Below, one piece after another: positions 1 to 64,000 of a stretch of DNA of 64,000 nt. The position numbers and the translations under genes were made by a program. Origin of the DNA: an uncultured Leifsonia sp. GTDB taxonomy: Bacteria > Actinomycetota > Actinomycetes > Actinomycetales > Microbacteriaceae. Position 1 is the first letter of the stretch. Every line of letters begins with the position of its first letter. The notes beneath the pieces were generated by a model, which did no database searches, was not told the DNA's origin, and saw only the letters and a list, made by a program, of their open reading frames with translations. The DNA lies in the NCBI RefSeq assembly GCF_945957465.1, contig NZ_CAMFLC010000016.1, forward strand, positions 5,315 to 69,314, written 5' to 3'.

Positions 1-1383
1 GTGATGGAACGGCACCCGCGTCGGTCCCGGCATCGGTGCCCGGAGCTCGTCCAGTTCGTGAACCGCGGTCGTGATCGCGTCGACCAGCCCTCCCGCGAGA
101 TCGCGACTGAGCCCGTTGCGGATGACCGCGCGCTGCACCGTCACCTCGGTCAACGCCTCCGGCATCGGGTACGCCGGCACGAGCCAGCCGCGGGCGCGAA
201 GCCGGGCGGAGAGATCGTAGAGCGTCCACGGCGCCCCGTGATCGGCGTTCAACTGCCAGGCGGTCACCGGGATGTCGGAACCGTCGGTCCAGATCTGGAA
301 GTGCGGGAGCGTGGCAACCTGGTCGGCGAGGTAGCGCGCGACGTCGCGGGAGGCCGCCTGCACGCGGCGATACCCGTCGAAACCGAGCCGCAGGAACTGG
401 TAGTACTGCAGCAGCACCTGTGCTCCGGGGCGGGAGAAGTTGAGCGCGAACGTCGGCATCTCGCCGCCCAGGTAGCTGACGCGGAAGACGAGGTCGTCCG
501 GCAGAAGCTCCGCCTCACGCCAGACCACCCAGCCGATGCCCGGATAGACGAGCCCGTACTTGTGACCGGAGGTGTTGATGGAGGCCACCCGCTCCAGCCG
601 GAAGTCCCACTCGATCTCCGGCTGCAGGAACGGCGCGACCATCGCGCCGGACGCGCCGTCCACGTGGATGGGCACGTCGATGCCCGAGTGCGCCTGGATG
701 GCGTCGAGGGCGTCGCTGATCGCCTTCACGGGCTCGTAACGGCCGGTGTACGTCACCCCCATGATCGCGACGACGCCGATGGTGTTCTCGTCCACGTACC
801 GTTCGAGCTCGGTGCCGTCGAGGGTCGGATGCTCCAGCGAGATCGGCACGAACCGCGGCTCCACCTCGAAGTAGTTGCAGAACTTCTCCCAGCAGACCTG
901 AACGGCGGCGCTCATCACCAGGTTGGGCTTCTCGGTGGAGAGCCCCGCCGCCCGCCGCCGGTGCTGCCAGCGCCGCTTGAGCGCCAGTCCGCCGAGCATG
1001 CAGGCCTCCGACGACCCGATGGTGGAGGTCCCGATGGACCGCTCGGGGTGCGGCGCGTTCCAGAGCCCGGCGAGCATCCGCCAGCATCTCTCCTCGATCG
1101 CGGCCGTCTGCGGATACTCGTCTTTGTCGACGATGTTCTTGTCCACGGCCTCGGCGTACAGCCGGCCGGCCGGATCCTCCATCCAGGTGCCGACGAACGT
1201 GGCGAGGTTCAGCCGCGCATTGCCGTCGAGCATCGCCTCGTCGTGGACCACCTGGAACGCCGTCTCCGGCAGGGACTCCCCGCTCGGAAGCTCGAACCGC
1301 GGGAACTCCGTCGCCTCCCCCGGCCGCGAGAACACCGGATTGAGGCCCACGGCCTCGTCGGGAGACTCAAAGCCCTGTCGCAT
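1..1383 (-). CDS. gadB: Glutamate decarboxylase (PLP-dependent); stop codon lies just outside the window
   Basis: Manual minus-strand translation from ATG 1383: DGNARLNLATF, DKDEYP, HVDGASG and PLP-lysine motif SGHKYG; frame open to base 1. Confidence 0.93.
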   Translation of the reverse strand, partial: MRQGFESPDEAVGLNPVFSRPGEATEFPRFELPSGESLPETAFQVVHDEAMLDGNARLNLATFVGTWMEDPAGRLYAEAVDKNIVDKDEYPQTAAIEERCWRMLAGLWNAPHPERSIGTSTIGSSEACMLGGLALKRRWQHRRRAAGLSTEKPNLVMSAAVQVCWEKFCNYFEVEPRFVPISLEHPTLDGTELERYVDENTIGVVAIMGVTYTGRYEPVKAISDALDAIQAHSGIDVPIHVDGASGAMVAPFLQPEIEWDFRLERVASINTSGHKYGLVYPGIGWVVWREAELLPDDLVFRVSYLGGEMPTFALNFSRPGAQVLLQYYQFLRLGFDGYRRVQAASRDVARYLADQVATLPHFQIWTDGSDIPVTAWQLNADHGAPWTLYDLSARLRARGWLVPAYPMPEALTEVTVQRAVIRNGLSRDLAGGLVDAITTAVHELDELRAPMPGPTRVPFHH

Positions 1384-1515
1384 GAGGCGAGCTAATCATG
1401 GACGGACCAGGAACACGAGTATCGTCTGAGAACGCTCATCCCCGGCACCCGGCCGCAGCGCGCACAACTCCCCCTGACGCTCACGGCCGTGCCGCGAGCG
1501 CTCACACCCGGTCGC

Positions 1516-1761
1516 TCATTCGACCTGCAGCTGCGTCCGCGCGGGCGACGGGCAGACGAGGAAGACGTGGCCGTGGTCGCGCTCCGTCGTGTGCTCGTCG
1601 ATCCGGCGGGTGCAGAGCGGGCACGTCGCGGCTTCCGTCCTCGGTGCCTCCGGGCCGTACGGGCCGAGGGGAGGCGGGCCGAGGACCGGGAGCAGCTTGG
1701 CGTCCAGCCATTCGGCCGCACGCTCGGCGCGAGTGCCGAGCCGGCTCTCCACCTTGTCCAT
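1516..1761 (-). CDS. Small hypothetical protein (81 aa) with CPLC...H...HxxxxC motif
   Basis: ORF MDKVESRLG...; fills the gap between two clear genes. Confidence 0.6.
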   Translation of the reverse strand: MDKVESRLGTRAERAAEWLDAKLLPVLGPPPLGPYGPEAPRTEAATCPLCTRRIDEHTTERDHGHVFLVCPSPARTQLQVE

Positions 1762-1802
1762 GCTTCGATGGTAGGCCGGTCGCGTCCCGATAGCATCGGG
1801 GG

Positions 1803-2591
1803 ATGCGCGCCGTCCCCGATTCCCTCGACGCCGCCGTCGTCGCGGCGATCGACGGCCGGCTCGCACGGGTGTGCGCCGAGCACGGCGTCACCATTCCGCT
1901 GGCCGTGGAGAGCGGGAGCCGGGCCTGGGGCTTCCCGTCGCCGGACAGCGACTACGACGCCCGCTTCCTCTTCCTGCGGCCGGTCGAGGACTACCTCCGG
2001 CTGACCCCGCTGCGCGACGTCGTGGAGACCCCGCTGGACGCCGTCTTCGACGTGAACGGCTGGGATGTGCGGAAGGCGCTCGCCCTCCTGGTGCGCGGCA
2101 ACGCCACCGTGACCGAGTGGCTGCGCTCACCGATCGTCTACAGCGCCGATCCCGGATTCACCGGCGGCATGCTGGAACTGGCCGACCGCATCCTCGACCG
2201 GGAACGCGTGCTCGACCACTACCTGCACATCGGACGGCGGCACGCGGCCGACCCCGGCGGCAAGCTCAAGCGGTTCTTCTACGCGCTGCGACCCGCCGCC
2301 ACCCTCCGCTGGCTGCGGGTGCACGCAGACCGTGCCGTCGCGCCGATGGACCTGCCGACGCTGATGGCCGAGAACGACGCGGCCGCCGATGTCGCGGACG
2401 CGGTGGACGAGCTCATCGCGCTGAAATCGGTCACCCGCGAACTCGGCGCCGCCGAGCCCCCGCTCCTGCTGCGCCGATTCGTCGAGCAGGAGTTCACGGC
2501 GGCGGAGGAACGTCCGGCCGGCGCGCGTTCGGAGCCCACCACAGGCATGCGGCAGGCCGACGCGTACTTCCGGGAGCTCGTGCTCCCCTGA
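1803..2591 (+). CDS. Nucleotidyltransferase, DNA polymerase beta superfamily (RlaP/PF10127-like)
   Basis: ESGSRAWGFPSPDSDYD motif, GWDVRKAL, EWLRSPIVY. Confidence 0.85.
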   Translation: MRAVPDSLDAAVVAAIDGRLARVCAEHGVTIPLAVESGSRAWGFPSPDSDYDARFLFLRPVEDYLRLTPLRDVVETPLDAVFDVNGWDVRKALALLVRGNATVTEWLRSPIVYSADPGFTGGMLELADRILDRERVLDHYLHIGRRHAADPGGKLKRFFYALRPAATLRWLRVHADRAVAPMDLPTLMAENDAAADVADAVDELIALKSVTRELGAAEPPLLLRRFVEQEFTAAEERPAGARSEPTTGMRQADAYFRELVLP

Positions 2592-2617
2592 CGGGTCCCG
2601 ATCGCGCTCGCGCGGGG

Positions 2618-2941
2618 TCAGCGCTCGACGACCTCGCCGCGCTCGGCCTCCTCCTCCGGCATCACCACCATGCCGCCTGTGCGCTGGCTGGTCTGCAGCA
2701 GCGCTTCCATCCAGCGCTCGTTGAGCGCGGGAGGACGGCTGCCGGTGAACACGAAGGCCAGCGGGATCTCGCGGCTGATCCACAAGCTCATGCGGCCTCC
2801 GCCCTGTTCGACCGGGATCTCCCAGTTGAGCAGGAAGCTCTCGTGACGGCGCAGCTTCGTCACCAGCGCGATCTTGACGTGTGCAAGGGTGCGGTCGTCG
2901 AACTCGTACTCGCGGCCGCCGCCGTAGACCAGCTTGCCCAC
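2618..2941 (-). CDS. Conserved Microbacteriaceae-type hypothetical protein (DUF7882-like), copy 2
   Basis: GKLVYG...FDDRTLAHVKIALVTKLRRHESFLLNW; GTG start abuts the stop of copy 1. Confidence 0.75.
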   Translation of the reverse strand: MGKLVYGGGREYEFDDRTLAHVKIALVTKLRRHESFLLNWEIPVEQGGGRMSLWISREIPLAFVFTGSRPPALNERWMEALLQTSQRTGGMVVMPEEEAERGEVVER

Positions 2942-2942
2942 C

Positions 2943-3308
2943 TCAGTCTCGCTGACGCTTCGTGCGGGCTTCGCGGAAGCTGCCCTCCGGCACTTCCTCA
3001 CGGATCTCGGCGAGCAACTCGTCCTCCAGCATCAGGCCGCCGTTGCCGTTGGCCTTCTCGGTGAGGATCGCCAGCCACTCCCGGTTGAGTTCGGGCAGGT
3101 GCGGACGCGCGAACACGAACTGGAGGCTGATCGACGGGTCGAGCCAGATCGACCGCAGGGTCGGCTCCGCCCCTCCCGTGCGGTCCGGCCAGAGGAGCAG
3201 GAATCCCTCGCGGCGGCGCAGCTTGGTGGCGATCACCGCCTGCAGATGAGCGAGCACCCGGTCGTCGAACGTGAAGCCGTCGGCCCCGTCGTAGATCAGC
3301 GTTCCCAT
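2943..3308 (-). CDS. Conserved Microbacteriaceae-type hypothetical protein (DUF7882-like), copy 1
   Basis: MGTLIYDG...FDDRVLAHLQAVIATKLRRREGFLLLW; paralog of the adjacent gene. Confidence 0.75.
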   Translation of the reverse strand: MGTLIYDGADGFTFDDRVLAHLQAVIATKLRRREGFLLLWPDRTGGAEPTLRSIWLDPSISLQFVFARPHLPELNREWLAILTEKANGNGGLMLEDELLAEIREEVPEGSFREARTKRQRD

Positions 3309-3388
3309 CGCGTCCCCTCCAGCACACACTTTCGCCGTCCGCCCGCGCGCCGTCAAGTCGTCGCGCCGCAGCGGCGTAAAGTCCGGCC

Positions 3389-3634
3389 ATGGACGCTCTC
3401 ACGCGAACCATCAAAGCGGCACTTCTGTACGAGGACGGCCGCACCCTGGACAGTGTCGTGGTCGTGCCGCTGATCGGTGGCTGTCCACCGGGCGAGATCC
3501 GGGTCGCCACCACCTTCGCCGGCGCTCTCGCCTACGACGTGTACGAGCTGGACGATGACGAGGAGTTCTCCTCGATGCCGGCCTACCCGTACCGGTCGAC
3601 GATCCCGCTCACCACGGACGATCTCGACGACTGA
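3389..3634 (+). CDS. Acidic hypothetical protein (81 aa)
   Basis: ORF track; protein-like composition; divergent from the tandem pair. Confidence 0.65.
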   Translation: MDALTRTIKAALLYEDGRTLDSVVVVPLIGGCPPGEIRVATTFAGALAYDVYELDDDEEFSSMPAYPYRSTIPLTTDDLDD

Positions 3635-3664
3635 GCCCCTCCCCCGCCCGCGTAAGGTGGTCGG

Positions 3665-5065
3665 GTGACCGACTCGACCGCCCCCGCCCGCGCCGGCTGG
3701 GCGGTTGCGGCACTCAGCCTCGGAACGCTGCTGAACCCGCTCAACTCGTCGATGATCGCGGTCGCCCTGGTGCCGTTGCAGCGCGACTTCCAGGTCAGTG
3801 TCACGACCGTGACCTGGGTGGTGACGTCGTTCTACCTCGCGTCGGCCGCCGGCCAGCCGCTCATGGGTCGGTTCGCCGACCGGTTCGGGCCGCGCCGCCT
3901 GTTCCTCTTCGGGATGCTCGTCGTCGCGCTCGCGTGTGCCGCCACGCCGTTCGCGAACTCGTTCGCCGCGGTGTGCGCGGGGCGGGTGGCGCTCGCCATC
4001 GGCACCGCGACGGCCTTTCCGTCGGCGATCGCGATGCTGCGCTCGATCACGGCGGGCAGCCGGGTAGGAACCCCGCGGCTGCTGGGCCGCATCCAGATCG
4101 CCAACACCTCCGGGGCGGCGATCGGTCCGGTGCTCGGCGGCGTCCTGGTGACCTTTCTCGGCTGGCAGGCGATCTTCTGGGTCAACGTGCCGCTCGCCGC
4201 CCTCGCCTTCACCGGGGTGAGCCTCTTCGCTCCAGGGGATGCCGCCCGCGAACGCACGCCGCTGCGCCGCACCGTCGCGGAGTCGGACGTGCCGGGCATC
4301 CTGCTCTTCGTCGCGACTCTCACCGCGCTCCTGGTCTTCCTGCTCGATCTGCGTCCGCAGCCGCTGTGGTGGCTGCTTCCGGTGGTGCCGGTCGCCGCCG
4401 GGTTGTTCGTCTGGCGGGAGCTGCGCACGCACCACCCGTTCCTCGACCTGCGGCTGCTCGCCGCCAATCGGCGACTGCTGATGGTCTACCTCTGCTTCGC
4501 CGTCTTCAACATCGTCTACTACAGCGCGTTCTTCGGCCTCCCGCAGTACTTGCAGGAGCACGGCGGCTACTCGGCCGGGATCGCCGGGCTGCTCATGTTC
4601 CCGCTCGCCGCCGTGACCATCGCGGTCACCCCTGTGGCGGCCCGCGCCATCGAGAGCGTCGGGCTGCGGCCGACGCTGCTCGCCGGAGCGTCCGCACTCG
4701 TCGTGGGCGCCGTGCTCCTCGGCTTCGCCGCCGTCACGACGACTCCGTGGGTCATGCTGGCGCTGACCGCGGCTCTGGGCATCCCGTACTGCGTGGTGAG
4801 CATCGCGATGAACCAGGCGCTGTACTCGGCCGCGCGCCCCCAGGACGCGGGTGTCGCCGCCGGCATCTTCCAGACCTCCCGCTACGTCGGAGCGATCGTG
4901 GCGACGACGGTCCTCGGCCTGCTCTTCAGCGCAGGGACCACCTCCGGCAGTTGGCTCGCCGCGGTCGCGGTGGCGTCCGCGCTGGCGGTCGTGCACCTGT
5001 GCCTGCTCGTCTTCGTGCGGCCGCGCGATCGAAGCGGGGGTGCCACGGAGTCCGCACCCTCCTAG
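3665..5065 (+). CDS. MFS transporter (DHA2/EmrB-like)
   Basis: Many hydrophobic helices; motif A GRFADRFGPRR. Confidence 0.9.
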   Translation: MTDSTAPARAGWAVAALSLGTLLNPLNSSMIAVALVPLQRDFQVSVTTVTWVVTSFYLASAAGQPLMGRFADRFGPRRLFLFGMLVVALACAATPFANSFAAVCAGRVALAIGTATAFPSAIAMLRSITAGSRVGTPRLLGRIQIANTSGAAIGPVLGGVLVTFLGWQAIFWVNVPLAALAFTGVSLFAPGDAARERTPLRRTVAESDVPGILLFVATLTALLVFLLDLRPQPLWWLLPVVPVAAGLFVWRELRTHHPFLDLRLLAANRRLLMVYLCFAVFNIVYYSAFFGLPQYLQEHGGYSAGIAGLLMFPLAAVTIAVTPVAARAIESVGLRPTLLAGASALVVGAVLLGFAAVTTTPWVMLALTAALGIPYCVVSIAMNQALYSAARPQDAGVAAGIFQTSRYVGAIVATTVLGLLFSAGTTSGSWLAAVAVASALAVVHLCLLVFVRPRDRSGGATESAPS

Positions 5066-5074
5066 ACTCCGCCC

Positions 5075-5758
5075 ATGGGCGTGTGGCTGGGAACGGGGGC
5101 GCTGGCGGAACAACTCGTTCTGCTTCTGCTGGCCTTCGTCCTCTCGGCGGTCATCGGCATCGAGCGCGAGCGCCAGTTCAAGAGCGCGGGGCTGCGCACC
5201 CACATCCTGGTCGGCCTCGGCTCAGGCCTGTTCACGCTCGTGTCGGCGTACGGGTTCGCCTCGCTCGGCCTCGGCGCCGTCGACCCGTCCCGGATCGCAG
5301 CACAGGTCGTCACCGGAATCGGGTTCGTCGGAGCCGGGGTGATCTTCGTGAACAGGGGCAATGTCGTCGGTCTGACCACCGCCGCATCGATCTGGGTCAC
5401 CGCCGCTGTCGGCATGGCGTGCGGCGCCGGCCTGCCTCTGCTCGCCGTCGCCGGCACGGCGCTGCACCTGCTGGCGGTCGGGACGCTCCCCACCGCCGAA
5501 CGGTTGCTGCGCCGCCGCTCGGCGAACCGGCTCGTCGTGCGCGTCACGCCCTCCGGCGACCGCCTCGGAGCCGTGCTGGACCTCATCTCCGCCGCAGGCC
5601 TCCACGCGCGCATCGAGAACCTGCAGCGCCGCGCGGACGCCGACCTCGAGCTCGCCGTCCACGTGCGCGGCAAGCGGAAGGACGCCGACCGGCTCCTCGC
5701 GGACCTCGGGGCGATCGACGGGGTGGTGAGCGTGACCTCCGGCCCGCTCCGCGCCTGA
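5075..5758 (+). CDS. mgtC: MgtC/SapB family membrane protein with C-terminal ACT-like domain
   Basis: IGIERE...AGLRTHILVGLG, RIAAQVVTGIGFVGAG, GLTTAASIW. Confidence 0.9.
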   Translation: MGVWLGTGALAEQLVLLLLAFVLSAVIGIERERQFKSAGLRTHILVGLGSGLFTLVSAYGFASLGLGAVDPSRIAAQVVTGIGFVGAGVIFVNRGNVVGLTTAASIWVTAAVGMACGAGLPLLAVAGTALHLLAVGTLPTAERLLRRRSANRLVVRVTPSGDRLGAVLDLISAAGLHARIENLQRRADADLELAVHVRGKRKDADRLLADLGAIDGVVSVTSGPLRA

Positions 5759-5782
5759 GCGGGAACGGCTCGATCCGGGCCG

Positions 5783-6061
5783 TCATCGCCGACGATCTCT
5801 ATCCGCGTCGCCCGCGCGCTGAGCCCCATGCGACGGCCGGTGCTCCGCACGGGGATAGTCACCACTGCGCTGATGGGTGCTCCTGACGAGGGGAGGCCTC
5901 TCGTCGCGCTGGGAGCCGACGTAGGCACCCGCCGTCTCCGGGTCGGGCCCGTGCCCCTCGCTCTCGGTGTACTGCCCGTGGACGATGCGGCCTTCTGCCG
6001 TCTCGGGCTCGGCCTGGGTGTACCGCCCTTCGACGTTGTCGCGTTCTCGCGCTTCGACCAT
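5783..6061 (-). CDS. Hydrophilic hypothetical protein (92 aa) with four G-x-Y repeats
   Basis: AAGGAGG RBS shortly before ATG 6061; repeats GRYTQAE, GQYTESE, GAYVGSQ, GDYPRAE. Confidence 0.7.
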   Translation of the reverse strand: MVEARERDNVEGRYTQAEPETAEGRIVHGQYTESEGHGPDPETAGAYVGSQRDERPPLVRSTHQRSGDYPRAEHRPSHGAQRAGDADRDRRR

Positions 6062-6079
6062 GTCGATCGCCTCCTTTAG

Positions 6080-6093
6080 TTGCGACATCGCAA
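6080..6093. promoter_or_regulatory. Palindrome TTGCGA-CA-TCGCAA, putative MarR operator
   Basis: Perfect inverted repeat between the 5783-6061 gene and marR; related site at 7866-7879. Confidence 0.5.
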
Positions 6094-6206
6094 TTATCTC
6101 TCCGATCCGCCGCGTGGGGCGCAACTCACGCGACACTCGCAGGCTGCTCGCAGCCACACCTCCCACCCCGGTGCGCCCGAGCGTCGATGCACGATAGAAC
6201 TAGAGG

Positions 6207-6698
6207 GTGAGTCACGACGACCAGCACGCCAGAGACGTCGACGCCGCGCTGCAGGCGGCCGATGTGATGATGCGGGTCGCCGCCCGCTCGGTCACTGAGG
6301 TCGAGGACATCGTCACCTCGCCGCAACTGCGCGTCCTGGTGATGATCGCCACTCACGGACCGCAGACACTCGGCGCAGTGGCGACCGAGCTGAGCGTGCA
6401 CGCCTCCAACGCCACGCGGACTGCTGAGAAGCTGGTGCGCGCGGGGCTGATCCACCGCACCGAGGATCCCGCCGACCGCCGCTTCGTGCGTGTCGCGCTC
6501 ACGCCCGCGGGCGTCCAGCTGGTGGAGAGGGTCATCGGCCACCGGCGCTCCGCCCTGGCGGAGGTCCTGGCCGGGATGGACCCGGACGAGCGCGAAGCCG
6601 CCGTCGCCTCGTTCCGCGCCTTCGCGCGCGCAGCCGGCGACCTCCCGGATCCGGACGGACGGTTCACCCTGCTGCTTCCGGGGACGGCCGGGGTCTAG
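6207..6698 (+). CDS. MarR family transcriptional regulator
   Basis: SPQLRVLV...SNATRTAEKLVRAGLIHR...DRRFVRVALT. Confidence 0.9.
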   Translation: MSHDDQHARDVDAALQAADVMMRVAARSVTEVEDIVTSPQLRVLVMIATHGPQTLGAVATELSVHASNATRTAEKLVRAGLIHRTEDPADRRFVRVALTPAGVQLVERVIGHRRSALAEVLAGMDPDEREAAVASFRAFARAAGDLPDPDGRFTLLLPGTAGV

Positions 6699-6758
6699 GC
6701 GACACCGCCAGGCGCCGGTCGGGCGGGCGCGTCACCGCTTCTCGCTCGGCGCCGTGCG

Positions 6759-7823
6759 TCACCGCTCGTCCGGGACGCCCGCCGCGAGTTCCGCGAACAC
6801 GTCCGCCGCGTCGTCGAGCCGGGAGAGCCCTGCGCTCTGCCCCATCCACAGCGACAGCAGTTCGGGTCGCCCGCCGTCCGCCTGAGCAGCACGGCGGAAC
6901 ACGCCCGTGAGGATGTTCTGCAGCGGGAAGCTCGCCGCGGCGCCGCTGTGTTCGATGGAGCGCACGGCGCGGTTCGGCAGGCCGCGGGCGACCCGGCCGC
7001 TCATCGCGCGGGTCAGCACGGTGTCGTTCGCGAGCGCAGTGCGGATGCGCTCGCGATGGACGGCCGGAGCGGCCGACTGCGTCGTGGCCAGGAACACCGT
7101 GCCGGCCTGCACGGCCGACGCCCCGAGGGCGAAGGCCGCCGCCACGCCCCGGCGGTCGGCGATGCCACCGGCGGCGATGACGGGAATGCCGACCGCATCC
7201 ACGACCTGCGGGATGAGCGAGAGGCCGCCGACGAGACTCCGTTCCGATTCGAGCAGGAACGACGGCCGGTGGCCCGCGGCCTCGGACCCGGACGCGACGA
7301 CGGCGTCCACTCCCCCGGCTTCGAGGGCGCGCGCCTCGGCGACCGTCGTCGCGGCGCCGATGACGAGAATCCCCCGATCGTGCGCCTGCGCGATCACATC
7401 GGGCGACGGCACGCCGAACACGAAGCTGAGCGCGGCGGGCCTCGCCTCCAGGGCCGCCTCCACCTGCTCGTCGAACCCGGGCAGCGGTGCGACAGGCCAG
7501 TCGGGAGGCCGCACTCCGGCCTCCGCGAACAGCTCGGCCATACCCGAGAGAGCGCGGTCGAACTCGGCTCGATCGAAGTCCGCAGGGTCGCGCTCTCCCG
7601 GCTCCCGGTGCGACAGCCACAGGTTGAGCGCGAACGGACGGTCGGTGCGCGCCCGCAGCTCGGCGACCGTGGCGTGGATGCGGTCGGCGCCGAAGCCGTA
7701 CAGGCCGAAGGACCCCAGGCCTCCCGCAGCGCTCACGGCCGCCGTCAGCTCGACGGACGAGAGACCACCGAAGGGTCCCAGCACCACCGGCACGTCGATT
7801 CCCAGACGACTGGTCAGGTTCAT
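6759..7823 (-). CDS. Nitronate monooxygenase family flavoprotein
   Basis: VSAAGGLGSFG, EAAGHR, PVIAAGGIAD, LWMGQS. Confidence 0.9.
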   Translation of the reverse strand: MNLTSRLGIDVPVVLGPFGGLSSVELTAAVSAAGGLGSFGLYGFGADRIHATVAELRARTDRPFALNLWLSHREPGERDPADFDRAEFDRALSGMAELFAEAGVRPPDWPVAPLPGFDEQVEAALEARPAALSFVFGVPSPDVIAQAHDRGILVIGAATTVAEARALEAGGVDAVVASGSEAAGHRPSFLLESERSLVGGLSLIPQVVDAVGIPVIAAGGIADRRGVAAAFALGASAVQAGTVFLATTQSAAPAVHRERIRTALANDTVLTRAMSGRVARGLPNRAVRSIEHSGAAASFPLQNILTGVFRRAAQADGGRPELLSLWMGQSAGLSRLDDAADVFAELAAGVPDER

Positions 7824-7865
7824 GCGTTCGTCTCCTCGGTCCACGCGCCGACGCCGTCACATTCC

Positions 7866-7879
7866 TTGCACAATCGCAA
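7866..7879. promoter_or_regulatory. TTGC-N6-GCAA site upstream of the nitronate monooxygenase gene
   Basis: ttgcacaatcgcaa, 11/14 identical to the 6080-6093 palindrome. Confidence 0.4.
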
Positions 7880-7991
7880 ACGTATGCGCAACGGTGATTC
7901 TACCGACGCGGACGATCGATGAAGCGCCGGTCAGGTCTCCACCGCGCACCCGGACTGTCCCGCGCGGTTTCCCAGGCGGTAGCGTCGAGTC

Positions 7992-8681
7992 GTGGATGCA
8001 GCAGCAGGTCGCCTGATCGACGTCTCGACCAGCAGCGGCCCCGGGCGGCTCACGGTCGCGGATGCCGCGTCGCCGCGGGCCGTGCTCTGGCTCGGCCACG
8101 GCGCCGGCGGAGGCATCGGCGCCGTCGATCTGGCAGCCCTCGCCTCCGCACTCCCCTCGGCCGGCATCACCGTCGCCCGCTACGAGCAGCCATGGCGAGT
8201 CGCCGGCAAGCGCGTGGCCTCGCGCCCGGCCGCACTCGACTCGGCCTGGCTCGAGACCGCTGCCGCCGTCGACCGCCTCGCGGACGGGCTCCCGGTGATC
8301 AGCGGCGGCCGAAGCGCCGGAGCGCGGGTGGCCTGCCGAACGGCCCGGACCACCGGAGCCGCCGGCGTGCTGTGCCTGGCCTTTCCGCTCCACCCGCCCG
8401 GACGACCCGACGCGTCGCGGCTCGACGAGTTGCTGACGCCGACCGTGCCGACACTGGTGCTGCAGGGCGACCGCGACACCTTCGGCCCGGCCGAGCTGCT
8501 GCGCGCCGAGGTGGACGCCGCAGCCGGCGGCCACGACGGTGTGCGCATCGTGACGGTTCCCGGCGCGGACCACGGGATGAGGACGCTGAAGTCGTCGCCA
8601 CTCGGAGCACGCGACGTGCGCGAGCTGATCGCGGCCTCCGCCCTCGCCTTCATCGACGAGACGCTCGCAGCGTCGCACTGA
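7992..8681 (+). CDS. Alpha/beta hydrolase (KANL3/Tex30-like)
   Basis: HGAGG, GGRSAGAR nucleophile elbow, LAFPLHPPG, QGDRDTFG, ADH. Confidence 0.85.
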   Translation: MDAAAGRLIDVSTSSGPGRLTVADAASPRAVLWLGHGAGGGIGAVDLAALASALPSAGITVARYEQPWRVAGKRVASRPAALDSAWLETAAAVDRLADGLPVISGGRSAGARVACRTARTTGAAGVLCLAFPLHPPGRPDASRLDELLTPTVPTLVLQGDRDTFGPAELLRAEVDAAAGGHDGVRIVTVPGADHGMRTLKSSPLGARDVRELIAASALAFIDETLAASH

Positions 8682-8752
8682 CCGCTTTTCGCGCCCTGCT
8701 CCCCCTCCCCACGTCGACCGCCTGTCGATGTCGACCACCCGGGAAAAAGATC

Positions 8753-8821
8753 ACTATTCAGTGTTGCTATCTACTGGTACTCGGCGTTACTATCTAGTGG
8801 TAGTCAACAGCACTGAGTAGT
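8753..8821. promoter_or_regulatory. AT-rich operator/promoter of the PadR operon (23-bp imperfect direct repeat plus flanking inverted repeat)
   Basis: ctatctactggta (8767) / ctatctagtggta (8790); actattcagtg (8753) vs cactgagtagt (8811). Confidence 0.55.
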
Positions 8822-8833
8822 TAGGAGGGGGTC

Positions 8834-9163
8834 GTGGGAAAGCAGACCACGGAGATGCTCAAGGGCACGCTCGAGGGCATCGTCCTCGCCATCCTGTCGA
8901 CCCGGTCCGCGTATGGGTACGAGATCACCTCGTGGCTGCGCGACCAGGGCTTCGACGACATCGCCGAGGGCACCGTGTACGCCCTGCTCGTCCGAGTGGA
9001 GCAGCGCGGCCTCGTCGACGTGGAGAAGGTCCCGTCCGAGAAGGGACCGCCTCGCAAGGTGTACTCGCTCAACGCGGCGGGACGCGAATACCTCGAAGAA
9101 TTCTGGAGGACCTGGAGCTTCCTCGCAGAACGGATCGAACAGCTCCGAGATGGAGGACACTGA
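8834..9163 (+). CDS. PadR family transcriptional regulator
   Basis: MLKGTLEGIVL...YGYEI...GTVYALLVR...RKVYSL; RBS AGGAGG. Confidence 0.92.
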   Translation: MGKQTTEMLKGTLEGIVLAILSTRSAYGYEITSWLRDQGFDDIAEGTVYALLVRVEQRGLVDVEKVPSEKGPPRKVYSLNAAGREYLEEFWRTWSFLAERIEQLRDGGH

Positions 9164-9164
9164 A

Positions 9165-9539
9165 ATGGCATCGAAGTGGATCGAGCTGGTCACCGGATCG
9201 CTCGAGCAGAAGAAGCAGTACCGGCAGCTCAAGGCCCGCCTGGAGGCTCTGCCCGAGCCGTACAACGGCGTCGCCAAGGCGGTCAACCGCTACCTCATGT
9301 ACAACGGCGGCATCGTCGACGGCGACACGATCATGACGATGATGGGCGACTTCGTCGACCTCTTCGAGCGGGCGGCCACCGACGGCACGCCGATCCGCGA
9401 GATCGTCGGCGACGATCCGGTGGAGTTCGCCGACGAGTTCGCCGCCGCCTATGTGGGCACGCGCTGGATCGACAAGGAGCGCGCCCGCCTGACCGAGGCC
9501 GTCGAGGCGGCCGAACGAGCACAGGAGAAGGACTCATGA
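9165..9539 (+). CDS. DUF1048-like protein
   Basis: EQKKQYR...DLFERAATDG...IVGDDPVEFADE; typical PadR-DUF1048-ABC context. Confidence 0.8.
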   Translation: MASKWIELVTGSLEQKKQYRQLKARLEALPEPYNGVAKAVNRYLMYNGGIVDGDTIMTMMGDFVDLFERAATDGTPIREIVGDDPVEFADEFAAAYVGTRWIDKERARLTEAVEAAERAQEKDS

Positions 9540-10345
9540 GCCCGACCATCATGGCCACACCGGCCATCCAGGTGCGCGGCCTCGAGAAGTCGTACAAGGA
9601 CCTGCACGTCCTGCGGGGCGTCGACTTCGACGTCGAGAGGGGCACCATCTTCGGCCTCCTCGGCTCGAACGGCGCCGGCAAGACCACCGCGGTGAAGATC
9701 CTGTCGACCCTGCTGAAAGGCGACACGGGTACCGCAACCGTCAACGGATTCGACGTGGCCCGCCAGTCCGACGACGTGCGGAGGTCGATCAGCCTCACCG
9801 GGCAGTTCGCCGCCGTCGACGAGCTTCTGAGCGGGCGCGAGAACCTCATTCTCGTCGCCCGGCTGCGGCACCTGGCGAACCCCGCCGGCATCGCCGACGA
9901 CCTGTTGGCCCGTTTCTCGCTCTCCGACGCGGGCGGCCGCAAGGTCAGCACCTACTCGGGAGGCATGCGGCGCCGGCTCGACATCGCGATGAGTCTCATC
10001 GGCGACCCGCCCGTGGTGTTCCTCGACGAGCCGACGACCGGGCTCGACCCGCAGGCCCGCCTGGAGGTGTGGGACACGGTCAAGCGCCTCGCCGGCCGGG
10101 GCACCACCGTCCTGCTCACCACGCAGTACCTCGACGAGGCGGAGCAGCTCGCCGACCGCATCGCGATCCTCCACGAGGGCCGCATCATCGCGAACGGCAC
10201 GCTCGCCGAACTCAAACAGCTCCTCCCCCCGGCGCAGGTCGAGTACGTGGAGAAGCAGCCCAGCCTCGAGGACGTGTTCCTCGCCATCGTCGGCCCGTCG
10301 GCCTCCGCGGAGGCCACGACCGCAGAGACCCCGAAGGAGTCCTGA
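9536..10345 (+). CDS. ABC transporter ATP-binding protein (DrrA-like)
   Basis: Walker A GSNGAGKT, signature YSGGM, Walker B VFLDEPT; ATGA overlap. Confidence 0.93.
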   Translation: MSPTIMATPAIQVRGLEKSYKDLHVLRGVDFDVERGTIFGLLGSNGAGKTTAVKILSTLLKGDTGTATVNGFDVARQSDDVRRSISLTGQFAAVDELLSGRENLILVARLRHLANPAGIADDLLARFSLSDAGGRKVSTYSGGMRRRLDIAMSLIGDPPVVFLDEPTTGLDPQARLEVWDTVKRLAGRGTTVLLTTQYLDEAEQLADRIAILHEGRIIANGTLAELKQLLPPAQVEYVEKQPSLEDVFLAIVGPSASAEATTAETPKES

Positions 10346-11121
10346 TGTCTGCCGTCACATTCGTCTCGGACACCACCGTCCTCACCGGGCGGTCCATGAA
10401 GCACATCACGCGCAGCCTGGACACGATCATCACGGTCACCATCGTGCCGATCGCCCTCATGCTGCTGTTCGTGTTCGTCCTCGGCGGCGCCATCAACACC
10501 GGCCCCGACTCCGGCTCGTACGTGAACTACCTGCTACCGGGCATCATGCTGATCACGATCGCCTCCGGCATCTCTTACACGTCGTACCGACTGTTCATGG
10601 ACCTGCAGGGCGGGATCTTCGAGCGGTTCCAGTCGATGCCGATCGCCCGGTCGAGCATCCTCTGGGCGCACGTGCTCACCTCGCTGGTCGCCAACATGAT
10701 CTCCGTGGTGCTGGTCGTACTCGTGGCGCTGCTGATCGGCTTCCGCACCGGCGCCGGCGTGCTCGCCTGGCTCGGGGTCGCCGGCATCCTCGTCCTGTTC
10801 ACACTGGCGCTGACCTGGGTGGCCGTCATCGCCGGCCTCTCGGCGAAGAGCGTGGACGGCGCGGGAGCGTTCGCCTACCCGCTGATCTTCCTGCCGTTCA
10901 TCAGCTCGGCCTTCGTCCCCACGAGCAGCATGCCGGCGCCGGTGGCCTGGTTCGCCGAGCACCAGCCGGTCACGCCGATCGTCGAAACGATCCGGGCACT
11001 GTTCGCGCAGCAGCCGGTGAGCGGCGACATCTGGATCGCGCTCGCCTGGTGCCTCGGCATCCTCGTGGTCGCCTACGGCTTCGCGATGTCGATCTACCGG
11101 CGGCGGATCAGCCGGGGGTGA
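10345..11121 (+). CDS. ABC-2 type permease (DrrB-like)
   Basis: Six TM segments; GIFERFQSMP; TGATG overlap. Confidence 0.9.
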   Translation: MSAVTFVSDTTVLTGRSMKHITRSLDTIITVTIVPIALMLLFVFVLGGAINTGPDSGSYVNYLLPGIMLITIASGISYTSYRLFMDLQGGIFERFQSMPIARSSILWAHVLTSLVANMISVVLVVLVALLIGFRTGAGVLAWLGVAGILVLFTLALTWVAVIAGLSAKSVDGAGAFAYPLIFLPFISSAFVPTSSMPAPVAWFAEHQPVTPIVETIRALFAQQPVSGDIWIALAWCLGILVVAYGFAMSIYRRRISRG

Positions 11122-11198
11122 GGCGGGAGCCGGGGCTCCGGGCGATCAGACGGCCGCCGACTCTGCGGAGTCGGCGGCCGTTCCTCGTGTGCGCGGAC

Positions 11199-11765
11199 TC
11201 ATCCCAGCTCCCGCCGCATGATCCAGCGCACGCCGCCCCCGGAGTGCGCGTCCGTGGCCTGCAGTCGATGGAAGCCGTGCTTCTCGAACAGCTCGACGGC
11301 TCCGACGTAGCCGCTGATCACGTCCACTCGTTCTCCCGCCGTGTCGACCGGGTAGCCCTCCACGAGCGCCGCACCGTTTGCGCGCGCATGCTCGACCGCG
11401 CCGTCGAGGAGGTCGTGCATGAGTCCACGCTTGCGGAAGCCTCCGCGCACGACGAAGCAGACGATCGACCACGGGTCGCGGTCTTCGTCGACGTGCGGGA
11501 TGGTGCGCGAGTTCATCAGCCGCCGGTACGTCGACTTGGGCGCGACCGAGCACCAGCCGGCGACCTCACCGTCGGCGTAGACGAGGACGCCCGGCCCCGG
11601 CTCGGTCTCGCACTCGTGGTGCATGTACGCGATGCGCTCGGGCGTCGGCAGCCGCGCGTCGCGGTACGACATGCAGACGCAGCCGCCGCCTCCCGGCTTG
11701 CGCGGCACCATGAACGTCGCGAAGTCGTCCCAGCGTCCGGTCGCGGGCAGCACCTCGATGGCCAT
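11199..11765 (-). CDS. GNAT family N-acetyltransferase
   Basis: VAGWCSVAP, CFVVRGGFRKRGL, VEGYPVD. Confidence 0.88.
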   Translation of the reverse strand: MAIEVLPATGRWDDFATFMVPRKPGGGGCVCMSYRDARLPTPERIAYMHHECETEPGPGVLVYADGEVAGWCSVAPKSTYRRLMNSRTIPHVDEDRDPWSIVCFVVRGGFRKRGLMHDLLDGAVEHARANGAALVEGYPVDTAGERVDVISGYVGAVELFEKHGFHRLQATDAHSGGGVRWIMRRELG

Positions 11766-11850
11766 GATCCGAGGGTAGCCGGGAGGTCCGACACCGCCGG
11801 CCGTGGCGTGTCCGCGACCGCGCCGCCGCCCGAGGCGGGAGGATCGTCTG

Positions 11851-12393
11851 GTGTCCAGCGACCTCCTGATGCGCATCCACTCCCCCGAGTTCCGGGCGAT
11901 GTCGGAGCGGGTGCTCCGGGCGACCGAACTGACCTCCCGGCTGAACGTGCTGCCGTTCGACGACGAGGCGGGCAAAGCCGAGCTGTTCGAGCAGCTCCTG
12001 GGCCGGCCGCTTCCGGAGAAGGTCACCATCTACCCGCCGTTCTTCACCGACCACGGGCTCAACCTGGAGCTGAGCGAGCGCGTCTTCATCAACCAGAACT
12101 GCACATTCCTCGACTACGCGGGAATCCGGCTGGCCCCGCGCGTGATGGTCGCGCCTCGCGTGACGTTCATCACGATCGGACACCCGGTCGACGTGGAGGA
12201 GCGTCGCACCTGGCTGACCGGTGGCCCGATCGATGTCGCAGAGAACGTCTGGATCGGCGCGGGCGCGACCATCCTGCCCGGCGTCTCGATCGGACGCGAC
12301 GCGGTGGTCGCGGCCGGCGCGGTGGTGGCCGACGACGTGCCGGCGGGCACACTGGTCGCGGGCCCGAAGGGCCGCGTGCTGCGCGAGTTCTGA
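11851..12393 (+). CDS. Sugar O-acetyltransferase (maltose acetyltransferase-like, hexapeptide repeat)
   Basis: PPFFTDHG, FINQNCTFLD, VWIGAGATILPGVSIG; GGGAGG RBS before GTG. Confidence 0.88.
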   Translation: MSSDLLMRIHSPEFRAMSERVLRATELTSRLNVLPFDDEAGKAELFEQLLGRPLPEKVTIYPPFFTDHGLNLELSERVFINQNCTFLDYAGIRLAPRVMVAPRVTFITIGHPVDVEERRTWLTGGPIDVAENVWIGAGATILPGVSIGRDAVVAAGAVVADDVPAGTLVAGPKGRVLREF

Positions 12394-12427
12394 GGCACTT
12401 CCGGCACGACGCCGGCACCCTCCCGAC

Positions 12428-12480
12428 ATTCGTGACGAATGCCGCGATTCGTGGCACGAATGTCGACATTCGTGACGAAA
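12428..12480. repeat. Triple-palindrome intergenic element, copy 1 (ATTCGT-N1/N3/N1-ACGAAT)
   Basis: 13+6+15+6+13 bp architecture, also at 49604-49656; last base of third palindrome is A here. Confidence 0.85.
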
Positions 12481-12524
12481 CTGACGGGTGCCGCGGCGGA
12501 GCCACCGGCGTAGGGTGCGGCACC

Positions 12525-13124
12525 ATGGACCACACCACCAACCCGCCGGGCAGCGCCCGGCGTCCGGAACGTTCGGAGCTGGCGGACTTCGCCCGCCGGC
12601 TCCGCGGCCAACTCGCCGGTCTCCCGGTCGGCGAGCTCCCCGGCACCCTCACCACGATCGACGCCGGGCATCTCGCCCGCAATCTCGGCACCGGCGTGAA
12701 TCTCACGCTCGCGTCTGCCGTGGTCACCGGCGACGTGCTGTTCGCACCCGACCTCAACCCGGCGTTCTTCTACTCATGGGATGTGCACGAGAACCAGCAG
12801 CCCGACTGGTTCCGGATCTCCCTGCGCTTCACCCCGTCCGACCTCGGCATCGCTGAGCGCCGCGCGTACGACATCGGCTGGACGGTCGTCCCGTTCTTCC
12901 TCGACCTCGGCGCAACCGTGACGCTGGAGGCTTCTCCCAACACCGGGGCTGCCCCCGCGAGCTGGACGCTCGACCAGGCGACCGTGCGCACGATCCACAT
13001 CGGCACCGGCCCGATCGATCCGGGTGACGCGGTGCACGTGGACCTGGTGAGGAGCAGCAGAGGCGGCAGCTGGATCTGGCTGCAGACGACCATCGGGTAC
13101 GCGCCGCCGACGAACGAGCCGTGA
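12525..13124 (+). CDS. Orphan hypothetical protein (199 aa), beta-rich; distant paralog of 43030-43617
   Basis: TAGGGT -10-like box 8 nt before ATG (leaderless); C-terminus GGSWIWLQTTI. Confidence 0.75.
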   Translation: MDHTTNPPGSARRPERSELADFARRLRGQLAGLPVGELPGTLTTIDAGHLARNLGTGVNLTLASAVVTGDVLFAPDLNPAFFYSWDVHENQQPDWFRISLRFTPSDLGIAERRAYDIGWTVVPFFLDLGATVTLEASPNTGAAPASWTLDQATVRTIHIGTGPIDPGDAVHVDLVRSSRGGSWIWLQTTIGYAPPTNEP

Positions 13125-13184
13125 GCCGCGCCCACGTCTCGCGTCGCCGACGCGCGACAGGCCGCCGCGGGTAATCTGCACCGT

Positions 13185-14378
13185 GTGAGCGCCCGCCCCG
13201 AACCGACCTCCCCGCCGCGCGCGTCGACCCTGGCACCCCTCTACCTGGCCGGCTTCACGACGGCGTTCGGTGCTCACGGCGTGGCGACGGCTCTCGGTGT
13301 GGAGGCCGGCGACCTCGGTCTCTCGCTGCTGGCCTTCGGGGTCGTGCTGGCGCTGTACGACCTGGCGGAGGTCGTGCTCAAGCCGGTCTTCGGCACCCTG
13401 AGCGACCGGGTCGGTGTGAAGCCGGTGATCGTCAGCGGCCTGATGGTGTTCGCGCTCGCCTCCCTTCTCGCAGCCGTCAGCCCGACGCCGGTGGTCGTCG
13501 CGATCGCGCGGCTCGCCCAGGGCGCCGGGGCGGCGGCGTTCTCGCCGTCGGCGTCGAGCGCGGTCGCGCGGCTCGCCGGCACCGAGCGCCTCGGCCGCTA
13601 CTTCGGTCGCTACGGCGCGTGGAAGAGCATCGGCTACGCCGCCGGTCCCCTGCTCGGCGCGCTGCTCGTGTCCGTCGCCGGGTTGAGCGCGCTCTACCTG
13701 TTCCTGGCCGCCCTCGCGGTGGCGACGACGACCTGGGTCGCGGTCGCCGTCCCCGCCCTCCCCGTGCTGCCGCGGCCCCGGTACACACTCGCGGACCTCG
13801 TCCGCCAGACCACCGAACGCGGCTTCCTCATCCCGACGCTGGCGCTGGCCACGACGACGGCGCTTCTCGGTGTCGCGGTCGGCTACCTCCCGCTGCTGGG
13901 AACGCGTGAAGGCCTCCCACCGCTCGCCGCCGCCGGCGCGGTCGCGGTGCTCGCCGCCGTATCGGCCGTCGCGCAGCCGCTGGCCGGGCGCCTCCGCGAC
14001 TCCGGCCGCCTCCCGGTACGGGTCGGTGTGTCCGCCGCGCTGCTGGTCGGAGCGGCCGCGCTGCTCCTTCTGGTCTGGCCGAGTGTGGTGACCGTGTACG
14101 CATCGGCGCTGCTCGCCGGTCTGACGGTCGGGGTGGCGACACCACTCGCCTACGCGCACCTGGCTGCTGTCACCCCTCCCGAGCGGATGGGCAGGACGAT
14201 GGGCAACGCCGAGCTCGGCCGCGAACTCGGCGACGCGGGAGGCCCGCTGATCGTGGGAGCCATCGGCTCGGCCGCGGGAGTGGCGGCCGGGGTCGGAGTG
14301 CTGGCACTGCTCACCGTGGGGGCCGCTGGGGTGAGCGCGGCGGGCCTGCGGGCGTCGACGTCGACGCGGGGTCGCTGA
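13185..14378 (+). CDS. MFS transporter
   Basis: GTLSDRVGVKP motif A; about 12 TM segments. Confidence 0.9.
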   Translation: MSARPEPTSPPRASTLAPLYLAGFTTAFGAHGVATALGVEAGDLGLSLLAFGVVLALYDLAEVVLKPVFGTLSDRVGVKPVIVSGLMVFALASLLAAVSPTPVVVAIARLAQGAGAAAFSPSASSAVARLAGTERLGRYFGRYGAWKSIGYAAGPLLGALLVSVAGLSALYLFLAALAVATTTWVAVAVPALPVLPRPRYTLADLVRQTTERGFLIPTLALATTTALLGVAVGYLPLLGTREGLPPLAAAGAVAVLAAVSAVAQPLAGRLRDSGRLPVRVGVSAALLVGAAALLLLVWPSVVTVYASALLAGLTVGVATPLAYAHLAAVTPPERMGRTMGNAELGRELGDAGGPLIVGAIGSAAGVAAGVGVLALLTVGAAGVSAAGLRASTSTRGR

Positions 14379-14389
14379 TCGAACCCTGG

Positions 14390-15001
14390 TCACATGCCTT
14401 CTTCGGCAGCCCAGAGCTCCTCGGCCTCGAGGGTCAGGTCGATCGTCTGGCGCAGCAGCTCACCCATCGAGGTGGACCGCAGCAGGGTGTACCTGTCGTA
14501 TTCGCCCAGCGGGGCTATCGCCGCCAGTTGCCACACGGCTGCAACGGGGTCGTCGGAGAGCTCGATGTCCGCATCCGACTCCGACTCCGCGACGCGCGCG
14601 ACAACGCGGCGGACAACAGCTTCGGCCTCGGCACGCAGGGGTGCTAACGCGTCGGACCACTCCAGGTCCGGCAGCATCGAGACCGCGGCCCGGGGATACG
14701 GGTCGTCGTCGGCCCAGTGCTCGACCGTGAACCTCCGGGTCCCCACGCCGATGATGAGCAGGTCGTCCGCGCCGGCGGCGGCGCTGACCAGGCGCGCCAT
14801 CGTCCCGACCGAGGCGCGCTGGTCGCCGCCTCCGGCTTCGGATCCGCGTTCGATGAGGACGACACCGAACTCGAACCCCGGTTCGTCCTCGTCGAGCAAG
14901 CGCCCGACCAGCGTCAGATACCGCGGCTCGAACACCCGCAGCGGGACGGCCACGAAGGGGAAGAGCACTGATCCGAGCGGGAACATCGGTGAGGCGGCCA
15001 T
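14390..15001 (-). CDS. Lon substrate-binding (N-terminal) domain protein
   Basis: PMFPLGSVLFP...PLRVFEPRYL. Confidence 0.88.
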   Translation of the reverse strand: MAASPMFPLGSVLFPFVAVPLRVFEPRYLTLVGRLLDEDEPGFEFGVVLIERGSEAGGGDQRASVGTMARLVSAAAGADDLLIIGVGTRRFTVEHWADDDPYPRAAVSMLPDLEWSDALAPLRAEAEAVVRRVVARVAESESDADIELSDDPVAAVWQLAAIAPLGEYDRYTLLRSTSMGELLRQTIDLTLEAEELWAAEEGM

Positions 15002-15036
15002 ACTCCAGTGAATCACTGCGGGCATAGAGTGAACAG

Positions 15037-15534
15037 GTGCCCCGCCCCCGCCCCGAGATCCCCGGACCGGGACAGGAGTCTGTGTGGGACTACCCGAGGC
15101 CGCCCCGCGTCGAGCGCGTCACCGCGCCCGTCACCATCCGACTGGGCGGGCAGCTGATCGTCGAATCGCGAGACGTCGTCCGGGTGCTCGAGACCAGCCA
15201 TCCACCGGTGTACTACATCCCGATAGCCGACTTCGCGCCCGGCTCGCTGGTCGACGCCGACGGCTCGTCGTTCTGCGAGTTCAAGGGCACCGCACGATAT
15301 CTGGACGTGCTCGGCGGAGGCCAGGTGCGATCCGCCGCCGCGTGGAACTACCCGCACCCGTCGCCCGGGTACGAGGTACTCCGAGACCGCGTCGCCGTCT
15401 ACGCGCAGCAGATGGACGAGTGCACCGTGGACGGCGAGGTCGTCACGCCGCAGCCGGGAGGCTTCTACGGCGGCTGGATCACGAGGAGCGTCGTCGGGCC
15501 CTTCAAGGGGTCGCCGGGGTCATTCGGCTGGTGA
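15037..15534 (+). CDS. DUF427 family protein
   Basis: ESVWDYPRPP, VLETSHPPVYYIP, CEFKG, FYGGWIT. Confidence 0.88.
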   Translation: MPRPRPEIPGPGQESVWDYPRPPRVERVTAPVTIRLGGQLIVESRDVVRVLETSHPPVYYIPIADFAPGSLVDADGSSFCEFKGTARYLDVLGGGQVRSAAAWNYPHPSPGYEVLRDRVAVYAQQMDECTVDGEVVTPQPGGFYGGWITRSVVGPFKGSPGSFGW

Positions 15535-15564
15535 ATGAAAACCGGTAGTAGTTCGACGCGCCGA

Positions 15565-15816
15565 TCAGGACGACGGCGATCGGTGCTCACCGCTCGCGGG
15601 GTCCGACGGCTGATCCTCCGAGCCACGCGGTCCGCGCGAGCCACCTGCTTCGAAGGCGACCGACAACGCAACACCGATCGCGACACCGATCGCGATGCCC
15701 TCACCGATGTTGTGCAAAGAGGCGCCGAGCGCAACCCCGATCGCCAGTCCGATGACGAGGCCAAGCGAAGATGACGTCCACCGTGATCTCGTTCCTGTTC
15801 TGTGCGTTTCGGCCAT
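15565..15816 (-). CDS. Small glycine-zipper membrane protein
   Basis: GLVIGLAIGVALG / GIAIGVAIGVAL repeated TM motif. Confidence 0.7.
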   Translation of the reverse strand: MAETHRTGTRSRWTSSSLGLVIGLAIGVALGASLHNIGEGIAIGVAIGVALSVAFEAGGSRGPRGSEDQPSDPASGEHRSPSS

Positions 15817-15850
15817 CACCCCAACCTACAAGAGCACGAAGGCAATGCGG

Positions 15851-15914
15851 GCGAGCCCGAGGCACCTCGAGCTCGCGCGTACAGGCGAACCGGAACTCGG
15901 TGGAGTTCCGCTTC
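15851..15914. repeat. Two adjacent hairpins; the second contains ychF-tail-like sequence
   Basis: gcgagcccgag-gcac-ctcgagctcgc (15851-15876); cggaactc-ggtg-gagttccg (15891-15910). Confidence 0.65.
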
Positions 15915-15946
15915 GGGCTAGTAGTCAGACGAACGTACGCTGGACG

Positions 15947-16312
15947 CGGCACCCTTCTGACCCTTTTGTAGGGGCGGATGAACGCAGGGTCGGCGAACGA
16001 ATCGAGAGAGCCGGCAGCGGAGAGGTTCCGGTTCAGTGTTGCGCGTGATCCTGGTTCACTCCGGGGCGCCTGGAAAGAACCGGCTCGAGTTCGGGACCCA
16101 GAGCAATGCCGCACCGACCAGCAACAACCCGGAGGAAATCCAGACGGACGGTACCCGAAAGCCTGGCAAGGCAAAGAGAAGGTTCATAACGGCCACGGAT
16201 GAAAGAGTCCACCGTCCCCAACGGAAGCCGCGAGCGACCGGAGAACGGAACGCAATAACAACTCCGACGATGCCTTAATGCACGCGGCAGAGCCAATCGG
16301 AAAATCCCCGAT
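15947..16312 (+). ncRNA. Candidate unannotated structured non-coding RNA (~360 nt)
   Basis: No convincing ORF; A>T skew; helices 16028-34/16077-83, 15988-93/16114-19, 16146-52/16211-17, 16161-72, 16183-87/16199-203; TACGCT -10-like box at 15936-41. No known family recognised. Confidence 0.4.
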
Positions 16313-16315
16313 CAA

Positions 16316-16345
16316 CTACACATTAAGCCTAAACTCCACCACGTT
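16316..16345 (-). repeat. Degenerate duplicate of the ychF 3' end (att-like scar)
   Basis: Encodes NVVEFRLNV* vs ychF DVVEFRFNV*; 22/30 nt identical, several differences synonymous. Confidence 0.75.
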
Positions 16346-16376
16346 GCGCGGCACAGGAATGTGTCGGAGCGCGTCC

Positions 16377-16886
16377 TCAATCCAGGGTCCGAATGTATTC
16401 GACGCGAGGCGCAGCGGGGTCGCCGGATGCGACGCACAGCGCGGAGAAGGCGAACGTGTCGCCGTGGAAGTACTGGACATTGACGTAAACAGCCCGTGGA
16501 TCGCCGTTCGTTTGATCGACCGTGTAACCGTTGGAGGAGGCCGGGCCGACGGAGTCGGCAACGATCGGCCCGGGAGGGAGGGGCGGCTGGTCGCCCCAGA
16601 CATCGGCAGGAACCGCTCGATCGCAGGCGGCGTATATGGTCTTCTCGTCGAACCCGCCTCCACCAGGTGTGGGGACGGCGGTCGAACTCGATGAGGCCGC
16701 CGGGGAGGCCGGAATGGACTGTGCGGCCGCCGACGTCGATGTCGATGTCGATGCCTCCTCCGGTTCGCTCCGAGGGCCAGCGCACGCAGTCAGAACCACA
16801 ACGACGCAGACGGCAAACGCGGCGCCAGCCCCAGCACGGTGTACGCGGCGCACGCTGGCGAGTGACAACACTCCTTCTTCCCCCAT
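16377..16886 (-). CDS. Orphan lipoprotein with Ser/Thr/Pro-rich linker
   Basis: RRVHR, hydrophobic stretch and lipobox LTAC; linker STSTSTSAAA; start codon uncertain. Confidence 0.75.
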   Translation of the reverse strand: MGEEGVLSLASVRRVHRAGAGAAFAVCVVVVLTACAGPRSEPEEASTSTSTSAAAQSIPASPAASSSSTAVPTPGGGGFDEKTIYAACDRAVPADVWGDQPPLPPGPIVADSVGPASSNGYTVDQTNGDPRAVYVNVQYFHGDTFAFSALCVASGDPAAPRVEYIRTLD

Positions 16887-16995
16887 ACTGGTCGGCGCGA
16901 GTGCAGGTTGCACGCTCAACTCGACGCTATCGCCTCCGGCGTCACGCGACGGCCGACACCACTCCCAGCGAGATCGCCCACGAGATTCCGGTCGC

Positions 16996-18069
16996 CTACA
17001 CGTTGAAGCGGAACTCCACCACATCCCCGTCCTGCATCACATACTCCTTCCCTTCCATCCGCGCCTTGCCGCGCGCGCGGGCCTCGGCGACGCTGCCCGC
17101 GTCGACGAGGTCGTCGAAGGAGATGACTTCGGCCTTGATGAAGCCCTTTTCGAAGTCGGTGTGGATGACGCCGGCCGCCTGGGGTGCCTTCCAGCCCTTG
17201 TGGATGGTCCAGGCGCGGGACTCCTTGGGGCCGGCGGTGAGGTAGGTCTGCAGGCCGAGGGTGTCGAAGCCGATGCGGGCGAGCTGGTCGAGACCGCTCT
17301 CGGTCTGGCCGGTGGAGGCCAGCAGTTCAGCGGCGTCGGCCGCGTCGAGGTCGATCAGTTCCGATTCCAGCTTCGCGTCCAGGAAGACCGCCTGGGCGGG
17401 TGCCACCAGCGCCGCGAGTTCCGCGCGGCGGGCGTCGTCGGTGAGCACGTCCTCGTCCACGTTGAACACGTAGATGAACGGCTTCGCGGTCAGCAGCCCG
17501 AGTTCGCGGATCGGCTCCAGATCGATACGGGAGGTCGAGAGCGGCTTGCCGTCGTTCAGGTACGCGATCGCCTCGCGAGCCGTCTCCAGCACCACCGGCT
17601 CCAGCTTGCGGCCCTTGACCTCCTTCTCGTAGCGCTGTTCCGCCTTCTCGAGGGTCTGCAGGTCGGCGAGGATGAGCTCGGTGTTGATGGTCTCCATATC
17701 GCTGGCGGCGTCGACCTTGCCGGCGACGTGCACGACGTCGGGGTCGGAGAACCCGCGGACGACCTGGGCGATCGCGTCGGCCTCCCGGATGTTCGCGAGG
17801 AACTTGTTGCCGAGACCCTCGCCTTCGCTCGCGCCCTTGACGATGCCGGCGATGTCGAGGAAGGACACCGGGGCCGGGAGGATGCGCTCGCTGCCGAAGA
17901 GCTCGGCCAGCTTGTCCAGGCGCGGGTCGGGGAGGTTCACGACGCCGACGTTCGGCTCGATCGTCGCGAACGGATAGTTCGCCGCGAGGGCGTCGTTCTT
18001 GGTCAGCGCGTTGAAGAGGGTCGACTTGCCGACGTTCGGGAGTCCGACGATACCGATAGTGAGAGCCAC
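16996..18069 (-). CDS. ychF: Redox-regulated ribosome-binding ATPase YchF
   Basis: GIVGLPNVGKSTLFNALT, ANYPFATIEPN, DIAGIVKGASEGEGLGNKFL, GDVVEFRFNV. Confidence 0.98.
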   Translation of the reverse strand: MALTIGIVGLPNVGKSTLFNALTKNDALAANYPFATIEPNVGVVNLPDPRLDKLAELFGSERILPAPVSFLDIAGIVKGASEGEGLGNKFLANIREADAIAQVVRGFSDPDVVHVAGKVDAASDMETINTELILADLQTLEKAEQRYEKEVKGRKLEPVVLETAREAIAYLNDGKPLSTSRIDLEPIRELGLLTAKPFIYVFNVDEDVLTDDARRAELAALVAPAQAVFLDAKLESELIDLDAADAAELLASTGQTESGLDQLARIGFDTLGLQTYLTAGPKESRAWTIHKGWKAPQAAGVIHTDFEKGFIKAEVISFDDLVDAGSVAEARARGKARMEGKEYVMQDGDVVEFRFNV

Positions 18070-18164
18070 GGTCGTCCATTCTACGGGCGGCCACGGATGG
18101 GCGGCTTCCGTCTCCCCGCGGCTCGTGGGCGCCGGCGCCGGCCGAGGGGCGAGTGAAGGGCGCC

Positions 18165-18265
18165 CGAGGGGCGCCCAAACGCCCCTAAAGCGCGCGCGAA
18201 GGGGCGTTGAGGCGCCCCTCGGGCGCCCCTCGGGCGCCCCTCGCGCGCCCCTCGGGCGCCCCTCG
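18165..18265. repeat. REP-like 22-bp-stem hairpin followed by 5 tandem 11-mers (GGCGCCCCTCG)
   Basis: Arms 18165-18186/18200-18221; tandem units 18211-18265; relative at 43670-43730. Confidence 0.8.
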
Positions 18266-18280
18266 GCGGCGAAAAGCGGC

Positions 18281-19027
18281 TCAGCCGCCCAGCGTCGTGC
18301 GGTAGCAGCGGGTCACGTACGGGAGCTCGATCGTCTCGGCACCCGCCAGGTCGGGGTGCTCGGCATGGAGGCGGCGCAGCGAGGCGATGACGGCCGCCTG
18401 GGCGTCCGGGTCCTTGGTGATGAAGTAGCTGCGCGAGCGCGCCAGATCGAGGAGGCCGTCGAGCGTGAGCGCTTGCACCCAGCGCACGTCGAAGCGCTCC
18501 AACGGGCCGAACGGAGGTCCGACGACCGGGTCGTCCTCGTCTTCGAACACTGCTTCCGCCGAGTTCATCAGCTCACCGAGTTCGCGCACCCACTCGACGC
18601 TCTCGTCGCGGTCGTTCCAGACCAGGCCGAGCCGGCCGCCCGGCCGCAGCACACGCGCGACCTCGGGCACCGCGACCCGCGGGTCGACCCAGTGCCACGC
18701 CTGGGCGGCGACGACCAGCCCGGCGCTCGCGTCGGGCAGCGGGATGCTCTCGCCGCTCCCCGCGCGGGCATCGGCCTCCGGAACCCGCTCTGCGAGTACG
18801 GCCAGCATCTGCTCGGACGGATCGACGGCCACGACCTCCAGCCCCTGCCCGACGAGCGCACGCGTCAGCTTGCCGGTGCCGGCGCCCAGGTCGACGACCG
18901 GTCCCGCGACGCCCTCGGTGAGCCACGCGACCGCGTCGGCCGGGTAGCCCGGCCGCGACGCCTCGTAGACCTCGGCAGCCCGGTCGAACGACCGCGCGTG
19001 CGCCTCCCGTTCCCGCCTCTCCCGCAT
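18281..19027 (-). CDS. Class I SAM-dependent methyltransferase
   Basis: VDLGAGTGKLT, AQAWHW, LRPGG. Confidence 0.9.
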   Translation of the reverse strand: MRERREREAHARSFDRAAEVYEASRPGYPADAVAWLTEGVAGPVVDLGAGTGKLTRALVGQGLEVVAVDPSEQMLAVLAERVPEADARAGSGESIPLPDASAGLVVAAQAWHWVDPRVAVPEVARVLRPGGRLGLVWNDRDESVEWVRELGELMNSAEAVFEDEDDPVVGPPFGPLERFDVRWVQALTLDGLLDLARSRSYFITKDPDAQAAVIASLRRLHAEHPDLAGAETIELPYVTRCYRTTLGG

Positions 19028-19129
19028 GACCCGACCCTACCCGTCCGGCCGATCGCAGCGCGCCGCCGATTTCGGCCGCGCTCGGCGGTGCGCGCCGGCG
19101 ACGTCGGTGGGGCGTGCAAGCATTCAGGC

Positions 19130-19711
19130 GTGCCACTGGATTTCACCGCCATCGACTTCGAGACCGCGAACTCCTCAGCGGCGTCCGCGTGCTCGGTCGG
19201 ACTGGTGAAGGTGCGCGACGGCCGCGTCGTAGACCGGGCGAGCTGGTTCATCCGGCCGCCGCTGGGACACGATCTGTTCCAGGAGTGGAACGTCCGCATC
19301 CACGGGATCCGGCCGGAGGACGTCGCCGGCGCACCGGGCTGGGTGGACCAGCTCGCCGACCTGGTGGAGTTCGCCGAAGACGACCACCTCGTCGCGCACA
19401 ACGCCGGCTTCGACATGGGCGTGATCCGCGCGGCGTGCGCCGCCACGTTCGTCTCGTGCCCGGAGTACCGCTACCTGTGCAGCCTCCAGGTCGCCCGCCG
19501 CACCTACCACCTGGAGTCCTACCGCCTGCCCGTCGCCGCGATGGCTGCGGGGTTCGACGACTTCCACCACCATGACGCCCTGGCCGACGCCGAGGCGTGC
19601 GCGGCGATCGTGGTGCACGCCGCCCGGCGGCACGAGGCCGCGACGATCGACGACCTCGCGGCGCTGACCGGCGCACGCATAGGGCGCATCGGGTATCCCG
19701 CGGCCGCCTAG
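19130..19711 (+). CDS. DEDDh 3'-5' exonuclease (Pol III epsilon-like)
   Basis: AIDFETAN, AHNAGFD, HHDALADA. Confidence 0.92.
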   Translation: MPLDFTAIDFETANSSAASACSVGLVKVRDGRVVDRASWFIRPPLGHDLFQEWNVRIHGIRPEDVAGAPGWVDQLADLVEFAEDDHLVAHNAGFDMGVIRAACAATFVSCPEYRYLCSLQVARRTYHLESYRLPVAAMAAGFDDFHHHDALADAEACAAIVVHAARRHEAATIDDLAALTGARIGRIGYPAAA

Positions 19712-19895
19712 CAGCTGACTCGGCCCGGCCGAGCCGGATCGAGTGGGCCGAGCGGAACCGTGGGCCGCGCCCACGCGACCCCGTCGACTCGACGCGTCGC
19801 TGATCGGGTATTTACCCCTCAGGAATACAAGCGTTGCAACTTCGCGCATCTGGTCCTAATGTCCAGACATATCGACAAGCCGCGAAGGAGCGCTG

Positions 19896-21377
19896 ATGAC
19901 CGCAACCCCCGACCCGCAGACCACCGACACGCAGGCCACCACCAGGCAGACCACCGACCCGCAGACCGATCCACCCCCGGCCGACCTCGCTCAGGATTCG
20001 CGCGCCGACGACCCCCGCGCACGGCGCTTCCTGCGGCGGATCGCCGTGCTGGCCACATTCGGCGGCCTCCTGTTCGGTTACGACACGGGCGTCATCAGCG
20101 GGGCGCTGCCGTTCATGCAGTTCGATCAACGGCCGCTGACCCCGCTCGAGGAGGGCACCGTCGTCTCCTCGCTGCTCGTCGGCGCCGCGCTCGGCTCGTT
20201 CGCCGGCGGCCGCATCGCCGACCGCCGCGGACGGCGCCGGCTCATCGCCGGCCTCGCGGTGATCTTCTTCGCCGCCGCCCTCGCCTGCGCCTTCGCGCCC
20301 GGGATCGGCATCATGATCGCAGCCCGGTTCACCCTCGGGCTCGCCGTCGGCGGCGCCTCCGTCGTGGTGCCGATGTACCTCGCCGAGCTCTCCCCCGCGG
20401 CACGCCGAGGGCGCATCGTGACGCAGAACGAGCTGATGATCGTCTCCGGTCAGCTGGCGGCCTTCGTCGTCAACGCCGTGCTCGCCGCGGCGATCCCCGA
20501 TCACGCGGCGGTGTGGAGGTGGATGCTGGTCGTCGCCTCGCTGCCGGCCGTCGTGCTGTTCTTCGGGATGCTGGTCGTGCCGGAGAGCCCGCGCTGGCTC
20601 ATCCTGCACGGCCGCTTCGCCGAGGGTGTCGCCGTGCTGCGCCGCATCCGCTCCGCGGAGCAGGCCGAACGCGAGGCCGCGGAGATCCACCGGCACGACG
20701 AACGCGCCGCGCGCACTCCGCTGCTGCGCGAGCTCGCGGTGCCGTGGGTCCGCCGCGTCTTCCTGATCGGCCTCGGGATCGCGATGGTGCAGCAGCTGAC
20801 CGGGGTCAACTCGATCATGTACTACGGCGTCCAGATCCTGCAGCGTTCCGGCTTCGATCAGCAGGGCGCCCTCGTCGGCCAGATCGCCAACGGCGTGATC
20901 TCGGTGCTGGCGACGTTCGTGGGAATCGCACTGCTCGGTCGGGTCGGGCGTCGCCCGCTCCTGATCGCCGGGCTCATCGGCACGACGACGTCGCTGCTGC
21001 TGGTCGGTGGAGCCTCGGCGCTGCTCGCCGGGTCTCCCGCGCTGCCCTTCGTCGTGCTGTCGCTCACGGTGACCTTCCTCGCCTTCCAGCAGGGCGCGGT
21101 CTCCCCGGTCACGTGGCTGATGCTGGCCGAGATCCTCCCGGCGCGGATCCGCGGCGCCGCCTTCGGCCTGGCCGCGCTCGTCCTCTGGCTGACGAACTTC
21201 GCGGTCGGCTTCCTCTTTCCCCAGCTGGTGGACGGCCTGGGCATCTCCCCGACGTTCTTCCTCTTCGCCGCCGTCGGGGTGTGTGCGGTGATCTTCGTCG
21301 CCCGCTTCCTGCCGGAGACGCGCGGACGCAGTCTGGAGGCGCTGGAGGCTGAGCTGAAGGCGCGGTTCACGCGCTGA
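19896..21377 (+). CDS. Sugar porter family MFS transporter (IolT-like)
   Basis: FGGLLFGYDTG, PESPRWL, QQLTGVNSIMYY, LPETRG. Confidence 0.92.
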   Translation: MTATPDPQTTDTQATTRQTTDPQTDPPPADLAQDSRADDPRARRFLRRIAVLATFGGLLFGYDTGVISGALPFMQFDQRPLTPLEEGTVVSSLLVGAALGSFAGGRIADRRGRRRLIAGLAVIFFAAALACAFAPGIGIMIAARFTLGLAVGGASVVVPMYLAELSPAARRGRIVTQNELMIVSGQLAAFVVNAVLAAAIPDHAAVWRWMLVVASLPAVVLFFGMLVVPESPRWLILHGRFAEGVAVLRRIRSAEQAEREAAEIHRHDERAARTPLLRELAVPWVRRVFLIGLGIAMVQQLTGVNSIMYYGVQILQRSGFDQQGALVGQIANGVISVLATFVGIALLGRVGRRPLLIAGLIGTTTSLLLVGGASALLAGSPALPFVVLSLTVTFLAFQQGAVSPVTWLMLAEILPARIRGAAFGLAALVLWLTNFAVGFLFPQLVDGLGISPTFFLFAAVGVCAVIFVARFLPETRGRSLEALEAELKARFTR

Positions 21378-21388
21378 GCCTGCGCATC

Positions 21389-21425
21389 GGCGGGCGGGGC
21401 GGGACGATTTCGCGCCCCGCCCGCC
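21389..21425. terminator. GC-rich hairpin after the sugar porter gene
   Basis: Perfect 13-bp stem ggcgggcggggcg / cgccccgcccgcc; no U-tract. Confidence 0.55.
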
Positions 21426-21468
21426 GCCCTTCGCAGCCGGTGTCGGCGGCCCCTGCCACACTGAGGCC

Positions 21469-22902
21469 ATGGACACGCTCGCACTCCTCCTCGGCCTCCT
21501 CATCGGCCTCGTCGTCGGCGCCGCGGCCGCGGGTCTCGCCGTCACGCGGCTGCTGCGCGCACGGGATGCGGCCGCCGAACCGGCCGAGAGCCCCGTGGTG
21601 GTCGCCGCCCGGCACGAGAAGGAACTGCTCGAGGTGCGCGCGGCGGAGGCCACCGTCCAGTCGCAACTCCGCGCCGAGCTCGCAGCGGCCGACACCCGCG
21701 TCGACGCACTGCAGGAGCAGCTGCGCGGCGTGCAGGAGCAGCTGCGCGAGACGGAGCAGCGACACCGGGCCGAAGCGCTGGCCCAGACCGAACGCGAACG
21801 CGCCGAGAGCAAGGTGCTCCAGGCCCTCGCGCCCGTCCGCGAGAGCCTCACCGACATGCAGCGCAAGGTGGTCGAGCTCGAGACGCAGCGCCACCAGCAG
21901 CACGGCCAGCTCGCCCAGCAGCTCCGCTCGGCGGCCGAGTCCGAGGAGCGGCTGCGCAGCACGGCCGAGTCGCTGGCGTCCGCACTGCGCTCCAACAGCA
22001 CCCGAGGTGTGTGGGGCGAGACGCAGCTCCGCAGCGTGGTGGAGGCCGCAGGGCTGATCGAGCGCGTCGACTTCGACGTGCAGTCGAGCATCCACTCGGA
22101 GTCGGGCGCCGGTCGACCGGACATGATCATCCGGCTCCCCGGGGGCAAGAGCATCGCCCTCGACGCGAAGGTCCCGTTCAACGCCTACCTGGAGGCCAGC
22201 CAGATCCCCGCGACCGCCACCGGAACAGAAGGGGCGCAGCGCGACGCCCTGCTGAAGCAGCACGTCAAGGCGGTCCGCGACCACATCACGACGCTCGGCA
22301 GCAAGGCCTACTGGACGGGCCTGGAGTCCTCCCCCGAGCTGGTGATCGCGTTCATCCCGAGCGAGTCGCTGGTCTCCTCGGCGATGGAGGCCGACCCGTC
22401 GATCATGGAATTCGCCTTCGGCAAGCGGGTCGCATTGGCGTCGCCCGTGACGCTGTGGTCGGTGTTGAAGACGGTCGCCTTCAGCTGGCAGCAAGACGTC
22501 CTGACCAAGGAGGCCAAAGAGCTCTTCGATCTCAGCCGCACCCTCTACGGGCGCCTCAGCACGACGGCCGGCCACATCGAGAAGCTCGGCCGGTCGATCG
22601 AGCGCACGGTGAAGGACTACAACGGCTTCGTCGGCTCGTTCGAGCGTCAGGTCTTCCCGGCGGCACGCAAGCTGGGCACCCTCGACGAGTCCAAGGTGAT
22701 CGGCGTCCTCGAAGGCATCGAAGAGGCGCCGCGCGAACTCACGGCGTTCGAGCTCGTGAACGAGCTGGAGGCGCAGGCCGAGGTGCGCGCCCGCGCGGAG
22801 CTCTCCGCCGACGACGCACGAGACATGCACGGCATCGACAAGCTCGCGCTCGAAGAGAAGCAGCGCGCCGACGCGAGCGACGCGGAGACCGGCGCCGCCT
22901 GA
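21469..22902 (+). CDS. rmuC: DNA recombination protein RmuC
   Basis: N-terminal TM plus coiled coil; RGVWGETQL, RPDMIIRLPGG, DAKVP, IAFIPSES. Confidence 0.93.
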   Translation: MDTLALLLGLLIGLVVGAAAAGLAVTRLLRARDAAAEPAESPVVVAARHEKELLEVRAAEATVQSQLRAELAAADTRVDALQEQLRGVQEQLRETEQRHRAEALAQTERERAESKVLQALAPVRESLTDMQRKVVELETQRHQQHGQLAQQLRSAAESEERLRSTAESLASALRSNSTRGVWGETQLRSVVEAAGLIERVDFDVQSSIHSESGAGRPDMIIRLPGGKSIALDAKVPFNAYLEASQIPATATGTEGAQRDALLKQHVKAVRDHITTLGSKAYWTGLESSPELVIAFIPSESLVSSAMEADPSIMEFAFGKRVALASPVTLWSVLKTVAFSWQQDVLTKEAKELFDLSRTLYGRLSTTAGHIEKLGRSIERTVKDYNGFVGSFERQVFPAARKLGTLDESKVIGVLEGIEEAPRELTAFELVNELEAQAEVRARAELSADDARDMHGIDKLALEEKQRADASDAETGAA

Positions 22903-22926
22903 AGACCGGCTGGCGGATTCGGAGGC

Positions 22927-23928
22927 TCAGAGTTCGTCGGGCGAGAGCCACTTCTCCGCGAGGTGATCGGCGGAGACCCGGCGGATGGTACCCGACTTGG
23001 AGCGCAGCACGATCGACTCGGTGCGGATGATCGGGCCCTTGCGCCGCACACCCTCTACGAGGCCGCCATCGGTGACGCCGGTCGCGACGAAGAACGTGTT
23101 GTCGCCCTTCACCAGGTCCTCCGCGCCGTAGATGCGGTCCATCTCGAGGCCGGCGGCGATGCCGCCCGCGCGCTCGGCATCATCCTTCGGCGCCAGACGG
23201 CCCTGCATGAACCCGCCGATCGCCTTGATCGCGCAGGCGGTGGTGATGCCCTCCGGGCTGCCGCCGATGCCGACGCACATGTCGATGCGCGACTCGTAGC
23301 GCGCCGCGTTGATGCCGCCCGCCACGTCACCGTCGAGCATGAGCCGGGTGCCGGCGCCGGCCGCGCGGATCTCCTCGATGAGTCCCTCGTGCCGCGGGCG
23401 GTCGAGCACGGCCACCCGGATCTCCCCGACCGGCTTGCCCTTGGCCTTCGCCAGCTCCCGGATGTTGTCGCCGATCGGCTGCGACAGGTCCACGACCCCG
23501 CGGCCCTCCGGCCCGGTGACGATCTTGTCCATGTAGAACACGCTGGACGCGTCCAGCATCGTTCCGCGGTCGGACACCGCGATCACCGACAGCGCGTTCT
23601 GGCGGCCCGCGGCCGTCAGCGACGTGCCGTCGATCGGGTCCACGGCGATGTCGCACGCGGGGCCGCGGCCGTTGCCGACGTGCTCGCCGTTGAAGAGCAT
23701 CGGGGCGTTGTCCTTCTCGCCCTCGCCGATCACGATCAGCCCGTCGAAGTTGACCGTGCCGAGGAACTTGCGCATCGCGTCCACCGCAGCGCCGTCGGCG
23801 GCGTTCTTGTCGCCCCGCCCGATCCACGGCGTGGCGCGGATCGCGGCCGCCTCGGTCGCCCTCACCAACTCCATCGCCAGGTTCCGATCGGGATGCAGGA
23901 AGAGGGACGCGGTGTCGGTGCTGGTCAT
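22927..23928 (-). CDS. glpX: Class II fructose-1,6-bisphosphatase
   Basis: VIGEGEKDNAPML, DIAVDPIDGT, DGDVAG, GIGGSPEG. Confidence 0.96.
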   Translation of the reverse strand: MTSTDTASLFLHPDRNLAMELVRATEAAAIRATPWIGRGDKNAADGAAVDAMRKFLGTVNFDGLIVIGEGEKDNAPMLFNGEHVGNGRGPACDIAVDPIDGTSLTAAGRQNALSVIAVSDRGTMLDASSVFYMDKIVTGPEGRGVVDLSQPIGDNIRELAKAKGKPVGEIRVAVLDRPRHEGLIEEIRAAGAGTRLMLDGDVAGGINAARYESRIDMCVGIGGSPEGITTACAIKAIGGFMQGRLAPKDDAERAGGIAAGLEMDRIYGAEDLVKGDNTFFVATGVTDGGLVEGVRRKGPIIRTESIVLRSKSGTIRRVSADHLAEKWLSPDEL

Positions 23929-24137
23929 GATGGGTCCTCCCGGACGAATCGAGTGCGGCACCGGCGAGACGAACGACGGTGTCAGCCGCCGGACGACGGC
24001 GATGCCAGTGTATCCAGGGGATGGTCCCGACGCGCCGGTCGCATGGTGAACGTTCGTCCACACCTCCGGCGGCAGGCGGCACCGGCCGCCTCGGTATGAT
24101 GAGTCCCGTTCGACACCCCGATCCCCAAGGAGCCGCA

Positions 24138-25166
<1,029 letters not shown>

Positions 25167-25184
25167 TCCGTAAGGCAGGGGGGG

Positions 25185-25850
25185 ATGAGCGAGCACGAAC
25201 CGGAGAAGCGGCCGGACGAACGTCCGCGCCCTCAGTACGGCGAGCTCGCCCCTCCCGGCTGGGTGTGGCGTCCGCCGCAGGACGCCGACCGACTCGACAC
25301 GACGCATCACAGCCCTGCGGCGTCGGAGGTCGAGCAGCCTGCCGCGCCGCCGCAGGCCGGGCCGGCACCGGACGGCCGCGGTCCGTACGGGGCCGGTCCG
25401 CAGCTGCGCTCCGACGCGCCGCGGTGGAACCTCGCCTTCACCGTCGTCATGCTGGTGATCGGCTTCTTCGGCATGTCCTATTCGATCGGCACCCTCCAGG
25501 CGCTGCCCGCGGCGATGGCGCTGCTGCACTCGTCGCAGAATCTCGGCGCCTACGTGCAGGACCCGTCCGTCGGCCCCCTGATCACGGCCGGGACGATCGC
25601 GATGGCAGGAATCTGGGCGATCTCGGCCGGCCTGTCGGTCTGGCTGCTGGTGCACAAGCGCCTGGCCTTCTACATTCCGCTGGTCGCCGGAGTCGTTGCG
25701 CTCGTCACGCTCTTCGTGATCCTCGGCGTGATCTTCTCGACCGACCCGGTGCTGCTCGATTTCTACAGCGGGATCTCGCCGACGCCGGCGCCGGGCTCGC
25801 CGCTTCCGACGACCCCGGCGCCGACGCCGACACCCGGCGTGTCCGCGTAG
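25185..25850 (+). CDS. Membrane protein (DUF6264-like)
   Basis: PRPQYGELAPP N-terminus, Pro-rich region, 3-4 TM segments. Confidence 0.75.
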   Translation: MSEHEPEKRPDERPRPQYGELAPPGWVWRPPQDADRLDTTHHSPAASEVEQPAAPPQAGPAPDGRGPYGAGPQLRSDAPRWNLAFTVVMLVIGFFGMSYSIGTLQALPAAMALLHSSQNLGAYVQDPSVGPLITAGTIAMAGIWAISAGLSVWLLVHKRLAFYIPLVAGVVALVTLFVILGVIFSTDPVLLDFYSGISPTPAPGSPLPTTPAPTPTPGVSA

Positions 25851-25854
25851 TCGG

Positions 25855-26727
25855 TCACGCGGCGGCGTCGGCCTCCCTGGCCTCGGCCAGCCCGGCGGCC
25901 AGCGGAGTGGTCGGGCGGCCGATCAGCTCGCTCAGCGTCCCGGTCACCTCGGCCAGTGCCCCGTCACGGATGTTCCCGTCGAGCGCGACCACGAACCCGG
26001 CCGTGCCCTCGTCGAGTCCGGCCTCGCGCAGCGCCGCCGCGTGCGCCTCCGGAGTGACCGACCGGTAGGAGACCGGCCGTCCGAGCAGGTCGCCGATCGT
26101 CGCGGCGAGATCGTCGAAGGTCCACGCGACGTCGCCGCCGAGCTCGTACACCGCCCCCTCGTGGCCGTCCGTGGTGAGCACGACGGCAGCGGCCTCGGCG
26201 AAGTCCTTGCGGGAGGCGCTGGCGACCCGGCCGCCCGCCGCGCTGCCGACCAGCTCGCCCGTGGCGGCGGCGATGTCGACCTGACCGGTGTAGTTCTCGG
26301 TGTACCAGTTGTTGCGCAGGACTGTGACGGGGAGACCGGATTCGGTCAGCAGCCGCTCGGTTTCGGCGTGCTCCGGCGCCAGGATCAGGTCGGTGTCGGC
26401 CGCGTGCGGGGCGCTCGTGTAGACGATGCGCCCGACGCCCGCCCGCACGGCCGCCTCGATGGCGTTGCGATGCTGCGGGATGCGCTTGCCGACCTCCGAT
26501 CCCGATACGAGGAGCAGCGCGTCCCCGCCGGCGAACGCGTCGTCGAGGGTCTCCGGCTGCTCGAAGTCGATGACGGCGGTCTGCACGCCGAGCGCGGCGA
26601 GCGGGGCCAGGCGCTCGGCGCTCCGGCCGAGGCCGCGGATGTCGGCGGCGGGCACGCCGCGCTCGAGCAGGGAGTCGACGGTGAGCCGGCCCAGCTGTCC
26701 GGTTGCTCCGGTGACGACGATGGTCAT
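25855..26727 (-). CDS. NmrA-like NAD(P)H-binding oxidoreductase (Qor2/YtfG type)
   Basis: VTGATGQLG Rossmann motif, LRNNWYTEN, YELGG. Confidence 0.9.
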   Translation of the reverse strand: MTIVVTGATGQLGRLTVDSLLERGVPAADIRGLGRSAERLAPLAALGVQTAVIDFEQPETLDDAFAGGDALLLVSGSEVGKRIPQHRNAIEAAVRAGVGRIVYTSAPHAADTDLILAPEHAETERLLTESGLPVTVLRNNWYTENYTGQVDIAAATGELVGSAAGGRVASASRKDFAEAAAVVLTTDGHEGAVYELGGDVAWTFDDLAATIGDLLGRPVSYRSVTPEAHAAALREAGLDEGTAGFVVALDGNIRDGALAEVTGTLSELIGRPTTPLAAGLAEAREADAAA

Positions 26728-26821
26728 GGGTGGTTCCTTTCGTTGGTGTCGTCCTCCGCAACCCGCGGGAGCCGGGGATACTTCCCTGTCGGAGGTACCC
26801 ACTTTTCGGTAAGTTACTGAC

Positions 26822-28015
26822 GTGGACACCAGATTCCCGTCGTTCGAGGCCCTCGGCTTCACCGACGGCGTGCTCCCCTCGGAGTGTCCGTCGCGCATCG
26901 TGCTCAACCACGTCACGAGCACATGGGGCGTGCTCGTGCTCGTCGCCCTCGCCCGCAGCGACCTGCGCTGGGGCGAGCTGCGGCGGACGGTCCAGGGCAT
27001 CAGCGAGAAGATGCTCGCGCAGACCCTCCGCACGCTGGAGAAGGACGGCTTCGTCCTCCGCACGGCGCAGCCCACGGTGCCGCCGCGCGTCGATTACAGC
27101 CTGACCGGCCGGGGCAGGGAGGTCACGGATCGCCTGCTCCCGCTCATGCAGTGGATCGCGGGGAACGCCGACGACATCGTCTCCGGCATCCCGCCGGCGC
27201 CGCCCGCTCCGCTGGGCTTCGCGACCGGGCAGGCGTCGATCAGCGGCGACTACCGCGACGGCAACGAGGACTCGCTGTACGTGTCGGCGTGGTCGGCGTT
27301 CGTCGCCGACGGTGTCGGGGGTCACGCCGCGGGCGAAGTGGCATCGGCCACGGTGGCGATCCGGTTGGCGTCGATGCTGGATGCGACGGAGGGCCGCCTG
27401 CCCGGCGAGGAGCGCCTGCGGGAGCTCATCGCCGTCGCGAACGCCGATCTCGCGCTGCGGGTGCGGATGGACCCCGCACTCACAGGGATGGCGACGACGC
27501 TCGTCGGCCTGTTCTCCGACGGGGAGCGTGCGCTCGTCGCGCACACCGGTGACTCACGCGCCTACCGCCTGCGCGACGGCGCCCTGGCGCAGATCACCGA
27601 GGACGACTCGCTCGTGAGCGAGCTGCTGGCCACCGGCGCCATCGCCGAGGCCGACGTCGCCGACCACCCCCTGCGGAGCGTCGTGACGCACGTGCTGGCG
27701 GGTGATCCCGAAGACGCCGCCGCCTTGCACGTGGCCACCGAGCCCCTGCGCCGCGGAGACCGGTGGCTGCTGACCAGCGACGGGCTCAGCGACTACGTGC
27801 CGGCGACCGAGGTCGCCGAGACGCTCGTGGCCGCGGAGACCCCGCAGGATGCGGCGGACGCGCTCATCGCCCTCGCGTTGCGGCACCGCGCGCGCGACAA
27901 CGTGTCGGTGGTCGTCGCCGACGTCGCAGAACTCGCGGAACCTCCCGCGTATCATCCGGCCTTCGGCGGTTCGGCCGCCGCCGACCCCGCGTCGTCACGC
28001 ACGCTGCACGCGTGA
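26822..28015 (+). CDS. Fusion: HxlR-family winged-helix regulator + PP2C/PPM Ser/Thr phosphatase
   Basis: N-terminus CPSR...ISEKMLAQTLRTLE...PPRVDYSLT; C-terminus NEDS, ADGVGGH, HTGDSRAY, LTSDGL, DNVSV. Confidence 0.85.
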   Translation: MDTRFPSFEALGFTDGVLPSECPSRIVLNHVTSTWGVLVLVALARSDLRWGELRRTVQGISEKMLAQTLRTLEKDGFVLRTAQPTVPPRVDYSLTGRGREVTDRLLPLMQWIAGNADDIVSGIPPAPPAPLGFATGQASISGDYRDGNEDSLYVSAWSAFVADGVGGHAAGEVASATVAIRLASMLDATEGRLPGEERLRELIAVANADLALRVRMDPALTGMATTLVGLFSDGERALVAHTGDSRAYRLRDGALAQITEDDSLVSELLATGAIAEADVADHPLRSVVTHVLAGDPEDAAALHVATEPLRRGDRWLLTSDGLSDYVPATEVAETLVAAETPQDAADALIALALRHRARDNVSVVVADVAELAEPPAYHPAFGGSAAADPASSRTLHA

Positions 28016-28063
28016 GCACGCGCGACGGCGCGACCTCCGGTCCGGTCTGCCGTGGCTCAGGGC

Positions 28064-29137
28064 TCAGCGCCCGCGGCCGCCGAGCGCGCGAGCGTCCTGC
28101 TTGCCGCTGATGTCTCTGCGCAGCTCCTTCGGCAACGAGAACATCAGGTCCTCCTCGGCCGTCTTGACCTCCTGCACCTCGGAGTAGCCGGCGCCGGAGA
28201 GGTCGTCGAGGACCTCCCGGACGAGCACCTCCGGCACCGATGCACCGCTGGTCACCCCCACGGTCGCGACACCCTCGAGCCACTCCTGGCGGATCTCGCT
28301 GGCGTAGTCGACGCGGTAGGCGGCCTTCGCGCCGTATTCGAGCGCGACCTCCACCAGGCGCACCGAGTTGGACGAGTTGGCCGAGCCCACGACGATCACC
28401 AGGTCGGCGTGTTCTGCGACCTTCTTGATCGCGACCTGGCGGTTCTGGGTCGCGTAGCAGATGTCGTCGCTCGGTGGGTCCTGCAGGTTCGGGAAGCGCT
28501 CGCGGAGGCGGCGCACGGTCTCCATGGTCTCGTCGACCGACAGCGTGGTCTGCGACAGCCAGACCACTTTGTCGGGGTCTTCCACCTCGATGCGGTCGAC
28601 GTCGTCGGGGCCGTTGACCAGCGTGACGTGCTCGGGAGCCTCGCCGGCCGTGCCCTCGACCTCTTCGTGGCCTTCGTGGCCGATCAAGAGGATCTGGAAG
28701 TCGTCGCGGGCGAAGCGCACGGCCTCCCGGTGCACCTTCGTGACCAGGGGGCAGGTGGCGTCGATCGCGAGGAGGCCGCGGTCGGCGGCCGCGTCGACGA
28801 CCGCGGGCGACACCCCGTGGGCGGAGAACACGACGTGCGCGCCGGTCGGCACCTCGTCGACCTCGTCGACGAAGATCGCGCCCTGCTGCTCGAGTTCGGA
28901 GACCACGTGCACGTTGTGCACGATCTGCTTGCGCACGTAGACCGGGGCGCCGTAGTGCTCGAGCGCCTTCTCGACGGCCACCACGGCCCGGTCGACTCCG
29001 GCGCAGTAGCCGCGGGGGGCGGCCAGCAGCACGCGCTTGTGTCCCTGGACCGGGATATCCTGAAGCCGCCCGCGCGCACCGGCATCCCGCTTGACGGGGA
29101 TCCGGGGCATGGGGAGGCTGATGGTCGCGTCGCTCAC
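28064..29137 (-). CDS. ispH: 4-hydroxy-3-methylbut-2-enyl diphosphate reductase
   Basis: [38 protein letters not shown]. Confidence 0.97.
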
Positions 29138-29183
29138 TCCTCGATCGTACGCGGAGCGCGCTGAAGAACGAATGGGAGGCCGG

Positions 29184-30530
29184 GTGGCACAGGTCGCAGG
29201 CAGCACGCCGACGACGAACGCGCCGACGATGACGCCCGGGCCGCCGACCCTCGACGCCCCGTGGCCCGTCGCGCTGCTCGCCGACCGCATCCGCGGCTGG
29301 ATCGACCGCCTCGGCACCGCGTGGGTCGAGGGTGAGATCACCCAGTGGGGCGTGTCCGGCGGCAACGTCTACGGCAAGCTCAAAGACCTGCGCGAAGACG
29401 CCACGATCTCGTTCACGATCTGGTCGTCGGTGCGCGCGCGCATCCCCGCCGACCTCAAGCAGGGCGACCGGGTGATCGCGGCGGTCAAGCCCAACTACTG
29501 GGTCAAGGGCGGCAGCCTCACCATGCAGGTCTCCGACATGCGCCATGTCGGCCTCGGCGACCTGCTGGAGCGGCTGGAGCGCCTGCGCGCGCAGCTGGCG
29601 GCCGAAGGCCTGTTCGCGGCCGAGCGCAAGAGGCGCCTCCCCTTCCTCCCGCACACCATCGGCCTGGTGACCGGCAAGGACTCCGACGCCGAGAAGGACG
29701 TGCTGCGCAACGCCCAGCTGCGCTGGCCGCAGGTGCGGTTCCGGGTCGTGCACGCCGCCGTTCAGGGCGACAGGACGCCGGTGGAGGTCGTGACCGCCAT
29801 CCGCACGCTCGACGCCGATCCCGAGGTGGAGGTCATCATCGTCGCCCGCGGCGGCGGCGACTTCCAGAATCTACTCGGCTTCAGCGACGAGCGGGTCGTG
29901 CGTGCCGCCGCCGACGCCCGCACGCCGATCGTGAGCGCCATCGGTCACGAAGCGGACCGCCCGCTGCTGGACGAGGTGGCCGACCTGCGCGCCTCCACCC
30001 CCACCGACGCCGCGAAGCGGGTCGTGCCCGACGTGGCGGAGGAGCTCGCGCGCGTCCAGCAGGCCCGTTCGCGAATCGGCTTGCGGCTCACGCACCTGAT
30101 CAACCACGAGATCGACCGGATCGGCCACCTGCGCACCCGCCCGGCACTCGCGTCGTCGGGCTGGATCATCGACTCGCGTGCGCAGGAGCTCACCCGGCAG
30201 GTCGCCCGCGGCGCCGAGCTGGTCGAGCGCCGAGCCGATCGGGAGACCACCCGCATCGCCGATCTGCGCGGCCGGCTGCGGGCGCTCTCGCCGCAGGGCA
30301 CGCTCGACCGCGGTTACGCGATCGTGCAGAACGCGCAGGGCCACGTCGTCGGCTCGCCGGCCGAGGCTCCGGAGGGCGCCGAGTTGCGGGTGACGGTCGC
30401 GGCGGGCGCGTTCGCCGCCACGGCCGGCGAGCGTCTCCCCTCGCCCGCGACCGGAGGCGCCGACGATCCGGCAGGCGAGCCTGCAGACGACACAGCGGGC
30501 GACCCAGCGGCCGCCCAGCGAGACAAATAG
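29184..30530 (+). CDS. xseA: Exodeoxyribonuclease VII large subunit
   Basis: [35 protein letters not shown]; start uncertain. Confidence 0.95.
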
Positions 30531-30540
30531 AATGGTCACC

Positions 30541-30774
30541 ATGCCCACTCCCGAGATCAGTGCGCTCAGCTATGAAGAAGCGCGCGACGAGCTCATCCGC
30601 GTCGTCGGAGAGCTGGAGCAGGGCTCGATCACCCTGGAGGAGTCGATCGCCCTCTGGGAGCGCGGCGAGGCGCTGGCGCGCCACTGCGAGGAGTGGCTGA
30701 TCGGCGCGAAGGCCCGGCTCGATGCGGCTCGCGCCGGGGCGGCCGCCGCAGCCTCAGGAGCGCCCGGCGAATGA
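30541..30774 (+). CDS. xseB: Exodeoxyribonuclease VII small subunit
   Basis: LSYEEARDEL...LEESIALWERG. Confidence 0.95.
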   Translation: MPTPEISALSYEEARDELIRVVGELEQGSITLEESIALWERGEALARHCEEWLIGAKARLDAARAGAAAAASGAPGE

Positions 30775-31442
30775 GCCCACGCACCAAGGCGCCGGCCGTC
30801 GTGGCCGAGCTCGGCCGACCGGAGACGCCGGAGGAGACCGCCGCACGCAAGGCGCAGGACTCGGCGAACCACCGCAACCGGCAGACGGTCAACAACCTGG
30901 TCTACTCGCTCATCGCGACGGTGGCCCTGGTCGTCCTGATCGTCCTCGTCGTGCCGCGAGGCAACCCGACCTCGACGGCCCCCGCCGTCGACTACGCCGC
31001 GGTCGCGCAGCAGGCTCAGGGCAGCGAGCCCGACCGGTTGCTCGTTCCGCAGCTGCCGTCCAGCTGGAAGTCGAACAGCGCGGAACTGCGCACCAAGACG
31101 TCCGACAACGTCGACGCCTGGTACATCGGGCTCCTGACGCCCAAGGGCCAGTACATCGGCGTCGTCCAAGGATTCGGCGCCAACGACAGCTGGGTCGCCG
31201 ACCAGGTGAACCGCACACACATCGCAGGCACCCGGGAGATCGACGGCGTGAAGTGGGACGTGTACGACAACCGCTCGGCAGGCTCCGACGCGGGCAATGT
31301 CGCCTATGCGCTGGCCACGACCGCGGGCAGGAGCACCGTGGTCGTCTACGGCACCGCTGCCGACGACGAGTTCACCACGGTCGCGTCCTCGCTGGCCGGC
31401 CAGCTGCACGCCCTCGGATCCCCGACCCCAGGAGGTAAGTAG
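30771..31442 (+). CDS. DUF4245-like membrane protein
   Basis: ELGRPETPEETAARK, single TM segment, conserved position after xseB. Confidence 0.8.
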   Translation: MSPRTKAPAVVAELGRPETPEETAARKAQDSANHRNRQTVNNLVYSLIATVALVVLIVLVVPRGNPTSTAPAVDYAAVAQQAQGSEPDRLLVPQLPSSWKSNSAELRTKTSDNVDAWYIGLLTPKGQYIGVVQGFGANDSWVADQVNRTHIAGTREIDGVKWDVYDNRSAGSDAGNVAYALATTAGRSTVVVYGTAADDEFTTVASSLAGQLHALGSPTPGGK

Positions 31443-32111
31443 ATGCCCACGACCCGTCCCGGACGCGTCTGGAAAGAACTGTTGGCCGGCAACGAGCGCT
31501 TCGTGTCCGGAACGCCGCTGCACCCGCGTCAGGACGTGGAGCGGCGCGCGACCCTCGCCGAGGGCCAGCACCCGGTCGCCGCGATCTTCGGCTGCGCCGA
31601 CTCCCGGCTCGCGGCCGAGATCATCTTCGACCTCGGCCTCGGCGACGCGTTCGTGGTGCGCAACGCCGGCCAGGTGGCGTCCGACTCGGCGATCGCCTCC
31701 CTCGAATACGCCGTCGCCGTGCTGAACGTGCCGCTCATCCTCGTGCTCGGCCACGACGCGTGCGGCGCCGTCGCCTCCGCCATCGCCTCCCAGGGCGCCG
31801 ACGCCGACCCGCTGCCGCCGCACATCGCGCAGCTCATCTCGCCGATCCTGCCGGCGGTGCACCGGGTCGCCGGCACCCCGGCCGACCAGCACGTCGACCC
31901 GGCAACGGTCGATGCGTCGGAGGTCGGCAAGGAGCACCTGCGTGACACCGTCGCCGAACTGCTCGCACGCTCGGAGATCCTCAGCGACGCCGTCGCCGCC
32001 AACCTCCTCGCCATCGTCGGGGCGAACTACCGGCTCCAAGAAGGCCGGGTCGTTCCCGACGCCGTCGTCGGTATGGCCGAACCGGTCGCCGACCCATCGC
32101 TCGGGCGCTGA
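31443..32111 (+). CDS. Beta-class carbonic anhydrase
   Basis: GNERF, CADSR, VRNAG, LGHDACG zinc ligands. Confidence 0.93.
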
Positions 32112-32142
32112 CGCGCTCGGGCTCAGAAAGGAAGAACACACC

Positions 32143-33549
32143 GTGGTGGACACCCAGTCGGGTACCGATTACCGCATCGAGCACGACACGATGGGCGAGG
32201 TGCGGGTTCCCGCAGCCGCCCTCTACGGTGCGCAGACGCAGCGCGCCGTCGAGAACTTCCCGATCTCGGGTTCGGTTCTCGAGCCGGCCCAGATCGCCGC
32301 GCTCGCCCGCATCAAGAAGTCGGCCGCGCTCGCCAACGCTCGTCTGGGCGTCCTCGACGCCGACGTCGCCGAGGCCATCGCAGCGGCCGCCGACGAGGTC
32401 GTCAGCGGCGCCCACAACGGGGACTTCCCGATCGACGTGTACCAGACCGGCTCCGGCACGTCGTCCAACATGAACATGAACGAGGTGCTGGCGACGCTCG
32501 CCACCCGGCGTCTGGGGCGGCCGGTGCACCCGAACGACCAGGTCAACGCCTCGCAGTCGTCGAACGACGTCTTCCCCACGTCGGTGCACATCGCCGTCAC
32601 CGGCGCGCTGATCGACGACCTCATCCCCGCCCTCGACCACCTCGCTGTGGCGCTCGAGGAGAAGGCCGAGCTCTGGGCGACGGCCGTCAAGTCGGGCCGC
32701 ACCCACCTCATGGACGCCACACCGGTGACCCTCGGCCAGGAGTTCGGCGGCTACGCCGCGCAGATCCGCTACGGCATCGAGCGCGTGCAGGCGGCGCTGA
32801 CGCGCGTGGCGGAGGTCCCGCTCGGCGGCACCGCTGTCGGCACCGGCATCAACACCCCGATCGGCTTCCCGCAGCTGGTGATCGAGCTGCTCACCGCCGA
32901 GACCGAGTTGCCGATCACCGAGGCGCGCAATCACTTCGAGGCCCAGGCCAACCGTGACGCGCTGGTGGAGGCCTCCGGTGCCCTGCGCACCATCGCCGTC
33001 AGCCTCACCAAGATCTGCAACGACCTCCGCTGGATGGGCTCCGGCCCGAACACCGGCCTCGGCGAGCTGCACATCCCCGATCTGCAGCCGGGCTCCTCCA
33101 TCATGCCGGGCAAGGTCAACCCGGTCATCCCGGAGGCCGTGCTGATGGTCGCCGCCCGTGTCGTCGGCAACGACGCGACCATCGCCTGGAGCGGTGCCTC
33201 CGGTCTCTTCGAGCTCAACGTCGCGATCCCGGTCATGGGCACCGCGCTGCTCGAGTCGATCCGCCTTCTCTCCCAGGCCAGCCGGGTGCTCGCCGACAAG
33301 ACGGTCACCGGTCTCGAGGCCAACCTCGACCGCGCTCGCGCGTTCGCGGAGTCGAGCCCGTCGATCGTGACGCCGCTCAACCGCGTCATCGGCTATGAGG
33401 CGGCCGCCAAGGTCGCCAAGCACGCGGTCGCCCAGGGTATGACCGTGCGGGAGGCCGTGATCGACCTCGGCTTCGTCGAGCGCGGCGAGGTCACCGAGGA
33501 GCAGTTGGATTCGGCGCTCGACGTGCTGAGCATGACCCACCCGGGCTGA
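32143..33549 (+). CDS. fumC: Class II fumarate hydratase
   Basis: [42 protein letters not shown]. Confidence 0.97.
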
Positions 33550-33575
33550 GCCCGCACCGCGCTCCGCACTCCATC

Positions 33576-33623
33576 GAGGCGCCCCTTCTTCGCTCGGCCT
33601 GCGCCGTGCGGAAGGGGCGCTTC
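33576..33623. terminator. Hairpin between convergent fumC and the prepilin peptidase gene
   Basis: gaggcgccccttc / gaaggggcgcttc 12/13 stem; shares GAGGCGCCCCT with the 18165 element. Confidence 0.55.
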
Positions 33624-33631
33624 GTCGTCGC

Positions 33632-34231
33632 TCACCACGAGAGTGCGACCGTCCAGAACGTCGCAAGCAGCACCGGCCCGAACGGCAGCTCGGTAGGAGC
33701 GGCGACCGGTCTCCGGGCACCGGAGGCCAGCATCACCCCGGCCGCAAGTCCGCCGAGCACGAGCGAAGCCACCGCCCAGGCGACGACGGCTCCCCCGGCG
33801 GCGGCCACCGCGGCGCCCGCGCCCGGCATCCCGAGCCCTCCTCCCGGCGGCGCGCGCTCCGCCACGACTGCGGCCAGAGCCGCCCCGAGCAGCATCGCGA
33901 GCTTCACGTCGCCCATGCCGAGCCCGCCACCGGATGCCAGCACGAGGAACGCCACCAGCACGCCGAGCGCGCACACCACCGCTGCGACCGGCACCTCCAG
34001 GCCGCGGCCTCCGCCCAGCGCGCTCCAGACCACCCCCACGGCCACGAAGGCGAGACCGGGCAGCACCAGCGCATCCGGGAGCCGCCGTTCGCGCAGGTCG
34101 TACTGCACCAGCGCTGTCGTCACCGTGGCGACGTACAGCGCCCCGACTGCGGCCGGTCCGGCGTCGCGTGCCCCCAGCAGTGCGACGCCCAGACCGGCCG
34201 CAAGGGCGATCCGGATCGTTGTTTCCCCCAT
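33632..34231 (-). CDS. A24-family (prepilin-type) peptidase
   Basis: DLRERRLPD and GLGMGDVKL aspartate motifs; multi-TM. Confidence 0.85.
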   Translation of the reverse strand: MGETTIRIALAAGLGVALLGARDAGPAAVGALYVATVTTALVQYDLRERRLPDALVLPGLAFVAVGVVWSALGGGRGLEVPVAAVVCALGVLVAFLVLASGGGLGMGDVKLAMLLGAALAAVVAERAPPGGGLGMPGAGAAVAAAGGAVVAWAVASLVLGGLAAGVMLASGARRPVAAPTELPFGPVLLATFWTVALSW

Positions 34232-34357
34232 GGCCCCACGCTAGGCGCGGGTCTCTGGCGAGATCACGATTCCACAGCGAATACCTGAATCCTAGAATCG
34301 CCCAGAATGTGGCGGGTTCTTTCACCCGACCCTTCATCACGGCCGGGCGGCGGCAGC

Positions 34358-35713
34358 TCAGGCGAGTTCGTTGGCCTCCAGCATCTCCGTCACCAGCGCC
34401 GCGATCGCGGAGCGCTCCGACCGCGTCAACGTGATGTGCGCGAACAACGGGTGTCCCTTCAGCGTCTCGATCACCGAGGCGACGCCGTCATGCCGGCCGA
34501 CCCGCAGGTTGTCCCGCTGCGCGACGTCGTGGGTCAGGACGACACGCGAGTTCTGCCCGACGCGGCTCAGCACCGTCAGCAGCACGTTGCGCTCCAGCGA
34601 CTGCGCCTCGTCGACGATCACGAACGCGTCGTGCAGCGAACGGCCGCGGATGTGCGTCAGCGGCAGCACCTCGAGGATGCCGCGATCTTGAACCTCGTCC
34701 AGCACGTTCTGCGACACGAGAGCACCGAGCGTGTCGAACACGGCCTGTCCCCAGGGGTTCATCTTCTCGCCCTGGTCGCCCGGGAGGTAGCCCAGCTCCT
34801 GGCCGCCGACGGCGTAGAGGGGGCGGAAGACCATGATCTTCTTGTGCTGCTGCCGCTCGAGCACGGCCTCCAGACCGGCGCACAGGGCGAGCGCCGACTT
34901 GCCGGTGCCGGCCCGACCGCCGAGCGAGAGGATGCCGACCTCCGGATCGAGCAGGAGGTCGATCGCCAGGCGCTGCTCGGCGCTGCGGCCGTGCAGACCG
35001 AACACGTCCCGGTCGCCGCGCACGAGCTTCAGCTCGCCGTCGGCGACGACGCGCCCGAGTGCCGAACCGCGGTCGGAGTGCACGATGAGCCCGGTGTTCA
35101 CCGGGAGGCCGTCGACCTGCCCGGTGCGCATCCACTCGTTCTCGTAAAGCGAGCTCATCTGGTCGCTGCCGAGGGAGATCTCCGCGAGTCCCGTCCATCC
35201 GCTGTCCACGACCTGCTCGTGCCGGTATTCCTCGGCGGCGAGGCCGATCGACGAGGCCTTGACACGCATCGGGAGGTCCTTGGAGACCACCGTGACGGCC
35301 AGACCGTCGTTCGCGAGGTTCATCGCGACGGCCAGGATGCGGGAGTCGTTGTCGCCGAGCTGCATCCCGCTCGGGAGCACCGACATGTTGGAGTGGTTGA
35401 GCTCCACGCGCAGCGAGCCGCCGTCACCGACCGGGATCGGGAAGTCGAGCCGCTCGTGCTGGACGCGCAGGTCGTCCAGGTTGCGCAGCGCCTGCCGCGC
35501 GAAGTACCCGATCTCCGGGTCGTTCCGCTTGCCCTCCAGCTCGCTCACGACGACGACAGGGATGACGACAGCGTGCTCGGCGAACCGGAAGATCGCCTTG
35601 GGGTCGGACAGCAGCACCGATGTGTCGAGCACGTACGTGCGCTCGCTCTGACGGATACCGCTCGATGCCGACTCGAACTGCCGGGTTCCTGATTCAGCCA
35701 CGACCACTCCCAC
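34358..35713 (-). CDS. phoH2: PhoH2 (PIN domain + PhoH ATPase)
   Basis: [11 protein letters not shown] motif, [17 protein letters not shown]. Confidence 0.95.
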
Positions 35714-35918
35714 CCCGCCGCTCCGCTTCCGCGAGAGCCGGCGGATACTTTGGCGAGCCGGCCAGTGGGTTCCGAAACGAACTTATGTGGCCGTCTCGAT
35801 CGGGCGCCGTGCCCGATGAGTCGAACGTACGCCGCACGTCCGACAGCGCGGGTCCCGTCGACCGCGTGTCGTGTTTCGGTCAGGTGAACATTCGCCCCCA
35901 GTTGTGGGAGGCGCGCGA

Positions 35919-37037
35919 TCAGGTCGCGGAGGCGTAGGAGGTCAGCGCGGCGCGCAGCATGTCGATCGTCTCCTCCGTCGTCCCTGCGTGCACGCTGATG
36001 CGAGCACTTCTCTCGCGGACCTTGGCGGTGACGCCGTGATTGAACAGGGAGGCCGCGAGCACGGTCAGCTGCTCGGGCAACGGCTCCAGCACCACGATGC
36101 CCGCGCGCTCGGCGGCGTTGCGCGACGATGCGACCGGGACGGCGAACTCGTCCGCCAGGTCGATCACCTGCTCGACCAGCTCGGAGATCGCGGCCGAGAT
36201 CGCCGGGACGCCCACGGCGGCGACCTCTTCGAGCGCCGCCGCGAAGCGGGCCTCCGCCACCGGGTCGGGGTTCGAGACCGTGAAGGCCGATGCGTCGCGC
36301 GCCGGCTCGACGACCTCGTCCCACCGCTCGCCTGCACCGGTCCCGACCCACCCGCTGAAGACCGGGGTCAGGTGCTCGACCGCGCGCTCGCTGAGCGCGA
36401 GGAAGCCGGTGCCCCAGCCGGCGCGGGTCCACTTCTGGCCGCCGGAGACGACCACGTCGGCCACCTCGAACGGCGCATCGACCACGCCGAAGCCCTGGAT
36501 CGCGTCGACGATGAGCAGCCGGTCCCCGATCACCTGGCGGATGCCGTCGATGTCGGCGAGGTAGCCGGTTCGCGAGTCGACGAGACTCACCATCACGGCG
36601 CTGGTGGCGTCGGTGATCTGCTGCTTGATCTGCGCGGGCGTGACCCGGCCGTGGTCGGTCTCGAGCCACACGGGCGTCACCACGTGCATGGCCTGAGCGG
36701 CACGGGCTGCGGCATAGGTCACGCTGGGGAACTCGGCGGGCGACAGCAGCACCTCGCCGCCGGTCAGGCCGAAGGCGGCGTGCATGAGGCCGGTCGACGC
36801 GTTGGGCTGGAACGCGATCCTCCCGACGGGGAAACCGGTCAGAGCGGAGACCGCCTCCCGCACGCGACCGGACTCGGCGTGCATCCGGTCGACGGTGCCG
36901 AACCGCGCCTTCGCGAGCATCTCGTACTGACCGAGCACCTCCGCGTGCACCGCCCGAGACAGCGGGCCGACGCGGCCGTAGTCGAGATAGCCGGGCTCCT
37001 CGCCGAATCCGGCGGCGAACTCCTCGATCGTCGTCAT
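35919..37037 (-). CDS. Class V PLP aminotransferase / cysteine desulfurase-like
   Basis: YLDYGRVGP, VDAIQGFG, SGGQKW. Confidence 0.88.
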   Translation of the reverse strand: MTTIEEFAAGFGEEPGYLDYGRVGPLSRAVHAEVLGQYEMLAKARFGTVDRMHAESGRVREAVSALTGFPVGRIAFQPNASTGLMHAAFGLTGGEVLLSPAEFPSVTYAAARAAQAMHVVTPVWLETDHGRVTPAQIKQQITDATSAVMVSLVDSRTGYLADIDGIRQVIGDRLLIVDAIQGFGVVDAPFEVADVVVSGGQKWTRAGWGTGFLALSERAVEHLTPVFSGWVGTGAGERWDEVVEPARDASAFTVSNPDPVAEARFAAALEEVAAVGVPAISAAISELVEQVIDLADEFAVPVASSRNAAERAGIVVLEPLPEQLTVLAASLFNHGVTAKVRERSARISVHAGTTEETIDMLRAALTSYASAT

Positions 37038-37143
37038 CCTGACCTCCGCCACCATCCTGCCCGCCGCACGGCGGCCACGGCGAATCGACGCCCGGGCGGA
37101 GCGGCTTCACGCCGAGGTTCACCCGGGGCGGCCGGGCGGATGG

Positions 37144-37938
37144 TCAGGAGCCGTAGCGGCGCTGGCGCCGCGAATAGTCGCGCATCGCGCGCAGGAAGTC
37201 GACCTCGCGCAGATCGGGACCCAGGGCCTCCACGAAGTAGAACTCGCTGTGCGCGCTCTGCCACAGCATGAAGTCGCTCAGCCGCTGCTCGCCCGACGTG
37301 CGGATGACGAGGTCCGGGTCGGGCTGACCGCCGGTGTAGAGGTGCGCGCCGATGAGATCCGGGGTGAGGAGGTCGGCCAGCGTCTCGAGGCTGCCGCCCT
37401 CGGCGTGGTGGGCCGCGACGATGCTGCGCATCGCATCGGTGATCTCTTTGCGGCCTCCGTAGCCGACGGCCAGGTTGACGTGCATGCCTGTTCTGCCGGC
37501 CGTGCGCTTCTCGGCTTCGGCGAGCGCCTCCACGAGCCGCGGCGGGAGGCCGGCGGGCGAACCGACGTGCTTGATGCGCCAGTCGCGGTAGCGGGAGAGG
37601 TCGTCCGCCAGCTGGGCGATGATCTCGATCAGGTCGGTGAGCTCGGAGCTGTCGCGGTTGGTCAGGTTGTCCGACGAGAGCAGGTACAGCGTCACGACCT
37701 CCATGCCGAGGTCGTCGCACCATTCCAGGAACTCGCGCATCTTCGCCGCGCCGGCGCGGTGACCGTGGGCGACCGTGGTGAGCCCCGCCTGCCGCGCCCA
37801 CCGTCGGTTGCCGTCGATGATCATCGCGACGTGCCGCGGCAGCGATTCCCGGTCGAGCCCGGCGAGGTAGCGCCGCAGCCGCTTCTGATACAGCCCGTAG
37901 AGCAGGCCATTGGCCGTCTCGGAACTCCGTCTGCTCAC
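37144..37938 (-). CDS. uppS: cis-prenyltransferase (isoprenyl transferase, Rv1086-type)
   Basis: HVAMIIDGNRRWA, GH, SSDN, DLVIRTSGEQRLSDF. Confidence 0.93.
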   Translation of the reverse strand: MSRRSSETANGLLYGLYQKRLRRYLAGLDRESLPRHVAMIIDGNRRWARQAGLTTVAHGHRAGAAKMREFLEWCDDLGMEVVTLYLLSSDNLTNRDSSELTDLIEIIAQLADDLSRYRDWRIKHVGSPAGLPPRLVEALAEAEKRTAGRTGMHVNLAVGYGGRKEITDAMRSIVAAHHAEGGSLETLADLLTPDLIGAHLYTGGQPDPDLVIRTSGEQRLSDFMLWQSAHSEFYFVEALGPDLREVDFLRAMRDYSRRQRRYGS

Positions 37939-38010
37939 GCAGCTACGTTAGCGCGGCCCACGGGGCACGTCTCCCAGCATCCGGCCACCCGTCTCCCCTA
38001 CTCTTGCTCC

Positions 38011-38814
38011 ATGACGCCGCGTAACACCCCCGAGCCCGAGGATGTCGCCGAGCTGCTCGCCGAGCCGGCCGCCGGCCTCCCGCCTGCCGACGCCGCGGTC
38101 AAGGAGGACGACTCCCGGGGTCCGCAGCTGCCCAACATCCCCCTGCTCGACGCCTCCCCGGCGAATCCCGCCGACATCAAGCCGACCTGGCGCGGCTGGA
38201 TCCACGCCGGCACGTTCCCGGTCACCATCGCGGCGGGTATCGTCCTCATCTGCCTGGCCCAGGGCGCCCCGGCGAAGTGGGCGTCGGCGGTCTTCATGCT
38301 GACCTCGATGCTGCTGTTCGGCAACTCGGCGCTCTACCACCGGTTCAACTGGAGGCCGCGGACGAAGGTCGTGCTCAAGCGCATCGACCACGCCAACATC
38401 TTCCTGCTGATCGCCGGCACCTACACGCCGCTCGCGGTGCTGGCGCTGCCCCCGCAGAAGGGCATCGTGCTGCTCAGCGTCGTCTGGTGCGGCGCCCTGC
38501 TCGGCATCGGCTTCCGGGTGTTCTGGATCACCGCCCCGCGGTGGCTCTACGTGCCGATCTACCTGCTGCTCGGCTGGGCGGCGATGATGTACATCGTCGA
38601 TCTGGTGAACGCGAACGTGGCGATGATGGTGCTGGTGTGCGTCGGCGGCGTCTTCTACACGATCGGCGCGGTGATCTACGGCATCAAGCGCCCGAACCCG
38701 TTCCCCGGGGTGTTCGGTTTCCACGAGATCTTCCACACGCTGACCGTGCTCGCGTTCCTCTGCCATTGGACGGCGACCCTGCTGATCGCCCTCCATCCCG
38801 CCTACAACGGCTGA
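38011..38814 (+). CDS. Hemolysin III / PAQR family membrane protein
   Basis: KPTWRGWIH, SALYH, RIDHANI, GFHEIFH. Confidence 0.92.
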   Translation: MTPRNTPEPEDVAELLAEPAAGLPPADAAVKEDDSRGPQLPNIPLLDASPANPADIKPTWRGWIHAGTFPVTIAAGIVLICLAQGAPAKWASAVFMLTSMLLFGNSALYHRFNWRPRTKVVLKRIDHANIFLLIAGTYTPLAVLALPPQKGIVLLSVVWCGALLGIGFRVFWITAPRWLYVPIYLLLGWAAMMYIVDLVNANVAMMVLVCVGGVFYTIGAVIYGIKRPNPFPGVFGFHEIFHTLTVLAFLCHWTATLLIALHPAYNG

Positions 38815-38888
38815 CGCGGGCGGCCGAGGCGGCACGAACTGCGGGTGGATCGCTCGAGACGGCGCAGAATCTGCCGCCTCGAGGGCGA

Positions 38889-39140
38889 CTACTTCTCGTC
38901 GTCGGTGCGCTCGGCGGCCTGCTCGGCGTCCAGCTTCTCCGCGATCTCGGCGCGGTAGCGCACGCGCCGGATGCGCCGGACCATGTCGATCACCAGCAGC
39001 ACAGCGGCCACCGCGATCAGGAACGTCACCGTGAAGCCCACGACGCCCGGCGTCACCTGGTCCTCGTTCGGGCCGGAGCTCGGTGTCGGGGTCGGCGTGG
39101 CGGCCAGCCAGACGCCGGCCTTCAGCAACAGCTGAGGCAT
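38889..39140 (-). CDS. Small single-TM conserved protein (Rv1083-like by position)
   Basis: DQVTPGVVGF, TM segment, DMVRRIRR. Confidence 0.75.
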   Translation of the reverse strand: MPQLLLKAGVWLAATPTPTPSSGPNEDQVTPGVVGFTVTFLIAVAAVLLVIDMVRRIRRVRYRAEIAEKLDAEQAAERTDDEK

Positions 39141-39155
39141 GGGGGATGCTCGCTT

Positions 39156-39194
39156 TCAGGTCGGGAGCCGAGCAGGGCGCGAAGCGTGATTCAC
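39156..39194 (-). CDS. Possible 12-codon micro-ORF (leader peptide or deletion scar)
   Basis: TAGGCT (39224-19), AGGAG RBS 8 nt before GTG, peptide (M)NHASRPARLPT*. Confidence 0.35.
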   Translation of the reverse strand: MNHASRPARLPT

Positions 39195-39278
39195 AGCTTC
39201 GTCTCCTAGTCTTGTTCCAGCCTACCGTCGCCCTGACGGCGGGCCTGAACGCGCACCGAGAGGCAGACGGCGACAGCG

Positions 39279-39725
39279 ATGGCACGCACGACACACCAGC
39301 CGTCAGCACCGGCTCCGTCCGTCGCCCCCGAGTCGCCCACCCTCCAGTCCCGCTACGGCCGCACCCCCGGCCGACGCCGCCGCGATCGCTGGCTGCTCGC
39401 CGCGGGCGGCCTCGCCGTCCTCGCCGTCGTCACCGCCTGGGCGTTCTGGGCCGGCTGGGACAACAACCAGGCCGATCTCGAGACGACCGACACGGCGTAC
39501 TCGATCCCCGACGCCCACCACGTCGAGATCACCTTCACCATCAACACGAAGCCGGGAACCGGCGTGACCTGCGCACTGCAGGCGCTCAACGAGGACTACG
39601 CGATCGTGGGCTGGCGGATCGTCAGCTATCCCGCCAGTGACGCCCGCGTGACGACGCACACCGAGACCATCCGGACCATCGCGCAGAGCAACACCGGTTT
39701 GATTAACACCTGCTGGCTGACCTAA
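39279..39725 (+). CDS. DUF4307-like protein
   Basis: RYG...TM...CALQALN...VG; conserved position upstream of greA. Confidence 0.82.
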   Translation: MARTTHQPSAPAPSVAPESPTLQSRYGRTPGRRRRDRWLLAAGGLAVLAVVTAWAFWAGWDNNQADLETTDTAYSIPDAHHVEITFTINTKPGTGVTCALQALNEDYAIVGWRIVSYPASDARVTTHTETIRTIAQSNTGLINTCWLT

Positions 39726-39738
39726 CATTCTCTGGATA

Positions 39739-39760
39739 CGCCCCGGCCGAGGCCGGGGCG
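39739..39760 (+). terminator. Short GC hairpin between the DUF4307 gene and greA
   Basis: cgccccggcc-ga-ggccggggcg followed by tctacttt. Confidence 0.45.
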
Positions 39761-39846
39761 TCTACTTTACCCACCGGCACTGCACCACCGGCTTCGGCCG
39801 GGAATCAGCCGAAGCGGTTCGCACCGCAGGCGCGAAGGAGTTCACC

Positions 39847-40338
39847 ATGTCCCAGGAGTCTCAGGTCACGTTTCTGACCCAGGACGCGTACGACCGTCTC
39901 TCGGCCGAACTCGAGGAGCTCAGCGTCAACGGCCGTAATGAGATCGCGAAGCGCATCGAGGCGGCCCGCGAAGAGGGCGACCTCAAGGAGAACGGCGGCT
40001 ATCACGCCGCCAAGGACGAGCAGGGCAAGATCGAGGCCCGCATCGTGCAGCTGACGAACCTGCTGCGCAGCGCGACCGTCGGCGAGGCACCGCAGAGCCA
40101 CGGTGTCGTGGAACCCGGCACCGTCATCACCGCGATCATCGCCGGTGACGAGAGCGTGTTCCTGATCGGCAACCGCGAGATCGCGGCCGGGACGGACCTG
40201 CCGGTCTACAGCGAGCAGAGCCCGCTCGGCGCCGCCATCCTCGGCCTGAAGGTCGGCGACACGACCGAGTACACGGCTCCCAACGGCCGCCAGATCGCGG
40301 TCGAGATCGTCAAGGTCGAGACGTACACCGGCCAGTAA
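39847..40338 (+). CDS. greA: Transcription elongation factor GreA
   Basis: AREEGDLKENGGYHAAKDEQ, SPLGAAI; AAGGAG RBS. Confidence 0.98.
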   Translation: MSQESQVTFLTQDAYDRLSAELEELSVNGRNEIAKRIEAAREEGDLKENGGYHAAKDEQGKIEARIVQLTNLLRSATVGEAPQSHGVVEPGTVITAIIAGDESVFLIGNREIAAGTDLPVYSEQSPLGAAILGLKVGDTTEYTAPNGRQIAVEIVKVETYTGQ

Positions 40339-40366
40339 CGGCGCCACCGACCCCCGCATACCGGAG

Positions 40367-40402
40367 ACCGCTCGTCCGAACATCGGATCCGAGCGGTTTT
40401 CT
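40367..40402 (+). terminator. Intrinsic terminator of greA
   Basis: accgctcg...cgagcggt stem with T-run tttct. Confidence 0.75.
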
Positions 40403-40421
40403 GTATTCGGAGCGGGCCGGG

Positions 40422-41693
40422 CTATTCCTCTTCGAGCACCGGGTCGTAGCCGGCCTGGCGCAGCACCTGGATGACCTGCTGGCGATGCTCGGTGCCGCGC
40501 GTCTCGACCGAGACGACGAGCTCGACCTGGCTGAGCTGCAGCCCGTTGCCGTGCCGCGTGTGCAGCACCTCCACCACGTTGGCGTTGACCCCCGCGAGGA
40601 TCTCGGCGATGCGGGCGAGCTGACCCGGGCGATCGGGCAGCATGATCGAGAGCCGCAGGTAGCGGTCGGAGGCCGCGAGCCCGTGGGCGATCACACGCTG
40701 CATCAGGAGCGGGTCGATGTTGCCGCCCGACAGGATGGCCACGACCGAGCCGGGCCCCTCGTGCTGCACGTGCCCCGCGAGGATGGCGGCGACGCCGGCG
40801 GCTCCGGCCGGCTCGACCACGAGTTTGGCGCGCTCCAGCAGCACCAGCAGGGCGCGGGCCATGTCGTCCTCGGTGACGGTCACCACCGCATCCACGGCGT
40901 CGCGGATGATCTCGAAGTTGAGGATGCCCGGCTTGCTCACGGCGATGCCGTCGGCGATCGTGGCGACCAGCCCGATCTCGGTCGGTTCGCCGGCCTCCAG
41001 AGAAGCCGGATACGGTGCGGCATTGGCCGCCTGCACGCCGATCACCCGGATCGTGCGTCCCTCGCGGGCGGCGCGCTGCTTGACCGCGCTCGCCACACCG
41101 GAGATGAGACCGCCGCCGCCGATCGGGACGACGATGGTCGAGACGTCGGGCACCTCGTCGAGGATCTCGAGGCCGAGAGTGCCTTGACCGGCGATCACGT
41201 CGGCGTGGTCGAACGGCGGGATGAGCACCGCGCCGGTCTCGGCCGCGAAGTCAGCAGCCGCGCGCAGCGTCTCGTCGACGATGCTGCCGCTCAGCACCAC
41301 ATCGGCGCCGTACGCCCGCGTCGCCTGGAACTTGGGGATCGCGACGCCGACCGGCATGAAGATCGTGGCGTGGATGCCGAGCTCGCGGGCGGCGAAGGCG
41401 ACGCCCTGCGCATGGTTGCCTGCCGACGCGGCGACGACGCCCCGCTCGCGCTCCTCGGCCGTCAGCTTCGAGAGCCGGTGGTATGCCCCGCGGATCTTGT
41501 ACGAGCCGGTGCGCTGGAGGTTCTCGCACTTGAGGATCACGGGGGCGCCGATGACGTCGGTGAGGTACCGCGATGTCTCGATCGGCGTCGGCTGCGCGAC
41601 CCGGCTCACGATCGCGCGCGCGGCTTCGATCTCGTCGAGGCTGGGGCCGGCGAACGGTGTGCGCGTCGATTCGGTCGCGGTGTCCACTCGCAC
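40422..41693 (-). CDS. ilvA: Threonine ammonia-lyase with single C-terminal ACT domain
   Basis: KCENLQRTGSYKIRGA, ASAGNHAQG, GGGGLISG, LSGGNID, DRPGQL. Confidence 0.95.
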   Translation of the reverse strand: MRVDTATESTRTPFAGPSLDEIEAARAIVSRVAQPTPIETSRYLTDVIGAPVILKCENLQRTGSYKIRGAYHRLSKLTAEERERGVVAASAGNHAQGVAFAARELGIHATIFMPVGVAIPKFQATRAYGADVVLSGSIVDETLRAAADFAAETGAVLIPPFDHADVIAGQGTLGLEILDEVPDVSTIVVPIGGGGLISGVASAVKQRAAREGRTIRVIGVQAANAAPYPASLEAGEPTEIGLVATIADGIAVSKPGILNFEIIRDAVDAVVTVTEDDMARALLVLLERAKLVVEPAGAAGVAAILAGHVQHEGPGSVVAILSGGNIDPLLMQRVIAHGLAASDRYLRLSIMLPDRPGQLARIAEILAGVNANVVEVLHTRHGNGLQLSQVELVVSVETRGTEHRQQVIQVLRQAGYDPVLEEE

Positions 41694-41742
41694 AGCCTAC
41701 TCGCGGTCATATACCGCCGGATGTATGCGAACCGGGCGCGGG

Positions 41743-42984
41743 CTACGGGCGACGCAGGGGACGCGGGACGGTCTCCCAGATCGCTCCGGCCGGAGGCTCC
41801 ACGACCTCCGGAGGCGCTGTGCGCCACGCGCCCGACGAGACGTAGTGGACCATCACGTTGAGCACCGCGACGAAGGGCACGGCGAAGAGGGCGCCCGGGA
41901 TGCCGGCGAGCAGCGATCCGGCGGCGACGGCGAGCACCACCGCGAGGGGGTGAACCTTGACGGCGGTGCCCATGATCAGCGGCTGCAGCACGTGTCCCTC
42001 GATCTGCTGCACCAGCAGGACGATCCCGAGCATGATGAGCGCGAAGACCCAGCCCTTGAACACGAGAGCGATGAACACGGCGAGCGCCCCCGTGATCACG
42101 GCGCCGACGATCGGGATGAACGACCCGAGGAACACCAGCACCGCGATCGGGATGACCAGCGGCAGCCCGAGGAAGAACGCGCCGAGTCCGATGCCGAGGG
42201 CGTCGATCGAGGCGACGAGGACCTGCACCTTGGCGAAGTTGCGGAGCGTCGTCCACCCCTCCCGGCCCGCTCCGTCCACCGCGCCGCGCGCGTTCTTCGG
42301 GAAGATCCGCACGATCCACCCCCAGATGCTGCGCCCGTCGATCAGGATGAACAGCACGCTGAACAGCGTCAGCAGGGCGCCGGTGAGCACGTGTCCGAGC
42401 GTCGAGCCGATGGAGAGCGCGCCCGAGATGAAGACCTGGCTGTCTTGCTGGATGGACGTCCAGATCGACTGGAACGCGCTGTCGATCTGATCGGGGGTGA
42501 GTCCGAGCGGTCCGGTGGTCAGCCAGGCGCGGAACTGGTCGAACGCCGCCACGGACTGTGTCTGCAGGGCCTGGCTCTGCCGGGTGACCTGCCAGATGGC
42601 GAGGTAGAACAGGCCGCCGACCACGACGATCAACGTGAGCAGCGCCGTGACGATCGCGAGCCAGGACGGCCAGCGGTGGCGGCGCAGGAAGTCCTTGAAC
42701 GGCACGAGCAGCGCCGCGACGAGCACCGCGATCAGGACGGGCACGACGATGAGGCGCAGCTGCACGATCAGGAAGATCGCGACCGCGATGACCGCTCCGA
42801 TGACCAGCAGGCGCCACGACCACGCCCCGGCCAGGCGCACACCGCGGGGCAGCGACTCGTCGACCGGAGTGAGCGGCGCCTCCAGGTCGCGTCGGCGTCT
42901 CAGGAAGCGTGCCCGGATCGACGGTCCCCGATCGTCCTGCGGTGCCGACGGGTTCGTGCCCGCCGGGGCGTCGCTGTCTGCCAT
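41743..42984 (-). CDS. AI-2E family transporter
   Basis: FIPIVG, QQIEGHVLQP, HPLAV, AVPF. Confidence 0.9.
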   Translation of the reverse strand: MADSDAPAGTNPSAPQDDRGPSIRARFLRRRRDLEAPLTPVDESLPRGVRLAGAWSWRLLVIGAVIAVAIFLIVQLRLIVVPVLIAVLVAALLVPFKDFLRRHRWPSWLAIVTALLTLIVVVGGLFYLAIWQVTRQSQALQTQSVAAFDQFRAWLTTGPLGLTPDQIDSAFQSIWTSIQQDSQVFISGALSIGSTLGHVLTGALLTLFSVLFILIDGRSIWGWIVRIFPKNARGAVDGAGREGWTTLRNFAKVQVLVASIDALGIGLGAFFLGLPLVIPIAVLVFLGSFIPIVGAVITGALAVFIALVFKGWVFALIMLGIVLLVQQIEGHVLQPLIMGTAVKVHPLAVVLAVAAGSLLAGIPGALFAVPFVAVLNVMVHYVSSGAWRTAPPEVVEPPAGAIWETVPRPLRRP

Positions 42985-43029
42985 GCCCGCCAGTCTAGGG
43001 GCGTGACGTCGACGTTCCTGTGGATCCGT

Positions 43030-43617
43030 TCAGGGTTCGAAGACGAGGGGTGGATGCTCGATCCAGGTGTTGAACCACGACCACGACGGGCCGGACGACG
43101 TCTGCTGGATCGAGGCGTAGACGACCTGGCCCGGCGGGACGTTGTGCAGGCCCACCTGGACCGAGACGTTGCCGTTCACGGTCTTCACCCCGGCTCCGGT
43201 GACAGTCCCGGGGCCGGCGTAGCCGCCGACGGTCAGCGAGACCGGCCCGCTGGTGGAGACGAGGAAGGAGACGACGTAGTCCGCCGCCGCCGTCGCCCCG
43301 TACGCACCCGGGTCGAAGTGGACGGACACGCCCGGGCCTCCCGAGGGGACCTGCCGGAACGTGAACGACGCGTACGGCGTTCCCGACGTGTCGGTCTGCA
43401 TGATGTCGGATGCGATGAGGGTCAGATTCGTGCGGCCCTTGCCCACGGTGTGGGTCGGGCTGATGATCTCGATGGGGAAGATGAAAGGCGGCCAGCGCAG
43501 GATGTCGCCCGGACGGATCCGAGTGACCACGTCACTCGGCGAGAAGGTCTTCACGAAGGATGTGGGGTCGATGGCGTCTGAGACTTCGGCGTCCGCCCCC
43601 GGGACGATGCCAGACAT
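43030..43617 (-). CDS. Orphan hypothetical protein (195 aa), beta-rich; distant paralog of 12525-13124
   Basis: TAGAGT -10-like box just before ATG; C-terminus GPSWSWFNTWI. Confidence 0.78.
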   Translation of the reverse strand: MSGIVPGADAEVSDAIDPTSFVKTFSPSDVVTRIRPGDILRWPPFIFPIEIISPTHTVGKGRTNLTLIASDIMQTDTSGTPYASFTFRQVPSGGPGVSVHFDPGAYGATAAADYVVSFLVSTSGPVSLTVGGYAGPGTVTGAGVKTVNGNVSVQVGLHNVPPGQVVYASIQQTSSGPSWSWFNTWIEHPPLVFEP

Positions 43618-43669
43618 GAGAATTACTCTACTAGCGCGCCCGCGCCCGCGCGACCGTGCCTCCACGGAT

Positions 43670-43730
43670 CTCGAAGGGCGCCTTAACGCCCCTAAAACGG
43701 CGTCTTCAGGGCTTTAAGGCGCCCTTCGAG
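43670..43730. repeat. REP-like hairpin, relative of the 18165-18221 element
   Basis: Perfect 17-bp stem ctcgaagggcgccttaa; shared 12-mer AACGCCCCTAAA. Confidence 0.8.
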
Positions 43731-43744
43731 AGCGTCGCCCCGAC

Positions 43745-44812
43745 TCAGGCGGCGGGCGCGACGGTGACAGGTGTGCCGGAGAGCGCGAGGTGCACGCGCT
43801 CGCCCGGCGTGGGCTGTTCCCGCGCGCCGTGCTGGACGGCCAGCTCCGACCCGTCGGCCAGCCGCACGCGGGTGCGCCGCAGCGCGCCGAGGAAACTGCT
43901 GGTCAGCACCTCGGCCGGCAGTCCCTCCGTCGTCAGCAGCAGATCCTCGGGGCGCAGATAGGCGATCACCGGGCCGTCTGCAGCGGGAGCGGCAAGCGGC
44001 ACGGCCTGGCCGAGCACCTGCAGCACGCCGCCGGACACCGCCCCGGGCACCCGGTTGGTCAGGCCCACGAACTCGGCCACGAAAGCCGTCGCCGGGCGAT
44101 GGTAGAGCTCTTCCGGCGTTCCGATCTGCTCGATGGCGCCCGCGCGCATGACAGCGACGCGGTCCGCGACGGCGAGCGCCTCCTCCTGGTCGTGCGTGAC
44201 GAAGAAGGTCGTGATCCCGAGCTCGGTCTGGATGCGGCGGATCTCCTCGCGCAACTGCACGCGCACCTTGGCGTCGAGGGCCGACAGCGGCTCATCGAGC
44301 AGGAGCACGCGCGGCTCGGTGACCAGCGCCCGGGCGAGCGCCACCCGCTGCTGCTGGCCGCCGGACAGCTGGTGGGCGTACCGCCCGGCGTGGTGGTCGA
44401 GACCGACGAGTTCGAGCGCCTCGGCCGCGCGGCGGCGGCGCTTCTCGGCCGCCACCCTGCGCATCCGCAGCCCGAACTCGACGTTCTGGCCTGAGGTGAG
44501 GTGCGGGAAGAGCGAGTACGACTGGAACACCATCCCGAGATCGCGCCGGCTCGTCGGCTCGTCGGTGACGTCGCGCCCGTCGATGAGGATGCGTCCGGAA
44601 TCGACGCGCTCGAGCCCGGCCAGCGCGCGCAGCGCTGTGGTCTTTCCGCAGCCCGACGGGCCGAGCAGCGCGATGAACTCCCCCGGCGCGGCCTGCAGCG
44701 AGAATCCGGCGAGACCGGCGCCCCCGCCGAAGTCGCGCACCAGCCCGTCGAGCTCGACGGTGGAGCCGACGCGCGCGGCGGCGACGGAGGATTCTGCGAG
44801 GACGGTCATCAT
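43745..44812 (-). CDS. ABC ATP-binding protein (PotA-like, TOBE domain)
   Basis: GPSGCGKT, LSGGQQQR, LLLDEP, VTHDQEEA. Confidence 0.93.
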   Translation of the reverse strand: MMTVLAESSVAAARVGSTVELDGLVRDFGGGAGLAGFSLQAAPGEFIALLGPSGCGKTTALRALAGLERVDSGRILIDGRDVTDEPTSRRDLGMVFQSYSLFPHLTSGQNVEFGLRMRRVAAEKRRRRAAEALELVGLDHHAGRYAHQLSGGQQQRVALARALVTEPRVLLLDEPLSALDAKVRVQLREEIRRIQTELGITTFFVTHDQEEALAVADRVAVMRAGAIEQIGTPEELYHRPATAFVAEFVGLTNRVPGAVSGGVLQVLGQAVPLAAPAADGPVIAYLRPEDLLLTTEGLPAEVLTSSFLGALRRTRVRLADGSELAVQHGAREQPTPGERVHLALSGTPVTVAPAA

Positions 44813-45636
44813 GAGCCTTTCAGAGCGTGGCCGCGCGTGCGCCGGCGGGAACCGACGACACGATCGACGACGACGAGGAGGACGAACGCGAACACCAGCG
44901 CCAGCAGGGCGAAGATGACCGCGACGAAGGGGTCTGACTGCGAGACCAGCAGCAGAGAGGTCTGCAGGTTCACGCGGCTGAGCAGGGAGGCTATGGTGAA
45001 CTCGCCCAGCACGACCGCGACGGACAGTGCGGACGCGGCAAGGATCCCGCGGCGCAGGTTCGGCACGAGCACCCGCCAGAAGACGGTCCCCCAGCCGGCG
45101 CCGAGGGAGCGCGCCGCCTCGCTGAGCGTGATCATGTCGACCGCGGCGACGTTGCTCTGGATGGCGCGGTACGCGTACGGCAGGACGGTGATCCCGTACG
45201 CGAACGCGAGCGTCCAGGCGCCAGAGCCGAAGATCTCGGTGACCACGGCGTACGTCGGCGCGAGCCCGACGACCATCACGATCGCCGGGATCATGATGGG
45301 CAGGAGACAGACGGCCTCCAGCAGCCGGCGCAGCCGGGCGAACCGCAGCTCGATCAGCACGATCGTCGGCAGCAGCACCAGCAGCACGATCGCGACAGTG
45401 ACGACCGCCAGCACGAGCGAGTTGCCGAGACCCTGGTACACGCGGTCGTAGCGCGTCGTACCGCCGCCGAAGACCGCGATCCAGCGGTCGAAGCTGTAGA
45501 CGCCGGGCTTGGCCGTGCGAAGGGTGAACTCCAGCATCGACAACAGCGGGATGAGGAAGAACGCGCCGAGCACGACCCAGATCACCGTGCGGACGACGGG
45601 GCCGGGCCCGAGCCGCAACGGGTTCTGCCCGCTCAT
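44809..45636 (-). CDS. ABC importer permease (PotC-like)
   Basis: EAARSLGA EAA motif; 6 TM segments. Confidence 0.9.
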   Translation of the reverse strand: MSGQNPLRLGPGPVVRTVIWVVLGAFFLIPLLSMLEFTLRTAKPGVYSFDRWIAVFGGGTTRYDRVYQGLGNSLVLAVVTVAIVLLVLLPTIVLIELRFARLRRLLEAVCLLPIMIPAIVMVVGLAPTYAVVTEIFGSGAWTLAFAYGITVLPYAYRAIQSNVAAVDMITLSEAARSLGAGWGTVFWRVLVPNLRRGILAASALSVAVVLGEFTIASLLSRVNLQTSLLLVSQSDPFVAVIFALLALVFAFVLLVVVDRVVGSRRRTRGHALKGS

Positions 45637-46589
45637 CGTTGCCACCTCGCCGTGCGGCGGACGAGAGCGGAGTACGCCAGCATGACGACGACCATGACCA
45701 CGAGCATCCCGAGCGCCATCGAGCCTGCCAGGTTGGCGCGTCCGAGGACGGTCTCGGAGATGAGCGCCTGGCGGATCTGCAGCGAGACGATGTTGTTCGC
45801 CTGCCCGACCAGCGCGGCCGCGGTCGCGTAGGACGAGAAGGCATTGGCGAACAGCAGCAGCAGGCTGCCGAGGAACGACGGCAGCAGGATGGGGCCGCCG
45901 ACACGGGTCCAGTAGGTCCAGCGAGTGCCGCCCAGCGTGGCGGTCGCCTCGAGCCACTGGGGGCGCAGTCCCTCCAGGGCAGGCAGGAACGTGATGACCA
46001 TCAGCGGGATCTGGAAATAGAGGTACGGGAGGATCAGCCCGGGCACGGTGTAGAGCCAGACGCCGTTCTCGTAGATGTTGATGTGGAAGACGTTGCGCAG
46101 CAGAACCGTCACCAGCCCCTGGGCGCCGATCGTCGCGATGAAGGCGAACGCGAGCATGACACCGCCGAACTGTGCGAGGACACTGCTGGCCGAGTCGACG
46201 ACGGAGCGGGCGGCGCCGCCCGGGCGCGAGTGCAGCATCGCGAAGCAGAGCGCGGCCCCCGCGATGGCTCCGACGATCGCGGTGACGGCGGAGAGCCAGA
46301 ACGCGCCGAAGAACGAGCCGGCGATCGCCGGTTCGGCCAGTCCGGTGATGTTGGACCAGGTGAAGCGCCCGGCGCCGTCGACGAAGCCGCTCCCCACCGC
46401 CACGAGGGTGGGCACGGCGAGGAAGACCACGACGTAGAACGCGAACGGCGTGAGGCCGAGGACCGCGGCGGCGCCACGGCGGCGGCGCCGCTTCGGCCCG
46501 GCCGGGCGCGACGACGGCTGCCGCCGGGAGTCACGCGAGGTGATCCCGGCGGCAGCATCGGCCGCTGGAGCGGCGAGGGTCTCGGTCAT
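45633..46589 (-). CDS. ABC importer permease (PotB-like)
   Basis: EATATLGG EAA-like motif; TM segments. Confidence 0.9.
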   Translation of the reverse strand: MTETLAAPAADAAAGITSRDSRRQPSSRPAGPKRRRRRGAAAVLGLTPFAFYVVVFLAVPTLVAVGSGFVDGAGRFTWSNITGLAEPAIAGSFFGAFWLSAVTAIVGAIAGAALCFAMLHSRPGGAARSVVDSASSVLAQFGGVMLAFAFIATIGAQGLVTVLLRNVFHINIYENGVWLYTVPGLILPYLYFQIPLMVITFLPALEGLRPQWLEATATLGGTRWTYWTRVGGPILLPSFLGSLLLLFANAFSSYATAAALVGQANNIVSLQIRQALISETVLGRANLAGSMALGMLVVMVVVMLAYSALVRRTARWQR

Positions 46590-47728
46590 CAGCCGACCGC
46601 GTTGGCCCACTTGGCGTTGAGGAGCGTGCCCGCCGCGGTGGCCTGCTTGTCCGTCATCACGGCCACCTTGTCGAGCTTGCCCGGGAAGTCCTTGGTGTCG
46701 AGCGTGCCCGCCTTCTCCATGGCGTCGACGCGGGCCGGGTAGGCGCCGCCCTTCAGCCACGCGTTCTGAGCGGCGTCGCTGTAGAGGTACTCCTCCCACA
46801 GCCGTGCGGCGGCGGGGTGCGGGGCGTCCTTGTTGATCGCCTGGTTGTAGTAGCCGACATACGCGGTGCCCGGGAGCACGACATACTTCCAGTTCACGCC
46901 GCCCGACTTGATGGTGTCGGAGGTCGCGTAGCCCTTCTGGTTGAACGACCAGTCGAGGAGCACCGGGGTCTCGCCCGACGCGATGGTGTTCGGCTTGCCG
47001 TCGGCGGCGTTCCAGTTGCCGGCCGCCTTGAGCTTGGTGAACCAGTCGATGCCCGGGGTGAGGTCGTCGAGAGTGCCGCCGTTCTGCAGATCGGCGTACG
47101 CGACGGCGCCCGCCGCTGCGGCGGCCTGGGTCGGGTTGCCGTTGAGCGCGACGGCGCCCTTGAACTCCGGCTTCAGGAGGTCGGAGAACGACTTCGGAGC
47201 CGTCTTGATCTTGTTCGCGTCGTAGCCGACCGACATGACCCCGTAGTAGCCGACCTTCCAGAGGCCGTCCTTCTCCTTCTGGGCGGCGGGGATGTCGGCG
47301 AAGCCGGTGGGCTTGTAGGGAGCGAAGTACTGCGTGTTGGCCAGCGCGACGGAGGAGCCGATGTCGAAGGTGTCCGGAGCGGTGTCCTGGCCCTTCAGCT
47401 TCTTGGCGGCGTCGATCTCCTCCTGGCTGGACGCGGAGTCCTGGCTCGGGTTGATGGTGATGCCGTACTTCTTGGTGAAGCCGTCGAAGATCTCCTGGTA
47501 GTTGGCCCAGTCGCCCGGCGTCGCGATGATGTTGAGGCTGCCCTCCTTCTTCGCGGCGGCGACGAGGGCGTCCATCCCGCCCGCCGAGGCCACGTCGGTG
47601 GCGGTGGCGACCTTGCCGGTGTCTGCTGTGCTGCTCGCGTTCGCGCCGCCGGAGCAGGCGGCGAGCGAGAGGGCGACGACGGTCGCAGCGGCGGCGAGGC
47701 CGGCGACGCGAGCGCGCTTGTTGATCAC
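46589..47728 (-). CDS. ABC substrate-binding lipoprotein (PotD/AfuA-like superfamily)
   Basis: Lipobox LAAC; GGAGG RBS; APHPAAARLW. Confidence 0.9.
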   Translation of the reverse strand: MINKRARVAGLAAAATVVALSLAACSGGANASSTADTGKVATATDVASAGGMDALVAAAKKEGSLNIIATPGDWANYQEIFDGFTKKYGITINPSQDSASSQEEIDAAKKLKGQDTAPDTFDIGSSVALANTQYFAPYKPTGFADIPAAQKEKDGLWKVGYYGVMSVGYDANKIKTAPKSFSDLLKPEFKGAVALNGNPTQAAAAAGAVAYADLQNGGTLDDLTPGIDWFTKLKAAGNWNAADGKPNTIASGETPVLLDWSFNQKGYATSDTIKSGGVNWKYVVLPGTAYVGYYNQAINKDAPHPAAARLWEEYLYSDAAQNAWLKGGAYPARVDAMEKAGTLDTKDFPGKLDKVAVMTDKQATAAGTLLNAKWANAVG

Positions 47729-47872
47729 GGAATATCCTCCAGTGCACGGGTTGATCGCCGGGCGTTCGACCCGGCTCGTCGCAACGCTAGGCAGGCCGGG
47801 GTACGCGCGGGCCAGCGGAGGGTGACCAGTCGGTGAACGGCCGATGTCGGACCGCCCCGATAGGGTCGACGC

Positions 47873-49081
47873 GTGGTCGAACAGCTCTCCCCCGCTCTCG
47901 CGCGCCGCATCGCGCTCGCCGCCCAGGGCTTCGGCCGGCCGCGCCCGGCGGTGGTGGGCACCCGCCAGCTGAACGCACTCGTCGATCGCATCAACCTGCT
48001 CCAGATCGACTCGGTCAACGTGTTCGAGCGCAGCCACTACCTTCCGGCGTTCGCGCGGCTCGGCGTCTACGACCGTACGCTGCTCGACAGACTGACGTTC
48101 GACGCCCGCGGGCCGCACACCGAGTACTGGGCGCACGAGGCGGCATTCGTGCGCAAAGACGACTGGCCGCTGTTCCGGTGGCGCATGCGGTTGTATCGCG
48201 AGCGCTACGGCACCGGTAACGCGTGGTTCGCCGCCAACGAGAGCACCCTGCAGTGGCTGCGCGCCGAGCTGGCCGAGAAGGGGCCCCTGGCGGCGAGCGA
48301 GATCGAACACGATGCCAACCGGCGCTCCGGGCCGTGGTGGGGGTGGTCGGAGGTCAAGCGGGCGCTGGAGCGGATGTTCCTGTTCGGCGAGGTCGCGATC
48401 GCGGGCCGCACCCGCTTCCAGAGGCGCTACGGGCTGGTCGACGACGTGCTGCCGGCGCACGTGCTCGACCGCACCGTCGACGATGAAGACGCCATCCGCG
48501 AGCTGGTGCGGCGTTCGGCGGTCGCGCACGGCATCGGCACCGCGCGCGACCTGGCCGACTACTACCGGCTGAAAGGCCCCGCGGTGCAGGTCGCCCTTCA
48601 GCAGCTCGAAGACGCGGGCGAACTCATCCCCGTGCAGGTGCGCGGATGGGAGGCGCCGGGAGGCCGCCCGCTGAAGACGTGGATGCACCGGGACGCCCGC
48701 AAGCCGCGGTCGATCGAGGCCGCCGCGCTGCTGTCGCCGTTCGACCCGGTCGTCTGGTTCCGCGATCGCGCCCTGCGCATGTTCGGGTTCCATTACCGCA
48801 TCGAGATCTACACCCCGGCGCCGCAGCGGGTGTACGGCTACTATTCCCTCCCGATCCTCCTCGACGACGACCTCGTCGGCCGCATCGACCTCAAAAGCGA
48901 CCGTCAGGCCGGCGTCCTGCGCGTGCAGTCGGCGTGGACCGAGTCGGGCCACGGCGGCCCCATCGCCGAGCGGCTCGTGCCGCTCCTGGCGCAGACGGCG
49001 GCCTGGCAGGGCCTGGGCGAGGTGCGTGTCGCCGACGGCGCGCGCGGCGACCTCGCCCCGGTGCTCGCCGCCACGCTCTGA
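47873..49081 (+). CDS. YcaQ/AlkZ-family DNA crosslink-repair glycosylase
   Basis: LLQIDSVNV QxD motif, RSHYLP, EYWAHEA, LLSPFDP, RVYGYY. Confidence 0.88.
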   Translation: MVEQLSPALARRIALAAQGFGRPRPAVVGTRQLNALVDRINLLQIDSVNVFERSHYLPAFARLGVYDRTLLDRLTFDARGPHTEYWAHEAAFVRKDDWPLFRWRMRLYRERYGTGNAWFAANESTLQWLRAELAEKGPLAASEIEHDANRRSGPWWGWSEVKRALERMFLFGEVAIAGRTRFQRRYGLVDDVLPAHVLDRTVDDEDAIRELVRRSAVAHGIGTARDLADYYRLKGPAVQVALQQLEDAGELIPVQVRGWEAPGGRPLKTWMHRDARKPRSIEAAALLSPFDPVVWFRDRALRMFGFHYRIEIYTPAPQRVYGYYSLPILLDDDLVGRIDLKSDRQAGVLRVQSAWTESGHGGPIAERLVPLLAQTAAWQGLGEVRVADGARGDLAPVLAATL

Positions 49082-49153
49082 TCCACCCGTGGTCGGGCGA
49101 GCCGGCGCTACGAACCCTCGCGGAGCCGCGGCGCGCGGGGGTAAGGTGCGGGC

Positions 49154-49582
49154 ATGAGTTCACCGCTGGAGTATCTGAACGCCGACGGGGCCGACGAGGC
49201 CGACTACGAACAGCCCATGCGCGAGCTCTTCGCCTACCGCGACGGCGATCATTGGCTCGACGGGATCGTCACCGGCGTCAAACGCGGATCCGACGGCCGG
49301 GCGTGCGTCCAGTTCGACGGTCGCATGTGGGTGGGCACCGACGACATCCGCGAGTCGAACCACTACATCGCGGTACTGCTGAACCCGGACTCGACGGTCT
49401 ACGCGGAGGTCATCACGGGTTACCGCGATGGGGCGCCCGCCGACCTGATCCGTGACATCGACGTGGTCGACGGCTCGAACAACGCCGGGACCGAGTGGCG
49501 GCCGGTCGACGAGCAGCCGGTCGGAACGCGCGTGCGCTACCGCTACACCGGCACCGCCGAACTCGAGGCCGCCGAGGCGTAA
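49154..49582 (+). CDS. Acidic hypothetical protein (142 aa)
   Basis: TAAGGT -10-like box before ATG; internal YRDG repeat. Confidence 0.75.
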   Translation: MSSPLEYLNADGADEADYEQPMRELFAYRDGDHWLDGIVTGVKRGSDGRACVQFDGRMWVGTDDIRESNHYIAVLLNPDSTVYAEVITGYRDGAPADLIRDIDVVDGSNNAGTEWRPVDEQPVGTRVRYRYTGTAELEAAEA

Positions 49583-49603
49583 TACCGCGCCGCGCGCGCC
49601 GAC

Positions 49604-49656
49604 ATTCGTCACGAATCCCTACATTCGTGGCACGAATGTGGACATTCGTGACGAAT
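49604..49656. repeat. Triple-palindrome intergenic element, copy 2
   Basis: ATTCGTCACGAAT-6-ATTCGTGGCACGAAT-6-ATTCGTGACGAAT. Confidence 0.85.
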
Positions 49657-49669
49657 CATGCGGCTCGGG

Positions 49670-50554
49670 TCAGAAGGTGGAGCCCATCTTCTCGAGGCGG
49701 TCCACGCGTTCGGGGATGGGCGGGTGCGTCGAGAACAGGCGGCTCATCAGGCTGGGCTTGAGCGGCTCGGCGATCCAGAGGTGCGCCATGCTGCTGTTCT
49801 GGCGTCGCATCGGCTGGCCGTAGTCCTGCAGCTTGAGCAGGGCGCTCGCCAGGGCGTCCGGGTGGCGGGTGGTCATCGCACCCGTCGCATCGGCGAGATA
49901 CTCGCGCTGGCGCGATACCGCCAGCTGCACCAGTGTGGCGACGAGCGGAGCGATGATGGCCGCGATCAGACCCGCGACGAGCACGAACGGATTGCCGCCG
50001 TTGTTGTTGTTGCGGTTGTTGCCACCGAAGAACGCCATGCGGACGAAGATGTCGGCGATGAGCCCGATCGCGACCGTGAGGCCGAACACGATCATCGACA
50101 GGCGGATGTCGTAGTTGCGCACGTGCCCGAGCTCGTGCGCCATCACGCCCTCCAGCTCGGCGTCGTTCATGATGTCGAGCAGACCGGTGGTCGCCGCGAC
50201 CGAGGCGTGCTGGGGGTCCCGCCCGGTCGCGAACGCGTTGGGCGCGGGATCGTTGATGATGTAGACCGCCGGCATCGGCGTCCCCGTCGTGATCGAGAGG
50301 TTCTCGACGACGTTCCACAACCGCGGATTGTCGGCCTTGGTGATCGGAACCGCCCCGGACATGCTGAGCGCCTGACTGGAGGCCATGAAGTACTGGAACA
50401 CCGCGTAGACGATCGCGCCGATCGCGACCCACGCCAGGATCGCCCAGCTGTTGTAGATGACCGAGAACAGCCATCCGAGCGCACCGATGAGAACCAGGAA
50501 CAGCAGGATGATGAAGACGGTGTTGCGCTTGTTCCTGGCGATAGCCCTGTACAT
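49670..50554 (-). CDS. htpX: M48 zinc metalloprotease HtpX
   Basis: PNAFATG, AHELGH (HExxH), SRQREYLAD, STHPP. Confidence 0.93.
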   Translation of the reverse strand: MYRAIARNKRNTVFIILLFLVLIGALGWLFSVIYNSWAILAWVAIGAIVYAVFQYFMASSQALSMSGAVPITKADNPRLWNVVENLSITTGTPMPAVYIINDPAPNAFATGRDPQHASVAATTGLLDIMNDAELEGVMAHELGHVRNYDIRLSMIVFGLTVAIGLIADIFVRMAFFGGNNRNNNNGGNPFVLVAGLIAAIIAPLVATLVQLAVSRQREYLADATGAMTTRHPDALASALLKLQDYGQPMRRQNSSMAHLWIAEPLKPSLMSRLFSTHPPIPERVDRLEKMGSTF

Positions 50555-50561
50555 CGACGAC

Positions 50562-51128
50562 CTAGAACTGAACGCGCGGCGGCTCGGCGATCGCCGCCAG
50601 GTTGTCGACCTCGAAGAACTCGCGCTCGCTGAAGCCCAGACGGCGCGCGAACAGGTTGTTGGGGAAGACCTTGATCTTCGTGTTGAACTCGCGCACCCCG
50701 CCGTTGTAGAACCGGCGGGAGGCCTGGATCTTGTCTTCGGTGTCGACCAGGTCGGCCTGCAGTCGCAGGAAGTTCTGGCTCGCCTGCAGCTGCGGATACG
50801 CCTCGGCCACGGCGAAGATGCTCTTCAGGGCGGTCTGCATGTGCCCCTCGGCCACGGATGCCTCGCCCGGCGTCTGTGCGCTCAGCGTCTCGGCCCGCGC
50901 CTTCGTGACGGATTCGAACACCCCGCGCTCGTGCGTGGCGTAGCCCTTGACCGTCTCGATCAGGTTGGGGATGAGGTCGGCACGACGCTTCAGCTGCACC
51001 GTGATGTCGCTCCAGGCCTCGTCGACCCGGACCTTGAGCGTGACCAGCGAGTTGTACGTGGCCCAGAAGTAGATTCCGATGATCGCGACGAGCACGACGA
51101 CGATGATGACCGGAATGAGCCATTCCAT
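50562..51128 (-). CDS. lemA: LemA family protein
   Basis: QLKRRADLIPNL, EAYPQLQA, EDKIQASRRFYN. Confidence 0.95.
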   Translation of the reverse strand: MEWLIPVIIVVVLVAIIGIYFWATYNSLVTLKVRVDEAWSDITVQLKRRADLIPNLIETVKGYATHERGVFESVTKARAETLSAQTPGEASVAEGHMQTALKSIFAVAEAYPQLQASQNFLRLQADLVDTEDKIQASRRFYNGGVREFNTKIKVFPNNLFARRLGFSEREFFEVDNLAAIAEPPRVQF

Positions 51129-51279
51129 TGCGGGAACTCCTATGCGTCTGGGCGCTGATCGACGGCGCTGACAGCATCCTAACGGGCGCGGATGCGCCTC
51201 CCACCGCCTTCCCACCACTCTCGAAGCAACCGCAATGCGGATGGACAGCGCCCCGCCGCCGGGGTGCACAATTGCTGTC

Positions 51280-51915
51280 GTGAGCGAGATCGCCGAACGC
51301 CGTAGCCGCGGCCGCCCGCGCAAGGAGCGCGGGGCGGCCTCCACCCGTTCGGCCATCGTGCGCGCCGCCGCCGAGGAGTTCACCGAGCGCGGCTACGAGG
51401 CCGCCTCGCTTCGCGCGATCGCCCGTCGCGCGGGCGTCGACTCGGCCCTCGTCCACCACTACTTCGACGACAAGGCCGAGCTGTTCACCGCGACGCTGGA
51501 GGCGCCGTTGCGCCCCGACCGCGTGATCGACATCGTGCTGAGCGCCCCGCGCGCCGAGATCGGCGAGACACTGGTGCGCTATCTGCTCACCCAGCTGGAG
51601 GACGAGCGCGCCGCGGGCCGGATGGTGCTCATCCTGCGCACAGCGCTGGGCAGCGGCGCCGGGACGCGCATGCTGCGGGAGTTCCTGACGCGGGAGGTGT
51701 TCACCCGCCTGGCCGCACTCGCCCACTCGGACGATGCCGACTTGCGCGCCGACCTGGCCGCCTCGCAGATCGTCGGCCTGATGATGACGCGTTACGCCCT
51801 GAAACTGAAGCCGGTCGCCGACGCCGGCCCGGACGAACTGGCCCGGCGGGTCGGGCCGGTGATCCAGTGGCACCTGTTCGGCGATCTTGACGGACGGGTC
51901 GGCGCGGGCGAATAA
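51280..51915 (+). CDS. TetR family regulator
   Basis: SLRAIARRAGVDSALVHHYF. Confidence 0.92.
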   Translation: MSEIAERRSRGRPRKERGAASTRSAIVRAAAEEFTERGYEAASLRAIARRAGVDSALVHHYFDDKAELFTATLEAPLRPDRVIDIVLSAPRAEIGETLVRYLLTQLEDERAAGRMVLILRTALGSGAGTRMLREFLTREVFTRLAALAHSDDADLRADLAASQIVGLMMTRYALKLKPVADAGPDELARRVGPVIQWHLFGDLDGRVGAGE

Positions 51916-51923
51916 TTCATCGC

Positions 51924-52715
51924 ATGATGAATTCAGGCGCCGTCGTCGTCATCGAAGGCCTACGGGTGCGCCGCGGTCGCACCGCGGTGCTCGACGGGCT
52001 CGACCTGAGCATCCCGCGTGGACAGGTCATCGGCCTGCTCGGGCCGAGCGGGTGCGGCAAGACGACGCTGATGCGCTCGATCGTCGGCGTGCAGCGGGTC
52101 GCGGGGGGCCGGGTGGAGGTGCTCGGCCAGCCGGCCGGGTCGGCGGCCCTGCGCCACCGGGTCGGCTACGTGACGCAGGCCGCGAGCGTCTACGACGACC
52201 TCACCGTCCGGCAGAACCTCGCCTACTTCCGCCGTGTCCTCGGGGCGGGAAAGGACGACGTCGAGCGCGCGATCGACGCGACCGACCTGGGGGCGAACGC
52301 CGGCCGACTGGTCTCCACGCTCTCCGGCGGCCAGCGCAGCCGCGTGTCACTGGCGGCCGCGCTGCTCGGCTCCCCCGACCTGCTGGTGCTCGACGAGCCG
52401 ACGGTCGGTCTCGACCCGGTGCTGCGCGTCGAGCTGTGGTCGCTGTTCCACCGGCTCGCCGACGGCGGCACGAGCCTCCTGATCTCGAGCCACGTCATGG
52501 ACGAGGCGACGCGCTGCGACCGCCTGCTGCTGATGCGGGACGGCGCGATCCTCGCCGACACGACGCCGGAGCGACTGCTGGCCGAGACCGGCGCCGCCGA
52601 CGCCGAGGGGGCCTTCCTCACCCTGCTGCGCCGGCACCATCCGCGCCACGCGCTCGCCGAGCCGGCGGAGGGCGACGGCGATCCCGGCGCGGAGGAGGAG
52701 AGGGCCGCACGATGA
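51924..52715 (+). CDS. ABC exporter ATP-binding protein
   Basis: GPSGCGKT, LSGGQ, LDEPTVG, SSH. Confidence 0.92.
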   Translation: MMNSGAVVVIEGLRVRRGRTAVLDGLDLSIPRGQVIGLLGPSGCGKTTLMRSIVGVQRVAGGRVEVLGQPAGSAALRHRVGYVTQAASVYDDLTVRQNLAYFRRVLGAGKDDVERAIDATDLGANAGRLVSTLSGGQRSRVSLAAALLGSPDLLVLDEPTVGLDPVLRVELWSLFHRLADGGTSLLISSHVMDEATRCDRLLLMRDGAILADTTPERLLAETGAADAEGAFLTLLRRHHPRHALAEPAEGDGDPGAEEERAAR

Positions 52716-53446
52716 ACGCCACCCGCACGCTCGCCACGGCCGGCCGCGTCCTCACCCAGATCCGGCACGACCCGCGCACGATCGTCCTCCTGGTCGTCGT
52801 GCCCAGCCTCCTCATCGGCCTGGTCGCCTGGATCTTCACCGACACCGACGTCTTCGCCACGATCGGTCCGGCGATGCTGGCCCTGTTCCCGTTCATCGTC
52901 ATGTTCCTGGTCACCAGCATCACCACGCTCCGGGAGCGTCGCACGGGAACGCTGGAGCGGTTGCTCTCGATGCCGCTCGGCAAGGGCGACTTCATCCTCG
53001 GGTACACGTTGGCGTTCGGGGTGCTCGCCGTCATCCAGTCGCTCGTCGCCTCCGGGTACGCCATCTGGGTGTGCGGGCTGACGATCAAGGGCGACGCCTG
53101 GCTGCTGGTGGCTGTGGCCGTGACGGACGCCGTGCTCGGCAGCACGCTGGGCCTGTTCGCGAGCGCCTTCGCCCGCACCGAGTTCCAGGTGGTGCAGTTC
53201 ATGCCGGCGATCGTGTTCCCGCAGATCCTGCTCGGCGGGATCTTCCTGCCGCGCGACCAACTGCCCGCCGGTCTCAAGGAGATCAGCGACTGGCTGCCGC
53301 TGTCGCACGCCGTCGACGCGCTCAACGCGGTGGCGACGGACTCGCACGACGCCGCCTACGTGGGAGGCCAGCTCCTCATCATCGGAGCGTTCGCCGTCGG
53401 CGCCGTCGTCGTCGGCGCCCTCACCCTCCAGCGCCGCACCGCTTAG
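52712..53446 (+). CDS. ABC-2 permease
   Basis: ERRTGTLERLLSMP; 6 TM segments; ATGA overlap. Confidence 0.9.
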   Translation: MNATRTLATAGRVLTQIRHDPRTIVLLVVVPSLLIGLVAWIFTDTDVFATIGPAMLALFPFIVMFLVTSITTLRERRTGTLERLLSMPLGKGDFILGYTLAFGVLAVIQSLVASGYAIWVCGLTIKGDAWLLVAVAVTDAVLGSTLGLFASAFARTEFQVVQFMPAIVFPQILLGGIFLPRDQLPAGLKEISDWLPLSHAVDALNAVATDSHDAAYVGGQLLIIGAFAVGAVVVGALTLQRRTA

Positions 53447-53515
53447 CGCGCGAGGCGGCGCGAATTCGCCCCGAATCCGCCGAGGAGGCGCATCATGCGC
53501 CGCCTCGGCGTTCGC

Positions 53516-54844
53516 TCAGGGGCCGAGCACCCGGCGGAGGTAGGCGTTCTCGAAACGTCGGTCGGGGTCGAGACGGTCGCGGGCGGCGAGGAAGTCGTCG
53601 AACCGGGGGTACGAGTGGCGCAGCGAGGACGCGTCGCGGTAGTGCATCTTGCCCCAGTGCGGTCGGCCGTCGTGTGCCTTCATGATCTCCTCGACAGCGG
53701 TGAAGTACTCGGTCGGATCCTCCCGGTAGTACCGATGCACGGCGATGTAGCCGGTCTCGCGGCCGTACGCCGTCGACAGCCAGTTGTCGTCCGCCGCCGC
53801 CGAGCGCACCTCGATCGGGAAGGAGATGCGCCAGCCGCGACGCTCGATCAGGGCCTTCACCTCGCCGAGCGCGCCGGGCACCGCCTCGCGCGGGATGGCG
53901 TACTCCATCTCGCGGAAGCGCACCGTCCGGTTCGTCACGAAGACGCGCGGCGAATGATCGGTGAAGTCGCGATTGCCGGTGAGGCGCTGCGCCAGCCGAC
54001 TGAACGGCGGGATGATCGCCGGCGCCACCGTCCCGACGGCGCAGACGCCCCGGTAGACGCCGTTGGCGAGCAGTTCGTCGTCGATCCAGCGGCCGACCGG
54101 CGAGAGCGGCGCGCGCTCCGAGGTGAGCGGCAGACGCGTGTTCGTCTTGGTGAGACCGGTCTCGGTGTGCGGGAACCAGTAGAACTCGAAGTGGTCCTCC
54201 GCTGCGGACCGGTCGAGATAGGTGTCGAGCACCTGCTGCAGCGGCTCCGGGCGCTCCACCGCCTTCAGCAGGTAGGCGGGCACGCACTGCAGGGTGATAT
54301 CGACGACCACCCCGAGCGCCCCGAGCCCGAGGCGCACGGCGGGGAGCAGCTCGGCGTTCTCATCCTCGGACACCGTCAGCAGCTCGCCGGAGCCGGTGAC
54401 CAGCGTGACCGCGACGATCTGCGTCGCGAGGCCGCCGAACGAGCCGCCTGTCCCGTGCGTGCCCGTGGACGTCGCCCCCGCGATGGTCTGCCGGTCGATG
54501 TCACCCATGTTCTGCAGGGCCAGGCCGTACGGGCGCAGCAGCCGCGGCAGCTGGTGGAGGCGCGTTCCCGCGGCCAGCCGCACCCGCGCGCGTTCCACGT
54601 CGACGTCGAGCACACCGCTGAGGTCCTCGAGGTCGAGCAGCACGCCCGGCGCCGCGGCGATCGCGGTGAAGCTGTGACCGGCGCCGACCGCCTTGACCCG
54701 CATCCCCTGCTTCGCCGCTGCCGCCACTGCGCGCTGCACGGCCCCGGCGTCTCGGGGTCGCTCGATGCGCTGCGGCCGGATCGACTCGCTGCGGCCCCAG
54801 TTGTGCCACACCCCGTTGCGCATGACCGCGCCCGTCGCCGTCAC
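53516..54844 (-). CDS. FAD-linked aldonolactone oxidase (D-arabinono-1,4-lactone / L-gulonolactone oxidase family)
   Basis: VGAGHSF, GATSTGTHG, EMEYA, RPHWGK; GTGA overlap with the upstream gene. Confidence 0.92.
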   Translation of the reverse strand: MTATGAVMRNGVWHNWGRSESIRPQRIERPRDAGAVQRAVAAAAKQGMRVKAVGAGHSFTAIAAAPGVLLDLEDLSGVLDVDVERARVRLAAGTRLHQLPRLLRPYGLALQNMGDIDRQTIAGATSTGTHGTGGSFGGLATQIVAVTLVTGSGELLTVSEDENAELLPAVRLGLGALGVVVDITLQCVPAYLLKAVERPEPLQQVLDTYLDRSAAEDHFEFYWFPHTETGLTKTNTRLPLTSERAPLSPVGRWIDDELLANGVYRGVCAVGTVAPAIIPPFSRLAQRLTGNRDFTDHSPRVFVTNRTVRFREMEYAIPREAVPGALGEVKALIERRGWRISFPIEVRSAAADDNWLSTAYGRETGYIAVHRYYREDPTEYFTAVEEIMKAHDGRPHWGKMHYRDASSLRHSYPRFDDFLAARDRLDPDRRFENAYLRRVLGP

Positions 54845-56133
54845 AGGAACACCCGGCCTTCCCCGCGGTAGCTCGGCACCGACCCGACGACCGCGGCGCG
54901 GCCGTCGACGAGGTCGACCAGGTGGAAGTCGTCCACGTGCTCGCTCAGCTCGCCGGACTTGGTGTGCCGCAGCCAGACCCGGTCGCCGATGCGCAGGATC
55001 CCCGCGGCCGCTCCGGTGACCGGCGTCTGCACCTCGCCCGCCATCTCGCGATCGACCATCGACAGGCCGGTCGGCCACTCGATCTTCGGGAGGCGATCGG
55101 GTCCGGGAGGCCCGGACGCGATCCAGCCGCCGCCGAGCAGGGTCGCGGTGCGCAGGTCCGGGCGTCGCACCACCGACAGCGCGAAGGACGCGGCGGGGGC
55201 CGGGCGGAAGCCGCGATAGGTGTCGAACAGGTGACCTCCGAACAGGCCGCTGCCCGCGGCGATCTCGGTGACCGAGGGGTCGGAGGCCGTGAACTCGAGC
55301 GATCCGGTGCCGCCGCCGTTCACGAACTCGAGGTCGGCGAGGGCCCGGACGACGGCGACGGCCTCACCGCGGCGTGCGAGCAGCTCCTCCCGCGAGCTCT
55401 TCTGCATCCAGCGCAGGGTCGCGCCCCAGGCCGGGCGCCCGGGCGGATCGTCGCCCTGGCCGGCGATCTGCGCCTCGTAGCCCATCATCCCGACCAGGGC
55501 GAAGCCAGGGCGTCGCACGATGGCCTCGGCGACCTCGCGCACGGCGTCGACGCTGTGCAGCGGCGAGCGGTAGACACCGATGTGCCCGAGGACAGGGGCG
55601 TCCCATGACGAGTCCAACTCCAGGCAGAGCCGGATGGTCTCGCGCTCGCCGGGCGGGACGACCGCGTCGATGAAGTCGAGGTGCGCGACCGAGTCGACCA
55701 TGAGCGTCACGCGCGCTGCGAGCTCGGGCGACGCGGCGAGGCGGGCGATGGCGGCGCGGTCGGCGGTCGGATACCCGACCACGACATCCTCGATGGGCGG
55801 GTGCCCTGCGTCGCCTTCCGCCAGCCAGAGCGCCTCGGGGAGGGTGTACGCCAGCACGCCCGCGTAGCCGGGGAGGGCGAGCACCGCGTCGAGCACCGAC
55901 CGCACCCGTACCGACTTCGACGCGACGCGGATGGTCTTGCCCGGACGGTCCGGGCTCCCGCCCGCGCGTCGCAGCATGTCGTGCGCGTTGTGCCGCAAAG
56001 CGGGAAGGTGCAGCACCGCGAAGGCCGGGTCGAGACGAGCCGTCGCGACCCCCAGTGCGGGCCAGAAGACGTCGGGGGTCGTCCAGGTGCGTTCGGCGGG
56101 GGCCGGTTTGGTGGTCAGGTCGATCGGGTTCAC
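54841..56133 (-). CDS. Alanine-racemase-fold PLP enzyme (amino acid deaminase/aldolase-like)
   Basis: RVASKSVR PLP lysine, MGYEAQIAG, VNGGGTGS, YRGEG. Confidence 0.88.
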   Translation of the reverse strand: MNPIDLTTKPAPAERTWTTPDVFWPALGVATARLDPAFAVLHLPALRHNAHDMLRRAGGSPDRPGKTIRVASKSVRVRSVLDAVLALPGYAGVLAYTLPEALWLAEGDAGHPPIEDVVVGYPTADRAAIARLAASPELAARVTLMVDSVAHLDFIDAVVPPGERETIRLCLELDSSWDAPVLGHIGVYRSPLHSVDAVREVAEAIVRRPGFALVGMMGYEAQIAGQGDDPPGRPAWGATLRWMQKSSREELLARRGEAVAVVRALADLEFVNGGGTGSLEFTASDPSVTEIAAGSGLFGGHLFDTYRGFRPAPAASFALSVVRRPDLRTATLLGGGWIASGPPGPDRLPKIEWPTGLSMVDREMAGEVQTPVTGAAAGILRIGDRVWLRHTKSGELSEHVDDFHLVDLVDGRAAVVGSVPSYRGEGRVFL

Positions 56134-56186
56134 GGCGTCCTTCCGTCGATTCTGCGTCTGGTGTGCTCTCGCTCCTGTCGCCGGCA

Positions 56187-57443
56187 TCAGCGAACCGCCT
56201 TCACGCGTGCGACCGCGAGGGCCCCGGCGAACGCGAACACGCCCGACAGCACGAACAGGCCGACGAAGCCGCCGAGGGCCGCCACGATCGCGGCACCGAA
56301 CAGGGGCGCCATGGCCTGCGGCACGGCCGTGGCGATGTTCATGATGCCGAGGTCCTTTCCGCGGTTCTCCGGGTCGGGCAGCACTTGAGTCGCGAGCGCC
56401 TGGTCGACGGAGAGAAAGCAGCCGTACCCGAGTCCGAGCAGGCCAGCGGCCACCATCGCGACCGTCAGCTCGGGCACGAACGCCAGCAGCAGCGCCGCGA
56501 CGCCCTGCAGAGCGGACGAGACGAACACGAACGCCTTGCGCCTCCCGAGCCGATCGGACAGCCGGCCGAGGGCGAGTGAGGCGATGATGACGAACACCAT
56601 GTAGATCAGGATCAGCACGAGCAGATCGTCGTCCGCGTGGGCGTCATGGAGGCCGAACTCCAGGAAGTACAGCAGCAGCGAGGTGCCGAACGCGTTCCCG
56701 AAGTTCACCAGCACCCGGCTGAGCAGCGTCCAGCCGAAGTCGGGGTGCTCGCGCGGGCTGATCCACAGCCCCTCCACGACGCCGCGGAAGGTCATCCGCT
56801 CCCGCAGGTGTGCGGGCAGCACAGCGTCCGGCAGGAACAGGAACGGGAGGACGAGCACGACCAGGAGCACCGCCATCGCCGTGTAGCCGATCAGCGCCCC
56901 GACGAACACGAACGTGACGAGCGAGACGCCGAGGATGATCCCGATCGCCTGAGGCGCGCTGATCCAGCCCGACACGTACCCGCGCTGGTCGACGGGCACC
57001 TGGTCGGAGATCGTCGCGGTGAGGGCGGCGGTGAGCACGCAGAAACCGGTGAGCGCGAGCGACCAGAAGACGCCGATCCCGACCATCGTCGTCTGGAGGC
57101 CGAGCAGCATCAGAGACACGGCGAACAGCAGGGCGCCGCCCGCGATCCAGGGCCGACGCCGGCCGAACCGGCTGGTCGTGCGGTCTGAGAGGGCGCCGGT
57201 GAGCGGGTACGCGATGATCGCGCAGACACCGGAGATTCCCGAGATGATGCCGAACGCGATGACGTTGTCGACCCAGTAGTCGGTGTGCAGCTGTGCCTGG
57301 ACCTGGTCGGGCAGCAGCTTCTGGATCGGCGCGAGCTGCGCCATCCAGACGCCCAGCCAGGCGACCGCGAAGGCGGCGATCCAGCGGCCGGGGACGCGCC
57401 GGGTGGGTTCGGCGAAGACGGCGGGCGTCGAGGTGTGGGTCAT
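56187..57443 (-). CDS. MFS transporter
   Basis: GALSDRT...FGRRRPW; GRLSDRLGRRK. Confidence 0.9.
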   Translation of the reverse strand: MTHTSTPAVFAEPTRRVPGRWIAAFAVAWLGVWMAQLAPIQKLLPDQVQAQLHTDYWVDNVIAFGIISGISGVCAIIAYPLTGALSDRTTSRFGRRRPWIAGGALLFAVSLMLLGLQTTMVGIGVFWSLALTGFCVLTAALTATISDQVPVDQRGYVSGWISAPQAIGIILGVSLVTFVFVGALIGYTAMAVLLVVLVLPFLFLPDAVLPAHLRERMTFRGVVEGLWISPREHPDFGWTLLSRVLVNFGNAFGTSLLLYFLEFGLHDAHADDDLLVLILIYMVFVIIASLALGRLSDRLGRRKAFVFVSSALQGVAALLLAFVPELTVAMVAAGLLGLGYGCFLSVDQALATQVLPDPENRGKDLGIMNIATAVPQAMAPLFGAAIVAALGGFVGLFVLSGVFAFAGALAVARVKAVR

Positions 57444-58138
57444 CGGGCACCTGCGTTCGGGTTGGGGAGGAGGGATCCGGCGGTGTGGTCGGCGGAGTCG
57501 GTGGGGGCGGCGGAGTCGGTGTCGTCGGCGGAGTCGACGGGGGCGGCGAGCGCCGCGAGCGCGTCCGCAGCGAAGTCGAGGGCGCGCTCCGCCGCGGCGT
57601 CGTCCCGGGTGACCAGCCACGCGATCGTCACACCGTCGGTCAGCGTGACGAGGAGGCGGGCGACCTCGGCGACGGGGCGGTTCCAGGTGCTGCCGGTGAG
57701 GTCGGCCGCGTCGCGCGCCGCCCTCTCGGCGAGTTCGTAGTACCGGTCGTACTGCCGTCCGGCGAGCGGTGCGAAGCCGGGTTCCCGCAGGGCCCACTGG
57801 GTCAGCTCGAACATGGCCTTCTCGCGATCGGGATCGGCTCGCACGCCGTCGAAGTAGTGCTGGAGACCCGACCGGATCGCGGCGCGGATCCCCAGTGGGG
57901 CCCGGGAGGCGTCCAGGGCGGGTTCGAGGTCCGTCTGCTCACTGGACACGACAGCGTTGACCAGTTCGGCCATCAACTCGTCGCGCGATTCGAAGACGTA
58001 GTGGAAGCTGGCGAGCGGCATCCCCGCCTCGCCGGCGATGCGGCGGGTCGTGGCGGCGGCCACGCCGTCGCGGGCGATGACCCGCAGGGCAGCCTGCACG
58101 AGCGCTGCGCGGCGGTCCGCCGGGGGGATGCGCGTCAT
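57440..58138 (-). CDS. TetR family regulator with repetitive acidic C-terminal tail
   Basis: TTRRIAGEAGMPLASFHYVF; three 18-bp repeats at 57491-57544. Confidence 0.9.
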   Translation of the reverse strand: MTRIPPADRRAALVQAALRVIARDGVAAATTRRIAGEAGMPLASFHYVFESRDELMAELVNAVVSSEQTDLEPALDASRAPLGIRAAIRSGLQHYFDGVRADPDREKAMFELTQWALREPGFAPLAGRQYDRYYELAERAARDAADLTGSTWNRPVAEVARLLVTLTDGVTIAWLVTRDDAAAERALDFAADALAALAAPVDSADDTDSAAPTDSADHTAGSLLPNPNAGAR

Positions 58139-58267
58139 CGGAGCTCCTTGCGGTGCCGGTTCGCGCGTCGTCGCGCGAAGTGGGACAGTTGACCCAGTTG
58201 TCAGTATGCCGCAAATCCGGCCCGTTGGTTTGACATCCGTCGTGTCCGACCCGTGGAATGGGGTGGA

Positions 58268-60445
58268 ATGCGGGTTTTTCTGTCTGACGTATCTCCACCA
58301 GTCCGGCCGCGGGGGGCGACCGGACTGTTCGCTGCTGCCCTGACCGGTCTGATCCTCGCACTGCTGGCCGCCGCGACGCTCGCGACTCCGGCGACCGCCG
58401 CCCCGCAGCAGCCCTCCCTGCACGGCACCACCGAAACCGCACGTTCCGACACCTCTCCGCCGGTCTCACCGCGGGCGGCCCCGTCCGACACGGCCTCGGG
58501 TACCCCGACGCCGACACCGACTCCCGGGCCGCCGCACCTCGACCCGCTTCCCGACCACCTGGTCACCTCGTTTCCGTTGACCGTCTCCGGCACCGCGGAT
58601 CCCGGCGACGTCATCGACGTCTCCGGCGGATCCTCGACGAACGCGGACTCGCGCTGCACCGCCACCGCGGGCGACGACGGTCGCTTCCGCTGTGCCCTCC
58701 AGCGTCTCCCCGACGGTCCCGGTGTGCCGGTTCGCGCCGAGTCGCGCGGCACCGGGCTCTCGGACAGCGCACGGGTCGACGTCCTCACGCCTCCCACGAT
58801 CACCTCCGCCGACGGCGGCGCGACCGGGGGCGGCATCCGCGGAACGGCCTATCCCGGCGCGACGGTCGCGGTCACGGCGGAGACCGGCGACTCCTGTTCG
58901 TTCCCCGCCGACAGCAACGGCAGCTGGGGATGCGTCATCGGCGGGCTCCGCGACGGCACGCACACGGTGACGGCGACACAGGTGGCCCCGTTCTCGTCGA
59001 CCCGCTCCGACCCGAGCCGCTCCGTCACCGTCGTCGTCGACACGTCCGCCCCCGCTGCGCCGACACTCACGTCTCCCGCACCGGGCGCCACGAGCACGGT
59101 CGGGCAGACGATCGTCTTCGGCGGGTCCGGAGAACCGGGTGCGACGGTCACCGTCTACGCGAGCACAGCGCACGGAACGACCGTCGCCTGCACGGCGACC
59201 GTCTCCGGCACGGCGTGGTCGTGCCGCGCCGACCTCCCGGAGGGAGGGTACCTGGCGTCGGCGCTTCAACGCGACGCGGCCGGGAATGTGAGCGCCGGCA
59301 GCAACTCCGTGGCGATCTCGGTGGCTGCCGCCACCGCGGCCGCCCCGCGTGACACGCCCGCCCCCTCCCCGTCGACCACACCGGCTCCCGCGCAGCCCGC
59401 ACCGCCGAACCCCTCCCCGTCCTCCCCGGCCACCCCGGCGCACCCGGAGACGAAGGGCTGGACGGACACCCCGTTCAGCACGGCGTCGGCGCCGGTGGTC
59501 TCCGTGGAGTCGGTGCCGGGGTGGCTGCGCTCGGTCGGCCTGGCGATCGCGGCACTCCTGCTGCTCGTGCTGCCCGCCCGCCTCCTGATCGCCGCACTCT
59601 CCCGCCCGCGGGAGGCGCGCCCAGGCCGCGCTTCCCTCTTCGGGCGCAACCGAGCGCGATCGGAGCTCGGCGAGGCCGACGCTCTGCTCGGCGGCGCGCA
59701 CACCGGGTCCGCCGCGGCTGCGCAACCGGTCTGGCTGGCGCCCGTCGTCGGTGTCACCGCCGCCGCCCTGGTGACGCTGTCGACCTCGGTGCAGGACGCC
59801 GCCGCCTACCTGAGACTTCTCACCGCCGTCACACTGGCCGTGGTCGGTGTTAACGCGATCTGGGTGCTGGCGGCGCGCGGGATGACCAGGCACCTCGGTC
59901 TCGCTCTCGCCCGGCCGGTCGTTCGGCCCGGGCTCCTGGCGGTCGTGGCGGCGGCCGCGCTCGGTTCACGGCTCGTCGGCCTCGAACCCGCTCTGCTCTT
60001 CGGCCTCGTGCTGGGCGCAGCGCTCCCGAAGGCCGCCGACCGCGTCGCGCGCGGACGCACCGCCGCGGTGCAACTGTGTGCGGTCGCGGCGCTCGGCGTG
60101 CTCGCGTGGCTCGCGGTCGGCCTGCTGCCGGCACCGTCGGGCGAGGTCTCCGCGTTCGTGCGGGAGCTCGCCAACTCGACCGCCCTCATCGCGATCGGGT
60201 CGACGGCCGTCGCCCTCCTCCCGTTCGGCAGGCTCGCCGGCCGGTCCGTGCTGCGCTGGTCGCGCCCGCTGTGGCTGGCCATGGCGCTGGTGATCTACAC
60301 CGTGCTGTTCGCCTTGCTGCTTCCCGTCGCGTCTCTCGTCCAGGCCGGGGCGGGCGTGGTCGCCGCGGTCGTCGCGGCCATCGTGTTCGCGGCGGTGAGC
60401 GTGTCGGTGTGGCTGTGGGAGCGGTACGTCGAGCCCGCACGCTGA
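58268..60445 (+). CDS. Surface protein: signal peptide, three Cys-paired Ig-like repeats, Pro-rich linker, multi-TM C-terminal domain
   Basis: GTAxPG...V...C...G-[WF]-x-C repeats; DAAGN; start uncertain. Confidence 0.8.
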   Translation: MRVFLSDVSPPVRPRGATGLFAAALTGLILALLAAATLATPATAAPQQPSLHGTTETARSDTSPPVSPRAAPSDTASGTPTPTPTPGPPHLDPLPDHLVTSFPLTVSGTADPGDVIDVSGGSSTNADSRCTATAGDDGRFRCALQRLPDGPGVPVRAESRGTGLSDSARVDVLTPPTITSADGGATGGGIRGTAYPGATVAVTAETGDSCSFPADSNGSWGCVIGGLRDGTHTVTATQVAPFSSTRSDPSRSVTVVVDTSAPAAPTLTSPAPGATSTVGQTIVFGGSGEPGATVTVYASTAHGTTVACTATVSGTAWSCRADLPEGGYLASALQRDAAGNVSAGSNSVAISVAAATAAAPRDTPAPSPSTTPAPAQPAPPNPSPSSPATPAHPETKGWTDTPFSTASAPVVSVESVPGWLRSVGLAIAALLLLVLPARLLIAALSRPREARPGRASLFGRNRARSELGEADALLGGAHTGSAAAAQPVWLAPVVGVTAAALVTLSTSVQDAAAYLRLLTAVTLAVVGVNAIWVLAARGMTRHLGLALARPVVRPGLLAVVAAAALGSRLVGLEPALLFGLVLGAALPKAADRVARGRTAAVQLCAVAALGVLAWLAVGLLPAPSGEVSAFVRELANSTALIAIGSTAVALLPFGRLAGRSVLRWSRPLWLAMALVIYTVLFALLLPVASLVQAGAGVVAAVVAAIVFAAVSVSVWLWERYVEPAR

Positions 60446-60468
60446 CACCGTGACGACGTCGAGCCGAG

Positions 60469-60843
60469 TCAGAGCGCTTTCACGTAGAACCAGTCGGGCC
60501 CGTCCTTGGCGAACCGCGAGGTCTCCTGCAGAGTGCCCCGCTGGGCGCCCTTGTAGTACGCCATGAACGCGACGACGCCGTCACGATCGAAGGGGCCGCC
60601 CCGCTCGGTCGACTCGATGTCGAGCCGGTACCAGCGCAGCCCGTCGTCCAGGTCGAGCGCCTGCGGACGAGTCGAGGGGTGCCAGCTGCGCAGGAGGTAC
60701 GCGGCGTCGCCGAGCGCGAAAGCGCTGAACCGCGACCGCATCAGCCGCTCCGCCGTCGGAGCGGGCGAGCCGGCGTGCAGCGGACCGCAGCAGTTCCCGT
60801 ACGTCTCACCGCTCCCGCACGGGCATCGGGTCGATTCGGTCAT
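60469..60843 (-). CDS. ychJ: YchJ family protein (SEC-C motif)
   Basis: CPCGSG..YGNCC, LMRSRFSAF, ETSRF, WFYV. Confidence 0.92.
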   Translation of the reverse strand: MTESTRCPCGSGETYGNCCGPLHAGSPAPTAERLMRSRFSAFALGDAAYLLRSWHPSTRPQALDLDDGLRWYRLDIESTERGGPFDRDGVVAFMAYYKGAQRGTLQETSRFAKDGPDWFYVKAL

Positions 60844-61011
60844 CCGACGAGCATAGCCGGGCAGGCGTACACAGAGGGGGACCCGGCCGGAGCCTTACGT
60901 CGGGGGATCTCGGGCTCCAGCCGGGTCGGAGGACACCTCACCAGAAAGGGTGTCTGGACCCAGTCTGCACGGTGAGGGTGGGTGGGGCCTTTGGACGGTC
61001 TGAACGTCCTC

Positions 61012-61407
61012 TCAGTGCACTGCGGGATCTGCTGCTGCAGCATCTGCTGTTGCGGCCTCGCCTGCGGCGACGACGCAGAAGCGGTTGCCGTCGGGGTCGG
61101 CGAGCACGAGATAGTCAGCGCCCTCCTCGTACTCCCACTCGACGTCGGTCGCGCCCAGTGCCCGGAGCCGGTCGGCTTCGGCGAGCTGATCGTCGGCGTA
61201 CAGGTCGAGATGGTGCCGCGGGGAGGCGTTCGCCTCGCTGCCGACGAGCTTGAGCGCGAGTCGCGGCCCCACGCCGTCGGGCGACACCAGGAGCGCCCAG
61301 TCCACATCCGGCTCGTACAGCGGCCCGTAACCGAGCACGGCCGACCAGAACTCCACGGCCCGCGGGATGTCGCGGACCCCCCACACGACGGAACCGATCC
61401 GGATCAT
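61012..61407 (-). CDS. VOC/glyoxalase family protein
   Basis: AVEFWSAVLGY, HHLDLY, VLADPDGNRFCVV. Confidence 0.88.
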   Translation of the reverse strand: MIRIGSVVWGVRDIPRAVEFWSAVLGYGPLYEPDVDWALLVSPDGVGPRLALKLVGSEANASPRHHLDLYADDQLAEADRLRALGATDVEWEYEEGADYLVLADPDGNRFCVVAAGEAATADAAAADPAVH

Positions 61408-61480
61408 GCCCTCACCTTCCACCGCCTCAACGGCGACGACAAGGGGCGCGGTGGTCGTCGCACCATATATGGTGGGAGCT

Positions 61481-61588
61481 ATGGAAGGCGTGCTGATCGG
61501 ATTCATCTGGACTGTCGTCATCGTCGGCGGTGCGCTCGCGCTCGCCGCCGTGGTGCAGATGGCGAAGGCGCCCTTCAAGAACCGCTGA
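61481..61588 (+). CDS. 35-aa single-TM small protein
   Basis: GGGAG RBS, ATG, MEGVLIGFIWTVVIVGGALALAAVVQMAKAPFKNR. Confidence 0.6.
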   Translation: MEGVLIGFIWTVVIVGGALALAAVVQMAKAPFKNR

Positions 61589-61635
61589 TCCCCGGACGGC
61601 GTCCCGTCCCCCCGATCGGCGCCCCGAGCCGCTCG

Positions 61636-61709
61636 GCCCCCATAGCCCAATTGGCAGAGGCAGGCGACTTAAAATCGCCCGAGTGTGGGTTCGAGTCCCA
61701 CTGGGGGCA
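61636..61709 (+). tRNA. tRNA-Leu, anticodon TAA, short variable arm, CCA not encoded
   Basis: Acceptor gccccca/tgggggc, anticodon arm ggcga-ctTAAaa-tcgcc, T-loop ttcgagt. Confidence 0.95.
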
Positions 61710-61742
61710 CCCGCCGATTCCGCGCGCGGCCGGCGACCGCAC

Positions 61743-62306
61743 TCACCGCTCCACGTCGTAGACCAGCTTCTGCACCCCGTTGCCGTAGACCTCGTGTTCG
61801 GCCACCGTCAGCTTCAGCGCCGGGTGTGGAGACTCGCTGAAGGGGCGTGCGCCCTCGCCGAGCAGGACGGGGAAGACCAGCAGGTGGTAGCGGTCGACGA
61901 GTCCGGCCTCTGCGAGTGAACGCGCGAGTCGGAGGCTGCCGTGGACGATGATCGGCGCCCCATCGCCGGCCTTGAGCGCCGCGACGTCGTCGAGTGAGCG
62001 GAGGATCGTCGCGGGCCAACGCTCGTCGTCATGCCGAAGCGAAGTGGAGACCACGTAGCGGGGCATCGCGTTGTAGCCGGCGAACTCGTCCATCGACGGC
62101 CAGACCGGCGCGAACAGCTCGTAACTCGTCCGGCCGAGCAGCACCGCGCCGGACTTCTCCTGCTCCCGGCCCTTGAGCTCGTAGGCGGCCGGATCGAACT
62201 CGACCGAGCGGAAGGTCCAGCCGGCGTTGCGGTAGGACGCGTCGTCGCCCGGCGACTGTGCGACGCCGTCGGCGGAGATGAACGTGGAGACGATGAGTGA
62301 GCGCAT
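61743..62306 (-). CDS. Dihydrofolate reductase / RibD C-terminal family protein
   Basis: ISADGV, LLGRTSYE, IIVHGS, GLVDRYHLLVFPVLLG. Confidence 0.9.
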   Translation of the reverse strand: MRSLIVSTFISADGVAQSPGDDASYRNAGWTFRSVEFDPAAYELKGREQEKSGAVLLGRTSYELFAPVWPSMDEFAGYNAMPRYVVSTSLRHDDERWPATILRSLDDVAALKAGDGAPIIVHGSLRLARSLAEAGLVDRYHLLVFPVLLGEGARPFSESPHPALKLTVAEHEVYGNGVQKLVYDVER

Positions 62307-62350
62307 GGTGGGTCCTCCCCTCAAGTGACGGCCGGTCCCGCCACCTATTT

Positions 62351-62379
62351 AACCTATCGGTTCTGAACTTGATAGTTCA
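62351..62379. promoter_or_regulatory. Tandem AACY-N4-RGTT boxes upstream of the DHFR-family gene
   Basis: aacctatcggtt (62351) and tgaacttgatagttca (62364) in an AT-rich patch. Confidence 0.5.
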
Positions 62380-62539
62380 ATAGCGTCGTCGCGGCGTGCT
62401 GCGGAAGCGGCGGCGCTTCCGCCGACGCCACGCACGACCTCCCCGTGCATTCTGAGCGCACGGGGATGTGGGGCCAGTGCCCGGGACCATGGTCGTATCA
62501 GCCGGTGGAGATCCGGCTCGACTGACCTCCGATGCCGCG

Positions 62540-62986
62540 TCAGTTCTCGGCGATGTCCGCCAGAACGTCGAGGAAGGTCTGCCAGCCGGCGATCGTGCCG
62601 AGTCGCTGCTCGTCGGTGAAGCCCGGGGTCTGCTGGGTCATCCGCAGGTGCGTCCCGGCCGCGGATGGGGTGAGCTCCACGGTGAGCACGGCACGCTCGC
62701 CCTCCGCCGGGCGATCGGTGAGCGTCATGACCAGGCGCGACGGCGGATCCACCTCGAGGAACTCGCCCGCCCAGTCGATGGTGCTCCCGTCGGGGAGCAC
62801 CATCATCGCCGACCAGGCGCGGCCCGCCTCTGCGCGATAGTCGAGTGCATCGAGCGGAACCTGAACCTCGCGCCCGCCGAACCAGCGGGCGAACGACTCC
62901 GGCGTCGTCCAGGCCGCGAACACGGCCGAGGGCGGTGCAGCGAACTCCCTGTCGATCTGGATGCCGTCCTCGGTGATGCCGGTCAT
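62540..62986 (-). CDS. SRPBCC/AHSA1 family protein
   Basis: IDREFAAPPSAVFAAWT...WFG...GWQTFLD. Confidence 0.9.
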   Translation of the reverse strand: MTGITEDGIQIDREFAAPPSAVFAAWTTPESFARWFGGREVQVPLDALDYRAEAGRAWSAMMVLPDGSTIDWAGEFLEVDPPSRLVMTLTDRPAEGERAVLTVELTPSAAGTHLRMTQQTPGFTDEQRLGTIAGWQTFLDVLADIAEN

Positions 62987-63372
62987 TCCTCGCCCTTCTC
63001 GCGCTCCGCCGCAGCGGACGGGATCGTATCGGCCGCGCCCCCGCCCGGCCCGCTCGCGAGGACGTCATCGAGCGCGTCGAAGCTGTCGCCCCAGAACACC
63101 CGGTAGTCGTCGATCCACGCCGACGCCTGCGCGAGCGGGCGGGCATCGAGCATCGCCGGGCGATACTGCGCGTCTCTGCCGCGCGAGACCAGCCCGGCGC
63201 CCTCGAGCACGCGCAGGTGCTTCGACACCGCCGTGAAACTCATATCGAAGGGCGCAGCGAGATCGCCGACGTTCGCCGAACCGTGCGCAAGTCGCGCCAG
63301 GATGGCACGGCGCGTCGGGTCCGCGAGCGCCGCGAACGTGCGGCTCAACGTATCGTCCACCGTCCTCGTCAT
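62983..63372 (-). CDS. ArsR/SmtB family regulator
   Basis: FAALADPTRRAIL...AVSKHLRVLEGAGLV. Confidence 0.92.
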   Translation of the reverse strand: MTRTVDDTLSRTFAALADPTRRAILARLAHGSANVGDLAAPFDMSFTAVSKHLRVLEGAGLVSRGRDAQYRPAMLDARPLAQASAWIDDYRVFWGDSFDALDDVLASGPGGGAADTIPSAAAEREKGEE

Positions 63373-63407
63373 GGGTTCCTCCCGTCCCCGGCTCAGCACG
63401 CCCGTAC

Positions 63408-63423
63408 TGAACCGATGAGTTCG
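63408..63423. promoter_or_regulatory. AACY-N4-RGTT box upstream of arsR
   Basis: tgaaccgatgagttcg resembles the 62364 palindrome. Confidence 0.45.
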
Positions 63424-63464
63424 ACACCAGGCTAGCAGCGGGGTCGAGCCGGTACCGTTGAGAC

Positions 63465-64000
63465 GTGAGTCGCACCCTGACCTCCCCCGTCGGCTCCGAG
63501 CTCGAGGTCCGCCGCAGCCGATTCCTCGGATACGTGCTCCCCGTCGACGACCGGGAGGCCGCACTCGCGGAACTCGCGCGCCTCCGTTCCGAGCATCCCG
63601 GCGCCGCGCACGTGTGCTGGGCGCTGCTCGCCGGCGGCCAGTCCGGGATGTCCGACGACGGGGAGCCGTCGGGGACGGCGGGCCGACCCATCCTGGAGGT
63701 CCTCCGCCACCACGAGCTCGACGGCGTTCTGGCGGCGGTGGTCCGCTACTTCGGCGGCGTCAAACTCGGGGCGGGCGGCCTGGTGCGTGCCTACACCGAC
63801 GCCACCGCCACGGCGCTGGCCAATGCGGAGACGGTCGAACGCGTCCCCGAGACCACGCTGGAACTGCGCGCGGACTACGCTGACGCCGAGCGGGTGCGCC
63901 GGTGGGCGGACGCCGCCGGCTACGCGGAGCCCGACGCCGAGTACGGCGCGGAGGTCGTACTGCGGCTTCGACTGCCGAGGACCGCCCGCGAGGGGGCGGT
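63465..64000 (+). CDS. yigZ: YigZ/IMPACT family protein (runs off the window)
   Basis: Manual translation: RRSRFLG, HVCWA, SDDGEPSGTAG, VVRYFGGVKLGAGGLVRAY. Confidence 0.93.
   Translation, partial: MSRTLTSPVGSELEVRRSRFLGYVLPVDDREAALAELARLRSEHPGAAHVCWALLAGGQSGMSDDGEPSGTAGRPILEVLRHHELDGVLAAVVRYFGGVKLGAGGLVRAYTDATATALANAETVERVPETTLELRADYADAERVRRWADAAGYAEPDAEYGAEVVLRLRLPRTAREGA

Follow-up and report, generated by a model that had tools for sequence, protein, structure and literature searches.

The stretch of DNA analysed here (the window, 64,000 nt from an uncultured Leifsonia sp.) raises the question of why the region behind the conserved gene ychF holds several direct and inverted look-alikes of that gene's own 3′ end, here called copies (a) to (d). 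The initial annotation had proposed repeated integration and decay at ychF and, more speculatively, a structured RNA carrying target-matching sequence. We conclude that the copies are very probably scars of elements inserted at the ychF tail by large serine recombinases (LSRs), the window retaining a decayed remnant of 1,461 bp.

Target Gene and Foreign Insert

The gene ychF is 90–99% identical across the genus, and its identical counterpart in assembly L126 encodes the Pfam domains MMR_HSR1 and YchF-GTPase_C. Its 3′ end, for which coordinates and letters were verified, reads GAT GTG GTG GAG TTC CGC TTC AAC GTG TAG, and these nucleotides are almost unchanged across families of the order. A foreign insert (15535–16995) begins at this tail, separates ychF from a convergent DUF427 gene and contains all four copies; it is bounded by target sequence, and two congeners are empty at the site (Table 1). 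No tRNA or tmRNA gene was found near the site.

The part of the insert next to ychF, cassette 1, carries one lipoprotein gene with the lipobox LTAC. The gene is horizontally acquired cargo: its GC3 is 0.71 versus 0.89–0.93 in the core genes alongside, and homologues of 59–62% identity lie elsewhere within the same variable region of two congeners, G007 and G023. A Pfam search assigned its product to no family. Beyond copy (a) follows an AT-richer filler, formerly listed as a candidate RNA, which is unmatched in 54 congeners, plasmids and phages and is probably decayed cargo; when the 837-bp orphan stretch was searched against the genus, plasmids and phages, the tail copy was the sole match. 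An 84-aa ORF, rich in Gly, Ala and Ile and membrane-like, is possible cargo of uncertain gene status. Its GC3 is also 0.71, it has no homologue in the fetched loci or the rest of the genome, its single Pfam match falls below threshold, and the gene caller placed no gene there on the identical assembly L126.

Table 1. Features of the ychF locus, with positions counted from the first letter of the window.
Feature	Position	Strand	Basis
DUF427 gene, convergent with ychF, far boundary of the insert	15037–15534	+	Pfam PF04248
Orphan ORF, 84 aa, candidate gene	15565–15819	-	ORF
(c)+(b), putative type B palindromic core, inverted relative to ychF	15886–15923	+	hairpin and recurrence
AT-richer orphan filler, GC about 0.6	15924–16298	.	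no matches
(d), marginal decayed tail-like stretch, inverted orientation as (b)	16017–16043	+	tail weight matrix
Copy (a), putative attR-type scar in three pieces	16299–16366	-	tail match and flank motifs
Copy (a), conserved post-stop motif TTGATCGGGGATTTTCC	16299–16315	-	17.1 bits
Copy (a), AT-shifted tail NVVEFRLNV-stop	16316–16345	-	22/30 versus ychF tail
Copy (a), putative element-derived arm	16343–16366	-	weight-matrix match, p = 7 × 10⁻⁴
Cassette 1, one lipoprotein gene, functional tail to copy (a)	16346–16995	-	ORF
Lipoprotein gene	about 16377–16886	-	ORF; homologues in G007 and G023
ychF, target gene, 357 aa	16996–18069	-	ORF; Pfam on the identical gene in L126
Functional ychF tail, attachment site in use	16996–17025	-	near-invariance across families
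Shared core GTGGTGGAGTTCCG in the functional tail	17009–17022	-	common to reconstructed attP sites
Putative crossover dinucleotide GT	17018–17019	-	symmetry of attP and of the type B palindrome

Variability of the Site within the Genus

Across 55 genomes of the genus the DNA behind ychF is hypervariable, and two congeners have an empty site. The stop codons of ychF and the DUF427 gene are 28 nt apart in G009 and 12 nt apart in G012, an abutment that defines the empty site; other congeners have unrelated DNA behind ychF that ranges in length from 0.9 kb to over 10 kb. Displaced tail copies occur in this position in at least 21 of 55 congeners, with one two-mismatch match elsewhere (G050). They are preceded by a conserved arm not derived from ychF, approximately ATGCCTATCCGTGACGTAAC, and a reversed-pattern control for arm plus tail copies returned none in the genus.

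Most occupied sites, as this comparison shows, are integrase-less cassette arrays. Two to four tail copies stand in a row in G007, G015, G002, G055, G046, G054 and L106; the window has one direct unit together with inverted remnants. One cassette is shared by G002 and G055 but occupies a different place in each array. Genus cassettes restore the frame FRFNV-stop, and tail variants ending in RHS-stop and FSN-stop are also seen, with breakpoints at one tail position. The site of a tail-restoring cassette can be written as arm, tail and CTGACCTGGGGTTTTCC. Separately, longer pseudo-copies, spanning 80 aa of the ychF 3′ end, were seen in G007 and in one genome of another family.

Intact Elements and Their Recombinase

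An 11.8-kb element occupies the ychF tail of G011. Its attL reads ychF...GTGGTGGAGTTCC/GTCACAGTTAGGCATT and its attR AATGCCTAACTCTGACGTGAC/GTGGTGGAGTTCCGTTTCAACGTCTAG; attR immediately precedes a 429-aa gene that encodes the Pfam domains Resolvase and Recombinase. An LSR gene of this kind forms the end of 9–12-kb elements inserted in the ychF tail, and the conserved arm lies 20–60 nt from its start in G011, Microbacterium and Propionibacteriaceae genomes. LSR homologues of 50–83% identity were found in Microbacterium koreense, M. hominis, an uncultured Microbacterium, a Propionibacteriaceae MAG and an Actinomycetes MAG (L104–L108); in all five a ychF tail lies within about 60 nt of the gene start, and in two of them ychF is found 9 kb away, at the opposite end, with matching palindromic arms. 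The search for intact elements at ychF yielded examples from G011, Microbacterium and the Propionibacteriaceae MAG, and their enzyme is an LSR rather than a recombinase of the tyrosine or IS110 type.

Rebuilding attP from attL and attR in G011, L106 and L107 gives a dyad of about 50 bp with the core GTGGTGGAGTTCCG and a central GT, in which 16-nt inverted outer arms (15/16) surround an 18-nt centre; the reconstructed sequence is AATGCCTAACTCTGACGTGACGTGGTGGAGTTCCGTCACAGTTAGGCATT. Because of the symmetry of these sites, and of the type B palindrome described below, the crossover is placed putatively at the GT of the functional tail. Besides its LSR, the G011 element carries a Prim-Pol primase, an AAA_25 helicase and a second, resolvase-like small serine recombinase. 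The intact LSR elements seen here all change the ychF tail to VVEFRH(S/G)-stop, so the expectation that insertion restores the gene tail holds for the integrase-less cassettes but not for the intact elements.

At the window's own site no integrase remains, in agreement with the earlier observation, and the window's genome contains no close homologue of the G011 LSR. An HMM built from 13 LSRs and run against six-frame translations of all fetched array loci detected no hidden or decayed LSR beyond G011 and the seed loci, and no tail-restoring cassette with an LSR of its own was seen. What would link the window's scars to an LSR is the homology of their site flanks only.

These elements bear on two other explanations of the copies. 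The region might have spread solely through homologous exchange between the core genes on either side, with the tail copies arising as passive by-products, for example through local duplication. Core genes on both sides of the insert are 88–99% identical between species, which allows easy allelic replacement of the whole region, and the 80-aa pseudo-copies mentioned above would fit such events. We nevertheless consider this explanation quite unlikely, as it leaves unexplained why conserved non-ychF arms flank the copies at fixed offsets on either side, why the RHS-stop and FSN-stop variants break at a single position, and why LSR genes abut the arm. Homologous recombination probably contributes to the spread of the region but does not create the scars.

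Alternatively, the copies could stem from tyrosine-integrase islands of the tRNA-gene type that have since lost their integrase; such islands bring along an extended copy of the target's 3′ end. They are classically recognised by tail-restoring direct repeats of at least 27 nt in which synonymous codons are AT-shifted, and the genus cassettes do restore FRFNV-stop. However, no PF00589 integrase was present within tens of kilobases downstream of ychF in any of 23 congeners, the arm found beside the displaced copies recurs right next to the LSR gene of five intact or partial elements, and attP dyads of about 50 bp are typical of LSRs. Adjacency to an LSR refutes this origin for type A sites, those of the intact elements that carry an LSR beside attR, and overall it is very unlikely.

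Repeated integration and decay at ychF by LSR elements agrees with the hypervariable site, with the displaced copies in the genus and with the intact elements bounded by such sites; this part of the initial annotation stands.

Copy (a) as a Probable Junction Scar

Copy (a) reads AAC GTG GTG GAG TTT AGG CTT AAT GTG TAG and was correctly recognised as a same-strand copy of the ychF tail; ungapped similarity extends over 35 nt at 74% (16308–16342 versus 16988–17022). Only two non-self 30-mers on both strands of the 4.06-Mb genome reach at least 22/30 to the tail. As copy (a) is one of the two and lies 680 nt from the tail on the same strand, the probability of one landing there by chance is about 4 × 10⁻⁴, and the resemblance is non-random. 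Elsewhere, the best matches to copy (a) are the AT-shifted tails of G058, G054 and G046.

The flanks of the copy fall into recurrent families. A matrix built from 22 sites in other genomes recognises its post-stop motif at p of about 1 × 10⁻⁶, and 8 of 8.1 million genome positions score equally. On the other side, the arm stands at the required offset and matches its family weakly (5.8 bits). Judged by these sequence matches, copy (a) appears to be an attR-type scar of the LSR element family at ychF, and we propose that its AT-shifted tail and post-stop motif mark a junction with an older cassette. We also considered the post-stop motif CTGAYCWGGGGTTTT as native ychF flank and rejected this: it is absent from empty sites and travels with AT-shifted tails.

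An Inverted Palindrome of a Second Site Type

Copy (b) (15899–15914) is, as first described, a perfect inverted 16-mer of the ychF tail, and the whole genome has two perfect copies of it, one in the tail and one in (b). The neighbouring copy (c) (15887–15898) does match at 11 of 12 positions; however, it is not an independent copy: together with (b) it forms a hairpin, in which 15886–15898 pairs with 15903–15915 (12 of 13 pairs) around the loop GGTG. The structure reads GAACCGGAACTC-GGTG-GAGTTCCGCTTC, has its central GT at 15900–15901 and is followed by a decayed remainder of the tail, GGGCTAGTAG.

A further 8 genomes, spread over 6 families of the order, contain the 20-mer CGGAACTC-GGTG-GAGTTCCG with the identical loop, and a reversed-pattern control matched 1 genome. 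Six of these loci were fetched at 20 kb; in four of them the palindrome belongs to an array, follows an intact ychF at a distance of 1.9–8 kb, is directly oriented and runs on into the ychF tail. The inner positions of (b)+(c) agree with the resulting consensus, GTACCGGAACTCGGTGGAGTTCCGCTTC, at 27 of 28 places, and its outer arm is not conserved. By this homology, (b)+(c) is the palindromic core of a second, probable attachment-site type, B, inverted in the window. The overall pattern of a type B site is AGGTTGNTCNGTRC-CGGAACTCGGTGGAGTTCCG. No LSR was found beside type B sites in the six 20-kb loci; we infer that they too are LSR sites. Simple integration does not explain the inverted orientation of (b)+(c).

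A more ordinary reading would make the hairpin a transcription terminator, or a palindrome whose likeness to the ychF tail is accidental. It is a GC-rich, 12/13-bp hairpin in an intergenic position, and actinobacterial terminators often have no U tract. Against this, neither strand has a T run, a terminator scan made no call, the 16-mer is found nowhere else in the genome except in ychF, and the same 20-mer and loop run into the ychF tail in 8 genomes of other families, which renders the reading highly improbable.

Copy (d), originally placed at 16022–16039, is a look-alike of the tail on the same strand as (b), but a marginal one: a weight matrix derived from 67 tail copies in other genomes gives p = 2.1 × 10⁻⁵ per position, with about 0.06 such matches expected in the insert. 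Its location inside the AT-rich stretch had hinted at a guide- or bridge-RNA system, a structured RNA at 15947–16312 with target-matching loops for an IS110-type recombinase, which is hardly credible: the + strand fold is marginal (z = −1.86, 4 of 100 shuffles as good) and the − strand folds worse than shuffles (z = +1.04), the genome has zero DEDD/IS110 proteins (PF01548) and congeners have none beside ychF, and the stretch is not conserved in 54 congeners, plasmids and phages. Folding of 15880–16316 on both strands gave no convincing structure, and an Rfam search of 14000–19000 at a permissive threshold returned only two chance-level matches to eukaryotic families. Lacking an IS110 enzyme, an Rfam match, conservation and a significant fold, the guide-RNA proposal is abandoned.

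Proposed History of the Locus

Very probably, the last 27 nt of ychF serve as attB for integrative elements moved by LSRs in Actinomycetes, with recombination putatively at the GT in the second GTG codon of ...GTG GTG GAG TTC C.... Insertion would leave attL at the ychF end; at the element's other extremity it would leave attR, composed of the element arm and the displaced ychF tail. The recombinase and most of the cargo would later be deleted, and small integrase-less cassettes, each with a terminal tail copy, would accumulate behind ychF. From ychF outwards, the remnant in the window consists of the lipoprotein cassette, scar (a), about 375 nt of filler, the inverted (b)+(c) and the orphan ORF.

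For the mobilisation of the tail-restoring cassettes and the inversion of the palindrome, one tentative possibility, which we regard as rather less likely than its alternatives, is gene capture of an SCC-like or integron-like kind across several actinomycete families. Rare elements bearing an LSR would act in trans on short cassettes, inserting, excising and shuffling them and now and then inverting them. The cassettes would often be defence or toxin–antitoxin genes, and each would end in a site of roughly 65 nt made up of arm, ychF tail and lineage-specific post-stop motif. The array would grow from the ychF end because each insertion rebuilds a functional attB. If true, the inverted palindrome in the window would be the footprint of an LSR-driven inversion.

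Comparison with Known Systems

Integration of LSR-encoding pipolins at ychF has been reported for Actinomycetota (Mateo-Caceres et al., bioRxiv 10.1101/2024.05.22.595293, PMC11551731). The elements in that paper's account of ychF sites share target gene, phylum and recombinase class with those described here, and some carry a second, resolvase-like small serine recombinase, as does the G011 element. That account gives neither att sequences nor integrase-less arrays, and, unlike the elements it treats, the window has scars only. The G011 element differs from pipolins in having no piPolB: Pfam recognises Prim-Pol and AAA_25 but no PolB, and its largest ORF besides the LSR is 368 aa.

The arrangement behind ychF also invites an analogy with SCC and SCCmec of staphylococci, composite islands that sit at the 3′ end of rlmH (orfX) and are moved by the large serine recombinases CcrAB and CcrC. 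By this analogy, insertion would fall in the last codons of a conserved housekeeping gene, with units bounded by direct repeats of the gene tail; accretion would be tandem, recombinase-less pseudo-elements frequent, and the tail restored so that the site can be reused. Such a layout is seen here: units are tandem and tail-bounded, the frame is restored, and the genus arrays contain no LSR except in G011. Host phylum and target gene are different, and the mobilisation in trans of integrase-less cassettes, documented for SCC, is only inferred at ychF.

In phage serine integrases of the Bxb1, phiC31 and A118 type the integrase gene adjoins attP. The attP dyad of about 50 bp, its 14-nt identity to attB and the putatively non-palindromic central dinucleotide are all comparable, but the elements at ychF are 9–12-kb non-phage islands with replication and defence-like cargo, and phage sites do not show such an accumulation of scars. 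Integron arrays consist of cassettes with attC hairpins handled by the tyrosine recombinase IntI. The cassettes behind ychF are similarly short and mostly promoter-less, each with a related recombination site at its end; however, no tyrosine IntI is adjacent, the sites are gene-tail copies with double-stranded dyad arms, and the array is anchored in coding sequence.

Significance

The use of ychF as an LSR target is already published, and the window is a small, decayed example of this known kind. For annotation, the 1.46 kb behind ychF are to be regarded as a decayed insertion hotspot and not as an RNA gene or a guide-RNA system. To a thinly described target the locus adds anatomy, namely a reconstructed attP, the site types A and B, a likely crossover at GT and lineage-specific post-stop motifs. 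That most occupied sites are integrase-less arrays is relevant to finding defence islands and to selecting, for genome engineering, natural LSR/att pairs whose bacterial landing site is highly conserved.

Organization of the ychF-downstream locus

The host genome is that of an actinomycete (4.06 Mb, 69.9% G+C), in which ychF and the DUF427 gene lie 1,461 bp apart. Across 15800–16400 the G+C content drops from about 0.70 to 0.56–0.63, and both small genes of the insert, the lipoprotein-like gene and the 84-aa ORF, have a GC3 of 0.71 versus 0.89–0.93 in ychF and DUF427. A second public assembly (ENA ERZ12289966, NODE_8; L126) contains 7,074 bp identical to window positions 13996–21069; its gene caller called no gene anywhere in the 1.46-kb insert, leaving both the lipoprotein gene and the 84-aa ORF uncalled. 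Immediately ahead of the ychF start, 18100–18270 has a G+C content of 0.78–0.81 and carries repeats resembling GGGCGCCCCTCG (..gaggcgcccctcgggcgcccctcgggcgcccctcgcgcgcccctcgggcgcccctcgg..).

Features of the ychF locus, in order behind ychF (window coordinates)
Feature	Position	Strand or orientation	Remarks
ychF	16996–18069	-	
Insert	15535–16995		
Lipoprotein-like gene	about 16886–16377	as ychF	first behind ychF; lipobox LTAC
Tail copy (a)	16316–16345	as ychF	second, after lipoprotein-like gene
AT-richer DNA			about 375 nt, between (a) and hairpin
Look-alike (d)	16022–16039	+	
Hairpin arm (b)	15899–15914	+	hairpin (c)+(b) between AT-richer DNA and orphan ORF
Hairpin arm (c)	15887–15898		
Orphan ORF	15819–15565	as ychF	84 aa
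DUF427 gene	15037–15534	convergent with ychF	PF04248; stop codon last in the series

Copies of the ychF tail

The coordinates and letters given for the tail copies in the initial annotation were all correct. Copy (a) does match the 30-nt ychF tail in the same orientation at 22/30 positions, and the ungapped similarity reaches 35 nt. When the tail was compared with all 8.1 million genome positions, just two non-self positions scored at least 22/30, one being (a), on the same strand and 680 nt downstream. The inverted 16-mer (b) is likewise perfect, and exactly two perfect copies exist in the genome, the ychF tail and (b) itself. Segment (c), taken for a separate direct copy, is not independent of (b): the two pair as the arms of a 12/13-bp hairpin with a GGTG loop. 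The weaker inverted look-alike (d) is marginal when scored against 67 tail copies of other genomes combined in a weight matrix (p = 2.1e-5 per position, about 0.06 such matches expected in the insert); (b) reaches p = 1.1e-5 on the same matrix.

Variable DNA behind ychF in the genus

Comparison of ychF and 10 kb of downstream DNA from 23 congeners, and later 11 more, revealed variable fill and extra tail copies. The site is empty in G009 and G012 (ychF–DUF427 distances of 28 and 12 nt), and in other species the gap ranges from 0.9 to >10 kb, with DNA unrelated between them (Abi-like genes, glycosyltransferases, lipoproteins, transposases). The conserved DUF427–LON_substr_bdg pair marking the "empty" site could itself have been captured as a cassette long ago. 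Most ychF genes end in FRFNV*, with VVEFRHS* in G011, G021 and G022, FRFSN* in G023 and an extended tail in G024; in all of them the sequence diverges directly after GGAGTTCCG.

Most loci carry additional direct tail copies behind ychF, with a maximum of three in a genome. A degenerate "arm + tail" pattern matched in 21/55 genomes of the genus, a few kb or less from ychF in every case except one two-mismatch match, and its reversed control matched nowhere. A cassette of roughly 1.1 kb, encoding a 399-aa ORF of unknown function, is common to G002 (L057 3323–4446) and G055 (L093 2679–3802), with 89.8% identity over 1,124 nt. Tail copies bound it in both genomes, and it lies first in the array in G055 and later in G002, so the units are modular. 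Other ychF-like sequences include a much longer 3′-end pseudo-copy behind ychF in G007 (L045 1184–1453; 80-aa fragment, 55% identity), a further copy 1 kb downstream, extending into upstream ychF coding sequence, in G037 of another family (L038 about 3557), and weak tail-like copies after the DUF427–LON_substr_bdg pair in G009 (L051 2339–2365) and G018 (L041 3226–3252).

Displaced copies share an upstream flank of about 25–38 nt, with a consensus near (C)AATGCCTATCCGTGACGTAAC when aligned on the tail, and AT-shifted tails (TTT AAT, AGA/AGG) also have in common about 17 nt past the stop, CTGAYCWGGGGTTTT(CC). Outside these flanks, which are not of ychF origin, the displaced copies have no similarity, and empty sites lack both motifs. 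Copy (a) carries both. The post-stop segment of (a), TTGATCGGGGATTTTCC, scores 17.1 bits on a matrix built without (a), equalled at 8 of 8.1 million genome positions; its upstream arm is weak (5.8 bits, p = 7e-4), though at the exact offset. Copy (a) is most closely related to AT-shifted tails found in G058, G054 and G046. Outside the genus, a different conserved motif, CGTTATTGACG-N5-CGTTAT, directly follows tail copies in G275, G315, G078, G312, L106 and L107, which makes the distal half-site contributed by the element specific to the lineage.

A large serine recombinase at ychF in relatives

Islands carrying tyrosine integrases could leave such scars, but no PF00589 domain was found near ychF in the 23 congeners. 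The intact elements sought at this site do exist in relatives (G011, Microbacterium and a Propionibacteriaceae MAG), and their enzyme is a large serine recombinase (LSR). Searching for the Resolvase domain turned up serine recombinase genes behind ychF in two congeners, two of them in G011 and one, broken, in G021. The 11.8-kb G011 element is bounded by attL (ychF...GTGGTGGAGTTCC joined to GTCACAGTTAGGCATT, giving the tail VVEFRHS*) and attR (AATGCCTAACTCTGACGTGAC joined to GTGGTGGAGTTCCGTTTCAACGTCTAG), and just past attR begins a 429-aa gene whose product has Resolvase and Recombinase domains; among the cargo are Prim-Pol, an AAA_25 helicase and a small resolvase. When the element-side halves of both junctions are joined, they reconstruct an attP with inverted 16-nt outer arms (15/16) around an 18-nt centre, which has the GT of the second GTG codon at its midpoint.

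Scanning one genome of each species, the 429-aa protein as query gave 12 loci, the five closest being from Microbacterium koreense (83%), M. hominis (81%), an uncultured Microbacterium (77%), an Actinomycetes MAG (75%) and a Propionibacteriaceae MAG (50%). In each of these, no more than about 60 nt separate the recombinase start from a ychF tail. Two of the elements have ychF about 9 kb off at the opposite end, where its tail reads VVEFRH(S/G) and the inverted arm matches. The arm in the Propionibacteriaceae MAG, ATGCCTATCCGTGTCGGAAT, equals the consensus scar arm of the window's genus. In M. hominis NBRC 15708 (L105 8907–11296) the LSR gene directly adjoins ychF at the proximal end, starting about 40 nt past its stop, and in G011, L106 and L107 it is distal; the gene can therefore occupy either end, and the internal orientation relative to the near-palindromic attP differs among elements. 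Within the genus only G011 has this LSR at ychF, and the window's genome contains no close homologue of it.

As sources of the scars, tyrosine-integrase islands and passive homologous replacement of the region were each ruled against by specific tests. The observation is real, and the main proposal of the initial annotation, repeated integration and decay at ychF, is right, supported by empty sites, extra tail copies with non-ychF flanks and intact LSR elements in relatives.

A second, palindromic attachment site

The hairpin (b)+(c) could be read as a plain terminator, against which specific tests also ruled. The palindrome CGGAACTC-NNNN-GAGTTCCG was found in 11 of 301 genomes of the order versus 1 for the reversed control, with an identical GGTG loop in eight of the other genomes, from six families. 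There it runs on into the remaining ychF tail (...CCGCTTCAACGTCTAG), and a second conserved arm, cAGAGGTTGnTCnGTRC, lies on its upstream side. Six such loci (type B) were examined at 20 kb; in all four holding an intact ychF, the site lies 1.9–8 kb behind it, in direct orientation, within arrays mixed with the arm-bearing LSR-element sites (type A). This recurrence makes (b)+(c), equal to the type B consensus at 27/28 positions, the inner 28 nt of a type B attachment site. The window's copy is inverted with respect to ychF, lacks a conserved outer arm and has a tail remainder decayed to GGGCTAGTAG.

The type B dyad centre is the same GT as in type A. Since no recombinase was found adjoining any type B site, it is their array position and symmetry that suggest that they are LSR sites. 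In three families of the order (L129, L130, L132), a HigA-like antitoxin ORF (..IEPIHPGEVLME..WINLQSHYELDRAED..) lies about 500–900 nt from type B sites; toxin–antitoxin cargo seems to travel with this site kind.

The suggestion of target-matching sequence beside a structured guide or bridge RNA fails outright: no IS110-family gene occurs in the genome, Rfam gives no match, the 837-bp stretch 15540–16376 finds nothing but the tail copy in 54 congeners, plasmids or phages, and fold z-scores are +1.04 and -1.86.

Proposed history and significance

The ychF tail is a site of element insertion, an LSR lies beside attR in intact type A elements, and scars build up. Every LSR-bearing element seen changes the tail; integrase-less cassettes restore it. 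Crossover would occur at the GT (window 17018–17019), and later deletions would strip recombinase and cargo. A usable attB would be rebuilt by cassettes with a copy of the ychF tail in their distal half, so that newcomers insert beside ychF and older units shift outward. In the window, an older, AT-richer cassette may have arrived first, its tail-restoring half being the present right half of (a); the lipoprotein cassette (16346–16995) would have come later, contributing its arm as the left half, followed by deletion and inversion in the distal part holding (b), (c) and perhaps (d). Displacement should have left the native tail beside DUF427, but that copy is gone.

Staphylococcal SCC/SCCmec elements are inserted at the rlmH 3′ end by Ccr serine recombinases; their units are bounded by tail repeats and form composite arrays, and recombinase-less pseudo-elements are common. 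They are the closest mechanistic analogue of the ychF-tail arrays. A 2024 pipolin study describes ychF, by genetic context, as a new integration site of LSR-encoding pipolins in Actinomycetota (bioRxiv 10.1101/2024.05.22.595293, PMC11551731). The window's insert is a small, decayed instance of this already known kind, to which our analysis adds the anatomy of the attachment site and a second, palindromic site type.
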